44,513 nt of DNA from an uncultured archaeon (GTDB taxonomy: Archaea > Altiarchaeota > Altiarchaeia > IMC4 > SCGC-AAA252-I15), in assembly GCA_964587725.1 (NCBI GenBank), contig CAZPLO010000010.1:1-44513 (forward strand). The letters run 5' to 3'. How positions within the stretch are numbered: position 1 is the first letter of the stretch; every line of letters begins with the position of its first letter. The notes beneath the pieces are model-generated. The model searched no databases. It worked only from the letters and a program-made list of their open reading frames with translations, and was not told the origin of the DNA. Shown here piece by piece: positions 1 to 44,513 of this stretch. The translations under genes were made by a program, and so were the position numbers.

Positions 1-342
1 GTCGGGGTCGTAGCCTGCGTCCCGCACGCACTGGTAGGTGCTCTTCAGCGTCGTCGTGGTGGTCGAGGACGTCGGGGCTGATGTCGTGGTGGTGGGGGCA
101 GTGGTTGGTGTGGCGTGTGTTGTGGTGGTCTCCTCAGTCATCGGCGCCGGCAGGGACGTGTCCCCGTATTCGTCTTTGTCGCATACTCCGTTGCCGTCGC
201 GGTCGAGGCAGCATTCGGTGCCGTATTCCATGTAGGGGGGCGGACAGTCGTCTTCGCCGCCGGTGTCTCCGAACTCCGGCAGCTGGCAGCACAGGCACCC
301 GCTAACCAGCAGCACAGCCGCCGTCAACACCCAATTCATCAT
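1..342 (-). CDS. Secreted/lipoprotein-like Thr- and Cys-rich surface protein (5' part only; runs off the window start; not in the ORF track)
   Basis: Manual translation from ATG at 342 (ATGA overlap with the DRG stop): MMNWVLTAAVLLVSGCLCCQLPEF...CPPPYMEYGTECCLDRDGNGVCDKDE...TTTTHATPTTAPTTTTS. Lipobox-like SGC, Thr-rich linker, open to position 1. Confidence 0.85.
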   Translation of the reverse strand, partial: MMNWVLTAAVLLVSGCLCCQLPEFGDTGGEDDCPPPYMEYGTECCLDRDGNGVCDKDEYGDTSLPAPMTEETTTTHATPTTAPTTTTSAPTSSTTTTTLKSTYQCVRDAGYDPD

Positions 343-1412
343 AGCTCTTTTATGACTGTTACTGTGTCTCTGTCTTTAAGTACGTGTGTGAGTCCGCACC
401 GCTGCCCCTCGTGTTTCACGCTGTCCCCCCACACCATCGCGTAACGGAACCTGTTTTTGAAGTCAGGATGCATCTTGCCCACCAAGTCCTCCACAGTCGC
501 CCCCTTCTTCAGTATCATGGGCTCCTCCAAATCCGGTTTCCCGCCCTGCGGCTTCATGTAGACCCTAATGAACTCCAGCTTCCTGAAAATGTTCTCCCGC
601 AGCTCCCCGAGGTTCTCTCCCGTCTCCGCGGACACCGGAATATAATCCTCCGGGTGCTTAGCGTCCGGCTTCAGGTCTATCTTGTTCACCGCAACCACCG
701 ACGGAATATACACTCTGTTCCCCATCACCACGTCTATCAAATCGTCTTCCGACACGTCCTCCCGGATTATGATGTCTGCGTTGTGGACTCCGTTGGCCCC
801 CAGTATCCCTTTTATGGTCTCATCTGTCAGCCGGGTCTCCACGGTCTTCGTAATCTTGAGTCCGCCGCGGCTCTTCTTCTTCAACGTCACGTCAGGAGGC
901 TCCCTGTCCAACCTCACCCCCACACCATATAATTCCCCTTTTATCTCCTCACCCGATGGTATACGGTTCACGTCCAACAGTATCAACACCAGGTCTGCGT
1001 TACGTACCATCGACAATACCTCACGGCCCCTGCCCTTCCCGCCCGCAGCCCCCGTAATCAACCCCGGCAGGTCGAGCAACTGTATTCTGACGCCGCCGTA
1101 CTCCATCATCCCCGGCACAACATCCAAGGTGGTGAACTCGTAGGCTGCGACCTTGCTGGACGCGTTCGTCAAACTGTTAATCAACGTGGATTTGCCGACG
1201 GACGGCAGGCCCACCATGACGACTGTTGCATGTCCGGTCTTCCGCACCCCGAAACCCAGACCCCCGCCCTTCGACTTCCTCCGGGTCTCAGCCTTCTCCT
1301 TCAACTGAGCGAGCTTCGCCTTCAGCTTACCGATGTGGTGCTGGGTCGCCTTATTGTATTTGGTGTTCTCAATCTCCTCCTCGATTTCACGAATCTTATC
1401 CTCAAAGTCCAT
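339..1412 (-). CDS. drg: DRG/Obg-family GTPase with C-terminal TGS domain
   Basis: KATQHHIGKLKAKLA N-terminus, GLPSVGKST P-loop, YEFTT, DLPG, NKID, TGS-like C-terminus. Confidence 0.95.
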   Translation of the reverse strand: MDFEDKIREIEEEIENTKYNKATQHHIGKLKAKLAQLKEKAETRRKSKGGGLGFGVRKTGHATVVMVGLPSVGKSTLINSLTNASSKVAAYEFTTLDVVPGMMEYGGVRIQLLDLPGLITGAAGGKGRGREVLSMVRNADLVLILLDVNRIPSGEEIKGELYGVGVRLDREPPDVTLKKKSRGGLKITKTVETRLTDETIKGILGANGVHNADIIIREDVSEDDLIDVVMGNRVYIPSVVAVNKIDLKPDAKHPEDYIPVSAETGENLGELRENIFRKLEFIRVYMKPQGGKPDLEEPMILKKGATVEDLVGKMHPDFKNRFRYAMVWGDSVKHEGQRCGLTHVLKDRDTVTVIKEL

Positions 1413-1453
1413 GTCCGGAGTTTAATATCATTGTCACCAAGTAAATATACTTT

Positions 1454-2482
1454 ATGGCGTTTTTCACCGGCCGCTTCCTCACCGTTCTCGCGTTCCTCCT
1501 GGTGTCGGCGGGGGTGTGGTTCATATTGGACGGGTTCGGCTACAGGATGCTGTTCGCCGCCGTCCCCTTCCTGCTGGCGGTGCAGATTACGCTGAGCGAC
1601 GCGTTAGAAGGTATTTTGATGGCGAAGCTCAACTACAAGACCAAATGGTTCACCTTCCTTATTGCACCCGGCACCATACTCCACGAACTCTGCCACTTGT
1701 TCGCGGTTTTAGCTACCGGCGCCACCGTAACCAAGGCTGCGCTGTTCAAACCCGACCCACGAACCGGCGTCTTAGGCTACGTGAACTACGCGCAGCCCCG
1801 GGACCGCTGGCTCGTGTTCAGGGAGTTCATCATAGGTTTTGCGCCGTTCTTCGGCTGCGGCCTTCTCCTGTTCATGTTCAACGTCCTCCACGGCGGAGAC
1901 CTGCTGTCCCTCCTAGACGACTCCCCCGTACCAGACCTGGAATCCGCCGGCGATTCTGTAATCGCCCTCGTCTCCGCGGTTTCCACCTCCATGTCGAACA
2001 TAAACTATTCTAAGCCTGCTATGTGGGTTGTATTGTATCTGCAGTTCTGCTTCGGCTTGGGTGCGGCCCCCAGCAGCACCGACTTCAAGGGCACGTTCTC
2101 TTCGCTGCGGAAGCACCTGTTCAGCGCGTTGTTCTTCACCGCCTTCACGGTGTCGGCTGTCCTGGTCTCCAACCAGTACTTCGGCTTGGGAGGGTTGGAG
2201 GAGCGGCTGGCGTACGCCGTAGCGGTCGCATTGAAGTTCATAATCGTAGTTCTGCTGCTGTCGATTGCGCTGCTGGCCGTGGGCATACCGTTGGCGTACG
2301 CGGGCGTCCTATTACTGGAGATCAAGGGTATAGCTAAAACCGTTCCCCTGACCGCCGCCTTCCTAGTGTTCTACGCGGTCCAGAACCCCTACGGCATACG
2401 TTACGCGTTTTCCGCCGCCGTGCTGGCGTTCATGATACTGCTGCTGCTGTTCAGGTACGAGCACCTTTTTCGGGCTCGTTAG
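1454..2482 (+). CDS. Polytopic membrane protein with HExxH motif, M50-like metalloprotease
   Basis: Many hydrophobic segments; PGTILHELCH, GYV and IGFAPF motifs. Confidence 0.7.
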   Translation: MAFFTGRFLTVLAFLLVSAGVWFILDGFGYRMLFAAVPFLLAVQITLSDALEGILMAKLNYKTKWFTFLIAPGTILHELCHLFAVLATGATVTKAALFKPDPRTGVLGYVNYAQPRDRWLVFREFIIGFAPFFGCGLLLFMFNVLHGGDLLSLLDDSPVPDLESAGDSVIALVSAVSTSMSNINYSKPAMWVVLYLQFCFGLGAAPSSTDFKGTFSSLRKHLFSALFFTAFTVSAVLVSNQYFGLGGLEERLAYAVAVALKFIIVVLLLSIALLAVGIPLAYAGVLLLEIKGIAKTVPLTAAFLVFYAVQNPYGIRYAFSAAVLAFMILLLLFRYEHLFRAR

Positions 2483-3237
2483 AGTATTCTGCCGCCGCCT
2501 GGGGGGAGGAAACGCTGTATCTCGTCGAGGCTGCCTCCCAGCTTGGCCTTCACCTGTTTGGCGAGCTGCCCTTGACTGACGTCCCCCACACCCACCGTAA
2601 CATGCTTTTCCGCGTGGGCTTTCACCGCGTCAACGGGGCCGCCGATAATCCGGTCCTCCGCCAACCCAACGGCCACCTTTAGTTCGACGTTCCGGTGCCA
2701 TGTTTTCTCCCCGTAAACCATGAACGCTCCCTTAGGCAGGTACTCTCCGCTGGGCGGCGACTTGCTCACCTGCTCCGGCGTTACCTCGTAGACGTCGCAG
2801 GCTCCCATCCCCCGGCTCCACGCCTTACTGTATGATGCCGCAGCCGCCGCAGCCTCCTTCCTAGTCTGTTCCGGCACCTCCCCCGCTGCCTTCACCGTGA
2901 AGAACGGCGCGCCCTGGACGTTGGCGTGGAATACGAGGTCTTTCGCGTCAGTGTGTTTTTTTATCAAAATTTCGTTTGTCGTAGCATCCCGTCCGCCTAT
3001 CACCAGCAGTCCGTCGCTGCTGCGGAACCAGCGGAACTTCTCATACCACCTCCGCTCCCGCCGTTTTTTGATGCCCGGCTTCTCCTCCACCTCTTCGGGC
3101 ACGTCCTCCAGCTTCTTCCTGCTCGCCTTTATCGCCTTCTTCATCCCCGGTATCTTGGCCTTCAGCTTCTTCGCTCGCTCATAGTGTTCGGCGGCGTTCT
3201 CATGAACTGTTTTGCGGGTGTCGTAGGCGAACTCCAT
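2479..3237 (-). CDS. NFACT-R (DUF814) domain protein, C-terminal part of an Rqc2/RqcH homologue
   Basis: ENAAEHYERAKK, WYEKFRWFRSSDGLLVIGGRDATTNE, FHANVQGAP, QVSKSPPSGEYLPKGAFMVYG. Confidence 0.9.
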   Translation of the reverse strand: MEFAYDTRKTVHENAAEHYERAKKLKAKIPGMKKAIKASRKKLEDVPEEVEEKPGIKKRRERRWYEKFRWFRSSDGLLVIGGRDATTNEILIKKHTDAKDLVFHANVQGAPFFTVKAAGEVPEQTRKEAAAAAASYSKAWSRGMGACDVYEVTPEQVSKSPPSGEYLPKGAFMVYGEKTWHRNVELKVAVGLAEDRIIGGPVDAVKAHAEKHVTVGVGDVSQGQLAKQVKAKLGGSLDEIQRFLPPGGGRIL

Positions 3238-3358
3238 CGCATCTATATTGTATCCGAGGCAGATAAAAAACAGTTTTTGAAATAATTTAAACTTTTTTTT
3301 AAATAGTTTATACTTTTTTCCAAACTATTTTTATTCTCGCCCGCATTCTTCGTAATTG

Positions 3359-3676
3359 ATGTCTGTCTGTTCATACTGTGGGAGGGAGTTCGGGGAGCTT
3401 CCGTTCAAGTGCCGCCATTGCGGAAAAACATTCTGCCCCCAACACAATATTCCAGAGTCCCATGACTGCCCGAAATTCAACCCCGGGAAGCCGTGGTACG
3501 GCCGCGGCGCAGACTACACGCCGCCGGTCAGGGGGAGGGACAGGGTTTCCGTGGTCAGAGCCCAGCCCGTCCGCAGGGGTTTCATACGCCGGGTCGACGA
3601 TTCGTTCCCCGGCGGCTGGTTCGGCGTTGCCTTGTCACTGATGGCGCTGGCTGTCATTATCCTGAGCCTGACGTGA
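3359..3676 (+). CDS. AN1-type zinc finger protein with C-terminal TM helix
   Basis: CSYC..LPFKCRHCGKTFCPQHNIPESHDC; hydrophobic C-terminus; ATG at 3359. Confidence 0.85.
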   Translation: MSVCSYCGREFGELPFKCRHCGKTFCPQHNIPESHDCPKFNPGKPWYGRGADYTPPVRGRDRVSVVRAQPVRRGFIRRVDDSFPGGWFGVALSLMALAVIILSLT

Positions 3677-3982
3677 GTCGACCTCGTCCTTGGTTTCACG
3701 GTAGAACCGGTAGTCCCCCAAGCTGTTGAAGGACACCGGCGGTCCCTCGTAGCCGCAGTCCAGGCACGTGTAGACCCCCATTATGGGTCCGAAGCGTTTC
3801 AGCCAGTGTTTCACGTGCTTCAACGCGGTGATGTTCCTGCCGCCGCACCGGGGGCACGCGAGAATCTCCTCCCTTTTACCGCCTTCCTCCGGCGAGAAAA
3901 ACCACTTCAACACAATGTTCTTGAGCGTCAGCCACGCGAGCAGTGTCACGGTAACAATCAGCAGGCCGTCTATGAGTTCCAC
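3635..3982 (-). CDS. Small membrane-anchored zinc-ribbon protein
   Basis: N-terminal TM helix, CPRCG...CLDCGY. Confidence 0.7.
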   Translation of the reverse strand: MELIDGLLIVTVTLLAWLTLKNIVLKWFFSPEEGGKREEILACPRCGGRNITALKHVKHWLKRFGPIMGVYTCLDCGYEGPPVSFNSLGDYRFYRETKDEVDSRQAQDNDSQRHQ

Positions 3983-4017
3983 AATCCAATAAATAACCCC
4001 TGCGCCTATATAATTGC

Positions 4018-4290
4018 ATGGGCAAGAACCCGTGGATAGCTGCGTTCCTGTCGTTTCTGGTGGCGGGCTTGGGTCAGTTGTACGTGGGCAGGTTCAGGCG
4101 GGGCGCAGTGTTTTTTCTGCTGGAGCTGGCGACCGCCTACCTGTACTGGGACGTCCACGAGCTGGTAGGCGGGGTTTTGAACCTGACCGTCGGGTTGCTG
4201 GCCATAATAGACGCGTTCCGTCTTGCGAAACAGGCTCCCGTGCGGAAGACCGAACCCAGGAAACCGGACAGACAATACAGGGTGTTTTAG
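4018..4290 (+). CDS. Small membrane protein (TM2/DUF5683-like)
   Basis: KNPWIAAFLSFLVAGLGQLYVG signature, hydrophobic. Confidence 0.75.
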   Translation: MGKNPWIAAFLSFLVAGLGQLYVGRFRRGAVFFLLELATAYLYWDVHELVGGVLNLTVGLLAIIDAFRLAKQAPVRKTEPRKPDRQYRVF

Positions 4291-4295
4291 GAAAA

Positions 4296-5378
4296 CTACT
4301 TCTCTTCCGCGGGAGCCTCGGCTTTCTCTTCCTTCGGCTTGACTTCTTCTTTCTTCTCAGCCGGCTTCTCTTCAGCCCCGGATTTTTTCTCCTCTGGAGC
4401 AGCATCTTCCTTCTTTTCCTCAGGTGCGGCTGGCTTCTCCTCTTTTTTCTCTTCAGCCTCGGGCTTTTTATCTTCTGGAGCGGCTTCCTCTTCCTCCTTT
4501 GCCGGTTTCCCCTCCGCCGCAGCCTCCTCTTCCTTCACTTCGGCCTGGAGTTCCGGTGGCAATGCGGCCTTCAATGCCTTCGCTGCCGCACTTGCCTTCC
4601 CCAGGTACAGGGGTATGGTTTCCTTGTTGATGATTTCCGCGTTCACCATCAGGTTCCTGGTGTTGCAGATGCCCTCGTACAGCAGCATCTCTATGGTGGC
4701 TTTGTTGTATACGCGGGCGTTGTATGCGAGGTTGAACGCTTTATTGTATGCGTTCTGGAGTTTCCCTATGGTCTCCGGCTCCTCGATGTGCAGCACGTCG
4801 CCAGGGTACACTATCCCGTCTTCGTAGGCTGCTATAATCCTTATCTGAATCTCCCTCGGCTCTATGCCGAGTCTCGTCAGTACGGTGGCGACGTTGTCTT
4901 CAATCCGCTCGCCCTCTCTCGCGACAACAGAGTCTTCTGTCACGACGATTTTGCCGCCCTGTATCTTGGCCTTCACCCCCGCCCTCTGGAGGTCCCCTAT
5001 CACCGGCCCAGCCGGCAACCCGGTGTCTCCCTCCTGAACCACCAGATCATACGGTGCCGTGCTTCCGGTCTTCGCCGGAGCAGTGGTTTTGCGGCTGGAG
5101 AATGTCTTCTCCAATTGGAACGGGTTGAGTTCGCTGAACGCTATACCGCACGGCCCCTTCAAATACTCTTCCATCCCCTCTATGCCCGCCTTCTTGAGGG
5201 CCCGGGATATGAGGCTGCTTCTGGAGACGCGCAGGTCCACGTCCTCTTTAAGCTCTTTCCTCATCAGCTGCATCTGCTTTGAGGGTATGCCGCTGATGCT
5301 GACTAATCCCACTACCTTGCTGGTTTTCATCTTCTTGGCCAGCTCAGACACCGTGTCCTTCTTCCATGTGGCGGTCAT
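4296..5378 (-). CDS. rpl10: 50S ribosomal protein uL10 (P0) with long charged C-terminal tail
   Basis: WKKDTV, QMQLMRKEL, GPCGIAFSELNPF, APAKTG, GDTGLPAGP; downstream of rpl1. Confidence 0.95.
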   Translation of the reverse strand: MTATWKKDTVSELAKKMKTSKVVGLVSISGIPSKQMQLMRKELKEDVDLRVSRSSLISRALKKAGIEGMEEYLKGPCGIAFSELNPFQLEKTFSSRKTTAPAKTGSTAPYDLVVQEGDTGLPAGPVIGDLQRAGVKAKIQGGKIVVTEDSVVAREGERIEDNVATVLTRLGIEPREIQIRIIAAYEDGIVYPGDVLHIEEPETIGKLQNAYNKAFNLAYNARVYNKATIEMLLYEGICNTRNLMVNAEIINKETIPLYLGKASAAAKALKAALPPELQAEVKEEEAAAEGKPAKEEEEAAPEDKKPEAEEKKEEKPAAPEEKKEDAAPEEKKSGAEEKPAEKKEEVKPKEEKAEAPAEEK

Positions 5379-6001
5379 AATCTCACCGCCTCCCCCATGG
5401 TGGTTTTAACGTACATGGAGGAAATGTTCTCCTTGTGTATGACTCTTTCCACGGCGGTGTAGACTGCCATGATGTTTGCGGCGATGTCTTCCGCGCTCAT
5501 TTCTTCAGAACCAACGGGTGCCTGCACTGTCGGCAGCTTCTTGGATTTTATGCGGACCGTGTTCTTGGCCCTGTCGATGACCGCCTTGACGTCGGCGTTC
5601 GGCGGCACCGGCTGCGGCATCTTCCCCCGCGGACCCAACACGATACCCCATGTTTTCCCGATGGAGGCCATCAAATCAGCCTGGGCTATGAAACCGTAGC
5701 ATCGGCCGGCGTACTTCCGCATCTCGCGTTTGTCGCCTGCCATCTCCTCCAGTTCAGCGCGGTTGAGGACGTGTTTGCCGTGTTTCTTGGCTTGAACATA
5801 CAGGTCTCCGTCCGCGAACACGCCTATTTCAACGTCCTTGCCACGTCCCTTGGGCAGCGTCACGTTTAGGTTTATCTTGTGCTGACCCTCTATTTCGACG
5901 TTTTCGAAGTTGAATATGACCTCCACGCTCTGCTTGAACTTGCGGTTGGTCTTCTTGGACAACGCATCCTCTATCTTAGGAATTATCTCATTGGCTTCCA
6001 T
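5375..6001 (-). CDS. rpl1: 50S ribosomal protein uL1
   Basis: RKFKQSVE, LPKGRGK, LGPRGKMP, YVKTTMG. Confidence 0.97.
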   Translation of the reverse strand: MEANEIIPKIEDALSKKTNRKFKQSVEVIFNFENVEIEGQHKINLNVTLPKGRGKDVEIGVFADGDLYVQAKKHGKHVLNRAELEEMAGDKREMRKYAGRCYGFIAQADLMASIGKTWGIVLGPRGKMPQPVPPNADVKAVIDRAKNTVRIKSKKLPTVQAPVGSEEMSAEDIAANIMAVYTAVERVIHKENISSMYVKTTMGEAVRL

Positions 6002-6006
6002 GTTGT

Positions 6007-6044
6007 GTCCCTCCTAGCCAGTGAGCCGGCTAGTGCAACGGGTC
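6007..6044 (-). promoter_or_regulatory. Putative uL1-binding autoregulatory leader overlapping the rpl1 Shine-Dalgarno
   Basis: Minus strand CCC-GUUGCA-CUAGCCGG(CUCA)CUGGCUAG-GAGGG 7 nt before the ATG. The internal loop C-GUUGCA-C / G-GA-G resembles L1 target sites. TTTAAA TATA-like box near 6066-6071. Confidence 0.55.
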
Positions 6045-6073
6045 TTATATCTTAAACAGCGAACCTTTAAAAG

Positions 6074-6766
6074 CTACTTCTTCTTTTCGTCGGGTTTCTT
6101 CTCCTTGCCTTCAGGCTTCTTCTCTCCTTCGGGTTTCTTTTCCCCGGGCTTCTCCCCCCCTTCCTCGGTCGCTTCCCCGCCTTCCGCCTCCTCTTCTTCC
6201 GCTGGGGCGGGCGGCTTCTCCTCTTCAAGGCCGACTATCTTAACCTTCTCCTCCTCGTGGTGGACGAGCTTCGGCAGCTTGTCGGTTTTCCCTGCTATGT
6301 AGTCGTCTAACTTACCCGAGTCCACTGCCTCGTTCATCTCCTTCGGCGTCAATCCTTCGATGCTTATGCGGAGGCTCTGGCATGCGCCTACAATCTCCTT
6401 CACCGCGGCCTTCAAGTCGTTCGCCAGCAGACTGCCTTGCTTTCCTTTGGCGACCTCCAACACCTGGTCGAAGCTCAAGTCGCCGACCAGTGCGGCTGTT
6501 CCGCCGCCTTTCTCCACGCCCAACGCCTTCAACAGCAGTGCGGACGTCGGCGGGCTTCCCACCTTGACTTCGAACTCTTTCGTGGCGGGGTCTACGATGA
6601 CTTCGACGGGGACCTTCATGCCCTTGAACGGCTCGGTGGCCTTGTTTATCTCCTCAACTACTTTGCCGGCGTTCACGCCCATGGGCCCCAGCGCGGGCCC
6701 CAGCGGCGGTCCTGCGGTGGCGGCTCCGCCGTCTACTAATACTTTGATGGTCTCCTTCTTACTCAT
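6074..6766 (-). CDS. rpl11: 50S ribosomal protein uL11 with long acidic/Lys-rich extension
   Basis: LVDGGAATAGPPLGPALGPMGVN, FKGMKVPV, PPTSALL. Confidence 0.96.
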   Translation of the reverse strand: MSKKETIKVLVDGGAATAGPPLGPALGPMGVNAGKVVEEINKATEPFKGMKVPVEVIVDPATKEFEVKVGSPPTSALLLKALGVEKGGGTAALVGDLSFDQVLEVAKGKQGSLLANDLKAAVKEIVGACQSLRISIEGLTPKEMNEAVDSGKLDDYIAGKTDKLPKLVHHEEEKVKIVGLEEEKPPAPAEEEEAEGGEATEEGGEKPGEKKPEGEKKPEGKEKKPDEKKK

Positions 6767-7271
6767 CCTTCTCCCTCACCAGTATCTTGATGTCTTCCCC
6801 GCTGACTACGACGGGTATCGGCACCGCCGCCTCTATGAGTTCGACGGTTATCTCGTTCTTGTCCTCGTCTATTCTGGCGACCTTGGCTTTCTCCCCCTTG
6901 AAGGGTCCGGAAATCAACTCTATCAGGTCTCCGCGGTTGACTTCAGTGGCTATCTTCCTCGGTGTCAACGTGGCCTCCAAATCGTCTATGGGGATTATCC
7001 CCGCCGACTCGAGGTTGCCCTTCTCCTTCAGTAGCAGACCCCTGGTCTTCGGCACCTCGCGGGCGAGGTCTTCTACGACTCCGGGGCTGTTGGCTTCAAC
7101 CAGCACGTACCCCTTCAACCCGGTGGTGTAGAGGACGCTGTATATCTTGCCCCCTTCAGCCTCTATGGCGGACTTCTTGTTCTTTGCCTCACGGTACAGG
7201 AGCTCCGCTACAACCCGCTCCTGTCCGGCCGTCGCCTTCACAGCGTATATTTTTGGGGTTTCCTCGGTCAT
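6759..7271 (-). CDS. spt5: Transcription elongation factor Spt5 (NusG)
   Basis: IYAVKATAGQE, LKGYVLVEA, KOW motif GDLIELISGPFKGEKAKV. Confidence 0.96.
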   Translation of the reverse strand: MTEETPKIYAVKATAGQERVVAELLYREAKNKKSAIEAEGGKIYSVLYTTGLKGYVLVEANSPGVVEDLAREVPKTRGLLLKEKGNLESAGIIPIDDLEATLTPRKIATEVNRGDLIELISGPFKGEKAKVARIDEDKNEITVELIEAAVPIPVVVSGEDIKILVREKDE

Positions 7272-7444
7272 AGTATTCCCGCCTGCTCAGCCACCCTGAA
7301 CAACAAAAATATTATGAAGCCCAGGGAGCCCAATATGATTATGCCCATGCCGCATATCTTGCTGGTCTCACTGTACTCGGACGACTTGGGCTTTCGTGTG
7401 AGCCTGAGTATCCTCCGGGTCTCCTTGATGGCCTTAGCTATCAT
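7268..7444 (-). CDS. secE: Protein translocase subunit SecE (Sec61 gamma)
   Basis: RILRLTRKPKSSEY plus a single TM; canonical ftsZ-secE-spt5 synteny. Start ATG 7444 (alternative TTG 7456). Confidence 0.92.
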   Translation of the reverse strand: MIAKAIKETRRILRLTRKPKSSEYSETSKICGMGIIILGSLGFIIFLLFRVAEQAGIL

Positions 7445-7487
7445 TATTTGCTCCAACTATAAGGGAGTCGGCATATAAAAAAACCTT

Positions 7488-8627
7488 TTACAGGCTCTTC
7501 AACCCTATGTCGACTCCGCCCTTGCCTTCGCTTCTCTCGACCTTGTCCTCCAGCTCCTCCTCGTAGCCGGGGACGCTGACTCCCGCCAGAATAAGCAGCG
7601 TCTTGATAACGTTGCGGTCGAGATTCTCCTCTATCTGGGCTCCCCAGATGATTTCGGCGTCCGGGCTTATCCGCTCCGAGACGATCCTGACGATGTCTTC
7701 GGACTCCTCCAGGGTCATGTCGCGGGAGCCGATGATGTTTATGAGCGCGCCGGTGGCGTTGCTTATGTCCGTGTCCAGCAGCGGGGACGTCAGCGCCTTC
7801 TCCACCGACTCCCTGCTGCGGGCGTCCATGGACGTGTCCTTCGAAGAGGCTCCTAAGCCTATCATGGCGGTTCCGCCGTCGGCCATTATGGCTCGTACGT
7901 CGGCGAAGTCCAGGTTCACGAGGCCCGGCTTCGTAACCATCTCCGTAATCCCTTTCACGCCGTTGCTCAACAGCTCGTCCGCCACCTTGAAGGCGGCGTT
8001 CAGCGGCAGGTTCGGGGCTATGTCGAGCAAGCGGTCGTTGGGTATGACTATTACGGTGTCCGCGTATTTCCTAAGCTTCTTCAGGCCGCGCAACGCGTTC
8101 TCCGCCCTCACATGTCCTTCGACGCTGAAGGGGAGTGTGACTATGGCTATGGTGAGGGCCTGAAGCTCTTTTGCTATCTCCGCGACAACGGGGGCGCTTC
8201 CGGTTCCGGTTCCGCCGCCGAGTCCGCAGGTGATGAACACCATGTCAGCGCCCTGTAGGGCGCCGGATATCTTGTCCACGTCGGCTTCCGCGCACTGCTC
8301 CCCGATTTCGGGGTCGTTTCCTGCGCCCACGCCGCCGGTTACGCTCGTGCCGATGAGTATCTTGGTGGGGGCCTTCGAGTATAGCAGGTGCAGGGCGTCG
8401 GTGTTGACCGATATCACTTCCCCGCCTTCAACACCCATCTCCATCAGACGGTCTATGGTGTTGCTGCCGGCGCCTCCGCACCCCACAACACGTATTGAAG
8501 TCTTTATGCCCTCCACAATCCTCCTCAGCTCCTCGTCGGAGTCGGAGGCCTTGCCAGGAGAGCTGGTCTGCTGTCTTCCGGTTCCACTGTCTACTTTGTT
8601 AATAGCGTCTTGGACTATCGCATCCAT
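7488..8627 (-). CDS. ftsZ: Cell division protein FtsZ (FtsZ1 type)
   Basis: VVGCGGAGSN, GLGGGTGTG tubulin signature, PGLVNLDFADV. Confidence 0.98.
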   Translation of the reverse strand: MDAIVQDAINKVDSGTGRQQTSSPGKASDSDEELRRIVEGIKTSIRVVGCGGAGSNTIDRLMEMGVEGGEVISVNTDALHLLYSKAPTKILIGTSVTGGVGAGNDPEIGEQCAEADVDKISGALQGADMVFITCGLGGGTGTGSAPVVAEIAKELQALTIAIVTLPFSVEGHVRAENALRGLKKLRKYADTVIVIPNDRLLDIAPNLPLNAAFKVADELLSNGVKGITEMVTKPGLVNLDFADVRAIMADGGTAMIGLGASSKDTSMDARSRESVEKALTSPLLDTDISNATGALINIIGSRDMTLEESEDIVRIVSERISPDAEIIWGAQIEENLDRNVIKTLLILAGVSVPGYEEELEDKVERSEGKGGVDIGLKSL

Positions 8628-8716
8628 TGTCTAATCACACCCCATCACTGAGTAAAATAAAACGAATTAACTCGTCTATTATTATTATTTCCTTGGTTTA
8701 AAAAACGCGGCGGGGG

Positions 8717-9631
8717 TCAGAAACCCTTCTCCTCCCGCTCCAGTAGCTTCCGAACGTTCTCCGTCACCATCTCCTGTATGTGGGCGACGGCTTCCTCGTT
8801 CTTCTCCGGCCGGAACAGGTGGCGGAACCTCCCCTGCAGCTTCAGGTACTCTTCAACGGGTTTGAGGCTGTCTGGGTCGCGGGGCATGTTCAGCTTGTGC
8901 TTCCCCCCGGTTATCTCGTACAGGGGGGTCGCGCCGGTCTCCACACCCAGCTTCAGTATCTGTATAGACTTCGAGGAGTCCGTCCTCCACCCCGGGACGC
9001 AGGTGTTGTACACGTTCACGAACGTCGGACCCTTCGTCTCCAGCGCAGTCTTCACCTTCCTGACCAGGTCTGCGTGGTATCCGGCCGACGCGGTCGCAAT
9101 ATACGGGGACCCATGGGCCTCCAGTATGTGCGGGAGGTCCTTCTTCCACTCCTCCTTGCCGACGGACACCTTGCCCGCAGGCGACGTCGTGGTCGCCGCC
9201 CCGTAGGGCGTTGAGCCGCTCCGCTGTATGCCCGTGTTCATGTAGGCTTCGTTGTCTGTGCACACGTAGGTTATGTTGTGGCCTCTTTCAAACGCTCCTG
9301 ACAGGCCTCTGATTCCGATATCGTATGTGCCGCCGTCCCCTCCTATGACGAGCACGTTCACGTCCTCCTTCCCCAGCACCTTCAATGCCCTTTCAACGCC
9401 GGAGCCTATGGAGGCGTTGTTTTCGAATGCACCGTGTATCCACGGAACCTTCCACGCGGTCTCCGGATACGGGGTGGACACGACCTCCATGCAGCCGGTG
9501 CACTGGATTACCACGGTGTTGGGGCCGGCGGCCTTCATGACAAGCCGTATCGCAAGGGCTTCCGCGCAGCCTGCGCACGCCCGGTGGCCTTTGGCGAAAT
9601 ACTCTCTCTCGTCTAAACCCATTACAGCCAT
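8717..9631 (-). CDS. porB: Pyruvate:ferredoxin oxidoreductase beta subunit
   Basis: GHRACAGC, TGCMEV, GGDGGTYDIG, DNEAYMNTGIQRS (TPP binding). Confidence 0.95.
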   Translation of the reverse strand: MAVMGLDEREYFAKGHRACAGCAEALAIRLVMKAAGPNTVVIQCTGCMEVVSTPYPETAWKVPWIHGAFENNASIGSGVERALKVLGKEDVNVLVIGGDGGTYDIGIRGLSGAFERGHNITYVCTDNEAYMNTGIQRSGSTPYGAATTTSPAGKVSVGKEEWKKDLPHILEAHGSPYIATASAGYHADLVRKVKTALETKGPTFVNVYNTCVPGWRTDSSKSIQILKLGVETGATPLYEITGGKHKLNMPRDPDSLKPVEEYLKLQGRFRHLFRPEKNEEAVAHIQEMVTENVRKLLEREEKGF

Positions 9632-9632
9632 T

Positions 9633-10805
9633 TTAGTACATCCACTCCTCCTTCTCCCCCTTGCCGCTGAGGGTCATGTCTATTATCTTCTCCACATGGT
9701 CTAAACGCACGTCCCTGCCGCCGAGGCCGACGATGAAGCTCCGCATCTCAGGTCGTTCATCCGAATCGTAGAGTGCGGATGATAGTTCATGGTACAGCGG
9801 CCCGCCTAGCCCCGGCGACAGCGCCTTCTCCACCACAGCCACCTTACCGCATCCGGACAGCTTCTCCTTCAACAGTCCGGCTGGGAACGGACGGTATGTT
9901 ATGAGCTTCAGCAGCCCCGCCTTAACGCCCTTCTCCCTCATCAGGTCTATGGATTCCTTTATTGTGCCGCAGACGCTGCCCATCGCGACCAGCACGACGT
10001 CGGCGTCCTCCATCATGTATTCCTCAACGTGGTAGTATTTCTCAGGCCGGGAATGCTTTATCTGCATGGGGAACTTCTTGTTGAACTCCCCCATCACCTC
10101 TTCGATGACCTTCATGGAGCCGTTCATGGCGTCGCAGACGTCCCTGCGGAACTCCATGTAGTGTGTGGGGAACCCTATGGGCCCTTGTGTCAGTGGCTCC
10201 TCAGGGTCCAGTACGGCGTGGACCGGCTTGTACTTCGGCACGAAATCCTGTATCTCCTCCTTGTCGAGTATGTCCACGGGCTCGTACACGTGCGACAGCG
10301 TGAAACCGTCCATGCAAACCATCGACGGCAGCAGCACGCGCTTGTCCTCGCTTATCCTGTGCTGCATGATGGTCATGTCGTAAGCCTCCTGCGCGGTCTC
10401 CACATAGAGTTGAATCCATCCCGCGTCCCTGGCGGAGATGCTGTCCTGGTGGTCGTTCCATATGCTTATGGGTGCGCTCAACGCGCGGTTCACCACGGAC
10501 ATGCACACCGGCAGCCTCATCCCCGACACTATGAACAACACTTCGTGCATGAGCGCGAGGCCCTGAGACGACGTCGACGTGTAGGCTCTGACGCCGGTTG
10601 CGGAGGCGCCGAGGCACGCTGATATGGCGCTGAACTCCGACTCCACGCGTATGTACTCTGACTTGATTTCGCCGTTGGCGACGAACTCTGAAATCCTCTC
10701 CACAATGTGGGTCTGCGGCGTAATAGGGTAAGCTGCGATGACATCCGGCTCAATCGCCTTCACACCCTCTGATATGGCGTGGCTCGCCTCCATCACTTCC
10801 TTCAC
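9633..10805 (-). CDS. porA: Pyruvate:ferredoxin oxidoreductase alpha subunit
   Basis: AYPITPQT, ESEFSA, TSSQGLALMHE, GLGGRD; real start is GTG 10805 overlapping the porD stop (GTGA). Confidence 0.95.
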   Translation of the reverse strand: MKEVMEASHAISEGVKAIEPDVIAAYPITPQTHIVERISEFVANGEIKSEYIRVESEFSAISACLGASATGVRAYTSTSSQGLALMHEVLFIVSGMRLPVCMSVVNRALSAPISIWNDHQDSISARDAGWIQLYVETAQEAYDMTIMQHRISEDKRVLLPSMVCMDGFTLSHVYEPVDILDKEEIQDFVPKYKPVHAVLDPEEPLTQGPIGFPTHYMEFRRDVCDAMNGSMKVIEEVMGEFNKKFPMQIKHSRPEKYYHVEEYMMEDADVVLVAMGSVCGTIKESIDLMREKGVKAGLLKLITYRPFPAGLLKEKLSGCGKVAVVEKALSPGLGGPLYHELSSALYDSDERPEMRSFIVGLGGRDVRLDHVEKIIDMTLSGKGEKEEWMY

Positions 10806-11101
10806 TTTTCTTCCACCACCATTTCGATGCATTTCACGGGGCAGACGTCCGCGCATATGCCGCAGCCTTTGCAGTAGTCGGGGTCGAAGTCGTATTTTCC
10901 GTCTTCGGTCTTGACCCTGGAGGCGTCGGGGCAGTACACCCAGCACATCCCGCAGGCGGTGCACTTCTCATGGTCTGTGACCGGCCTCATCGACCTCCAC
11001 CCGCCGGTCTTGGTCTGGTTGGTGCTTCCGTCGCTCCTCAACACTGATCCCGTGGTTATTTCGGCTTCACCCACCTTCTTCTTCCCCAAGTCAGCCTTCA
11101 T
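10802..11101 (-). CDS. porD: Pyruvate:ferredoxin oxidoreductase delta subunit (2x[4Fe-4S])
   Basis: TGGWRSMRP, CTACGMCWVYCP, YCKGCGICADVCP. Confidence 0.95.
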   Translation of the reverse strand: MKADLGKKKVGEAEITTGSVLRSDGSTNQTKTGGWRSMRPVTDHEKCTACGMCWVYCPDASRVKTEDGKYDFDPDYCKGCGICADVCPVKCIEMVVEEK

Positions 11102-11637
11102 TTTCCTTTAGCCTGCTCGTATACGTCTTGGACGAGTTTCTTGTTCTTCTCCGCTATGCCGCCGCTGAAGTGCTCGTCCACGCCCTTCAGCAGCCCCTCC
11201 ACGCTCACGTCACCGGTGAAGCCGGCGTATGCGCCGAGCATGGCCGTGTTCACGATGTCCCTGCCCAAGACCTCCATAGCCAGCTTGCTCACGTCCAGGG
11301 TCTTCACATTCAACCCCTTCAGTCCCAGGTCATCGGGGCTCTGGTTTGTGTTGGCGATTACCATGCCCCCCTCCTTAAGCCCTCCGGTAACGTCAACGGC
11401 CTCGAACAACGTGCTGTCCAACACGACGAGCACGTCCGGCTCGTAGACGGCGCTCTTACGCCGCACGAACTCGTCCGAAATTCTCACGAACGCCTGCACC
11501 GGCGCACCGCGCCGTTCGACGCCGAATTTGGGGAACGCCTGCGTGTATTTGCCGTCGTGGAATGCTCCGACGGCGAGAATCATGGCGGCCGTGACAGCGC
11601 CTTGGCCGCCCCGTCCGTGGAAACGTATCTCCTTCAT
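11098..11637 (-). CDS. porG: Pyruvate:ferredoxin oxidoreductase gamma subunit
   Basis: MKEIRFHGRGGQGAVTA, FGVERRGAPV, NTAMLGA; start ATG 11637. Confidence 0.95.
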   Translation of the reverse strand: MKEIRFHGRGGQGAVTAAMILAVGAFHDGKYTQAFPKFGVERRGAPVQAFVRISDEFVRRKSAVYEPDVLVVLDSTLFEAVDVTGGLKEGGMVIANTNQSPDDLGLKGLNVKTLDVSKLAMEVLGRDIVNTAMLGAYAGFTGDVSVEGLLKGVDEHFSGGIAEKNKKLVQDVYEQAKGK

Positions 11638-11753
11638 CTTCGGAGTGAACTTATATGAAACACACCTTAAAAAGACTCCCCTGTCCGGGCGGGAATCTTC
11701 GACGTCCGACGCAATCAACCTTTTTATACTCCCACCGCATTATATTTACCTCC

Positions 11754-12011
11754 ATGGAAGCGACCATAACAAGCTACCGGCGGGGCAGGCGCACCCAGAA
11801 CACCCGGCAGATGATAATTCAGCCGGCGGACTCCAACAGCAGGGAGGAGGCGGAGAAGCTCGTCGGAAAAAAAGTCGAGTGGACCACCCCCTCCGGGAAG
11901 AAACTGGAGGGCAAGGTCAGCAAACCCCACGGCAGCAAAGGCGCAGTATTAGCCCAATTCGACACAGGCCTCCCGGGCCAGGCCATCGGAACCACGGCTG
12001 AGATACTCTAG
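11754..12011 (+). CDS. rpl35ae: 50S ribosomal protein eL33 (L35Ae)
   Basis: SYRRGRRTQ, GKVSKPHGSKGAVLAQFDTGLPGQAIG; start ATG 11754. Confidence 0.93.
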   Translation: MEATITSYRRGRRTQNTRQMIIQPADSNSREEAEKLVGKKVEWTTPSGKKLEGKVSKPHGSKGAVLAQFDTGLPGQAIGTTAEIL

Positions 12012-12066
12012 ATTCTAATTTTTTAACCAACAAAACCATCAAATAAATCCTAAAACCCCACCATAT

Positions 12067-12158
12067 GCCGCTGTAGCTCAGACTGGGAGAGCACCTGGCT
12101 GAAGAGCCCCAAGCACTCGGAAACCAGGGTGTCGCGAGTTCAAATCTCGTCGGCGGCA
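12067..12158 (+). tRNA. trnF: tRNA-Phe(GAA) with 18-nt canonical 37/38 intron (12105-12122)
   Basis: Acceptor GCCGCTG/CGGCGGC-A; D-arm TAGCTCAGACTGGGAGAGC; anticodon stem CCTGG/CCAGG with GAA at 12101-12103; T-arm GCGAG-TTCAAAT-CTCGT. BHB-like motif: CUGA pairs with intron UCGG, flanked by 3-nt bulges AGA and AAA. Confidence 0.95.
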
Positions 12159-12164
12159 AACCAG

Positions 12165-12251
12165 GTCGCGAGTTCAAACGCTCAAGAGCGCTATGCGCTC
12201 TTGGCGCGCCAAAACAGCTTCGCTGTTTTGAGCGTCTCGTCGGCGGCAAAC
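12165..12251 (+). repeat. Tandem duplicate of the tRNA-Phe 3' end interrupted in the T-loop by a 56-bp palindromic element (12179-12234)
   Basis: GTCGCGAGTTCAAA (12131-12144 = 12165-12178) and TCTCGTCGGCGGCAAAC (12145-12161 = 12235-12251) are exact repeats flanking a multi-hairpin insert. Confidence 0.9.
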
Positions 12252-12255
12252 TGTT

Positions 12256-13911
12256 TCATCCGCCGCATCTGTGGATTGTTTCTCTGACCCCGTGTTCCAT
12301 GCTTTCATACTGTAGTCTGCAGTCGGCGAGGTCCTTCCAGACGGCGTGGTCTTCAGGTATCTTGGGGAAGTCCACCACCAATACGGTGTAGTCTACGGCG
12401 CCCCTGGTTTTTTCCACGTAGTCTCCGAGGGTGAACATTATCACTTTTTTGTCGGCCGGCACGTAGGCGCGCACGCCCTCGTCTATGTAGACGTATACGG
12501 TGTCCTCCAAATCCAACCTGCCCAGTTGTTCCACCAGGTCGTCTGCGGAGGCATTGGGGTTGGCGTTCGGGGTTAAACTGGTTTGGTATGCTGTGACTGC
12601 CAGGTTGAAGCATGTTATGACCACCAGGGCTCCGGCGAGCAGTCGAACCCCGCCCCTCAGGTGGTGTGAAATGAGCAGTGCAGCTGTCACGCCCCATCCG
12701 ACAACCAACATGAGCCCCGGCACGTAGAAGCCGACCGGCCCGGCGTTCGAGGAGTAGGGGACCATCACCCCGCCGAGGGAGCCTATGAAGTCCCCTACAA
12801 AATCCATTTTAGGCTCCAAGGGCACAGTCTCATGGTGCACCGACGCAGTGAAGGCCATTAAGATTAGGGACGAGAAACCAGCCGCCGCATATAGTCTCGG
12901 ATTTCCCATTATCTCGTCTACCGCATCCCTGCCGTATGAAATTATCGCCACGGCGACGCTGGGCAACGCGACCATGAAGTATCTGTCGAATGGTCGGTAG
13001 GGGTCCGCGTTCAACCCGAAGAACACGAGGACGCAGGCCAGGATGAATATTGCGTGGGTGTCCTGGAGGCTTCCCCGCTTAACCGTAAGATATGCGGCGT
13101 AAACTATTATCGGCCCGGTCCACAGTAGGAGTATCATCACGGAGGGGGTGCCCAGGACGGGGATGAAGCCTCTTTTACTGACGCTCAACTCCGTGGTATG
13201 GTTTATTATCTCCTCAGCGCTCCCCGGCGCAACCAAATACAATGCCGCGAACGTGGCTGCGGAAAGAATACAGTAGAATGCGATATAGGCTGTCCCCGCC
13301 TTGACTTTCCCCTCAACATCCAGTTTATTGGAGAAGATTAACTGCAGTGTGAACGCGACAGGCAATACGACGGCGGTAAGCATGGTCGCGGTGGCAACGT
13401 AGGCTAGGGAAGAAGCCAGTAGAAGGTTTTTCCATTCGAGGGTTCTGTGGTAGCGGTCCGCGTATACGAGGGAGGCCAGGGTGAACAGGGTAAGTTGTGA
13501 CGCTTGTAGTATGCGGGTGGACATTTGAATATGCCATGGTAAGATGGTCGTCAGAGCCACGGCGGCTATAGCGTATCTAACGCCCGCTCTGTCTCTGACG
13601 TGTTGGAAGAGCAGCAACAACGTTAGTGCGGACGCAATCAACGGGGTCAGACGGAAGGCGTAGTCTCCTGTTCCAACCAAAGAGGCCATGATAGAGTGGG
13701 GGAGCTGAAAGAGCGGTGGTTGCCCGCGGGTGCCGATGAAATTCTCTGGGAAATCATTGACCAGGTACTCGTATTTAAGAATGTATTCGTCCCGTGACAG
13801 ATGCTGGTCTAAGGTGAGCGCCCTCGGTGTTAGAAACAAAAACCCCACGACAATAAACGCCGTCCAAACCCCGGGGCGCCAGTTTCCAGACCCTTCAGAA
13901 CCCATCTTCAC
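12256..13911 (-). CDS. Polytopic membrane glycosyltransferase-like protein (GT-C, PMT/ArnT-like)
   Basis: N-terminal TM then SRDE, QPPLF, FRLTP, DRYFM motifs; many TM helices and a soluble C-terminal domain. Confidence 0.7.
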   Translation of the reverse strand: MKMGSEGSGNWRPGVWTAFIVVGFLFLTPRALTLDQHLSRDEYILKYEYLVNDFPENFIGTRGQPPLFQLPHSIMASLVGTGDYAFRLTPLIASALTLLLLFQHVRDRAGVRYAIAAVALTTILPWHIQMSTRILQASQLTLFTLASLVYADRYHRTLEWKNLLLASSLAYVATATMLTAVVLPVAFTLQLIFSNKLDVEGKVKAGTAYIAFYCILSAATFAALYLVAPGSAEEIINHTTELSVSKRGFIPVLGTPSVMILLLWTGPIIVYAAYLTVKRGSLQDTHAIFILACVLVFFGLNADPYRPFDRYFMVALPSVAVAIISYGRDAVDEIMGNPRLYAAAGFSSLILMAFTASVHHETVPLEPKMDFVGDFIGSLGGVMVPYSSNAGPVGFYVPGLMLVVGWGVTAALLISHHLRGGVRLLAGALVVITCFNLAVTAYQTSLTPNANPNASADDLVEQLGRLDLEDTVYVYIDEGVRAYVPADKKVIMFTLGDYVEKTRGAVDYTVLVVDFPKIPEDHAVWKDLADCRLQYESMEHGVRETIHRCGG

Positions 13912-13984
13912 ATGTCATGTATTCGTTTAACCCCCTAAATACGGGGTGTCGTTCTGGCTTTTCTTTTCATTTTCACATCATGTA

Positions 13985-14500
13985 ATGATGAGGTACGTAG
14001 TCGCATTTGTGCTTCTAACGTCCGGTTGCCTATGTTGTTCCCTGGAGCCGGAGGTGCATTCGGTTACGTTCTACGGGAACGAGTCGGTTGGCACTGCGTC
14101 CACTTCATCCACTGTGCGGATGACGTTGTCTTCGGGTGAGACGACCACTACACACATGATGGCTGTAACATCCCCCACTGTCCCGTCACCCAACCTACTT
14201 TCTACGTCGACTACGTTGTACGCATTGTTGTCTTCGTCCACTCAGGATGCTGGTCTGTCTTCATCCACGGTTGCAGTGGTCGGAGGATGCTACGACTTCG
14301 ATCAAGAATCCAGCCGGGTGTTGAACACTGATGTCCGCGGAACAGTAGAATATGATGGCAACGTTTACGTAGACTACTGCGTAGGCGACGTATTGTATGA
14401 GTACTACTGCGACGACGGCGAGATGAAGGTGTTGGAGATAACCTGCGGACCCGGCTGCTCTGGCGGCCGCTGCGGGCTGTCATCCACAACCACCGCGTAA
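13985..14500 (+). CDS. Putative lipoprotein, Ser/Thr-rich with C-terminal Cys-rich domain
   Basis: MMRYVVAFVLLTSGCLCC signal/lipobox; CYDFD..GTV..DYC..LYEYYC..C.PGCSGGRC. Confidence 0.75.
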   Translation: MMRYVVAFVLLTSGCLCCSLEPEVHSVTFYGNESVGTASTSSTVRMTLSSGETTTTHMMAVTSPTVPSPNLLSTSTTLYALLSSSTQDAGLSSSTVAVVGGCYDFDQESSRVLNTDVRGTVEYDGNVYVDYCVGDVLYEYYCDDGEMKVLEITCGPGCSGGRCGLSSTTTA

Positions 14501-14563
14501 CTGACTTATTTTTTATGACTTACTTGTAATGTATTTGTAACTTACTTTTTCTGCGGGTGTGGA

Positions 14564-15556
14564 ATGGCAGAGGATAAGGCAGCTAAGGCTGACGGGAGCC
14601 GTAAGAAGGCTAAGAAGAAAAAGAAGAAAACCAGGAAGAAGGGTAAGCGGAAGTCTAAAAAGAAAACCAAGAAGGCGAAGGAATCTCAGCCGGGGAAGAA
14701 ACCGGAACCCAAACCTGCCGAGGCCGATAAGAAACCGAAGCCGCCGGTTAAGGAGACTAGGCCGGAGCAGAAAAAACCGTCAAGGGAGGAGCGGCTTGAC
14801 CTGATATCCGACGACAAAAGCAGGCTCCTCCGCCTTATCGAACTGGAGGTGGAGGAGAAGAGTCTTAAGGCAGGTGAATTCGTCAGAACGGAGTCCTCCA
14901 GACTGTTACGGATTATCCAAAGATGGCGTAGGTGGGAGGTCACCCAACGCTTTTCGACCATGCCGGAGCCGCTGAAGGTCTCCGCAGCGTTCATACTCCT
15001 GTCCATGGCGGCTGTTGTGGCTGGAATGATGTTCTTCTATCTGGTGCTGTTTCTAACATATAACCCGTCTCCGGTGTCGGTCGAAGCCCAAGCATACACC
15101 ATACTACCGGATACCACCCACACCACAACCACATCCACCACCTCAACATCTACAACGGTCATGCAGTCGACGTCCACGACACTGTCCCTGGTCTGCAATC
15201 CCCCGTATATGAGGTTCGGCCTCGGCTGCTGTTTGGACTCCGACGGCAACGGCATCTGCGACTCAGACGAGACGGCTGAAACCACATCCACCACAACCCT
15301 CCGCTCATTCGTATTATGCAAACGAGACGGCGACTGCGGCCCAACGAGGGTGGAATACGAGTGCAGGGGCCGCAGTCTCTACAGGCTTACAATCACCCAT
15401 TTCTGCAGGAAACCAGGCTCGACGGCGTCCACCTGTGAGACAGCCTATACGGAGGAGCTGGTGGAGGAGTGCAGGCACAACCACCAGTGCTACATAGGGG
15501 ATGACGGGGTGGGAGTGTGCAAACCCACTACCACCCCCAACAACTTCATGACCTAG
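14564..15556 (+). CDS. Membrane-anchored protein: Lys-rich cytoplasmic N-terminus, one TM, Thr-rich linkers, Cys-rich extracellular domains
   Basis: KKAKKKKKKTRKK stretch; TM near aa 140-165; CNPPYMRFGLGCCLDSDGNGICDSDE. Confidence 0.75.
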   Translation: MAEDKAAKADGSRKKAKKKKKKTRKKGKRKSKKKTKKAKESQPGKKPEPKPAEADKKPKPPVKETRPEQKKPSREERLDLISDDKSRLLRLIELEVEEKSLKAGEFVRTESSRLLRIIQRWRRWEVTQRFSTMPEPLKVSAAFILLSMAAVVAGMMFFYLVLFLTYNPSPVSVEAQAYTILPDTTHTTTTSTTSTSTTVMQSTSTTLSLVCNPPYMRFGLGCCLDSDGNGICDSDETAETTSTTTLRSFVLCKRDGDCGPTRVEYECRGRSLYRLTITHFCRKPGSTASTCETAYTEELVEECRHNHQCYIGDDGVGVCKPTTTPNNFMT

Positions 15557-16431
15557 CGTTTGGCTTTCCTGTAAGGCATGCCGCGGACCAGCTTCCTCAT
15601 CCTCGCCTCGGAGACGACCTTGTCGCCACCTATCTTGATGTACTGGCCTTTCATCACGGTGCCGACCTCCACACACGGGCACTTGTTTTCCGCCGCGGTC
15701 TCCACCACCGAATCCACGGCTTTCCTGGGCACCGCTATCATGTAAGTCCCCATGTACCTTGTTGGGCTCGCATACGGTATCGACGTTATCTTAATCCCCC
15801 GCTTGCTCTTCACCATCATCTCCGCGAGGTTGCCGAACCATCCGCCCCGGGACGCGTCCTTGACCGCGTGTATTTCAACGTATTTCTTGTAGAGTGCGTA
15901 CATGGTGTTGAACTTCACATTCGCCCTGTACACGCGTTCGCCGACGCTGCCGTCCATGACGTGTCCCAGCATCATAACCCTGTCCCCTATCTTGGCGCCG
16001 CAGTCCGCTATGGGCTCCCGCATGAGTTTTCCGACGACGGTGAACGAGATGCACGGCTTCAAGTCGTTCTCCATCTGGGTGTTGCCTCCGACGACCGGGA
16101 CGCCTACGCCGAGGCTCTGCTTCCGCACGTCCTCCGACACAGCCTTCGCCTCAGCTATACTGTTCACCTGCATGGCGTTGAACGCGTACAACGGTTTACC
16201 CCCCATAGCCACGATGTCGGTGCAGCTGTGCAACAAACCAGTCTTACGCCCAATCTTCAGGGGGTACGGGCCCTCCATGTTTATGACCGTGTCCCCGACG
16301 ATGACGGCGTCGTCGCCCTGGCGTATGCCGTAGCTGAGGCCGTCGACCTGGTCGTCCATCTGCCAGAACACCTTCCTTATGGCGGACGTCTCCAGCATGT
16401 GGTCGATGCTCCTCTGAATGTCCCTCTTCAT
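15553..16431 (-). CDS. AIR synthase (PurM/ThiL-like) related protein
   Basis: GDDAVIV, DIVAMGGKP, VPVVGGNT, AVKDASRGG. Confidence 0.8.
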   Translation of the reverse strand: MKRDIQRSIDHMLETSAIRKVFWQMDDQVDGLSYGIRQGDDAVIVGDTVINMEGPYPLKIGRKTGLLHSCTDIVAMGGKPLYAFNAMQVNSIAEAKAVSEDVRKQSLGVGVPVVGGNTQMENDLKPCISFTVVGKLMREPIADCGAKIGDRVMMLGHVMDGSVGERVYRANVKFNTMYALYKKYVEIHAVKDASRGGWFGNLAEMMVKSKRGIKITSIPYASPTRYMGTYMIAVPRKAVDSVVETAAENKCPCVEVGTVMKGQYIKIGGDKVVSEARMRKLVRGMPYRKAKR

Positions 16432-17879
16432 AGTATTTTCCTCTGGAAACTGAACGTCAACTCCTCAATCCTTGATTTGTCGTCGGACAGTAATACGCCG
16501 TCGGCGCTATTAAACTCTTCAAGGCCCGCAGACACCTTGGATGCGACGTCCTTAAGCCTGGGGTCAGCGTCCTCCAGCCTCTCCCTTACCTCGGCCACAG
16601 TCATCCTGCGTTTTGATGCCATCAGCATGGTGTTGCCTCCGAAGTCTATGGTGAACACGGAAGGATAAACCTGCTGGAGCGTGTAGGCTATGGCGTCGCT
16701 GACGCCGGTGTCGTTGCGGGCGGTAACCACGTTCATCATCACCACTCCGTCTTCAGTCAAATGGTCGTCGACCTCCTGGAAGAACTCCACAGTAGCCAGG
16801 TGCACCGGTATGTCTGCTCCGTGGAAGACGTCTATGTCCACGATATCATATCTGCCTTCCTGCCGGATGAACATTCTAGCGTCCATGTTGTACACTCTAA
16901 GGCGTTCGCCCTCTTCGACGCCGAAGTAATCCTCCGCCACCTCCACTACCTTCGGGTCTATCTCCACCGCGTCGACGTTGACGTCGTGAAAGTGCAGTAG
17001 CTGCTTCACCGCCGTCCCCCCCGCCATCCCCAGGAACAATATGTTTTCTCCACCGTTTATTTCAGGGCCCACAGCGTATGCGTCGTAGTATCTCCCCGTT
17101 AGCACCCCCTCCTTGTTCATGTAGGTTTGTAGGAAAAACACCTCCTGGTTAGTCTTTAGTATCCGGTGTGTGGGGTAGTCGTACACGCTTATGACATTGT
17201 ACGCCGACTCTGTCCGGTAGACGAGGTTGTCGGGCGCAGGTTGCGTAATCAGGAGGCCGGGCACCAGGAACATGAACATCAGCGAGTCCATTTTGTTCCA
17301 CAGGCCCACGGCTGCCACCAGGAACAGGGCTGCGGCGTTGGCGAGCAACGTCGCCCTAGTGCCCATCCAAGGCAGAAGCATGAAGGCGGTGGCGAACGTT
17401 CCGAATATGCTGCCGACGGTGGAGACCGCGTACACTAGCCCCGCCGAACCTCCCACATCCTCCAAGTCCCGGGTGTGGAATTTTATAACCATCGGCGACG
17501 TCATCGACAACAGGGTTAACGGAGCCACGAACAAGAGGACCGTGGCCGCTATGGGCCCCAGTATGAGGCCGCCGTATATTGAGGCCATAACCACCGGCCT
17601 GCCCACCAACGGTATGAATGCCGCGTAGACCGCAGCGTACAGCAGGTTCCTGAACACGTCCCTGACGTCGTTTCTCTCATCAGCCCTCTTGCCGCCGAGG
17701 TAGTATCCCACCGACAAAGCCGCCATTATGACGCCTATCAGCGCTCCCCACACGTACACGCTCCCTCCGAAACCCGGTGCCAGCACCCTAGACGCAGCCA
17801 GCTCCAGGCTCATAATAGAGAACCCTGCGGTGAACGCGGTGAACACCAGGTACTCCTGTTTGCCCAATCTAGCCTTCAT
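16428..17879 (-). CDS. Membrane-fused spermidine synthase-like SAM-dependent protein
   Basis: N-terminal TM block (ELAASRVLAPGFG, YAVSTVGSIFG) and C-terminal LFLGMAGG, VEIDPKVV, DAR, HLATVEF. Confidence 0.85.
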   Translation of the reverse strand: MKARLGKQEYLVFTAFTAGFSIMSLELAASRVLAPGFGGSVYVWGALIGVIMAALSVGYYLGGKRADERNDVRDVFRNLLYAAVYAAFIPLVGRPVVMASIYGGLILGPIAATVLLFVAPLTLLSMTSPMVIKFHTRDLEDVGGSAGLVYAVSTVGSIFGTFATAFMLLPWMGTRATLLANAAALFLVAAVGLWNKMDSLMFMFLVPGLLITQPAPDNLVYRTESAYNVISVYDYPTHRILKTNQEVFFLQTYMNKEGVLTGRYYDAYAVGPEINGGENILFLGMAGGTAVKQLLHFHDVNVDAVEIDPKVVEVAEDYFGVEEGERLRVYNMDARMFIRQEGRYDIVDIDVFHGADIPVHLATVEFFQEVDDHLTEDGVVMMNVVTARNDTGVSDAIAYTLQQVYPSVFTIDFGGNTMLMASKRRMTVAEVRERLEDADPRLKDVASKVSAGLEEFNSADGVLLSDDKSRIEELTFSFQRKIL

Positions 17880-17898
17880 CCCATAAAATCCTTTGTGT

Positions 17899-17958
17899 GG
17901 CGGTCAGGTCGCCCATCAGTCATCACGTGTCAGTGGTTGTTCGCGTCATCACACCGCC
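17899..17958 (-). ncRNA. Box C/D 2'-O-methylation guide sRNA
   Basis: Minus strand GGCGG-U-GUGAUGA(C)-CGCGAACAACCA-CUGA(D')-CAC-GUGAUGA(C')-CUGAUGGGCGAC-CUGA(D)-CCGCC. Perfect boxes, two 12-nt guides, 5-bp terminal stem, TATA-like TAATAAA about 25 nt upstream. Confidence 0.93.
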
Positions 17959-18043
17959 GGTTAATATTAGCGGCGCATTGGTTTATTAGTCCGGTTTTCT
18001 TTTTCGTCAACGTTTTTCTTATGTAAATTAATATAATACCGCC

Positions 18044-19579
18044 ATGGCCGTCCACTGGAGCGAGGAGGTTGTCGACCGCCTTAGGGAACGCGGCGACAAG
18101 CATGTGATTGAGACAGGCACCAGCATATCCGGCATCCCCCACGTCGGCAACGCCAGCGACGTCATACGCGGGGACTGCGTGCGGAAGGCGCTGCTGGAGG
18201 GGGAATGCAAGGCGGAATTGATTTGGGTGGCGGACGACTCGGACCCGTTCCGGAAGGTGCCTGCTGGCATGGAATCCCTCGCCGACTACCTGGGTTACCC
18301 TGTGAGGGACATACCCGACCCCGACGGATGCCACGGCAGCTTCGTGGAACACTTTGCGGAGCCGTTCGTGAAAAACCTGGAGTCGTTCGGGGTGAAGCCG
18401 ACTGTTTACTCGGGCACGGAACTCTACAGGACCGGGCAGCTAACCGCCGAAATTAAAACCGCGTTCGAGAACAGGGACAAGATAAGGGAAATACTCAACC
18501 AATATCGTCGGGAGCCGCTGCCGGAAGACTACATACCCTGGAGTCCAGTGTGCGGGAACTGCGGCCGCATATCCACCACCAACCCCGCGTCCCTGGACGG
18601 TCTGAAGGTGGGGTACGAGTGCGTGACATCCGACGTTTCAGGCAGCGAGGTCGAAGGATGCGGCCACAGCGGGGAGTCGGATGCGTCGAAGGGCTTGGGG
18701 AAGATGCCTTGGAGGGTTGAGTGGGCCGCCCGCTGGAGCCACTTCAAGGTCACCTGCGAGCCCTTCGGCAAGGAGCATGCGGCGCCAGGAGGCAGCTACG
18801 ACACGTCCAGCATCGTAAGCCGGGAGGTGTTCGGGTGGATGCCGCCGGAGCCGGTGATATACGAGTTCTTCACGTTGAACGGGGAGAAGATATCCAGTTC
18901 GCAGGGGAACGTCATAACGCTGTCGGACTGGCTGGGCATCGCGGAACCTGAAGTATTGAAGTATTTCATGTACAAGCGGCTGCAGAAGCAGCGGGACATA
19001 AACCTGAGCATGCTGCCCAACCTGGTCGACGAATACGACGAAGCAGAACGCATCTACTTCCGGAGGCAGGACGGCGACTCGGGCCTGGCAAGGATGTACG
19101 GACTGGCTCAAACCAAGGAACCCCGGTACCTGAATGTCCCATACACGTTGTGCGCGGTTTTGGGCCAGGTTTCTCCGGACGAAGACGTTCGTTATAAGGT
19201 GGAGTCCATGGGCTACGGGGGATTCGACCCTGTCCGGCTTAAGAGGAGGGTTAGGCTGGCCGGGAACTGGGTCCAGACCCACGGCCCCGAGTACCTGCGT
19301 TTCAAGCTGAACTCGGTGGAGGAATCCCGCATAGTATTCTCAGAACTCCCGGAAGCCGAGAGAAACTGCCTGACGGAGTTGGCGGATTCCATGGCTGGAG
19401 TTAACCCCGAGCAGTTTCACAAGACGATATACGAGACCGCCCGCTCCCACGGGCTGAAGCCCCCGAAACTGTTCAAGTCCATCTACCGGATGCTTATTGG
19501 GAAGGACAAGGGCCCCAAGGCCGCAGCATTCATGCTGTCCCTGGGCAAGGCGGATGTGAAATCCCGTTTCACGGCGTAG
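18044..19579 (+). CDS. lysS: Lysine--tRNA ligase, class I
   Basis: GTSISGIPHVGN, DDSDPFRKVP, KMPWRVEWAARW, EPFGKEH, KISSS. Confidence 0.97.
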   Translation: MAVHWSEEVVDRLRERGDKHVIETGTSISGIPHVGNASDVIRGDCVRKALLEGECKAELIWVADDSDPFRKVPAGMESLADYLGYPVRDIPDPDGCHGSFVEHFAEPFVKNLESFGVKPTVYSGTELYRTGQLTAEIKTAFENRDKIREILNQYRREPLPEDYIPWSPVCGNCGRISTTNPASLDGLKVGYECVTSDVSGSEVEGCGHSGESDASKGLGKMPWRVEWAARWSHFKVTCEPFGKEHAAPGGSYDTSSIVSREVFGWMPPEPVIYEFFTLNGEKISSSQGNVITLSDWLGIAEPEVLKYFMYKRLQKQRDINLSMLPNLVDEYDEAERIYFRRQDGDSGLARMYGLAQTKEPRYLNVPYTLCAVLGQVSPDEDVRYKVESMGYGGFDPVRLKRRVRLAGNWVQTHGPEYLRFKLNSVEESRIVFSELPEAERNCLTELADSMAGVNPEQFHKTIYETARSHGLKPPKLFKSIYRMLIGKDKGPKAAAFMLSLGKADVKSRFTA

Positions 19580-19631
19580 TGTATTTTTAACCGGGTTTTC
19601 TTATACTATTCTACCGTTTGCGGGTGATGTA

Positions 19632-20363
19632 ATGTTTGAGGCTACCATAAACGACACCAAATCCTGGAGGAACAGCGTAGAGGCAATCGCCGCTTTAATC
19701 GACGAAGGCACCTTCCAGATAGACTCCTCAGGCCTTAAGCTGCGGGCGATGGACCCCAGCCAGATAGCGCTGGTGGACTTCGAACTGCCCGCGAAGGCGT
19801 TTGAGAAGTTCAAGTGCGACACCCCCATGAACATCGGAGTCGACTTCGCGGAACTGAACAAGATTACGAAGCGGAGCAAGCCGGAGGACAAAATCGACTT
19901 GTCGCTGGAGGAGAACCGGCTGAACATGGTGTTCAATGGTGAGACCAGGCGGCAGTTCACAACCGCCATCATCGACTCCACATCCAACCCCCCGAAGGAG
20001 CCCAAGATAGAGTTTTCCTCGGAGGTCAAGATTGCGCCCGCCATGATTAAGGAGGCGTTGAAGGACGCGGAGCTGGTTAGCAACCACGTCACATTGAAGG
20101 CCGACAAGGGCTTCAACATCAAAAGCGACGGGGACACCGGCAGCGTCAACATAGAGTTCCCAGAGGACAAGCTGCTGAGCATCAACGTGAAGGCGGAGTC
20201 CCGGGCAGTGTTTTCACTGGAGTATTTGAACAACATACTGAAGGCGGCGGAGATACCGAGCGTAGTTAACATCAGCTTGAAGAGTGATGCGCCGCTGAAG
20301 GTCGACTACAGCATAGGGGACGGCCGCGTAGTGTATTACCTGGCGCCACGGATAGAGACATGA
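19632..20363 (+). CDS. pcn: DNA sliding clamp PCNA
   Basis: LIDEG, LRAMDPSQIAL, FSLEYL, YYLAPRIE. Confidence 0.97.
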   Translation: MFEATINDTKSWRNSVEAIAALIDEGTFQIDSSGLKLRAMDPSQIALVDFELPAKAFEKFKCDTPMNIGVDFAELNKITKRSKPEDKIDLSLEENRLNMVFNGETRRQFTTAIIDSTSNPPKEPKIEFSSEVKIAPAMIKEALKDAELVSNHVTLKADKGFNIKSDGDTGSVNIEFPEDKLLSINVKAESRAVFSLEYLNNILKAAEIPSVVNISLKSDAPLKVDYSIGDGRVVYYLAPRIET

Positions 20364-20806
20364 TAGACGGCCGCATGCTGCTGGCGGCAGTGGTTGCCGC
20401 GCACATCCTCCTCGGAGTTTACGCAGCATACGACGGCGGATTCTTCATATACGGTGTCACCGCCCCGGAGCGTTTCATCTGGCACCTGCTCACCCAGTCT
20501 GAGTCCCACATCACTTTGTCGGGGGCGTCAAAGTATGTTGCAGACGATTTGTGCCTGCAGGACTGCAGAGAGTGCACCATGCACTGCTACGAGATTGAAC
20601 AACTCCGTCTCGGATGCGGCGGCTCCTGTTTGGAGACCTCCCGCGGAACCCTGCTGGCTTCGGAGGAGGACCGGTTCGCCCACGTGCTGAAGTCCGGCGT
20701 CCTGTTGGAGGACGTGGTGTTCCGTTGCCATGAAGCATGCGGGTTCGATTCTTCATTGGGTGGCAACTTCACCTACTCCAGCTACCTGCCGGAGATTATT
20801 TCTTGA
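20360..20806 (+). CDS. Hypothetical secreted/membrane Cys-rich protein
   Basis: ATGA overlap with pcn; N-terminal hydrophobic segment; CxxxC repeats. Confidence 0.6.
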   Translation: MIDGRMLLAAVVAAHILLGVYAAYDGGFFIYGVTAPERFIWHLLTQSESHITLSGASKYVADDLCLQDCRECTMHCYEIEQLRLGCGGSCLETSRGTLLASEEDRFAHVLKSGVLLEDVVFRCHEACGFDSSLGGNFTYSSYLPEIIS

Positions 20807-21587
20807 CCAAGCCTTTGAAGAAACGCAGCCCGTCTCCTTCCGAGTATTCCTTCCTCGTCCAGTCCGCCTGTTGTATGGGGGCTATAACCCGTTCGGGGTG
20901 GGGCATCATGCCGAGGACGTTGCCTTCTGGGTTGCTGATGCCTGCTATGTCGTCTGCTGAGCCGTTGGGGTTCCACGGGAACACTCCGTCGGCGGGGTCG
21001 CCGTCTGGCATGCAGTACCTGAATATTATCTGCCTGTTCCTCCGCAGCCGCTCCACCACCTCTTTTTCTTTTTCGCCGAAGGTGAGCCTGCCTTCGGCGT
21101 GGGCGACGGGAACCTGCAGGATCGCGCCATCCTCTATGCCCTTCGTCACCTTGCACGGGTTCACGTGCCTCAGGTAGGTGGGCCGGCACTGGAACCGGCC
21201 TTCCGCGTTTATGGTCAACACGGCCTCAGGTTTCTCGCTTATGCCGTCGAAGCCCGGCAGGAGTCCGCTTTCCACCAGCACCTGGAATCCGTTGCACACC
21301 CCAACCACCTTTTTCCCAGCGTCTATGAACTCCTGCAGTTCATTGCCGACCCGGCTCTTCAGCCGGGCCCCGAATATCGCGCCCGCGCGGACGTAGTCGC
21401 CTGCGCTCCACCCGCCGGGTATGTAAAGTACGTCGTAGTCTCCGAGCGACCTCATCCTTTCTTTGACGCAGTCGCCGGTCAGCTGCTTCAAATGAACCTC
21501 TTCGGCTTCCACGCCGACTGTCCGGAAGGCCCGGACGCTCTCGTCCTCGCAGTTCGTGCCTTCAATCAGCAACACGCAGGCCTTCAC
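20796..21587 (-). CDS. purQ: FGAM synthase glutaminase subunit
   Basis: GTNCE, PGGWSAGDY, GVCNGFQ, VAHAEG, MMPHPER; start GTG 21587. Confidence 0.96.
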   Translation of the reverse strand: MKACVLLIEGTNCEDESVRAFRTVGVEAEEVHLKQLTGDCVKERMRSLGDYDVLYIPGGWSAGDYVRAGAIFGARLKSRVGNELQEFIDAGKKVVGVCNGFQVLVESGLLPGFDGISEKPEAVLTINAEGRFQCRPTYLRHVNPCKVTKGIEDGAILQVPVAHAEGRLTFGEKEKEVVERLRRNRQIIFRYCMPDGDPADGVFPWNPNGSADDIAGISNPEGNVLGMMPHPERVIAPIQQADWTRKEYSEGDGLRFFKGLVKK

Positions 21588-23890
21588 TCCGGCACCTCCG
21601 GTTCCACGGCGGAATCCCACCTGCCGCGGACTTCCTCCAATTTCAAAGCTATTTCAACTTTTTTATCAATTATCCTGATTTTTTTATCACTATTTGTTAC
21701 CCCGATTTTCGCCGCGTCAACCCGTTTCTCGAAATCCGCGGCGTCTTCCTCACGCACTTCAACCAGCCACCGGCCGTTGCTTTCGCTGAACAATTTCACG
21801 TCCGTTGGCAGGTTTCCGACCACGCCCAAATCCAGCTCCACCCCCATGTCGCCGCCCAAACACATCTCAGCAAGGGCAACGAACAGTCCGCCTTCGCTGG
21901 GGTCGTGGCAGCTCCTCACCAACCCAGCGTCCATGGCCTTCAACACCTGGTTCATCCCCTCCACGGTCTTTCCGGGCTCCACCTTCGGAACCCGTCCGCC
22001 CTCGGCGCCCAGCATCCTGTAATACTGCGACCCCCTTAACTCGTCCTTGGTCTCCCCCACCAGATACAATATGCTGCCCTCCTCTTTCAAGTCGGAGGTC
22101 ACGCACTTCCGCACGTCATCGGCTATTCCCACACCCATCAATGTTGGAGTAGGAGCAATCGGTCCGCGGGGGCCCTCGTTGTACAAGCTGACGTTGCCTG
22201 AAACGAACGGTATCCCGAAGGCGCTGGCCGCATAGTGCAGGCCCTGGGTCGCCTTGAAGAACGCCCCCAGCCGGTCCTTCTTCTCCGGGTTCCCGAAGTT
22301 GAGGCAGTCGGCCATGGAATGCGGGCGGCTGTTCACGCACACGAGATTCCTCACCACCTCTTCGACGGCGCTGGCTGCCCCCCAGTAAGGGTCCTCACGG
22401 CACAGGAACGGGTTCACGTCCGCGGTCACAGCCAGTCCCTTGTTTGAGTCCTCCAGCGGCTTCATCACCGCGGCGTCGCCGTGGGATTGTTTGTTGACGA
22501 CGCCCTGCATGGGCTTCAACACCGTGTTGCCTCTGACCTCGTGGTCGTAACGCCGTATAATCGACTCCCGGCTGCCGACGTTCTGCATGCTCAGTATGTT
22601 CAGGCAGGCTTCCCGGAGGTCCGGCGTTTCATACTCTACTTCAGTGTCATTTGTTTCGGGCAGCTCGTACGGCCGGCTGTAGCATACGCCCTTTATCAGG
22701 AACTCCAAGTCCAAATCCAGCACGGTCTCGCCGTGGTATGTGGCCTTGATTCTGCCGCTGTCGTCCACACGTCCGACGACCGCTGCGGGGACGTCCCAGA
22801 AGTCGAATATCTCCAACACCCTGTCGACGTCCTCCTCCTTAACGGACACCATCATCCGCTCCTGGCTTTCGGAAACCCATATCTCCCACGGCTTCACCCC
22901 CTGCTCCTTCAAGTGTATCCTGTCCAGTTCTATGACGCCGCCGAGCCCGGCTGCGTGCGCCATCTCCGCGGACACGCAGCTGAGTCCGCCGCCGCCGAAG
23001 TCCTTCATCCCCGTAAGAAGGCCCTTCCTGTTGGCTTCGAGGCAGGCGTGCATAAGCGGCTCCTTCATTATCGCATAACCGAGTTGAACTGCCGGCCGGC
23101 TTTCGGTTTCGCTGCTTTCATCCAGTTCCGCGGAAGCGAAGGTTACTCCGTGTATGCCGTCCCTGCCGGTCTTCCCGCCAGCCAAAATGAACACGTCCCC
23201 CGTGTTTCCGGCGTAGCTGTGTATTATTTCGTCCTTGGGCACGATGCCTATGCAGCCAACGTTCACCAGGCAGTTGCTGACGTAGCTTTCGTCGAAGCAC
23301 ACCATTCCTGCAACAGTCGGTATGCCCACGCGGTTTCCGTAGGCTGCAATGCCTGACACTACTCCGTGATACAGGTAGCGGGGGTGTTTAGTGCCCGCAG
23401 GAAGTGTTCCATCATAGTCCAGGGGGCCGAAGAACAGCGGGTCAACCAACGCAATCGGCTGCGCACCCATGCACACCACATCCCTTAGTATGCCTCCGAC
23501 TCCCGTGGCTGCTCCGCCGTAGGGGTCCAGTGCAGACGGGTGATTATGGGACTCCAGTGCGACGACGTACGCGTGTTTTTCGTCGAAGTCCACCACCCCC
23601 GCGTCCTCGGATATGACGCAGATGTTCTGCGGCGCCTCTATGCTGAACACCGTCTCCTCCAGTATGGGTTTGCTGCTCTTGTAGCAGCAGTGTTCGCTCC
23701 AGCTCTGCGCCACAGCCTCCAGTTCCACGTCCGTGGGGTTGCGTCCTTCTTTTTTGAACCGGTCGCGGACCAGCTTCATCTCGTCCAGTGACAGCCCCAG
23801 GCTCCGTGTCCTGCTTAATTCCTCCAGCTCCAAATCCGACGCCTCAACCAGTTCGACTTCCAAAACGTCTTCCATCCGCTCCCTGTACAA
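21584..23890 (-). CDS. purL: FGAM synthase subunit PurL
   Basis: WSEHCCYKSS, ESHNHPS, GRDGIHG, SESQERM, DCLNFGNP, SGNVSLYN. Confidence 0.97.
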   Translation of the reverse strand: MYRERMEDVLEVELVEASDLELEELSRTRSLGLSLDEMKLVRDRFKKEGRNPTDVELEAVAQSWSEHCCYKSSKPILEETVFSIEAPQNICVISEDAGVVDFDEKHAYVVALESHNHPSALDPYGGAATGVGGILRDVVCMGAQPIALVDPLFFGPLDYDGTLPAGTKHPRYLYHGVVSGIAAYGNRVGIPTVAGMVCFDESYVSNCLVNVGCIGIVPKDEIIHSYAGNTGDVFILAGGKTGRDGIHGVTFASAELDESSETESRPAVQLGYAIMKEPLMHACLEANRKGLLTGMKDFGGGGLSCVSAEMAHAAGLGGVIELDRIHLKEQGVKPWEIWVSESQERMMVSVKEEDVDRVLEIFDFWDVPAAVVGRVDDSGRIKATYHGETVLDLDLEFLIKGVCYSRPYELPETNDTEVEYETPDLREACLNILSMQNVGSRESIIRRYDHEVRGNTVLKPMQGVVNKQSHGDAAVMKPLEDSNKGLAVTADVNPFLCREDPYWGAASAVEEVVRNLVCVNSRPHSMADCLNFGNPEKKDRLGAFFKATQGLHYAASAFGIPFVSGNVSLYNEGPRGPIAPTPTLMGVGIADDVRKCVTSDLKEEGSILYLVGETKDELRGSQYYRMLGAEGGRVPKVEPGKTVEGMNQVLKAMDAGLVRSCHDPSEGGLFVALAEMCLGGDMGVELDLGVVGNLPTDVKLFSESNGRWLVEVREEDAADFEKRVDAAKIGVTNSDKKIRIIDKKVEIALKLEEVRGRWDSAVEPEVPE

Positions 23891-24136
23891 CTACACCACC
23901 CTGACCTGGTAATCCTGTATCACCGGGTTCGCCAGCAGCTTCTCACACGCCTCCCCCATAGACTCAACCGCCTTCTCCTCGGACTCGGCCTCCGCAACAA
24001 CCCTATAGACCTTAACCGTCTCCACGTCCTTCACGTCGAATCCCAGCAGCCGGAGGCTCTTCTCCACCGTCTCTCCCTCGGCGTCCAACACCCCCTCCTT
24101 CAGTTCGACCCTGACTTCAACCATGTATTCCATCAT
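23891..24136 (-). CDS. purS: FGAM synthase subunit PurS
   Basis: LKEGVLDAEG, CEKLLANPVI. Confidence 0.95.
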   Translation of the reverse strand: MMEYMVEVRVELKEGVLDAEGETVEKSLRLLGFDVKDVETVKVYRVVAEAESEEKAVESMGEACEKLLANPVIQDYQVRVV

Positions 24137-24711
24137 ATCTTCCCCCTGATTTTCGCGTCGTAGACGAGGTCTTCGAGTTTGTTGAGGTTGTATTTTATCT
24201 GGTCCGTCTTACGGCGGGCTTCGCCGCCCTCCAAGTCGAGGCTGAGTATGCCTCCGTATATGTCCGATACAGTATCCTTTATCCAGACGGCGCGTTCGTA
24301 GCGTTCGTTTATCATGTCGTCCACCGCCTTCCGGACGAGTTCGCCGGTGAGGTCGCTCAACCCCATCAGATACGATTCCGTGTCCGCGCGGAGGTCTTCT
24401 CTAGTAGGCAGTTTTTTGTCGGTCATGAGGCCGTAGTATGTGAGTGCTTCAACGTATTCCTGCACGGCGACGCCGTAGCTGCCGTGTCTGCGAAGCCGTT
24501 CGTCGGAGGCGATCCCATCCAGCTCCCCCCTCTTCTCTTTTATCTCCGCCGCATGCTTTTCAGCGGCCTCCATGTCGCCGCGGTGTACGCTGTATATGAG
24601 TTCCTTGCTCTTCCGCACCAGCTCCCTGCTTAAGTTGCTCTGCCGTATCTTGGATTCAGCCAGTTCTGAGAGCTCCTTTCTCATGCCGGCAAGCTCTTTC
24701 TCGTCCATCAT
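24133..24711 (-). CDS. Translin/TRAX-like (archaeal C3PO-type) protein
   Basis: SRELVRKSKELIYSVHRG, QEYVEA, YLMGLSDLTGELVR, RRKTD. Confidence 0.85.
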   Translation of the reverse strand: MMDEKELAGMRKELSELAESKIRQSNLSRELVRKSKELIYSVHRGDMEAAEKHAAEIKEKRGELDGIASDERLRRHGSYGVAVQEYVEALTYYGLMTDKKLPTREDLRADTESYLMGLSDLTGELVRKAVDDMINERYERAVWIKDTVSDIYGGILSLDLEGGEARRKTDQIKYNLNKLEDLVYDAKIRGKI

Positions 24712-24783
24712 TTTGCGGGGTTAATATTATGTTAAAGCATTAATATGCTGGAGTACTCAGTATTAACCCATTCATAGGTTAAA

Positions 24784-25863
24784 ATGGTTTCTATCGTGGT
24801 TGGAGGACATTACGGAGACGAAGGCAAGGGAAAGATTGTGTCGTACCTGGCTGTTAAAGACCGGCCGGACTGCATAGGCCGCGCGGGCGTGGGCCCCAAC
24901 GCAGGCCACACCGTCGTCCATGACGGCAAAAGATACGGGCTCCGCATGATAACCTGCGGCTTCGTCAACCCCGGCTCCAAGCTGCTCATCGGCGCCGGCG
25001 TTTTAGTGGACGTTGACCGCTTCCTGGAGGAGGTGGAGATGACCGGCGTCAAAGACCGCATATACGTGGACGAACGCTGCGCAGTCATCGAAGACGAGCA
25101 CAAGCAACAGGACAAGGGCGGGAACAGCAAGAAAATAGGGACCACCGGAAGCGGCTGCGGCCCCGCGAACGCGGCGCGCGTCAACCGCGTTGTAAAACTC
25201 GCCCGCGACTTCCCAGAGCTGAAGGATTACCTGGCGGACGTTCCGCAGGTGGTGAACGACGCCATCGACGACGGAAAAGAGGTGTTGATTGAGGCCAGTC
25301 AGGGCTTCGGCCTCAGCCTCTACTACGGAAACTACCCGTATGTTACGAGCAAGGACACGTCCGCATCCACCGCCGCCGCCGACCTAGGCGTGGGGCCGAC
25401 ACGGGTAGATGACGTGTACGTAATCTACAAAGCCTACATGAGCAGGGTCGGCGAAGACCCCCACATACACTATCTAACCGACGACGAGGTTAAGGAGACC
25501 CCGTATTGGACCCGGCTTCTGGGGGAAGCGGATGAAAAGGGGTTAGACGGCACCTCCAACGAGAAATTGGCGAAGCTCCTGGGGGAGGTGGGCACCGTGA
25601 CGGGGAGACCGCGGAAGATAGGCACGTTCGACTTCGATTTAGCCAGGTATTCTGCTAAGGTGAACGGCGCAACACAGATATGCGTCACCTGCCTGGACAA
25701 ACTGTTCCCCGAATGCGCGGGCGCCAGGGACCTGAGTGGATTGTCGGATGACGCGTTGGAGCATGTGAAGAAAATCGAGGAGGCGGTTGGCGTGAAGGCG
25801 TCGCTGCTTTCAACCGGCCCCGCCGACGAAGACGTCGTGGACTTGAGGGATGGATCCTGCTAA
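24784..25863 (+). CDS. purA: Adenylosuccinate synthetase (short archaeal type)
   Basis: GGHYGDEGKGK, GPNAGHT, IGTTGSGCGPA, YPYVTSKD, GTVTGRPR. Confidence 0.97.
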   Translation: MVSIVVGGHYGDEGKGKIVSYLAVKDRPDCIGRAGVGPNAGHTVVHDGKRYGLRMITCGFVNPGSKLLIGAGVLVDVDRFLEEVEMTGVKDRIYVDERCAVIEDEHKQQDKGGNSKKIGTTGSGCGPANAARVNRVVKLARDFPELKDYLADVPQVVNDAIDDGKEVLIEASQGFGLSLYYGNYPYVTSKDTSASTAAADLGVGPTRVDDVYVIYKAYMSRVGEDPHIHYLTDDEVKETPYWTRLLGEADEKGLDGTSNEKLAKLLGEVGTVTGRPRKIGTFDFDLARYSAKVNGATQICVTCLDKLFPECAGARDLSGLSDDALEHVKKIEEAVGVKASLLSTGPADEDVVDLRDGSC

Positions 25864-26461
25864 GGAACTGGAGGAGGAGCACAAGAGGAGAATCCAACTG
25901 GAGGAGCAGCTGGCTTTCTGGCAGGAGAAGGGGAAGGAAGGCCTGCCGCCCGAGCAGATAGCGTTGGCAATAAACAAGCAGCAGCTGGATTCCGTCACCT
26001 TCCAGCTGGTCAAATGCAGGCGTCAGATCGCTGAACTGAATTCTGAACTGAAGGACAGGGACCGCAGACTCAAGGAATTCTCCGAGCAGGTGGAGTCCCT
26101 GGAGGACGACATCGACCTTCTTAGGAAGGAGAACAGGGAACTGAAGAGTCAGCCGAGTTCGCCGCAGGAGGGTCAGAAGACCGGTTCCATGGACATACCG
26201 TCGGATGAGGATTTGAACAATCTCCTGGATTCGGCTGTGGAGAAGAAGGTTAAGGAGCCCAAACGCACCATAAGGGATTTCGTGCAGGTGCTCCGCAGGA
26301 TTGAGCGAATCAAGCCTCTGGATGCGTCGCTGCTGCTGAACGTCAGACAGGATGAGGTCATGAAATGGGCCGAGGAGCTGAAGAAGAGAGGGTACCTGAC
26401 CGTGGACGGCTTGGACAAGAAGACGCTGGTGGCCACGGACAAGCTTCTGAAGACAAGATGA
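25850..26461 (+). CDS. Hypothetical coiled-coil protein with C-terminal winged-helix-like domain
   Basis: Heptad-rich N-terminal half; C-terminal ASLLLNVRQDEVMKWAEELKKRGYL. Confidence 0.7.
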   Translation: MDPAKELEEEHKRRIQLEEQLAFWQEKGKEGLPPEQIALAINKQQLDSVTFQLVKCRRQIAELNSELKDRDRRLKEFSEQVESLEDDIDLLRKENRELKSQPSSPQEGQKTGSMDIPSDEDLNNLLDSAVEKKVKEPKRTIRDFVQVLRRIERIKPLDASLLLNVRQDEVMKWAEELKKRGYLTVDGLDKKTLVATDKLLKTR

Positions 26462-27537
26462 GATACGACGTCGCCGTGGTGGGCAACGGCCCCGCAGGTT
26501 GCATGTCAGCTGAACACGCTGCAGCAGACACCGTGCTGATAGGCGGCGGACAGAGGCGCGTCCAATGCGCCGGGTTGATAAGCAAGTCCGGGTTTGAACG
26601 ATTGGGTGTTAAGGCTAACGGGTTCGTGTTGAACGAGGTCCGGGGCGCCAAACTGATTTCACCCTCAGGAGTCGTCGCCGAAGTCGACGCAGGGCAGACA
26701 AAAGCCTACGCCGTCAACCGGATGGCGTTCGACAACCACCTCCTCCACAGGGCGGTGGATTCGGGTGTGACGTACGTGGACGACTGGGTCCAGTCGTTGA
26801 ACGGCTCCATCGAACTCCGGTACGGCGGCGCGCTGAAGGCCGGCCGCACAGTATTGGCCACGGGCACCGACTACACGCTGCACCGGCAGCTCACCCTCGA
26901 CCACCCCCGTGAGTTCCTCATAGGCGGCCAGTACGAGATGAACGTCGACTGCGACCCCGACATGGTGGAACTCCACTTCACCGTCCCCGACTTCTTCGCA
27001 TGGGTCATACCATTGGGTGACAGGGCGAGGGTGGGTTTGTGCGTGAAGTCAAACCCCCGCCCCCACCTGAACTCGTTCGTGAAACAACTGAAGTCCGACG
27101 GCCGCATAAAATCCGACAGGGTTTATTCGGAGTCCTTCGGCGTCATACCCGTCCACGACCCAGGCTTGAAGACCCAGTACGACGGCGTCGTAACCGTGGG
27201 GGACGCGGCAGGCCAGGTTAAGGCGTCCACCGGCGGAGGCATAGTCTTCGGCGGCGTGTCGGCGGAACACGTCCTCCACCCAGACTACGAGCACGCGTGG
27301 AGGCGGGAGATAGGCTGGGAGCTCCGCCTGCACCTGATGATACACCGGTTCCTCGCCCGCCTGTCCGACAAAGGCAAGGACCGCCTGTTCACTGCAGTCC
27401 GTGAAGGCGGCGGCTCCCTTGAAAGAAAGGGGGACATGGACTACGCCTCCAAAACCCTGTCAGCCCTCGTAACCAACCCGTCGTTCATGGCGAAATCCCT
27501 GATGAACCTGCCGTGGCTCCTCGCAGACCTTATTTAA
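26458..27537 (+). CDS. Geranylgeranyl reductase family FAD oxidoreductase
   Basis: MRYDVAVVGNGPAG, QCAGLIS, FFAWVIP, VGDAAGQVKASTGGGI; start ATG 26458. Confidence 0.9.
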   Translation: MRYDVAVVGNGPAGCMSAEHAAADTVLIGGGQRRVQCAGLISKSGFERLGVKANGFVLNEVRGAKLISPSGVVAEVDAGQTKAYAVNRMAFDNHLLHRAVDSGVTYVDDWVQSLNGSIELRYGGALKAGRTVLATGTDYTLHRQLTLDHPREFLIGGQYEMNVDCDPDMVELHFTVPDFFAWVIPLGDRARVGLCVKSNPRPHLNSFVKQLKSDGRIKSDRVYSESFGVIPVHDPGLKTQYDGVVTVGDAAGQVKASTGGGIVFGGVSAEHVLHPDYEHAWRREIGWELRLHLMIHRFLARLSDKGKDRLFTAVREGGGSLERKGDMDYASKTLSALVTNPSFMAKSLMNLPWLLADLI

Positions 27538-28136
27538 TACTTTTTCACGTCCTTCTCCCAGAACGTCATCTTAACCAAAGCACCCTTGTCGAAGCCTTTT
27601 CCGCCGGTTTCATGCAGCGTTCCCCCCCGTTCCTTCACGCAACGCCGCCCCAGGGATTCTATGGCTACTTCGCTGGGGAGGTCGACAACCCGCGGCATGC
27701 CCCGCCTCTCACGCCTGGCGATTGGTTTGCTGCTTTCGCCGTATTCCCCCATTACATTGAATCCGGGTCCGTGGTCGACGCAGACCACCGCCACACCCTT
27801 CCCGCCGCCGGACTCCACCTCCCTGGCCGCCAGAAGCCCTCCCCCGCCGTGTTTCATGGCGTTGAACGCGGCCTCATAAACGGCAAGCCCGAAATCCAGC
27901 AGATAAACGTTGGAAACGCCGAACACCTTTGACGCGAACCCCCTCATCCTCTCCTCCGCCAGCGAAGATGCGATGTCGACTTCCCCTGTCCCCATGCGGC
28001 CTTCAACCAGCATGGGCTTGCGGTAGCGTTCGCCGCCGACGGTTATCTCGTCCAACCCCCTCACCCTGGGGAGTTCGCTGCGCCGTACAATATGCTCTAT
28101 TATGTCGTCTTCCCCGCGCCGCCGTTCCCTGTTCAT
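27534..28136 (-). CDS. HATPase_c (GHKL) domain protein, RsbT/RsbW anti-sigma kinase-like
   Basis: N box AVYEAAFNAMKHGGGG, G1 box VDHGPGF, C-terminal GALVKMTFW. Confidence 0.65.
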   Translation of the reverse strand: MNRERRRGEDDIIEHIVRRSELPRVRGLDEITVGGERYRKPMLVEGRMGTGEVDIASSLAEERMRGFASKVFGVSNVYLLDFGLAVYEAAFNAMKHGGGGLLAAREVESGGGKGVAVVCVDHGPGFNVMGEYGESSKPIARRERRGMPRVVDLPSEVAIESLGRRCVKERGGTLHETGGKGFDKGALVKMTFWEKDVKKY

Positions 28137-28190
28137 CGCTTATGTTTTAGGCGCCGCCTGCTTATTTAAGGCGGAGGCTTATTTCTATAC

Positions 28191-28466
28191 ATGGATGCCT
28201 TCCAGATACTATGGGGCTCGTTCCTCCTGGTGTTGTCCATTTTGGTGCCGGGGTTTGCGGTGACGCTGGCATTGTTCCCCAGGATGGGTCAGATAAGCTG
28301 GGCTGAGCGCATAGGTTCCAGCTTCGTATTCGGCATTACTCCGCAGCTACTACTGTACTTTCTCGCCAAGAACCTGAGCGTCCCCATAGACACCACGACG
28401 TCGCTGGCCGCGGTTGCTGTAATCACGGTCGCCGGCGTGGCTGTGTGGAAGCGCAGGATTACATGA
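28191..28466 (+). CDS. Small membrane protein (DUF1616-like)
   Basis: LVPGFAVTLALFP, ERIGSSFVFG; three TM segments. Confidence 0.75.
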   Translation: MDAFQILWGSFLLVLSILVPGFAVTLALFPRMGQISWAERIGSSFVFGITPQLLLYFLAKNLSVPIDTTTSLAAVAVITVAGVAVWKRRIT

Positions 28467-28959
28467 GTAGCCCAGCGAGTTCATCTACGGTGTAGGCTAC
28501 CTTAACCTCTGCCGCCAGCTTCTTCACATTATCCAAGTCCACTTTCCTGCAGGCGAGCTCGAACTCCCGTCCGTCAACGGTCCTGCCCTTCACCTTCTCT
28601 GCTGCGTCGGTAGGCAGCACGACCACGTCGACGCCCATCTTCAACGCCTGTGACACGATGTTCGTGACGAGGCTGTCCGCCACCCCGTGGACTATCTTCG
28701 CAACCGTATTGGCGGTGCACGGCGCCACCACCACCCTATCGTATCCCCGGAGTTTCATGACTATGGGTGAACACGCCATTCTCCCCTCAACCACGGTTTC
28801 GGCTGCGTCCGTTATCCTCCCGTGGAGGCCGTACATCCTCCCCACCTCCCCGCCCGCCCCGGAGAAGGCAACGGTGACGTCGTCCAACGACTCCATCAAA
28901 GACACGCATTCCTCCAGCATCCACTCTCCGCCGGTGACGCACCACAACACAGCCATCAT
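28459..28959 (-). CDS. Archaeal flavoprotein (AfpA/HFCD family)
   Basis: WCVTGG, VVAPCTANTVAKIVHGVADSLVTN, LPTD. Confidence 0.85.
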   Translation of the reverse strand: MMAVLWCVTGGEWMLEECVSLMESLDDVTVAFSGAGGEVGRMYGLHGRITDAAETVVEGRMACSPIVMKLRGYDRVVVAPCTANTVAKIVHGVADSLVTNIVSQALKMGVDVVVLPTDAAEKVKGRTVDGREFELACRKVDLDNVKKLAAEVKVAYTVDELAGLLM

Positions 28960-28990
28960 CTACTTTTTACCTGCCGGCTAATATTAATTG

Positions 28991-29518
28991 ATGCAGGCCC
29001 AGGAAGTCCTAGACCGGATGCTCCCCTACATGGTGTTGGGGATACTGGCTGGTTTCGTTGGATTAATATACTTCATGGGTTCATCCCTTGCGTTGGAGGC
29101 GATAGTGGTGTCCGGGGGGGTGGCGGGTGGTTCAGTCATGGGCTACTACATCTACAAGTCCCTCGGGCAGGAGAAGTCCCTGGAATTCGCCGAAGGCGAG
29201 GAGGTGATTATGTCTTCAACGTCTCCCGGCTCATACGCGGTGCTGTTGAGCGTCTCAGACCAGGACTTCCCCTTCGACCCGGTGAAGGCTAACATATACT
29301 TCACTAACCTGGGCATAATAGCGGAACCGAAGGGTTCCGGGGAAGTTGGAATCTACGTTCCATTGGAGCAGGTGACGGAGTTCTCGGCCCAGGACAACGG
29401 CGTCCGCATCCGCTACCTGGACGTCAACCTCCACACCGCTGAGGTGCTGTTCTACGTGGAAAACCGCGACCTCTGGCTTCAGACCCTGGCTGACACGCTT
29501 AACGCGAAACCCAGGTGA
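28991..29518 (+). CDS. Hypothetical membrane protein with PH/GRAM-like C-terminal domain
   Basis: Two N-terminal TMs; GEEVI..ANIYFTNLGII..VPLEQV..RDLWLQTL pattern. Confidence 0.65.
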   Translation: MQAQEVLDRMLPYMVLGILAGFVGLIYFMGSSLALEAIVVSGGVAGGSVMGYYIYKSLGQEKSLEFAEGEEVIMSSTSPGSYAVLLSVSDQDFPFDPVKANIYFTNLGIIAEPKGSGEVGIYVPLEQVTEFSAQDNGVRIRYLDVNLHTAEVLFYVENRDLWLQTLADTLNAKPR

Positions 29519-29550
29519 TTTATAGAACAACTACCTAAGCCTTCTCCATC

Positions 29551-30948
29551 ATGTCCGTGAAAATCGACCCCGGATTCGAAAAAGCAATAAAGGGATTCTC
29601 CACATTGCTCGCCGGGGAAGACGACTACCTAGTGCTAAGCCACCACGACGCCGACGGCATAACCAGCTGCGCAATAACCGTCGACCTCCTCCTTTCACTG
29701 GACAAGGACGTGGAGTTCATGTGCATGAAACAGATCGACTCCGTTACCGTCGACCGGGTGAGGGACCACGGAGACCGAACCCTGGTGTTGACGGACTTCG
29801 GCAGCGGCCACCACAGCCTCCTGGAGGAGCACGGGGTGGAAGACTACTACGTCATAGACCACCACCCACCGGAGAAAGAATACCGCAAACAGATTAACCC
29901 CCACTATTTCGGCTACGACGGAGGCTGCGACATAAGCGGAGCCGGCATGGCATACTTGGTCGCTAAATCGCTCGGCCGCACCGACATGGCGCATGTGGCG
30001 GTGGTAGGCGCAGTCGGCGACATGCAGGACTCCCGAGGCGCATTGGAATCATTGAACCGCATCATAGTGGAGGACGCGGTCGCCAACGGAACACTCAAAG
30101 TCGAAAACGACCTGAGGATGTTCGGCCGGCAGTCGCGGTCGCTGACGCAGATGCTCGCGTACTCCTCAGACCCCATTATACCGGGTCTGACAGGCAACCA
30201 ACGGTCTTGTGCTCAGTTCATAGAATCCCTTGGCATCCCGTTGAAGGACAACGGCAACTGGAGGTCGTATGTGGAGTTGAGCCCGGAGGAGCGGAGGAAA
30301 CTCGCCACCGCACTCTACATTAAACTGCTGGATTTGAACACTCCAGAGTTCATCATACAGGACATGGTGGGCGAAGTGTACACTCTGGTGAGGGAGGAGT
30401 TCAAGTCGGAGCTCCGCGATTCCAAAGAGTATGCGACGGTGTTGAATGCGTGCGGCCGGCAGGAGCAGCCGGACATGGGAGTCCGCGTCTGCCTCGGAGA
30501 CCGCGGCGAACACTGGATGCACGCCAGGAGCCTGTTGGACAAACACCGCCGGCTTCTGCGGGAGGGCATAGAGTATCTGACGGACGCGGGAACGGAGGAG
30601 ATGCCGAACCTCCGGTTCTTCGACGCCGCAGGCATAATCAAGGAATCCATCATCGGCGTGGTCGCGGGCATGGCCTACGGCGCCCGCATCATACCTCCGA
30701 GCAAACCCGTCATAGCGTTCGCGGAGGACCGGGACGACCCAGGGTTCATGAAGGTGAGCGCCCGCGCTAACTGGGGTCTGGTCCGGAAGGGCCTTCACCT
30801 CGGCGAAGCCATGAACCACTGCAGCCGCATGGTGGGCGGCGAAGGCGGAGGCCACGACATCGCAGCCGGAGCCAGGATACCCCGGGGGCGCCGGCAGGAC
30901 TTCCTAGAGTGCGTCAACAGCCTGTTCCAGGAGCAGCTGTACGGCTGA
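29551..30948 (+). CDS. DHH phosphoesterase, RecJ/Cdc45-like GAN nuclease
   Basis: SHHDADG, TDFGSG, IDHH, GAVGDMQ, LNACGR, GGGHDIAAG; adjacent to rps15/pcc1/rps3ae. Confidence 0.92.
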   Translation: MSVKIDPGFEKAIKGFSTLLAGEDDYLVLSHHDADGITSCAITVDLLLSLDKDVEFMCMKQIDSVTVDRVRDHGDRTLVLTDFGSGHHSLLEEHGVEDYYVIDHHPPEKEYRKQINPHYFGYDGGCDISGAGMAYLVAKSLGRTDMAHVAVVGAVGDMQDSRGALESLNRIIVEDAVANGTLKVENDLRMFGRQSRSLTQMLAYSSDPIIPGLTGNQRSCAQFIESLGIPLKDNGNWRSYVELSPEERRKLATALYIKLLDLNTPEFIIQDMVGEVYTLVREEFKSELRDSKEYATVLNACGRQEQPDMGVRVCLGDRGEHWMHARSLLDKHRRLLREGIEYLTDAGTEEMPNLRFFDAAGIIKESIIGVVAGMAYGARIIPPSKPVIAFAEDRDDPGFMKVSARANWGLVRKGLHLGEAMNHCSRMVGGEGGGHDIAAGARIPRGRRQDFLECVNSLFQEQLYG

Positions 30949-30985
30949 CCATTTTTATACCGCCGTTACATGGTATATTACACCG

Positions 30986-31030
30986 TTTTTTCTGGGCGGG
31001 TCGGATTCGTCTGGCCCGCGCCAAGAAAGA
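30986..31030 (+). promoter_or_regulatory. Structured rps15 5' leader (candidate uS15 autoregulatory element)
   Basis: GCGGGUCGGA-UUCG-UCUGGCCCGC hairpin with two G-U pairs on the + strand plus a basal stem, between a TTTTTATA box (30952-30959) and the rps15 ATG. Confidence 0.55.
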
Positions 31031-31039
31031 GACAGAATC

Positions 31040-31498
31040 ATGGCTCGGATGCACGCCAGGAAGAAAGGAAGTTCAAAGTCGGTTAAACCCGACCGCAAAG
31101 ACGCTCCAGACTGGGTTCCATACAACAAGAAGGAGCTGGAGGAGATCATCGTGAAACTGGCGAAGGAAGGCCACACCCCCAGCAAAATAGGGCTGCTGCT
31201 GCGGGATCAGTACGGCGTCCCGGACGTGCGCCCCATCATGGGGGTGAAGCTGACACAGGTGCTGGAGAAAAACAACTTGGGGCTGAAGCTGCCGGAGGAC
31301 CTACAGAGCCTCGTCAACAAGGCGGTGGCGTTGCGCGTCCACGCAGACAAACACCCCCATGACAGACACAACCGCCGAGGCCTGCACCTGATAGAGTCTA
31401 AAATCAGGAGACTCACAAAATACTACATAAAATCCGGGAAACTGCCCGCCGGCTGGCGGTACGACCCCGAGAACGCGAGGCTGCTGGTGACGAAATGA
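31040..31498 (+). CDS. rps15: 30S ribosomal protein uS15
   Basis: MARMHARKKGSS, IGLLLRDQYG, LPEDL, LIESKIRRL, WRYDP. Confidence 0.98.
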   Translation: MARMHARKKGSSKSVKPDRKDAPDWVPYNKKELEEIIVKLAKEGHTPSKIGLLLRDQYGVPDVRPIMGVKLTQVLEKNNLGLKLPEDLQSLVNKAVALRVHADKHPHDRHNRRGLHLIESKIRRLTKYYIKSGKLPAGWRYDPENARLLVTK

Positions 31499-31722
31499 TG
31501 TGCGCCGCCGAACTTGTCACGGAGTCCGCCGACGCGGAGTCGGTGTCGAAGTCCCTCAGCGCCGACAACACGGAAATGGATTCGCTCAAGATTAAGACGA
31601 CGGTGTCCGCCGGCATGATAAAGTCCACGGTGGAGGCCGGATCCCTGGGGACGCTATTGTCCACGGTCGACGATTTACTGAGGTGCCAGATGGCCTCGGA
31701 GAGTCTGATAGAAGATGGCTAG
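31495..31722 (+). CDS. pcc1: KEOPS complex subunit Pcc1
   Basis: SLSADN...SLGTLLSTVDDLLRC; conserved position between rps15 and rps3ae. Confidence 0.85.
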   Translation: MMCAAELVTESADAESVSKSLSADNTEMDSLKIKTTVSAGMIKSTVEAGSLGTLLSTVDDLLRCQMASESLIEDG

Positions 31723-32278
31723 GAAGAAGACGGTCAGCGGGTGGAAGAGCAAGAAAACATACGCCGTACTGGCTCCGGAGGCGTTCGAGCGGAAGGAGAT
31801 GGGCGTCACCGTAGCGGACGACCCGGAAAAGATTAAAGGCAGGACCGTGTCAACTTCACTGGGCGGCCTCACAGGCGACCGCAGCAAAAACTACCTCAAC
31901 CTGGTGTTTGAGGTGAAGGACGTGAAAGGCGACAGCGCGTTGACCAAGTTCAGGAAATTCTTCATACCCGTCGGATACCTCCGCAGCAAAGTCCGGAAGC
32001 GGACGAAGAAGATAGACTACGTCCGCGACGTACCCATGGACGGCGAGAAGGTAAGGGTGAAAATCATGGTGTTGTCCCGGCACAAGGTCAGCGACGTCCA
32101 AAAAGACGAGATAAAAGCCAAGATAACCGAGGCCGTCGACGCCCACGCCAAAGATACCCTCGACAACCTCGTCCAACAAACCCTGTTCGGCAAATTCGGC
32201 ACCGAAATCTACAAAACCATCAAAACAGTCTGCCCCATCATGCGCGTCGAAGTCTACGGAATAGAAACACTAAAGTAA
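31715..32278 (+). CDS. rps3ae: 30S ribosomal protein eS1 (S3Ae)
   Basis: WKSKKTYAVLAPEAF, GRTV, YLRSKVRKRTKKID, PIMRVEV. Confidence 0.95.
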   Translation: MARKKTVSGWKSKKTYAVLAPEAFERKEMGVTVADDPEKIKGRTVSTSLGGLTGDRSKNYLNLVFEVKDVKGDSALTKFRKFFIPVGYLRSKVRKRTKKIDYVRDVPMDGEKVRVKIMVLSRHKVSDVQKDEIKAKITEAVDAHAKDTLDNLVQQTLFGKFGTEIYKTIKTVCPIMRVEVYGIETLK

Positions 32279-32287
32279 ACACCTTAA

Positions 32288-32434
32288 TACTTAATTATTA
32301 AGAAGATGGATTCCTCCACTACGTTGGACTTGGAGTTCACTCGACGGACCGAGGCCGCGTTCAAAAAATACGAAGCCGGTGAGTTCATAGAAATGGAATT
32401 CGACGAGTTTCTTGCAGAAGTTGAGAAATGGTGA
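32288..32434 (+). pseudogene. Remnant or minimal AbrB/MazE-type antitoxin (C-terminal part; ATG at 32306 gives 42 aa)
   Basis: Manual translation (YLIIKK)MDSSTTLDLEFTRRTEAAFKKYEAGEFIEMEFDEFLAEVEKW*; the in-frame stop at 32285-32287 removes the N-terminal domain. Confidence 0.55.
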
Positions 32435-32458
32435 AAAACCACAAAGGCTGCAAGGCCC

Positions 32459-32863
32459 CTAAACTGTTCTCCCGTTGGTGACGTCCAGTACGATAAATTC
32501 TATGTCTTTGAGCTGCGGGGTCTTCTCCACTATCTGTTTGACTTCTTCGGGTTTGCATTGGCTGTTCCCGCTCAGCAACAGGACCGCCACCGCAGGCTGC
32601 AGCACCATGATTTTCCACAGGTGCTGGTAGATGTCTTCCAGGCGGCCGTATTCCTGGGCGAAGACGACGTTGGGTTCCACCCACGCGAGGTCCAGTCTGC
32701 CGAAGTTGTGTGCGTTTCTGATGACGGTGCTGCCTTTCACGACCGTGAACCCCCGGCGTTCACCCACCCCGGCGTAGTAGTCGACGACGGCGTCCATGTA
32801 CTTCAGTCCGCAGTCTTTCACGTGCTCTTTCAGCGCCTGGAAGTCTGTTAGCAGCTCCCTCAT
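32459..32863 (-). CDS. Hypothetical protein, possible PD-(D/E)xK-like fold
   Basis: Start ATG 32863 overlaps the nnr stop (ATGA); GRLDLAW..VFAQEYG. Confidence 0.7.
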   Translation of the reverse strand: MRELLTDFQALKEHVKDCGLKYMDAVVDYYAGVGERRGFTVVKGSTVIRNAHNFGRLDLAWVEPNVVFAQEYGRLEDIYQHLWKIMVLQPAVAVLLLSGNSQCKPEEVKQIVEKTPQLKDIEFIVLDVTNGRTV

Positions 32864-34218
32864 CCCATGTCCCTGCACGCCTTTATAGTATCCGGTATCT
32901 TTGATATAACATCTGTGGCGGTCATGGAGACCCCGAGTTCCTCGGAGGCAAGGTCGCCTGCGAAGCCTGTTATGAACGCGCCGGCGCACGCCGCCTGCAT
33001 CCTGCCATTGCCCTGCGCCAGCAACGCCCCTACGACCCCCGCCAATACGTCGCCGGTGCCGCCGACGGTCATGTTCGGGTTCCCGGTGCGGTTCAACCGC
33101 GTCTCCACACCATCTGATACGACGTCGACTTCCCCCTTCAACACAATCACCGCCCCCGTCCCCTTGGCGGCTGAGGCAACATCGCGTTCCCTGTCCTCCA
33201 CCTCCCCGAAGAGTTTCCCGAACTCTCCCTGATGCGGAGTCAGAACCATGGTGTCGTTCAGCCATTTTTTGTCGGCGGTGCCGAGTCCGTCCGCGTCAAC
33301 AACCAGCGGCATGCTGTTGTGATCCATCAGATACTGCACCGCATCACTGCTTTTTCTGCCGAGGCCGTTGCCGAACACCATCGCGTCATACTTCATGTCC
33401 AGCACCGCCTTCACATCCTCCACCGTAACGTAGTCGCTGCTGTCCAGGGGGTGCACTATCAAATTTGGGTCGAACGGCATCTTGTCCGCGACGTACTGGG
33501 GCACGCACACCGTAACCAGGTCGACGCCCGCCTTCAACGCGGCCTGCGCCACCAACGTGGGGGTGCCGATGTATTCCCTGCAGCCTCCAAGTACCATGAG
33601 CCGGCCGTGCTCTCCCTTATGCGCTTTCTTGTCTCTCTCCGGCAGTGCGACCACGACGTCTCCGGGGCCGCAGTAGCGTTCAGCAGCCTCCGGTATTCCG
33701 ATGTCCACGACCTTCGCGCCAGGCACCTTCGCTGTGTGGAGTGAAATCACTTCATCAGCTTCCACGAGGCCGGCGGACGGCGCGTCCACGCTCACCTTCT
33801 TAGCGTCGGAGCTGTTGATTTTCTCTATGATGCCCTTCAGCGGCTCGCGGGCCTCCCCCTTCAATCCCACGCCGACGAGGGCGTCCACAATCACTTCGAA
33901 CCCATCCAGGCTGAAGTCTTTTGAATTATTTATGCTTTTCTTTAAATTATTTGGGATTTTTTCTAAATTATTTGAATTCAGTTCCGTGCGGCCGCCCTCC
34001 AAATAGTACACCGTAACGTCCGCGCCGGAGTCGATAAGGTATCGTGCTGCCACGAGTCCGTCGCCGCCGTTGTTTCCGCGTCCGCAGAACACCGCAATCT
34101 TTTTGTATCCTCTGCATTCTCCGGCTACTGCGCGGCCGGCGTTCTCCATCAGCTCCTCACCCGGCACGCCGACCCAGGCGGCGTTCAAGTCCAGCGCCCT
34201 GGAGTCCATCAGAAACAA
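32860..34218 (-). CDS. nnr: Bifunctional NAD(P)HX epimerase/dehydratase
   Basis: LMENAG, GRGNNGGDG, HKGEHG, VVDADGL, LTPHQGEF, GGTGDVLAG. Confidence 0.95.
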   Translation of the reverse strand: MFLMDSRALDLNAAWVGVPGEELMENAGRAVAGECRGYKKIAVFCGRGNNGGDGLVAARYLIDSGADVTVYYLEGGRTELNSNNLEKIPNNLKKSINNSKDFSLDGFEVIVDALVGVGLKGEAREPLKGIIEKINSSDAKKVSVDAPSAGLVEADEVISLHTAKVPGAKVVDIGIPEAAERYCGPGDVVVALPERDKKAHKGEHGRLMVLGGCREYIGTPTLVAQAALKAGVDLVTVCVPQYVADKMPFDPNLIVHPLDSSDYVTVEDVKAVLDMKYDAMVFGNGLGRKSSDAVQYLMDHNSMPLVVDADGLGTADKKWLNDTMVLTPHQGEFGKLFGEVEDRERDVASAAKGTGAVIVLKGEVDVVSDGVETRLNRTGNPNMTVGGTGDVLAGVVGALLAQGNGRMQAACAGAFITGFAGDLASEELGVSMTATDVISKIPDTIKACRDMG

Positions 34219-34240
34219 TATTACCGGGAGGCTATTATAA

Positions 34241-36418
34241 TTACATGTAGGCGGGGGTCTTCTCCTCCTCGCCCTTCCCCCGCTTGAAGCGCTTGTCGTA
34301 GCCCTTGGCCTCCTCCTCGGTCACGGACGGCTGAACCTCATTCAAGGCCTTGTCGAAGTGTTTGGCGTCCACGTAGCCGGCTTCCAAGTCTTCGCGGAGC
34401 GACGCTATCGCAGCCTCCCTGCACACCGACTCTATGTCGGCTCCGGTGTAGCCTTCAGTGCGGCGGGCGAGGTCCTCCAGGTTCACGCCCCGAAGCGGCA
34501 TGCCTTTGGTGTGGACCTTGAATATCTCATGCCGCGCCTCCCTGTCCGGCAGCGGCACCAGCACCATCCGGTCGAACCTCCCCGGTCGCAGGAGGCTGGG
34601 GTCAAGTATGTCCGGCCGGTTTGTGGCGCCGACTATCATCACGTTCTCCATCCGCTCTATCCCGTCTATCTCGGTGAGCAGCTGGTTCACCACAGTCTCC
34701 GTCACGTGGCTGCCGTAGTGCATTCCGCGGCGCGGGGCTATCGCGTCTATCTCGTCGAAGAATATTATCGTGGGGGCGGTCTGCCTCGCCTTCTTGAATA
34801 TTTCGCGTACGCCGCGTTCGGATTCGCCTACCCACATGGACAAAAGCTCCGGCCCCTTAACAGCTATGAAGTTTGCTTCGGACTCGTTCGCCACCGCCTT
34901 AGCCAGCATGGTCTTTCCGCAGCCCGGAGGACCGTACAGCAACACCGCATTGGGCGGTTTTATCCCGAGTTTCGTGAACGTTTCAGGCCGGTTCAGCGGC
35001 CACTCCACGGCCTCAATCAGCTCCTGCTTCACCTCCCGGAGTCCGCCGATGTCCTTCCACTTCACGTTCGGAACCTCCACGAACACCTCACGCAGCGCCG
35101 ACGGCTCCACGCTCTTCATGGCCTCGTTGAAGTCCTCCCTCGTCACCTTCAGGCTCTCCAGAACCTCTGTCGGTATTGTTTCGCTCTCCAAATCTATCTT
35201 CGGAAGTATCCTTTTCAGAGCGTGCATGGCCGCCTCCCTCGCCACCGCCGCCAAATCTGCGCCGACGAAGCCGTGGGTTATGTTCCCTATCCTATCCAAG
35301 TCAACGCCCTCCTCTAAGGGCATGCCTCTGGTGTGTATCTGCAGTATCTCCCTCCGCCCGTGGCGGTCCGGCACCCCGATCTCTATCTCCCGGTCGAACC
35401 TGCCCGGCCGCCTAAGCGCGGGATCCAGCGCGTCCTCCCTGTTTGTAGCAGCCACCACAATCACGTTGCCCCTGGTCATCAGCCCGTCCATCAGCGCCAG
35501 CAGCTGAGCCACCACCCGGCGTTCGACTTCCCCGCGGGTCTCCTCCCGTTTCGGGGCGATGCTGTCTATCTCGTCTATGAATATTATCGACGGCGCGTTC
35601 TGCTGCGCCTCCTCGAATATCTCCCGCAGCTTCCTCTCCGACTCGCCGTAGAATTTGTCCATAATCTCAGGCCCGTTCAAATGAAGGAAGTGTGCGTTCG
35701 ACTCCGACGCGACGGCTTTGGCCAGCAGCGTCTTCCCCGTCCCCGGCGGCCCGTACAACAGCACGCCCTTGGGGGGTTTGATGCCGAGTTTCTCGAACAG
35801 CTCCGGGTGTTTCATCGGCAATTCTATCATCTCCCTAACCCTGCTGACTTCATCCTTCAGGCCTCCTATGTCCTCGTACCGTACGGCCGGCCCCGTTAAG
35901 GCTGCGACGGTCATGGGCTTGCTCTTCACGTCCACGCTGGTGTGCTCCGTCACCTTCACTATGCCCTTCGGCTTGGTGTTGGTTACCGTGAACGATATCG
36001 CCTGCCCCAGCACGGTGATGTAGAATACGTCGCCGCTTATCACCGGCCTGCCCATGAGGACCCGTTGTTTCACGTAGGTTGAGAAGTCTTCGCCGAAGCT
36101 TATCTCGTGCCGGCTGGGGGCTATCACGAGTTTCTTCGCGTTCCTGACCTCGCCCTTCTTCACCCTGACCTTGTCTCCCAGTGAGGAGCCGCTGTTCTGC
36201 CGTATCAGTCCGTCCATGCGGATTATGCCGTGGCCTTCGTCTTCCTGGTGGCTCTGCCACACCTTCGCGGTTGTGGTCCTGCTCCCCGTTATCTCCACAA
36301 TGTCCCCCGTGGTGGCGTCTATGCTTCTGGCTGATTCCGAGTCTATTCTGACTATGCCGCGTCCCACGTCGTTCTGCAGCGCCTCAGCGACCTTCAGTTC
36401 GATTTCGTGCTCAGCCAT
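34241..36418 (-). CDS. cdc48: CDC48/VAT family AAA+ ATPase
   Basis: [10 protein letters not shown]-domain; two AAA modules ([16 protein letters not shown]; DEID; RPGRFDR). Confidence 0.97.
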
Positions 36419-36466
36419 CGTCGATAGTATATGTTATGCACCCACCCTTTTAAATACCCTGTGATT

Positions 36467-37801
36467 TCACGTAGGTTCGGCTGTATACTGCTCCCAGTTG
36501 CCGTACCTGAACAACACCACACTGACCACGAACCCCAGGAACGAACCAGCCAGTATGCCCATCCAAACCCCGGACACCCCATGGACCCTCGACAGCAGGT
36601 ATGCTGCCGGAACCGAAAACACTATCACCCTTGACGCAGTCGCGGCCAGCGCGTACACCGCCTTCCCCGAGCCGAGGAACGCGCCCGAAAAAGCTATTGA
36701 AACGCCGACTACCAGATAACTGAACGGTATTATCCTAAGGAAGGACACCCCGTGTCTGACCACCTCCGGGTCGGAGTTGAATACGGTGATGATGTTGGGC
36801 GCGAACACGTAGAAGAAGAATCCAGTCACCGTCATCAACGCCGAAGACATGATGCCGGCCTTAACCGTAATCTTCCTCGCCCGCTCTGTCTTCCCGGCGC
36901 CGATGCTCTGCCCCACTATACTTACCACCGCTACGGAAACCCCGAGGGCGGGGAGTATGGCGAGGGTGTCCAGGCGGAACCCTATGCCGAATGCGGCCAG
37001 CGCCTCCGTCCCGAAGAAACCCACGATGGTGGTGAACAGGAACATCCCCACGCTCATGGTTATGTTCGACAGCGACGACGGGATGCCGACCTCGAAAATC
37101 CTTTTCACGTAGTCGAAGTCGTAGGTGAAGTTCCTCAAATCCAACGTAATCCACGACTTCCCAGAGAAAATATGGTATGTCAGATACGCCAGGCCGACGA
37201 ACCGCGCCACCACCGTAGCCCACGCCGCACCCTCGACACCCCACCCAAAGCCGAATATGAACAGGGGGTCTAACACGATATTCAACAGCGCCGCGAAACC
37301 CATCACCTTCATGGGCGTCTTCATGTCGCCTTCCCCGCGGAGTATGCTGTTGCCCACCATCACCATCAGCATGAACGCCGCGAAAAACAGCAGAATGTTC
37401 AAATAACTTAACGCCATCGCCTTAAGGGTTCCGCCGACGCCCATCCAGTCGAACAGTGTGGGGGCCGCAAGGTAGCCGGAAACCGTGAGCAGAACCCCCA
37501 GCACGCCCGCCGCCAAAACAGCATGTTCCGCCGCATTATCAGCCATCTTCTGGCTGCCGGCGCCTATGAAACGGGCCACCACAGACGCGGCGCCCATCCC
37601 CACCCCCGTCCCCAAGGATATTATCAGGAAAACGACGGGGTAGCTGACGCTCACCGCCGCCAAAGCCTCAGCGCTTATCTTCCCCACGAAGAACGCGTCC
37701 ACGATGTTGAAGGCGCTCTGGAGGGTGAATGCAACGACCATTGGCGTTGAAGCGGTTAATATTGTCTTCAGGATGCCGCCTTCGGTCAAGTCGGAACCCA
37801 T
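36467..37801 (-). CDS. MATE family efflux transporter
   Basis: DLTEG, NIVDAFFVG, LRGEGDMKTP, NIVLDPLFIF, GVEGAAWAT. Confidence 0.95.
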   Translation of the reverse strand: MGSDLTEGGILKTILTASTPMVVAFTLQSAFNIVDAFFVGKISAEALAAVSVSYPVVFLIISLGTGVGMGAASVVARFIGAGSQKMADNAAEHAVLAAGVLGVLLTVSGYLAAPTLFDWMGVGGTLKAMALSYLNILLFFAAFMLMVMVGNSILRGEGDMKTPMKVMGFAALLNIVLDPLFIFGFGWGVEGAAWATVVARFVGLAYLTYHIFSGKSWITLDLRNFTYDFDYVKRIFEVGIPSSLSNITMSVGMFLFTTIVGFFGTEALAAFGIGFRLDTLAILPALGVSVAVVSIVGQSIGAGKTERARKITVKAGIMSSALMTVTGFFFYVFAPNIITVFNSDPEVVRHGVSFLRIIPFSYLVVGVSIAFSGAFLGSGKAVYALAATASRVIVFSVPAAYLLSRVHGVSGVWMGILAGSFLGFVVSVVLFRYGNWEQYTAEPT

Positions 37802-37840
37802 AGCAATGGAATAAGAAGTTCAGGTTAAAAATGGGGGATT

Positions 37841-37932
37841 GGTTGGGGCTGAGCGTCAGGGGGTGTCCTGTACACTGCTGTCCTTCTCATCTAGGGGGGT
37901 GAGAAAGAAACTGCCCTCAGCCATCCCCAACC
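37841..37932 (-). ncRNA. Candidate structured small RNA (or 22-aa sORF transcript) upstream of MATE
   Basis: Terminal stem GGUUGGGG/CCCCAACC plus GCUGAG/CUCAGC, two internal hairpins, TTAAATA box about 25 nt upstream, T-tract downstream. Confidence 0.4.
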
Positions 37933-37999
37933 GTTATCTTATACTAACTGCAGGTATTTAACCCCGATAGATTTGACTGGTTACTATGGCATACAACCA

Positions 38000-38103
38000 A
38001 CCCGTTGGCATCCCCCACACTGTGAAACAACCGCCGCCGGCCGCCAACGTTTCCACAGTCCCTGAATCACGTGCGTATACACTCTATGCCCCCGCCACGG
38101 GAC
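38000..38103 (-). ncRNA. Candidate structured small RNA downstream of truD
   Basis: TTTATAT box at 38125-38131; stems CCCGU/ACGGG, GGCAU/AUGCC, GUGU-AUAC-GCAC and ACUGUGGAAAC/GUUUCACAGU. Confidence 0.4.
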
Positions 38104-38157
38104 AACATACCAAGCCTGTGTTGGATATAAACCGGTGGTTTGTATGTTTTTTTGGGG

Positions 38158-39315
38158 TTAGTTTTTCATGAACTCCCGCAGGAACACGGTGGCGTAGCAC
38201 CCCTTCTCCAGCCGGAAGTCGAAAACCGCCGTGCCCCCATCCACCTTAACATTCAGCTGTTCAGCGGCCTTGAAGCAGTCCCTGTAGTCGCCTCTGCTGG
38301 AGAGCCGCCTGAACCCCCTTATCTGGAAATCATCCGGTTCCACGCCGTCGGCCTCCAGGATGCGGGCTGAAATGTCGTCTGCAGGCACGTCATACCCCAC
38401 CAGCGGGAGCTTCTCGACGGTATAACCCTCCCGCAGGCACACGCTGAGGGCGCGGTTGAACACGTGGCTCTGGTATGCGTGAACGAACATCCTCTGCAGG
38501 TTCCCCGGCAGCCGCTTCAACGCTCCTGTGTAGTCTCCTTCGCGTTCGACGAGGTGGTTGAGCAACGCCTTCTCGTAACCGAGGTTCTGTGGAAACTCCT
38601 GCAGCGCAGCCTTGAAATCCCGAGTCTCTTCAAGATGCCGCCTGGCCTCGCCTGCCTCTCCCTCGCCGTCGAAGGACTTCGCCAGGTAGGTCATGACCGC
38701 GGCCTCGAAGTCGCCCTTGACTAAGTGAAAGCCGACTTCATGGGTTATCGGCCTGACCTCCCCGAACCGCTGCAGCCCGAAGTAGTTGGGGAACCCAGGC
38801 ATTATCTCCCCCCCTATTTCATCCACCTTATCTGCCGCATCCTCCGCCGCCTCACGCACCTTCACTGTGAACGCGTTACCCCACAGCGAACCCAACCCTA
38901 TGTTTTCGTCTCCGTAGCCGAAGTCCTTCAGCACAATATCCTTCAACCCCACCTTTTGAAGCTTCTCCACCGGAACCTGGTATGCGGTCACACGCTGCGC
39001 CGTCAACGCCCTCTTGTCCTTGGTTCCAGCGAACGCGAACCGCTTCCTCGACACACCCACGCTCTTCGCTATCTCCTTGATGGCGCGCATGGTCTCCCAG
39101 TTCCTTTTCACCAAGGTGAAGTGGGTGTATGCTCCGGGCAGCATGTCTCCCCCTAAATTGCCTTCAACCTCCAGGACTCTGCCGTCCGGCGTTATCTCGC
39201 GGACGATGAAGTCCGACGGGTCCTGTTTCAACACTCCTCCAATGCCTTCCGTCCTGCTCCGGTATTCCTCCATGCCCGCGTAAACTTCACGGGCCGGAGG
39301 TTTTATTGGGTTCAT
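38158..39315 (-). CDS. truD: tRNA pseudouridine(13) synthase TruD
   Basis: GIGGVLKQDPSDFIVRE, FAGTKDKRALTAQ, GNAF, PNYFGLQRFG, FVHAYQS, GCYATVFLRE; start likely ATG 39315. Confidence 0.95.
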   Translation of the reverse strand: MNPIKPPAREVYAGMEEYRSRTEGIGGVLKQDPSDFIVREITPDGRVLEVEGNLGGDMLPGAYTHFTLVKRNWETMRAIKEIAKSVGVSRKRFAFAGTKDKRALTAQRVTAYQVPVEKLQKVGLKDIVLKDFGYGDENIGLGSLWGNAFTVKVREAAEDAADKVDEIGGEIMPGFPNYFGLQRFGEVRPITHEVGFHLVKGDFEAAVMTYLAKSFDGEGEAGEARRHLEETRDFKAALQEFPQNLGYEKALLNHLVEREGDYTGALKRLPGNLQRMFVHAYQSHVFNRALSVCLREGYTVEKLPLVGYDVPADDISARILEADGVEPDDFQIRGFRRLSSRGDYRDCFKAAEQLNVKVDGGTAVFDFRLEKGCYATVFLREFMKN

Positions 39316-39332
39316 CCCAAATAATATTCCGT

Positions 39333-39617
39333 ATGACATTAAATGAGTTCCAGTCCCGGGTGAGGGAGTTGGACGAGCGGTTCGGGTGGGCGGGAGACCA
39401 GCCGGAGCATACGCTGCTCCACATCCAGGAGGAGGTGGGTGAGCTGTCGAGGGAGATGCTATACAGTGTCGGATACAGGAATGGAGAATTCAACGCCGGC
39501 AAAGTGAATGACGAAATAGCAGACCTCTTATACCTGACGTTCAAGTTGGGCAACCTCCTAGGCATCGACCTGGACGACGGCTGGAACCGGATGGCTGAAC
39601 GATACGAGCGAAAATGA
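39333..39617 (+). CDS. MazG-like NTP pyrophosphohydrolase
   Basis: MTLNEFQ, EEVGEL, DEIADLL, GIDL. Confidence 0.88.
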   Translation: MTLNEFQSRVRELDERFGWAGDQPEHTLLHIQEEVGELSREMLYSVGYRNGEFNAGKVNDEIADLLYLTFKLGNLLGIDLDDGWNRMAERYERK

Positions 39618-40714
39618 AGGACATCGACCCGTGGACGGTCAGTGAAATCAAGGACTACGGCAAACTGATGACCGAATTCGGGATGGAGCCGTTCGAAGAA
39701 TACCGGGAGAGGTTCGACTCGTTCCGGCTGGTACGCCGCGGCATAATCTTCGGCCACCGCGGCTTCAAGAAGATAGTGGATGCGGTGGACGGCGGCAAAC
39801 AGTGGGCGATGATGACTGGATTAATGCCGTCCGGCAGATTCCATCTGGGCCACAAGATGGTGGCGGACGAGATAATATGGTTCCAGGGCCTGGGCGCCGA
39901 AACCTTCGTTTGTGCGGCGGACATGGAAAGCTACCTGATGCGGGACATACCCTTCGAGGAGGCCCGGCGCATCGCCGTGGAAGAATACCTAACCAACTAC
40001 TTCGCGCTGGGGCTGAAGAAAAAGCGCCTGCACTTCTGGTTCCAGAGCGACTACCTGCCGGAATACTATAAGCTGCGGGACATGGCTTCTAAGCGCGTCA
40101 CATTCAACGAGCTGAAGTCCATATACGGGACGCTGAACACCGGCAAAATAGTGTCAGTGCTAACTCAGGTGGCGGACATACTGCATCCGCAGCTTGAAAC
40201 GTTTGGCGGCCCCAAGCCGGTTGTCGTTCCCGTGGGCGCGGACCAGGACCCCCACATCCGGTTGACCCGGGACGTCGCCTCCCGTTTGAACGCGGACCGC
40301 GAAGGAGGCAGGGACTTCAAGTGCATGCCGCCTTCGGCCACGTACCATAAGTTCATGAGCGGCCTGCAGGGGGGGAAGATGAGTTCGTCGGACCCGTCAA
40401 GCCACATAGCGTTGAACGGGGACCCGAAGTCTGCGAGGAAAAAGATTATGTCCGCGAAGACCGGCGGCCGCGCCACCGTGGAGGAGCAGAAGAAGAAGGG
40501 CGGGGAGCCGGAGAGGTGCATGATATACGAGCTATACCTCTACCATCTGATAGACGACGACCTGGAGCTGTCCAGAATCTACCACGAATGCAGGGAGGGG
40601 AAGCTGCTGTGCGGCGAGGACAAGCGCCGGTGCGCCGACCTGATGGAGAAGTTCCTGAAGAAACACCAGAAGAAGATCCCGTCGGCGCGGAAGAAGGCAG
40701 CCAAGCTCGCGTAG
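39614..40714 (+). CDS. trpS: Tryptophan--tRNA ligase
   Basis: IDPW, TGLMPSGRFHLGH, VPVGADQDPH, KMSSS, TGGR. Confidence 0.97.
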   Translation: MKDIDPWTVSEIKDYGKLMTEFGMEPFEEYRERFDSFRLVRRGIIFGHRGFKKIVDAVDGGKQWAMMTGLMPSGRFHLGHKMVADEIIWFQGLGAETFVCAADMESYLMRDIPFEEARRIAVEEYLTNYFALGLKKKRLHFWFQSDYLPEYYKLRDMASKRVTFNELKSIYGTLNTGKIVSVLTQVADILHPQLETFGGPKPVVVPVGADQDPHIRLTRDVASRLNADREGGRDFKCMPPSATYHKFMSGLQGGKMSSSDPSSHIALNGDPKSARKKIMSAKTGGRATVEEQKKKGGEPERCMIYELYLYHLIDDDLELSRIYHECREGKLLCGEDKRRCADLMEKFLKKHQKKIPSARKKAAKLA

Positions 40715-40746
40715 CCCTTATTAAACAGGCTGCATTATATTTCACC

Positions 40747-41541
40747 ATGAGAGTCCTCCGGTGGCTGTGCGCCCTGCTGCTGCTTACACTGCACGCGACA
40801 CCTGTTTCAGCCGGGTTCACCATGACGTTGACGGTCAACCCGCCACATTTCACCGGCTCGGACACTTCCGGCATGACCGTTGATTTGCTGAACTCCGGAG
40901 ACGAAACCGCTTACTCTGCTACACTGGAGGTCGTGCACCCGTCGGGCGTCGCCCACCACCCCGTCACATTCGACGAGGTCGTGCCTGGCACACACTACAG
41001 GCGGAACGTGAGCCTTTCGATCCCGGACATGGAATCCGGCTCCTACCCCCTCGTGTTTTCGCTGCAGTTCCACGACTCCAACAACTACCCAATATACATG
41101 GTCTTCGACTCCAGGATGACGGTCGGGTCGCATTCGACGTCGAGGGTCCACGGCACTCTGTCCTCCCTGGAGCTGCCGTCGGACGAGACCGGAACCCTGA
41201 CATTGAATCTGAAGAACGCCGACGACGTTCCCAGGACGGTGACGACGAGGCTGCTGCTGCCGGACAGCCTGGTTTCACACAACCCTGATTCCGGGGTGAC
41301 GGTGCCTCCGAAGTCCGAAGCCACAGTAGAATATACTGTGGAGAACTTCATGGCGCTGCCCGGCAGCGACTTCCTGGTGTTGGCTGCCATAGGATACGAT
41401 GAAGATGGCGTACACCATTCATCCCTCGCCCAGGGCAGGGTGAAGGTACTGAATAAGTCTGAGCGACAGAGCATCCTGCTTCCTGCCGCGGCCGCGCTGC
41501 TGGTGGTCGGCGGGTACGCGTACTTCAAGCTGAGGAAATGA
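40747..41541 (+). CDS. Secreted Ig-like/CARDB-type surface protein with C-terminal anchor
   Basis: Signal peptide MRVLRWLCALLLLTLHA; NSGDETA; beta-rich repeats; C-terminal TM plus basic tail. Confidence 0.75.
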   Translation: MRVLRWLCALLLLTLHATPVSAGFTMTLTVNPPHFTGSDTSGMTVDLLNSGDETAYSATLEVVHPSGVAHHPVTFDEVVPGTHYRRNVSLSIPDMESGSYPLVFSLQFHDSNNYPIYMVFDSRMTVGSHSTSRVHGTLSSLELPSDETGTLTLNLKNADDVPRTVTTRLLLPDSLVSHNPDSGVTVPPKSEATVEYTVENFMALPGSDFLVLAAIGYDEDGVHHSSLAQGRVKVLNKSERQSILLPAAAALLVVGGYAYFKLRK

Positions 41542-43811
41542 AGCGTCTGGGAACAGAAAAACAGGTTCGTCTGGCCTCCATCCTACTCTTGGCCGCCGCT
41601 GTATTGTTCAACCTCCACATAACTTCGCCGCTGCTCTCGGAGGGTGTGAACGACGCAGGCGACGACCAGTACCACCTCACCCAGGCCTATTACATGAAAA
41701 AACTCGTCCTGGAAGAGCAGACGGTGTTCGGCGTCGTCACCGCATACGGCACAGGCTACCCGTGGTTCAACGTCCGCCAGTGGCTTCTCTACGCTATGGT
41801 GGCGGCCGCCAGCATGCTCTCACTCAACACGCTCACGGTGCCGGCGGCGCACAACATCCTGTTGATGCTGCTGTACTCCCTCTACCCCCTGGGGGTCTAC
41901 TACTTCCTCGACAAACACCGTCTGCCGCCGCTGCTCTGCGGCTTCGGCGCCCTCCTCGCCCCCCTCCCAATATCGGGGTGGGGGCACACACTCACTGCAT
42001 ACTTCGTGCTCGGTTTGTCGTCTCAGGTGGCGGGCGCACTGTTGTTCCCTTTCGCGGTGGGCAGCTTCCACCAGCTCGTGGAAGACGGCTCCGGCGCGAG
42101 GAAAACAGCGCTCCTGTACGTGCTCACATCCTTCGCCCACCCATTCTACGGCTACTTCCTGGTGTTCGCCAGCGCAGTCGACCTGCTGATACAGCTGTAC
42201 GGGAGGGACAGGAAAAAGGCCGTCGAAACGCTGAAGAAGGCTTCCTACGCAGGAGTCCTCGCGTTCCTGCTGGCGCTGTTCTGGATTATGCCTCTCCCGT
42301 CGTTTATGCAGTACGCCCCCCGCAACCTCCAGATGCAGGCGGTGCGGACTTCATTCTCGATTGAGTCCGCTGTGAACGGCTTCGTCTCAGGCGAGCTCCT
42401 GGATGTTTCAGGCAACTTCGGCGACCCCTCCGACAAAAACCTCCGGTGGCCCATCAACGAAGGTCTCGGCAGGCTTCCTGTGCTCACCTTCCTGACGGCC
42501 GCAGGAATAGTGTATGCGCTGGCGAGGAGGAACCGGTTCAGCGTCTACGCCCTCGCAGGCTTCACAATCTCGTTCATGCTGCTTGTTGGTTCGGACGACC
42601 TGGGCTTCCTGAACCTGATGCCGCTGTCGGAGTATGCGAACGCGAAACGCAGCATATTCCTGTTCGAGTTCTACAGCATCTGCTTGTCGGCGCAGGTGCT
42701 GTACTGGATTCTCTCCGCAGCCTACTCCCTCTCCAAGAAGGTGGATAAGCGGGTGGCTGCGGCGTCATCGGCAGTTCTCCTCCTAGCCGTCCTCTACACG
42801 CCGTATAATGAGCGGATGCTGACAGCCGAGAAGGAGGTGAACACCATAGACTACTGGACGCAATACTTCAAGACTATAGGCGATGCAATCAGGGATGACG
42901 GAATCGACGGCAGGGTCTACGGCGACGGCGAAACAGGTGTGAACTCCGCGCCGGTGATTCTGTCGCAGCCTTGGGCGTTGGACATGCCGTATCTGCGGCG
43001 CATATACTGCACCCGCTTCTGGGGCGACATACACGACTACCCCAACATCTTCCACATATTCAACGTAAGATACCTCATAGCCGGCTCCTCGTTAGAGTTC
43101 CCTCAGCCGATGGCGTCGAAGCTGACCGAACTGGAGGACACCCGCATGTACAAACTGTACAGGGTGGATGGCGACTTCGGGTACGCACTCTTAAGCACGA
43201 AAAAGCCGGCTCTGCTTTCATCCACGGAGGACGGGTGGCGTAGGCTGGCGGAGGTGTGGCTCCACTACTACAAAAACAACAGCCGGCGGGACAGCATACC
43301 CTTGATTGTGCAGTACCGGGGCCAGCCAGTGGACTCAGGGGATTATTCGATGCTGATGAAATACGACCAGGAGCTTTCTCCCGGGCTTGCGGCGGAGTTC
43401 CCGGAGGTGTTCAACGGCACCGAAATGCCCCACCATACGGTTCGGACTGCGATAAAGGATTCCCTGCCAGAGGAACACACTACCCTTGTGGTCCAGCTGG
43501 TCCGCTCAACACACCGCATGCTGGTGAAGGCGGAGTCAGACACACCAGGCCTGCTCATACACAAGGTTCGCTACCACCCCAACTGGATGGTGCGTGTGGA
43601 CGACGGGCCGTGGATGGACACCCTCCGCACCACCCCAGAGTATCCCGGCGTGCTGTTGGACGAGGGCACCCACCTGGTGGAGTTCAGATACAGGATTCCG
43701 TTCACACAACAGCTCGCCTACCTGGCATCTTTCATAACGTTACTCTATGTGCTCTCGCCGCAGAAACTGTTGAACCGTGTCAGAAGCTACTTGGATGCTG
43801 TGATAAGCTGA
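41538..43811 (+). CDS. Large membrane protein, YfhO/PTPS-related GT-C-like glycosyltransferase
   Basis: AGDDQYH after the first TM, GYPWF, many TMs, FNVRYLI, YHPNW..VD, GTHLVEFRY. Confidence 0.75.
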   Translation: MKRLGTEKQVRLASILLLAAAVLFNLHITSPLLSEGVNDAGDDQYHLTQAYYMKKLVLEEQTVFGVVTAYGTGYPWFNVRQWLLYAMVAAASMLSLNTLTVPAAHNILLMLLYSLYPLGVYYFLDKHRLPPLLCGFGALLAPLPISGWGHTLTAYFVLGLSSQVAGALLFPFAVGSFHQLVEDGSGARKTALLYVLTSFAHPFYGYFLVFASAVDLLIQLYGRDRKKAVETLKKASYAGVLAFLLALFWIMPLPSFMQYAPRNLQMQAVRTSFSIESAVNGFVSGELLDVSGNFGDPSDKNLRWPINEGLGRLPVLTFLTAAGIVYALARRNRFSVYALAGFTISFMLLVGSDDLGFLNLMPLSEYANAKRSIFLFEFYSICLSAQVLYWILSAAYSLSKKVDKRVAAASSAVLLLAVLYTPYNERMLTAEKEVNTIDYWTQYFKTIGDAIRDDGIDGRVYGDGETGVNSAPVILSQPWALDMPYLRRIYCTRFWGDIHDYPNIFHIFNVRYLIAGSSLEFPQPMASKLTELEDTRMYKLYRVDGDFGYALLSTKKPALLSSTEDGWRRLAEVWLHYYKNNSRRDSIPLIVQYRGQPVDSGDYSMLMKYDQELSPGLAAEFPEVFNGTEMPHHTVRTAIKDSLPEEHTTLVVQLVRSTHRMLVKAESDTPGLLIHKVRYHPNWMVRVDDGPWMDTLRTTPEYPGVLLDEGTHLVEFRYRIPFTQQLAYLASFITLLYVLSPQKLLNRVRSYLDAVIS

Positions 43812-44446
43812 TTGCTCATCAAACTCCCCAAACCAACTGCATTGAACAACCCCTCCACCTTCTTCTCACATGGTATCCTGGAGAACGGCCATATCATAAA
43901 CCTCTTCGAGCAGGTGACACTGAATCCACCGTCCTCCAGCATATTCTTCAACTCGCGGAGCCCGTATTCGCGGACGTGCTGTTCCCCGAGGATGTACCCT
44001 ATCTTTGAAGCGATTTTGTCGTGCAGCGGGTTGGGTGCCGTCAACACAATCAACCCCCCCTCCCCCAAGACCCGGCGACATTCCCTTAGCATCGCCTCCG
44101 GGTTTTCGACGTGCTCTATAACAGCCGCCGCTGTAACCGCGTCGAATGAGGAGTCTTTGAACCCGAGTTGTTCGGCCGACATCAGAGTTCGCGCGAACCC
44201 TCTGCCGGATTTGAGCAGCTCCATGCTCAAGTCTATCCCCACCGCGTATTCGACGTCCAATAGCTGCCGCAGCCTCTTCAGCATCAGCCCGTCGGCGGTC
44301 CCCACATCCAGGCACCGCAGCCTACGCACGCCGAAATGTCCTTTAACGGCTTCGGCGACCTCCTCCGCCCTCCGGTTCAGCCGGTAACGCATGTCAGCCC
44401 TGAGTATCCTGCCCCTGTGGTATTCCCTGCCCAGTACTCCGGCCAT
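43787..44446 (-). CDS. Class I SAM-dependent methyltransferase
   Basis: LDVGTADG, GIDLS, FKDSSFDAV, IEHV, RRVLGEGG. Confidence 0.9.
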   Translation of the reverse strand: MAGVLGREYHRGRILRADMRYRLNRRAEEVAEAVKGHFGVRRLRCLDVGTADGLMLKRLRQLLDVEYAVGIDLSMELLKSGRGFARTLMSAEQLGFKDSSFDAVTAAAVIEHVENPEAMLRECRRVLGEGGLIVLTAPNPLHDKIASKIGYILGEQHVREYGLRELKNMLEDGGFSVTCSKRFMIWPFSRIPCEKKVEGLFNAVGLGSLMSNQLITASK

Positions 44447-44513
44447 AGAACCAATTTACCTGCGAAACAATATAACGGCCTACACCACCGGCCTGTACAG
44501 CAAATCCAATACG

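What the first reader, a model, noticed from the sequence alone, without database searches (positions are those of the whole stretch)
12131..12251. tRNA-Phe 3' end duplicated in tandem, with a 56-bp mobile-junction cruciform inserted in the copy's T-loop
Seen: the 31-nt block spanning the tRNA 3' end is repeated exactly after a 3-nt spacer, but the copy is split at TTCAAA|T (tRNA position 59/60) by CGCT-CAAGAGCGC(TAT)GCGCTCTTG-GCGCGC-CAAAACAGC(TTC)GCTGTTTTG-AGCG. The insert has terminal inverted repeats (CGCTCAA/TTGAGCG), two perfect 9-bp hairpins and a central perfect palindrome TTGGCGCGCCAA. The junction core CAA/TTG/CAA/TTG allows branch migration like a Holliday junction. On the minus strand one arm is capped by GCGAAGC. 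Known: GCGAAGC is an exceptionally stable ssDNA mini-hairpin, tRNA T-arms are standard integration targets, and such hairpins are recognised by HUH (REP/RAYT, IS200/605) enzymes. Inference: a non-autonomous, tRNA-targeted miniature element mobilised in trans, or the footprint of an undescribed one. No BHB motif is evident, so a 59/60 intron is unlikely.
Basis: partly seen in the sequence, partly recalled or inferred. Interest (0 to 1): 0.85.

Follow-up and report, generated by a model that had tools for sequence, protein, structure and literature searches.

The report
Twin-hairpin repeat in tRNA-Phe fragment
A leftover copy of the end of a tRNA gene in an uncultivated archaeon carries a 56-base double-hairpin DNA insert that belongs to a lineage-wide family of small repeats, which sit again and again at the same loop position of spare tRNA pieces and for which no moving enzyme was found.

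Summary
tRNA-Phe(GAA) (12067-12158) is followed by a copy of its last 31 nt (14 + 17 nt, exact), split at T-loop 59/60 by a 56-nt insert (12179-12234) that forms two perfect 9-bp hairpins.

The insert is not a one-off. A covariance model finds the same two-hairpin architecture in 18 of 21 genomes of the family and 31 of 61 of the class, all within one order (Altiarchaeales-type MAGs). That gave 90 distinct sites in the DNA I fetched.
- 36 sites are in T-loops and 4 in D-loops of partial or decaying tRNA copies beside intact genes.
- Other sites lie inside tRNA introns or in non-tRNA DNA.

Stems covary (16 of 23 pairs) but are almost purely Watson-Crick, there is no target duplication, and base -1 is A in 70 of 85 sites. 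I read it as a DNA-level, non-autonomous palindromic element, tolerated only in redundant tRNA DNA. Here that DNA came from a 37-nt tandem duplication at an AAAC microhomology.

The HUH/TnpA idea fails its co-occurrence test. The intron reading is weak: there is no strict BHB and only one small EndA gene. The mover is unknown. The scan noted look-alike cases before in CPR bacteria. In the four literature searches I ran I found no description of it. Interest is moderate to high.

The parts
12067..12158 (+). Intact tRNA-Phe(GAA) gene with an 18-nt intron at 37/38 (12105-12122)
   Evidence: Rfam RF00005 53.7 bits; ARAGORN. The anticodon arm folds with a 4-bp CUGA/UCGG helix and a 3' AAA bulge.
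12125..12161 (+). 37-nt unit that was duplicated in tandem (tRNA positions 40-73 plus trailer AAC). It is bounded by AAAC at 12121-12124 and 12158-12161.
   Evidence: Sequence read; repeats. The microhomology is my reading of the sequence.
12162..12178 (+). Left arm of the redundant copy: CAGG, then TC (GTG of the variable loop is missing), then T-stem 5' strand and TTCAAA (to A59)
   Evidence: 12165-12178 is 100% identical to 12131-12144
12179..12234 (.). 56-nt twin-hairpin element. Order of parts: clamp CGC, bulged T, hairpin 1, GCG, CGC, hairpin 2, bulged A, GCG.
   Evidence: R1 model 77.7 bits on + and 71.3 on -; consensus structure and covariation
12183..12203 (.). Hairpin 1: CAAGAGCGC-TAT-GCGCTCTTG (9 bp, perfect)
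   Evidence: I2
12204..12209 (.). Central GCGCGC: 3' clamp of hairpin 1 plus 5' clamp of hairpin 2. It is the most conserved part of the family.
   Evidence: Invariant or near-invariant columns in alignment A1
12210..12230 (.). Hairpin 2: CAAAACAGC-TTC-GCTGTTTTG (9 bp, perfect)
   Evidence: I3
12235..12251 (+). Right arm of the redundant copy: T60, T-stem 3' strand, acceptor 3' strand, A73 and trailer AAC
   Evidence: 100% identical to 12145-12161

Best explanation
The 56-nt insert is one copy of a family of small, non-coding, palindromic DNA elements ('twin hairpins') confined to the Altiarchaeales-type order. Each element is two perfect hairpins. Each hairpin is closed by a 3-bp clamp (usually CGC/GCG) with one bulged base on the outer strand.

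It was inserted precisely, without target duplication, after an A at the 3' edge of the T-loop (59/60) of a spare 3' piece of tRNA-Phe. That spare piece arose by a 37-nt tandem duplication, or by erosion of a longer tandem copy, through an AAAC microhomology.

The element acts at the DNA level and encodes nothing. Copies are seen only where they do no harm: partial or decaying tRNA copies beside an intact gene, existing tRNA introns, and intergenic DNA. The intact tRNA-Phe upstream does the work.

Shown: the anatomy, the family, its distribution, its positions, the absence of TSD, and the lack of the usual transposase.

Inferred: that it is (or recently was) mobile in trans through an unidentified enzyme that recognises folded single-stranded DNA loops, and that hits in sole-copy tRNA genes are removed by selection.
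For: Family and structure:
- A second copy in this genome has the same layout at tRNA-Arg(TCT), C1:253356-253406.
- Two further T-loop twin hairpins lie behind tRNA-Asp and tRNA-Ser(TGA), and one at 38/39 of a tRNA-Ile 5' copy.
- 16 of 23 pairs change on both sides. 93.5% of cells are paired against 77.3% in shuffles, and 0 of 500 shuffles reach the observed value.

Spread:
- 18 of 21 genomes of the family.
- 31 of 61 genomes of the class, with none in families f8 (0 of 4) and f9 (0 of 8).
- Among 185,579 species genomes the strict T-loop pattern hit 10 stretches. All are archaeal MAGs, 5 of them titled Altiarchaeales or Altiarchaeota.

Mobility rather than descent:
- G001, the same genus, has no copy at tRNA-Phe.
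- The tRNA-Phe loci of G002 and G010 carry different hairpin sequences.
- The closest relative of this copy (same stems, only the loops differ) sits in a tRNA-Gly pseudo-copy of another genus, G012:C73.

DNA-level:
- In 27 distinct tRNA-sense T-loop copies the stems hold 574 Watson-Crick, 5 G-T and 10 A-C cells of 621.
- Five T-loop sites hold it in the opposite orientation.
- A closed relative genome has arrays of 2-5 modules away from tRNAs.

Tolerated only in spare DNA:
- After in-silico excision only 3 of 90 sites give a tRNA across the junction. Two lie inside long predicted introns and one is a mutated full-length pseudo-copy beside an intact gene.
- 42 of 90 sites lie within 300 nt of a predicted tRNA.

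Target: base -1 is A in 70 of 85 distinct sites and +1 is T in 54 of 85.
Against: - No enzyme was identified. Y1 transposase, TnpB, reverse transcriptase and tyrosine recombinase do not track the element.
- No insertion polymorphism was seen. The four runs show one allele, and an exact search of metagenome contigs for the right junction found nothing.
- No full-length (autonomous) relative was looked for systematically.
- The orientation bias in T-loops (31 sense to 5 antisense) and the position at the 3' edge of loops would also fit an RNA-level or strand-specific process.
- One genuine canonical intron, in tRNA(CAT) at C1:147764-147892, scores 34 bits with the model. A link to introns is therefore not excluded.
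- The tight coupling with partial tRNA duplications may be mechanistic rather than selective. I did not find spare T-arms lacking an insert in this genome.
Confidence: 0.55

Rival explanations
1. Orphaned tRNA intron. The ancestral tRNA-Phe carried a BHB-type intron at 59/60. A later partial duplication supplied an intron-less 3' half, so the old exon pieces with their intron were left behind. More generally, the family would be a set of 'transposing' archaeal tRNA introns.
For: - Sites at 59/60, 58/59, 21/22 and 38/39 are, as I recall from surveys of Thermoproteales that I did not read here, positions where non-canonical archaeal introns occur.
- In T-loop copies a BHB-like register exists: T-stem, then UUCA/UGAG, with bulges AA|C and CG|U. 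It pairs perfectly as UUCA/UGAA in G002 (my reading).
- A real 37/38 intron of a full-length tRNA(CAT) resembles the family at 34 bits.
- Orientation is mostly tRNA-sense (31 to 5).
Against: - The BHB-like fold lacks the inner helix and is 9.7 kcal/mol worse than the two-hairpin fold (-29.3 against -39.0).
- The same 3' end (TGAG) cannot pair in the D-loop and anticodon-loop sites (my reading).
- The genome has one EndA gene in a 176-aa frame. From recall, that is the homotetramer type, which needs a strict motif.
- Only 3 of 90 sites reconstitute a tRNA.
- G-U pairs are nearly absent.
- Copies exist in non-tRNA DNA and in arrays.
Confidence: 0.15
2. Footprint of site-specific integration. The 17-nt direct repeat of the tRNA 3' end would be attL/attR of a miniature or decayed integrative element whose attP carried the insert, following the model of Sugahara et al. 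2012.
For: - In this genome 14 of 26 tRNAs have exact copies of their own 5' end upstream and/or 3' end downstream, 5 to 200 nt away. This is the pattern integrases leave.
- Layers occur: two 3' fragments lie behind tRNA-Gly(GCC).
- PMC3293823 (abstract and Discussion read) proposes intron gain and tRNA fragments through integration.
- An integrase gene lies 1.5 kb from tRNA-Ser(AGA) on C27.
Against: - Only 3 nt separate the 31-nt repeats here, and no ORF lies between them.
- A dozen different tRNA species are affected in a 1.56-Mb genome with a single PF00589 hit, and integrases are tRNA-specific.
- Fragment borders vary (54-62 and 10-25).
- The pattern was not found in viral contigs: 0 hits, plus 1 hit that looks like chance.
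Confidence: 0.1
3. A functional, host-selected structure, for example a processing, termination or protein-binding signal behind tRNA genes, which spreads by duplication.
For: - The same layout lies behind tRNA-Phe in three genera.
- The flanks stay 100% identical to the gene while the hairpins change in a compensatory way.
- 42 of 90 sites are near tRNAs.
Against: - It is absent from the same-genus genome G001 at tRNA-Phe.
- It is found inside pseudo-copies, introns and coding-free arrays, in both orientations.
- There is no T-tract of the length archaeal terminators use (my reading; from recall).
Confidence: 0.08
4. Assembly artefact.
For: Repeats and palindromes can mislead assemblers.
Against: - Four runs each give one contig across 11900-12500 with 0 differences.
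- The same architecture is present in dozens of independent MAGs and metagenome contigs.
Confidence: 0.01

Closest known systems
REP / BIME (REPIN) elements of bacteria, moved by RAYT (a Y1 HUH enzyme)
   Same: - Short extragenic palindromes kept by structure rather than sequence.
- Occur singly, as pairs and in arrays.
- Non-coding.
   Different: - Archaeal.
- Two adjacent hairpins, each with a 3-bp CGC/GCG clamp and one bulged base.
- No GTAG or CGTC head (these tags are known to me only from the title and abstract start of PMC3733652 in a search listing).
- Low copy number: 3 to 38 model matches per genome, both strands counted.
- No Y1 enzyme in 20 of 31 carrier genomes.
- Sits in loops of tRNA gene copies.
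IS200/IS605-derived miniature elements (PATEs)
   Same: - No target duplication.
- Hairpin ends with an extrahelical base.
- Strand bias.
- Insertion next to a short target.
   Different: - Ends are two-fold symmetric rather than distinct left and right ends.
- The target is little more than A at -1.
- TnpA and TnpB are absent from this genome and unassociated across the class.
Non-canonical BHB introns of archaeal tRNAs and their proposed 'transposition' (Thermoproteales; recalled, papers not read here)
   Same: - About 50-60 nt long.
- Same kinds of positions (59/60, 21/22).
- Similar sequences in unrelated tRNAs.
   Different: - Lies in fragments and pseudo-copies, not in working genes.
- No strict BHB.
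- Pairs are Watson-Crick only.
- Also found at non-tRNA sites.
tRNA fragments left by integrating elements (SSV/pNOB8-type; model in PMC3293823)
   Same: An intact tRNA gene followed by a direct repeat of its 3' end.
   Different: - No element body and no integrase nearby.
- The repeat is interrupted by the hairpin insert.
- Many tRNA species are affected.
Earlier notes of this scan on CPR bacteria (e1-5130470, e1-3796831)
   Same: - A roughly 60-nt two-hairpin repeat at the same T-loop position in leftover tRNA pieces.
- tRNA genes nested in older broken copies.
   Different: - Other domain of life and other sequence.
- The strict pattern of this family hit only archaeal MAGs.
- I could not see those sequences.

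Membership tests
Archaeal BHB tRNA intron | Interrupts a gene whose exons join into a complete tRNA | tested here: not met
   The copy starts at position 40 and lacks 3 nt of the variable loop. Only 3 of 90 family sites give a tRNA after excision.
Archaeal BHB tRNA intron | Strict helix-bulge-helix-bulge-helix at the splice sites | tested here: not met
   A register with two 3-nt bulges and a 4-bp helix exists, but it has no inner helix and is 9.7 kcal/mol above the MFE.
Archaeal BHB tRNA intron | Removed from RNA | not testable with these tools
   No RNA run holds the stretch.
IS200/IS605 miniature element (PATE) | Y1 HUH transposase in the genome or lineage | tested here: not met
   0 hits in G000. 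The class-wide 2x2 table is 11/20/10/20.
IS200/IS605 miniature element (PATE) | No target-site duplication | tested here: met
   The boundary is unambiguous against the intact T-loop.
IS200/IS605 miniature element (PATE) | Distinct left and right subterminal hairpins and a fixed 4-5-nt target | tested here: not met
   Both strands score alike (77.7 and 71.3 bits). Only -1 = A is conserved.
REP/BIME | Conserved tetranucleotide head and a RAYT gene | tested here: not met
   The ends are CGC/GCG clamps. PF01797 is absent from G000.
Classical MITE | Terminal inverted repeats | tested here: met
   CGCTCAA / TTGAGCG
Classical MITE | Target-site duplication | tested here: not met
   None
Integrative-element att remnant | Direct repeats of the tRNA end flanking element DNA, with or near an integrase | tested here: inconclusive
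   Repeats are present, but only 3 nt lie between the 31-nt blocks. The single PF00589 hit is on another contig.

The most novel reading that the evidence does not exclude
The twin hairpins would be agents of a so far undescribed kind of tRNA-gene parasitism. They would be enzyme-less, structure-guided DNA (or RNA-templated) elements that enter the 3' edge of T-, D- and anticodon loops of tRNA genes, using host machinery.

Each hit would force, or be coupled to, a partial duplication that restores the gene. tRNA genes would then become nested in layers of their own broken ends. This nesting is seen for 14 of 26 tRNAs in this genome and, by the scan's earlier notes, convergently in CPR bacteria.
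Probability: 0.2. Interest if true: 0.85.

Novelty: new variant of a known kind. Interest (0 to 1): 0.62.

Why it matters
If the reading holds, Altiarchaeales carry a small palindromic repeat family with an unusual preference for the loops of tRNA gene DNA and no recognisable transposase. Their tRNA loci record repeated cycles of duplication, invasion and decay.

That bears on an old question: how archaeal tRNA genes become interrupted, split and fragmented. This lineage offers many natural intermediates.

It also matters in practice. Only 21 to 28 tRNAs are called in this 92%-complete genome, and pseudo-fragments next to genes can mislead tRNA annotation and the prediction of integrated elements.

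Tried and rejected
- **Rfam scan of 11500-13000.** It found only the tRNA.
- **HUH/TnpA, TnpB, reverse transcriptase and tyrosine recombinase as movers.** None co-occurs with the element.
- **Expression.** No RNA holder is listed for the stretch, so nothing can be said about transcription or splicing.
- **Insertion polymorphism.** The four runs laid show a single allele. An exact search of metagenome contigs with the right junction (35 nt) found nothing.
- **Viral contigs.** The T-loop pattern gave 0 stretches. A looser half-pattern gave 1, which on reading has no clamps or twin hairpins and looks like chance.
- **Metagenome hits.** One of 5 (L127) is also a chance match in GC-rich coding DNA.
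- **Hairpin-loop target idea.** Perfect flanking stems of 5 bp or more occur in 33 of 89 sites against 10.8% of 1,341 control positions. The excess is mostly the T-arms themselves, so I do not claim a general hairpin-loop rule.
- **Search for single clamped hairpins in the genome.** It gave 111 rows, mostly unrelated palindromes. It served only to spot further diverged twin hairpins (C9:39267, C20:12966, C31:8658).
- **Paper searches.** Searches found no description of this element.
- **Supplements.** Those of PMC11602168, which reports that Ca. Altiarchaeum hamiconexum has the highest MITE density among archaea (passage read), are closed and may list it.

Full report
**1. What is there**

The window is contig C10 of a 1.56-Mb, 48-contig archaeal genome. 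Earlier notes of this scan call it Altiarchaeota. The public titles of relatives found by a pattern scan agree: 5 of 10 stretches are titled Altiarchaeales or Altiarchaeota, and the rest 'uncultured archaeon' or 'Methanobacteriota archaeon'.

tRNA-Phe(GAA) lies at 12067-12158 (Rfam 53.7 bits). It has an 18-nt intron at 37/38.

The repeat finder confirms two exact direct repeats:
- 14 nt at 12131-12144 and 12165-12178.
- 17 nt at 12145-12161 and 12235-12251.

The second copy is split between A59 and T60 by 56 nt (12179-12234). That insert holds two perfect 9-bp hairpins.

Folded as DNA the copy gives -28.6 kcal/mol, z = -5.76. Contigs of four public runs (one study, perhaps the source) each cross 11900-12500 without a difference.

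The copy in fact begins at 12162. AAAC occurs both at the intron/exon border (12121-12124) and at the tRNA end plus trailer (12158-12161), and the 37 nt after the first AAAC are what is repeated. In the copy, GTG of the variable loop is missing, so it is a dead fragment.

**2. It is a family**

BLAST in the genome found a second case. tRNA-Arg(TCT) at the end of contig C1 is followed by 13 nt, a copy of its T-arm 5' part, and a 51-nt insert at 59/60. Hairpin 2 of that insert is the same as here and hairpin 1 is unrelated. The rest of the tRNA end then follows.

A DNA search in 41 relatives showed the whole arrangement at the orthologous tRNA-Phe of G002 and G010, which belong to other genera. 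The hairpin sequences there are different but still complementary. The same-genus G001 has nothing behind tRNA-Phe.

Ten T-loop inserts align to a common plan: clamp CGC, one bulged base, hairpin 1, GCG, CGC, hairpin 2, one bulged base, GCG.
- 16 of 23 pairs show changes on both sides.
- 93.5% of cells pair against 77.3% in shuffles (0 of 500 reach it).
- Sliding the partners drops pairing to 27-54%.

**3. Distribution**

A covariance model (R1) finds matches as follows:
- 18 of 21 genomes of the family.
- 31 of 61 genomes of the class at E <= 1e-4.
- All families of the same order except f2 (0 of 1), and none in f8 (0 of 4) or f9 (0 of 8).

A strict T-loop pattern, with an expected chance count well below one by my estimate, hit 10 stretches among one genome for each of 185,579 species. 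All are archaeal MAGs of this group. It also hit 5 metagenome contigs. Four of these are real and one is chance.

**4. Where copies sit**

I fetched DNA around the matches and re-searched it (193 matches on both strands in 107,323 nt). The best 150 collapse to 90 distinct sites.
- 31 are in T-loops in tRNA sense, 5 in T-loops in the other orientation, 4 in D-loops (after GGTA or GGGA, about 21/22), and 50 elsewhere.
- 42 of 90 lie within 300 nt of an ARAGORN tRNA.

Removing the element in silico gives a tRNA across the junction in only 3 of 90 sites.
- Two lie inside long predicted introns.
- One is a full-length tRNA-Ser copy with disabling changes in the acceptor and T stems, upstream of an intact tRNA-Ser.

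An intact version of the junction lies within 400 nt at 23 informative rows. Two spurious rows with an empty flank were dropped.
- 19 lie upstream, which is the rule for T-loop sites.
- 4 lie downstream: two D-loop sites and the tRNA-Ser pair.

Some pseudo-copies are almost full length and carry two inserts, one in the D-loop and one in the T-loop. Examples are tRNA-Gly in G012 and tRNA-Arg in a metagenome contig. A T-arm copy in G020 holds two inserts 4 nt apart. G018 has a tandem array of two identical units, each a trailer plus T-arm plus insert.

Several copies lie inside a repeated motif that also occurs in tRNA introns. In the closed genome G026 the eight sites I read are away from predicted tRNAs and form strings of 2 to 5 hairpin modules.

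**5. DNA or RNA?**

In 27 distinct tRNA-sense T-loop copies the modelled pairs are 574 Watson-Crick, 5 G-T, 10 A-C and 32 other or gapped. An RNA under selection would be expected to use G-U pairs. Equal and very low G-T and A-C counts mean both strands are equally constrained. This points to DNA palindromes.

There is no target duplication. Base -1 is A in 70 of 85 distinct sites and +1 is T in 54 of 85.

**6. The intron question**

By hand I found a BHB-like register in T-loop copies: T-stem, then UUCA pairing with the element's UGAG, with bulges AA|C and CG|U. It is perfect in G002. Four points count against it.
- It has no inner helix.
- It is 9.7 kcal/mol less stable than the two-hairpin fold.
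- It cannot form at the D-loop and anticodon-loop sites.
- The genome has a single EndA gene in a 176-aa frame. From recall, that is the strict homotetramer type.

One true 37/38 intron, in tRNA(CAT) on C1, does resemble the family at 34 bits. I therefore keep a relationship to introns as a 15% rival.

**7. The enzyme question**

- PF01797 (Y1 HUH): no hit in G000. Across the class the table is element+/TnpA+ 11, +/- 20, -/+ 10, -/- 20. All five family genomes of at least 90% completeness carry the element and lack TnpA.
- TnpB: 2 of 21 genomes.
- Reverse transcriptase: 1 of 21.
- Tyrosine recombinase: 10 of 21.

No mover is identified.

**8. The wider pattern**

In this genome 14 of 26 tRNAs have exact copies of 11 nt or more of their own ends nearby. 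Twenty-eight tRNAs were predicted, and two with spans over 300 nt were left out. All 7 copies of 5' ends lie upstream and all copies of 3' ends lie downstream.

3' fragments start at positions 54-62. 5' fragments end at 10-25 and are mostly followed by a small hairpin motif, ACGGCTCGCTCCGT. Five of its 9 matches lie next to tRNAs.

A tandem duplication with one break inside the gene gives exactly this geometry without harming the gene. The alternative is integrase-type accretion (PMC3293823, abstract and Discussion read). That fits less well, because so many tRNA species are affected and there is so little DNA between the repeats.

I found no spare T-arm in this genome that clearly lacks an insert. 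The link between duplication and insert may therefore be more than selection. This remains open.

**9. Literature**

Searches found no description of this element. PMC11602168 (passage read) reports that Ca. Altiarchaeum hamiconexum has the highest density of conserved MITEs among archaea. The scan itself noted look-alike two-hairpin repeats at the same T-loop position, and nested tRNA genes, in CPR bacteria. I could not compare the sequences.

**10. Verdict**

The finding is one copy of a lineage-wide twin-hairpin DNA repeat in a dead tRNA-Phe fragment. It is most likely a non-autonomous mobile element with an unknown mover (0.55). It is not an HUH-type element by the tests available, and it is probably not a spliced intron.

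Noticed in passing
G000 genome-wide, e.g. C1:5235-5309, C1:144934-145007, C2:41407-41481: 14 of 26 tRNA genes are flanked by exact copies of their own ends: 5' pieces (1 to 10-25) lie upstream and 3' pieces (54-62 to the end) lie downstream. Some occur in two layers, so the working gene looks nested in older remains.
   Followed up: partly
G000 C1:5391, C1:104123, C1:144684, C1:144801, C22:2897, C7:25960; also L005, L013, L059: A second recurring structured motif, ACGGCTCGCTCCGT-nCACACGC followed by a GC-rich hairpin. It sits directly after 5' tRNA fragments or after tRNA 3' ends. Twin hairpins are sometimes inserted into it.
   Followed up: partly
G000 C1:147764-147892: A full-length tRNA(CAT) whose 54-nt canonical intron is built of two CAAAAC-type hairpins and scores 34 bits with the twin-hairpin model.
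   Followed up: partly
G000 C2:25500-25800 (minus strand): A 5' copy of tRNA-Ile(GAT) with a twin hairpin at 38/39, followed after about 60 nt by a second start of the same tRNA that runs into a run of N.
   Followed up: no
G026:C1 (L114-L121): In a closed relative genome the hairpin modules form strings of 2 to 5 next to TTTCTTT/AAAGAAA palindromes in intergenic DNA. No tRNA is predicted within the stretches read.
   Followed up: partly
G000 C22:2538-2701; L014, L026, L074: A motif CTTTTTCTTT...AAAGAAAAAGGTGCTTCACCCCAAAAAGAAAA recurs inside long tRNA introns and in a tRNA-Ser pseudo-copy, and is itself a site for twin hairpins.
   Followed up: no
G000 whole genome: Only 21 Rfam tRNA matches (20 over the cut-off) and 28 ARAGORN calls in a 92%-complete genome. 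Orphan T-arm plus acceptor ends at C9:41711 and C15:31486/C24:18442 suggest tRNAs with unrecognised interruptions.
   Followed up: no
G000 C27:14306-14797: The only tyrosine-recombinase hit of the genome (502-aa frame) lies about 1.5 kb from tRNA-Ser(AGA), which also has a 25-nt 5' fragment upstream.
   Followed up: no
window 8717-11718 and 11655-12011: Pyruvate:ferredoxin oxidoreductase-like genes on the minus strand and a small ribosomal-protein-like ORF ending just upstream of tRNA-Phe. A 551-aa membrane protein ends 5 nt after the tRNA fragment (names are from my reading of the translations and were not searched).
   Followed up: no

Follow-up and report, generated by a model that had tools for sequence, protein, structure and literature searches.

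A double-guide box C/D sRNA of an Altiarchaeota order predicted to direct ribose methylation at 23S U2552 and probably at 16S C1402

Three routes to the ribose methylation of U2552 in 23S rRNA (Um2552) are known according to the excerpts of PMC12123411 used here, and one of them is a system guided by small RNAs. Stand-alone proteins make the modification in Escherichia coli, by RlmE (FtsJ/RrmJ), and in Thermus thermophilus, by RlmR, which the same excerpts describe as a SPOUT-type enzyme (PMC12123411). The modification Cm1402 in E. coli 16S rRNA is likewise the work of a stand-alone protein, RsmI. In yeast, on the other hand, the counterpart of U2552 is methylated as Um2921 by fibrillarin under the guidance of snR52 (excerpts of PMC12123411), and the counterpart of Cm1402, 18S Cm1639, is guided by a C/D snoRNA as well (excerpts of PMC11542601), so that yeast uses RNA guides at both of the positions that will concern us most. 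Yeast differs from the system described below in that two separate snoRNAs with long guides are employed and that Spb1 backs up Um2921. The snoRNA for Cm1639 is presumably snR70.

Among archaea, the consulted portion of Dennis et al. 2015 (PMC4644070) predicts sRNA-guided U2552 methylation in five of seven species. The D' guide of Methanopyrus kandleri sR17, AAGCGAACAACCG, carries the same antisense to helix 92, GGUUGUUCGC, as the RNA that we describe here and has U2552 as its target, and the helix 92 of M. kandleri is identical to that of our Altiarchaeota genome (PMC4644070). However, the D guide of sR17, AUCCUGCGACCACU, is unrelated and its boxes are less canonical; moreover M. kandleri, a hyperthermophile, has over 100 sRNAs, against only two full C/D sRNAs that a strict scan finds in the Altiarchaeota genome. 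A single sRNA with one guide for each ribosomal subunit has a precedent in Nanoarchaeum equitans sR20, which according to the portion of PMC5389701 consulted acts on 16S (Gm1530) and 23S (Cm1920), sites other than those of the Altiarchaeota sRNA; that portion also reports Cm1402 as measured in N. equitans, with no sRNA for it found there. Our literature search found no paper on Altiarchaeota C/D guide RNAs. What is new here is the lineage, the pairing of these guides on one RNA and the permutation of its gene, while the mechanism and the replacement of RlmE have been published before.

Within the window, by which we mean the whole stretch of 44,513 nucleotides analysed, the minus strand holds a 60-nt element at 17899-17958 that reads GGCGG-U-GUGAUGA(C)-CGCGAACAACCA-CUGA(D')-CAC-GUGAUGA(C')-CUGAUGGGCGAC-CUGA(D)-CCGCC, and whose parts are listed in Table 1. 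It shows the marks by which an archaeal box C/D RNA is recognised, namely an RUGAUGA box C near the 5' end, a CUGA box D near the 3' end and, between them, D' and C' boxes separated by a short spacer, which are kept in all 37 tabulated homologues. Both guides are exactly 12 nt long, where the consulted part of PMC7229835 gives a guide-spacer constraint of about 12 nt for archaeal C/D RNAs, and the terminal stem, which would close the C/D kink-turn, comprises 5 bp. A search of the 44.5-kb window for TGATGA-N12-CTGA-N2-8-TGATGA-N12-CTGA gives a single match, and 100 dinucleotide-preserving shuffles give none. The fold energy is unexceptional (z = -0.9), as is usual among C/D sRNAs. At gathering thresholds Rfam returns no match to the element; with E-value thresholds it returns box-driven matches to archaeal C/D families, the best of them to sR2 (RF01139) at 30.3 bits vs a gathering score of 42, and with all scores below threshold the element belongs to no named Rfam C/D family. 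Judged by its sequence, the element is a genuine and probably functional box C/D sRNA of the archaeal type, which adds a member to a well-known RNA class; the unannotated C/D RNA with consensus boxes, 12-nt guides and terminal stem proposed in the preliminary description is thus confirmed by anatomy, by the shuffles and by conservation.

Table 1. Parts of the sRNA and of its flanks, with positions in the window
Feature	Position	Strand	Remark
Terminal stem, 5' half, GGCGG	17954..17958	minus	base-paired to 17899-17903
Box C, GUGAUGA	17946..17952	minus	TGATGA invariant, first base G or A in 37 tabulated homologues
D' guide, CGCGAACAACCA	17934..17945	minus	antisense to 23S helix 92, N+5 opposite U2552
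Box D', CUGA	17930..17933	minus	
D'-C' spacer, CAC	17927..17929	minus	in homologues variable in sequence, 2-6 nt long
Box C', GUGAUGA	17920..17926	minus	
D guide, CUGAUGGGCGAC	17908..17919	minus	antisense to 16S 1400-1408 (N+5 = C1402) and to 23S 2555-2564 (N+5 = C2558)
Box D, CUGA	17904..17907	minus	
Terminal stem, 3' half, CCGCC	17899..17903	minus	kept in homologues
A/T-rich TATA-like stretch, ACUAAUAAAC	17981..17990	minus	about 25-30 nt upstream of the first base of the RNA; possible archaeal promoter
U-run, AUUUUA	17884..17889	minus	10-15 nt past the 3' stem; possible oligo-U terminator

The sRNA sits between two divergent neighbours. The minus-strand ORF (16428-17879) encodes a membrane protein that contains a spermidine-synthase-like domain, the plus-strand one (18044-19579) a class I lysyl-tRNA synthetase, LysRS (lysS; PF01921, 393 bits). 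The former starts at 17879, after the U-run, and A/T-rich boxes like the one upstream of the sRNA stand at equal distance in two other genomes (G001 and G011). A run search yielded DNA runs, four of them possibly the source, and a single RNA run, with a share of 0.04; none of the RNA runs was of this organism. We considered as evidence of expression an RNA-library contig of 163 nt, which has 47 identical nucleotides (17898-17944), flanks unlike the window and an adapter-like end, and rejected it, attributing it to a relative. Elsewhere in the window, at 12067-12158 on the plus strand, Rfam recognises a tRNA gene (53.7 bits) whose anticodon region carries an insert of 21 nt.

How widely is this RNA kept? 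We sought it by BLAST and by pattern searches in a sample of 61 genomes of the phylum, 49 of them from the order of the window. The arrangement seen in the window, which we call form A, is present in 31 of the 61 and a circularly permuted form B in seven; all 38 sRNA-bearing genomes fall in the window's order (38 of 49), spread over six families, and none carries both forms. Among genomes of 185,579 species the exact form-A pattern gave 30 records, all from this group. In form B the order is box C, GAUGGGCGA guide, D', C', U2552 guide, box D, and the terminal stem is a different one (UGCUU/AAGCA). Our alignment table comprises 37 homologues, one form-A locus having been left out as too near a contig end, and in these the boxes and the guide cores are invariant. 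Counting bases upstream from box D or D', the U2552 guide is invariant from N+2 to N+9 in all 37 and free at N+1 and N+12; at N+10 it has C in 31 and U in six, either of which pairs with G2557, and at N+11 G in 28 and A in nine. The other guide, the D guide in form A, is invariant from N+2 to N+11 in 37 of 37 and shows all four bases at N+1 and at N+12. The form-A stem retains 150 of 150 pair cells (5 pairs in 30 homologues), with compensatory changes such as G-C to A-U at pairs 2 and 4. Searched for by itself, the U2552 guide turns up in 48 of the 61 genomes; 11 of these belong to the 12 genomes from two families outside the order. A reversed control pattern gave 0 matches.

Forms A and B share one locus, LysRS adjoining most form-A loci and four of the seven form-B loci, and two genera (g4 and g6) each contain both forms. 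Near three intact genes, at distances of 80-800 nt, there are half-copies: either one half of the RNA, 5' or 3', or a copy interrupted by some 80 nt (L099 in G011, L100 in G001 and L101 in G008). They are probably relics of the tandem duplication behind the A/B permutation, which is likely to have come about when a tandemly duplicated gene lost its outer halves. In both orders the two guides remain on one RNA, which suggests that their linkage is under selection.

The target of the D' guide can be read in the organism's own 23S gene (G000:C1:98696-101556, minus), where helix 92 reads GGGGUUGUUCGCCCAUUAAAGCGG, close to the sequence that the preliminary description had given for archaea. The guide pairs with this helix from N+2 to N+11, with 10 bp, no G-U and -18.2 kcal/mol, and its N+5 lies opposite position 2526, which is E. 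coli U2552, the A-loop's first nucleotide; among 26 tRNAs, 16S and 23S, helix 92 is its sole match of at least 8 bp. The target GGGGUUGUUCGCCCAUUAAAG is present in 33 of 34 matching 23S rows (32 genomes), the exception being an extra 23S copy in G005, and two further 23S rows differ just beyond this stretch. In the sister family f8, helix 92 reads UGUUCAUCC (in longer quotation GGGUUGUUCAUCCAUCAAAG), and the U2552 guide, GAUGAACAACCA, pairs with the bases that differ there, A2557 and U2558. This covariation is suggestive rather than decisive, since the f8-like guide end (U at N+10, A at N+11) also occurs in genomes of the order that retain G2557 and C2558. The assignment to U2552, already made from the window by itself, is borne out by these pairings and is firm as a prediction; the D' guide very probably directs ribose methylation of U2552 in the A-loop. 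A 12/12 match to the same guide at G000:C1:38297 lies in coding-like sequence without boxes and is taken as chance.

The partners that such an RNA would need, and that the preliminary description had named, are all encoded in the genome (1.56 Mb in 48 contigs, 92% complete): fibrillarin at 262 bits, Nop5 at 225 bits and two L7Ae-family proteins at 95.7 and 64.3 bits. RlmE was found neither in this 92%-complete genome nor in the 61 phylum genomes sampled, which supports the earlier suggestion that RNA guidance takes its place. In the genome the rrmJ model TIGR00438 reaches at most 15.4 bits vs a cut-off of 300, and the best FtsJ match (24.4 bits), considered as a candidate RlmE, was rejected as an RsmB/F NOL1/NOP2 m5C methyltransferase, to whose family PF01189 it scores 181.8 bits. 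Across the 61 genomes the best FtsJ score is 71 bits, from a contig-end fragment in G007, and all others are at most 38 bits. An RlmR-type SPOUT enzyme was not found, the only SpoU protein in the genome being of the TrmJ/YjtD family, nor was RsmI in the same 92%-complete genome, so that none of the stand-alone proteins known to make Um2552 or Cm1402 in E. coli and T. thermophilus was found in it. Because neither RlmE nor an RlmR-type enzyme was found, the sRNA would be the only identifiable route to Um2552 in this lineage. RNA guidance in place of RlmE is right as an idea, but sRNA-guided Um2552 in archaea had been published before (Dennis et al. 2015, PMC4644070).

What does the D guide bind? 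The preliminary description placed both guides on helix 92, and its arithmetic for the D guide is correct: N+2 to N+11 pair with 23S over 10 bp with one G-U, at N+10, and -16.9 kcal/mol, and N+5 falls on position 2532, which is C2558. However, the target is not secured by this pairing, as the guide fits equally well a site that was not considered there, 16S C1402. With the 16S sequence CGCCCGUCA, N+3 to N+11 form 9 bp with one G-U, at N+8, and -17.3 kcal/mol, and N+5 falls on position 1361, corresponding to C1402. At the 16S site N+2 has no partner, while the 23S site fills the entire 10-bp window from N+2 to N+11; the consulted part of PMC7229835 describes duplexes of 9-10 bp as efficient in archaeal C/D RNPs, with 10 nt at most. 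The 16S target CCGCCCGUCA is conserved across the order. Helix 92 and 16S 1399-1408 are both nearly invariant there: the rRNA copies that belong to the order show a single change, A2561G (in G026), and the guide's U pairs with either base. Within the shared paired stretch the two targets differ only at G1405/A2561 and at C1407/U2563, and the U at N+8 and the G at N+10 are the only bases that pair with both.

In our view the best explanation of these data, to which we give a probability of roughly 0.6, is a functional C/D sRNA with its D' guide on U2552, 16S C1402 as the conserved target of its D guide and C2558 as a possible second one; expression, RNP assembly and methylation are what we infer from the sequences. 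The reading in which the D guide acts on C2558 only, as first proposed, we consider unlikely, although several observations speak for it. Its pairing fills the full window, the invariant A at N+2 and U at N+8 suit U2555 and A2561, the guide core recurs in Methanococcus maripaludis sR106, A at N+2 included (PMC4644070), and nearby sites are often targeted by archaeal double guides, as noted in the consulted part of PMC7994747. The two footprints, 2549-2558 and 2555-2564, would overlap by 4 nt and have to be used sequentially, and both strands of the A-loop hairpin would be opened. Against this reading stands family f8. The homologue of our sRNA there resembles form B and has the same stem, and its corresponding guide, G[A/U]AACGGGCGGU, is unable to pair with f8 helix 92 and forms 9 Watson-Crick bp with 16S ACCGCCCGU at C1402. 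Moreover, the G at N+10 is invariant and never A; it is Watson-Crick to C1407 but merely wobbles with U2563, where A would pair better. The A-loop predictions in the consulted portion of Dennis et al. 2015 are U2552 and C2556, not C2558 (PMC4644070). In the rows of the Nm table seen in PMC11542601, Cm1402 is listed beside Um2552 for E. coli, Pyrococcus abyssi, yeast, human and plants, C1402 being ribose-methylated in bacteria, archaea and eukaryotes, whereas C2558 has no counterpart among them. Finally, a D guide devoted to C2558 would leave C1402 with neither guide nor enzyme, as no other C1402 guide with proper boxes was found in the genome. Weighing these points we regard C1402 as probably the conserved target of the D guide, while noting that the invariant A at N+2 and U at N+8 (the former pairing only with U2555, the latter Watson-Crick with A2561 and wobbling with G1405, both 37 of 37) would be left unexplained by a target in 16S only.

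Could the D guide serve some purpose other than methylation, as a chaperone contact in rRNA folding or by binding another RNA such as a tRNA or mRNA? There are two weak 8-bp runs, with tRNA-Gly(GCC) and tRNA-Ser, and many 10-mer matches elsewhere in the genome; but the tRNA runs start at N+4 or N+5 and contain G-U pairs, the 10-mer matches are about as many as chance would give and are not conserved targets, and the invariance of N+2 to N+11 indicates a highly conserved target such as rRNA. We think this quite improbable. That the box pattern is accidental, or a decayed remnant, and is never expressed would agree with the unexceptional fold energy, but it is very hard to reconcile with the failure of the shuffles to reproduce the box and spacer pattern and with conservation in 38 genomes of six families, where boxes and guide cores are selectively invariant and the stem covaries; we give it next to no weight.

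On our preferred reading, with C1402 as the D guide's conserved target, L7Ae, Nop5 and fibrillarin would assemble on the C/D motif and on the C'/D' motif alike. Counting upstream from box D or D', the nucleotide paired to the fifth base of each 12-nt guide would be set for 2'-O-methylation; the D' guide would thereby produce Um2552 in the A-loop of 23S rRNA and the D guide would act on C1402 in the decoding centre (P site) of 16S rRNA, one RNA serving two ribose methylations common to all domains, one per subunit. The U at N+8 and G at N+10 would allow full pairing with 23S 2555-2564 also, so that C2558 may be a second target. In a stricter form of this idea, the wobble-capable U and G tune one guide for two universally conserved sites, 16S C1402 and, on the 3' strand of helix 92, 23S C2558, linked to the U2552 guide, and selection has kept the guides together through repeated in-situ circular permutation. 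We put this forward tentatively, as a possibility well short of an even chance; what speaks for a two-target constraint is that only it explains the A at N+2, the U at N+8 and the G at N+10 jointly.

Similar guides are known from other archaea. M. maripaludis sR106, M. kandleri sR114 and Sulfolobus acidocaldarius sR122 have guides of the form GAUGGGCG(A/G), in which N+8 is U and N+10 is G, as here (PMC4644070). At N+2 sR106 has A, as in our sRNA, while sR114 and sR122 have G; the guides of the latter two are GAUGGGCGG, and in our own reading of the pairing, based on the sequences in PMC4644070, their outer bases fit their own 16S better. All three differ from the Altiarchaeota sRNA in that their partner guides are other than a U2552 guide. 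The supplement of PMC4644070 gives sRNA sequences and read counts without a target table, and its alignment blocks show both regions without labels for sR106, sR114 or sR122.

Several further observations concern related RNAs. In family f9 the 16S sequence (G053-G056) reads ACACUGUCCGUCA, with U at 1400 and 1402, and the U2552 sRNA (L149-L155) has a different D guide, CCUUAUGAGCAC, and a long D'-C' insert. One genome, G014, carries two extra U2552-guide copies (L156, G014:C3:11200-11560), one of them part of an sRNA in which a long insert separates D' from C' and the D guide, GACUUAUGAGUC, resembles the f9 type. The second canonical C/D sRNA of the window's genome (G000:C3 ~87275-87325, minus strand) follows the Nop5 gene a short way downstream. 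With its D' guide it pairs from N+2 to N+12 with the organism's own 23S and points to position 2472, by alignment E. coli C2498, which E. coli methylates with RlmM. In this neighbourhood the 23S rRNA is itself unusual, since the genome's own copy (G000:C1:99071-99091) and those of 38 other phylum genomes read ACUUCGCUGUCGGCUC vs the archaeal consensus ACCUCGAUGUCGGCUC; by alignment, C replaces the near-universal A2503 and U replaces C2499, the stretch UUCGC being present in 41 of 44 matched rows (39 genomes), and the guide of the second sRNA pairs with the variant bases. A relaxed half-mer scan for further sRNAs gave mostly coding-like sequence with non-canonical boxes and was discarded as noise.

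With this sRNA, C/D guide RNAs are documented in Altiarchaeota. A genome with very few such RNAs keeps guides for sites that bacteria methylate by dedicated proteins, namely U2552, probably C1402 and, through the second sRNA, C2498, which speaks for the view that a very small core of ribose methylations cannot be dispensed with, whichever machinery makes them. That the D guide fits two sites calls for caution in target prediction and, at the same time, offers a testable case of one guide that may serve two sites.
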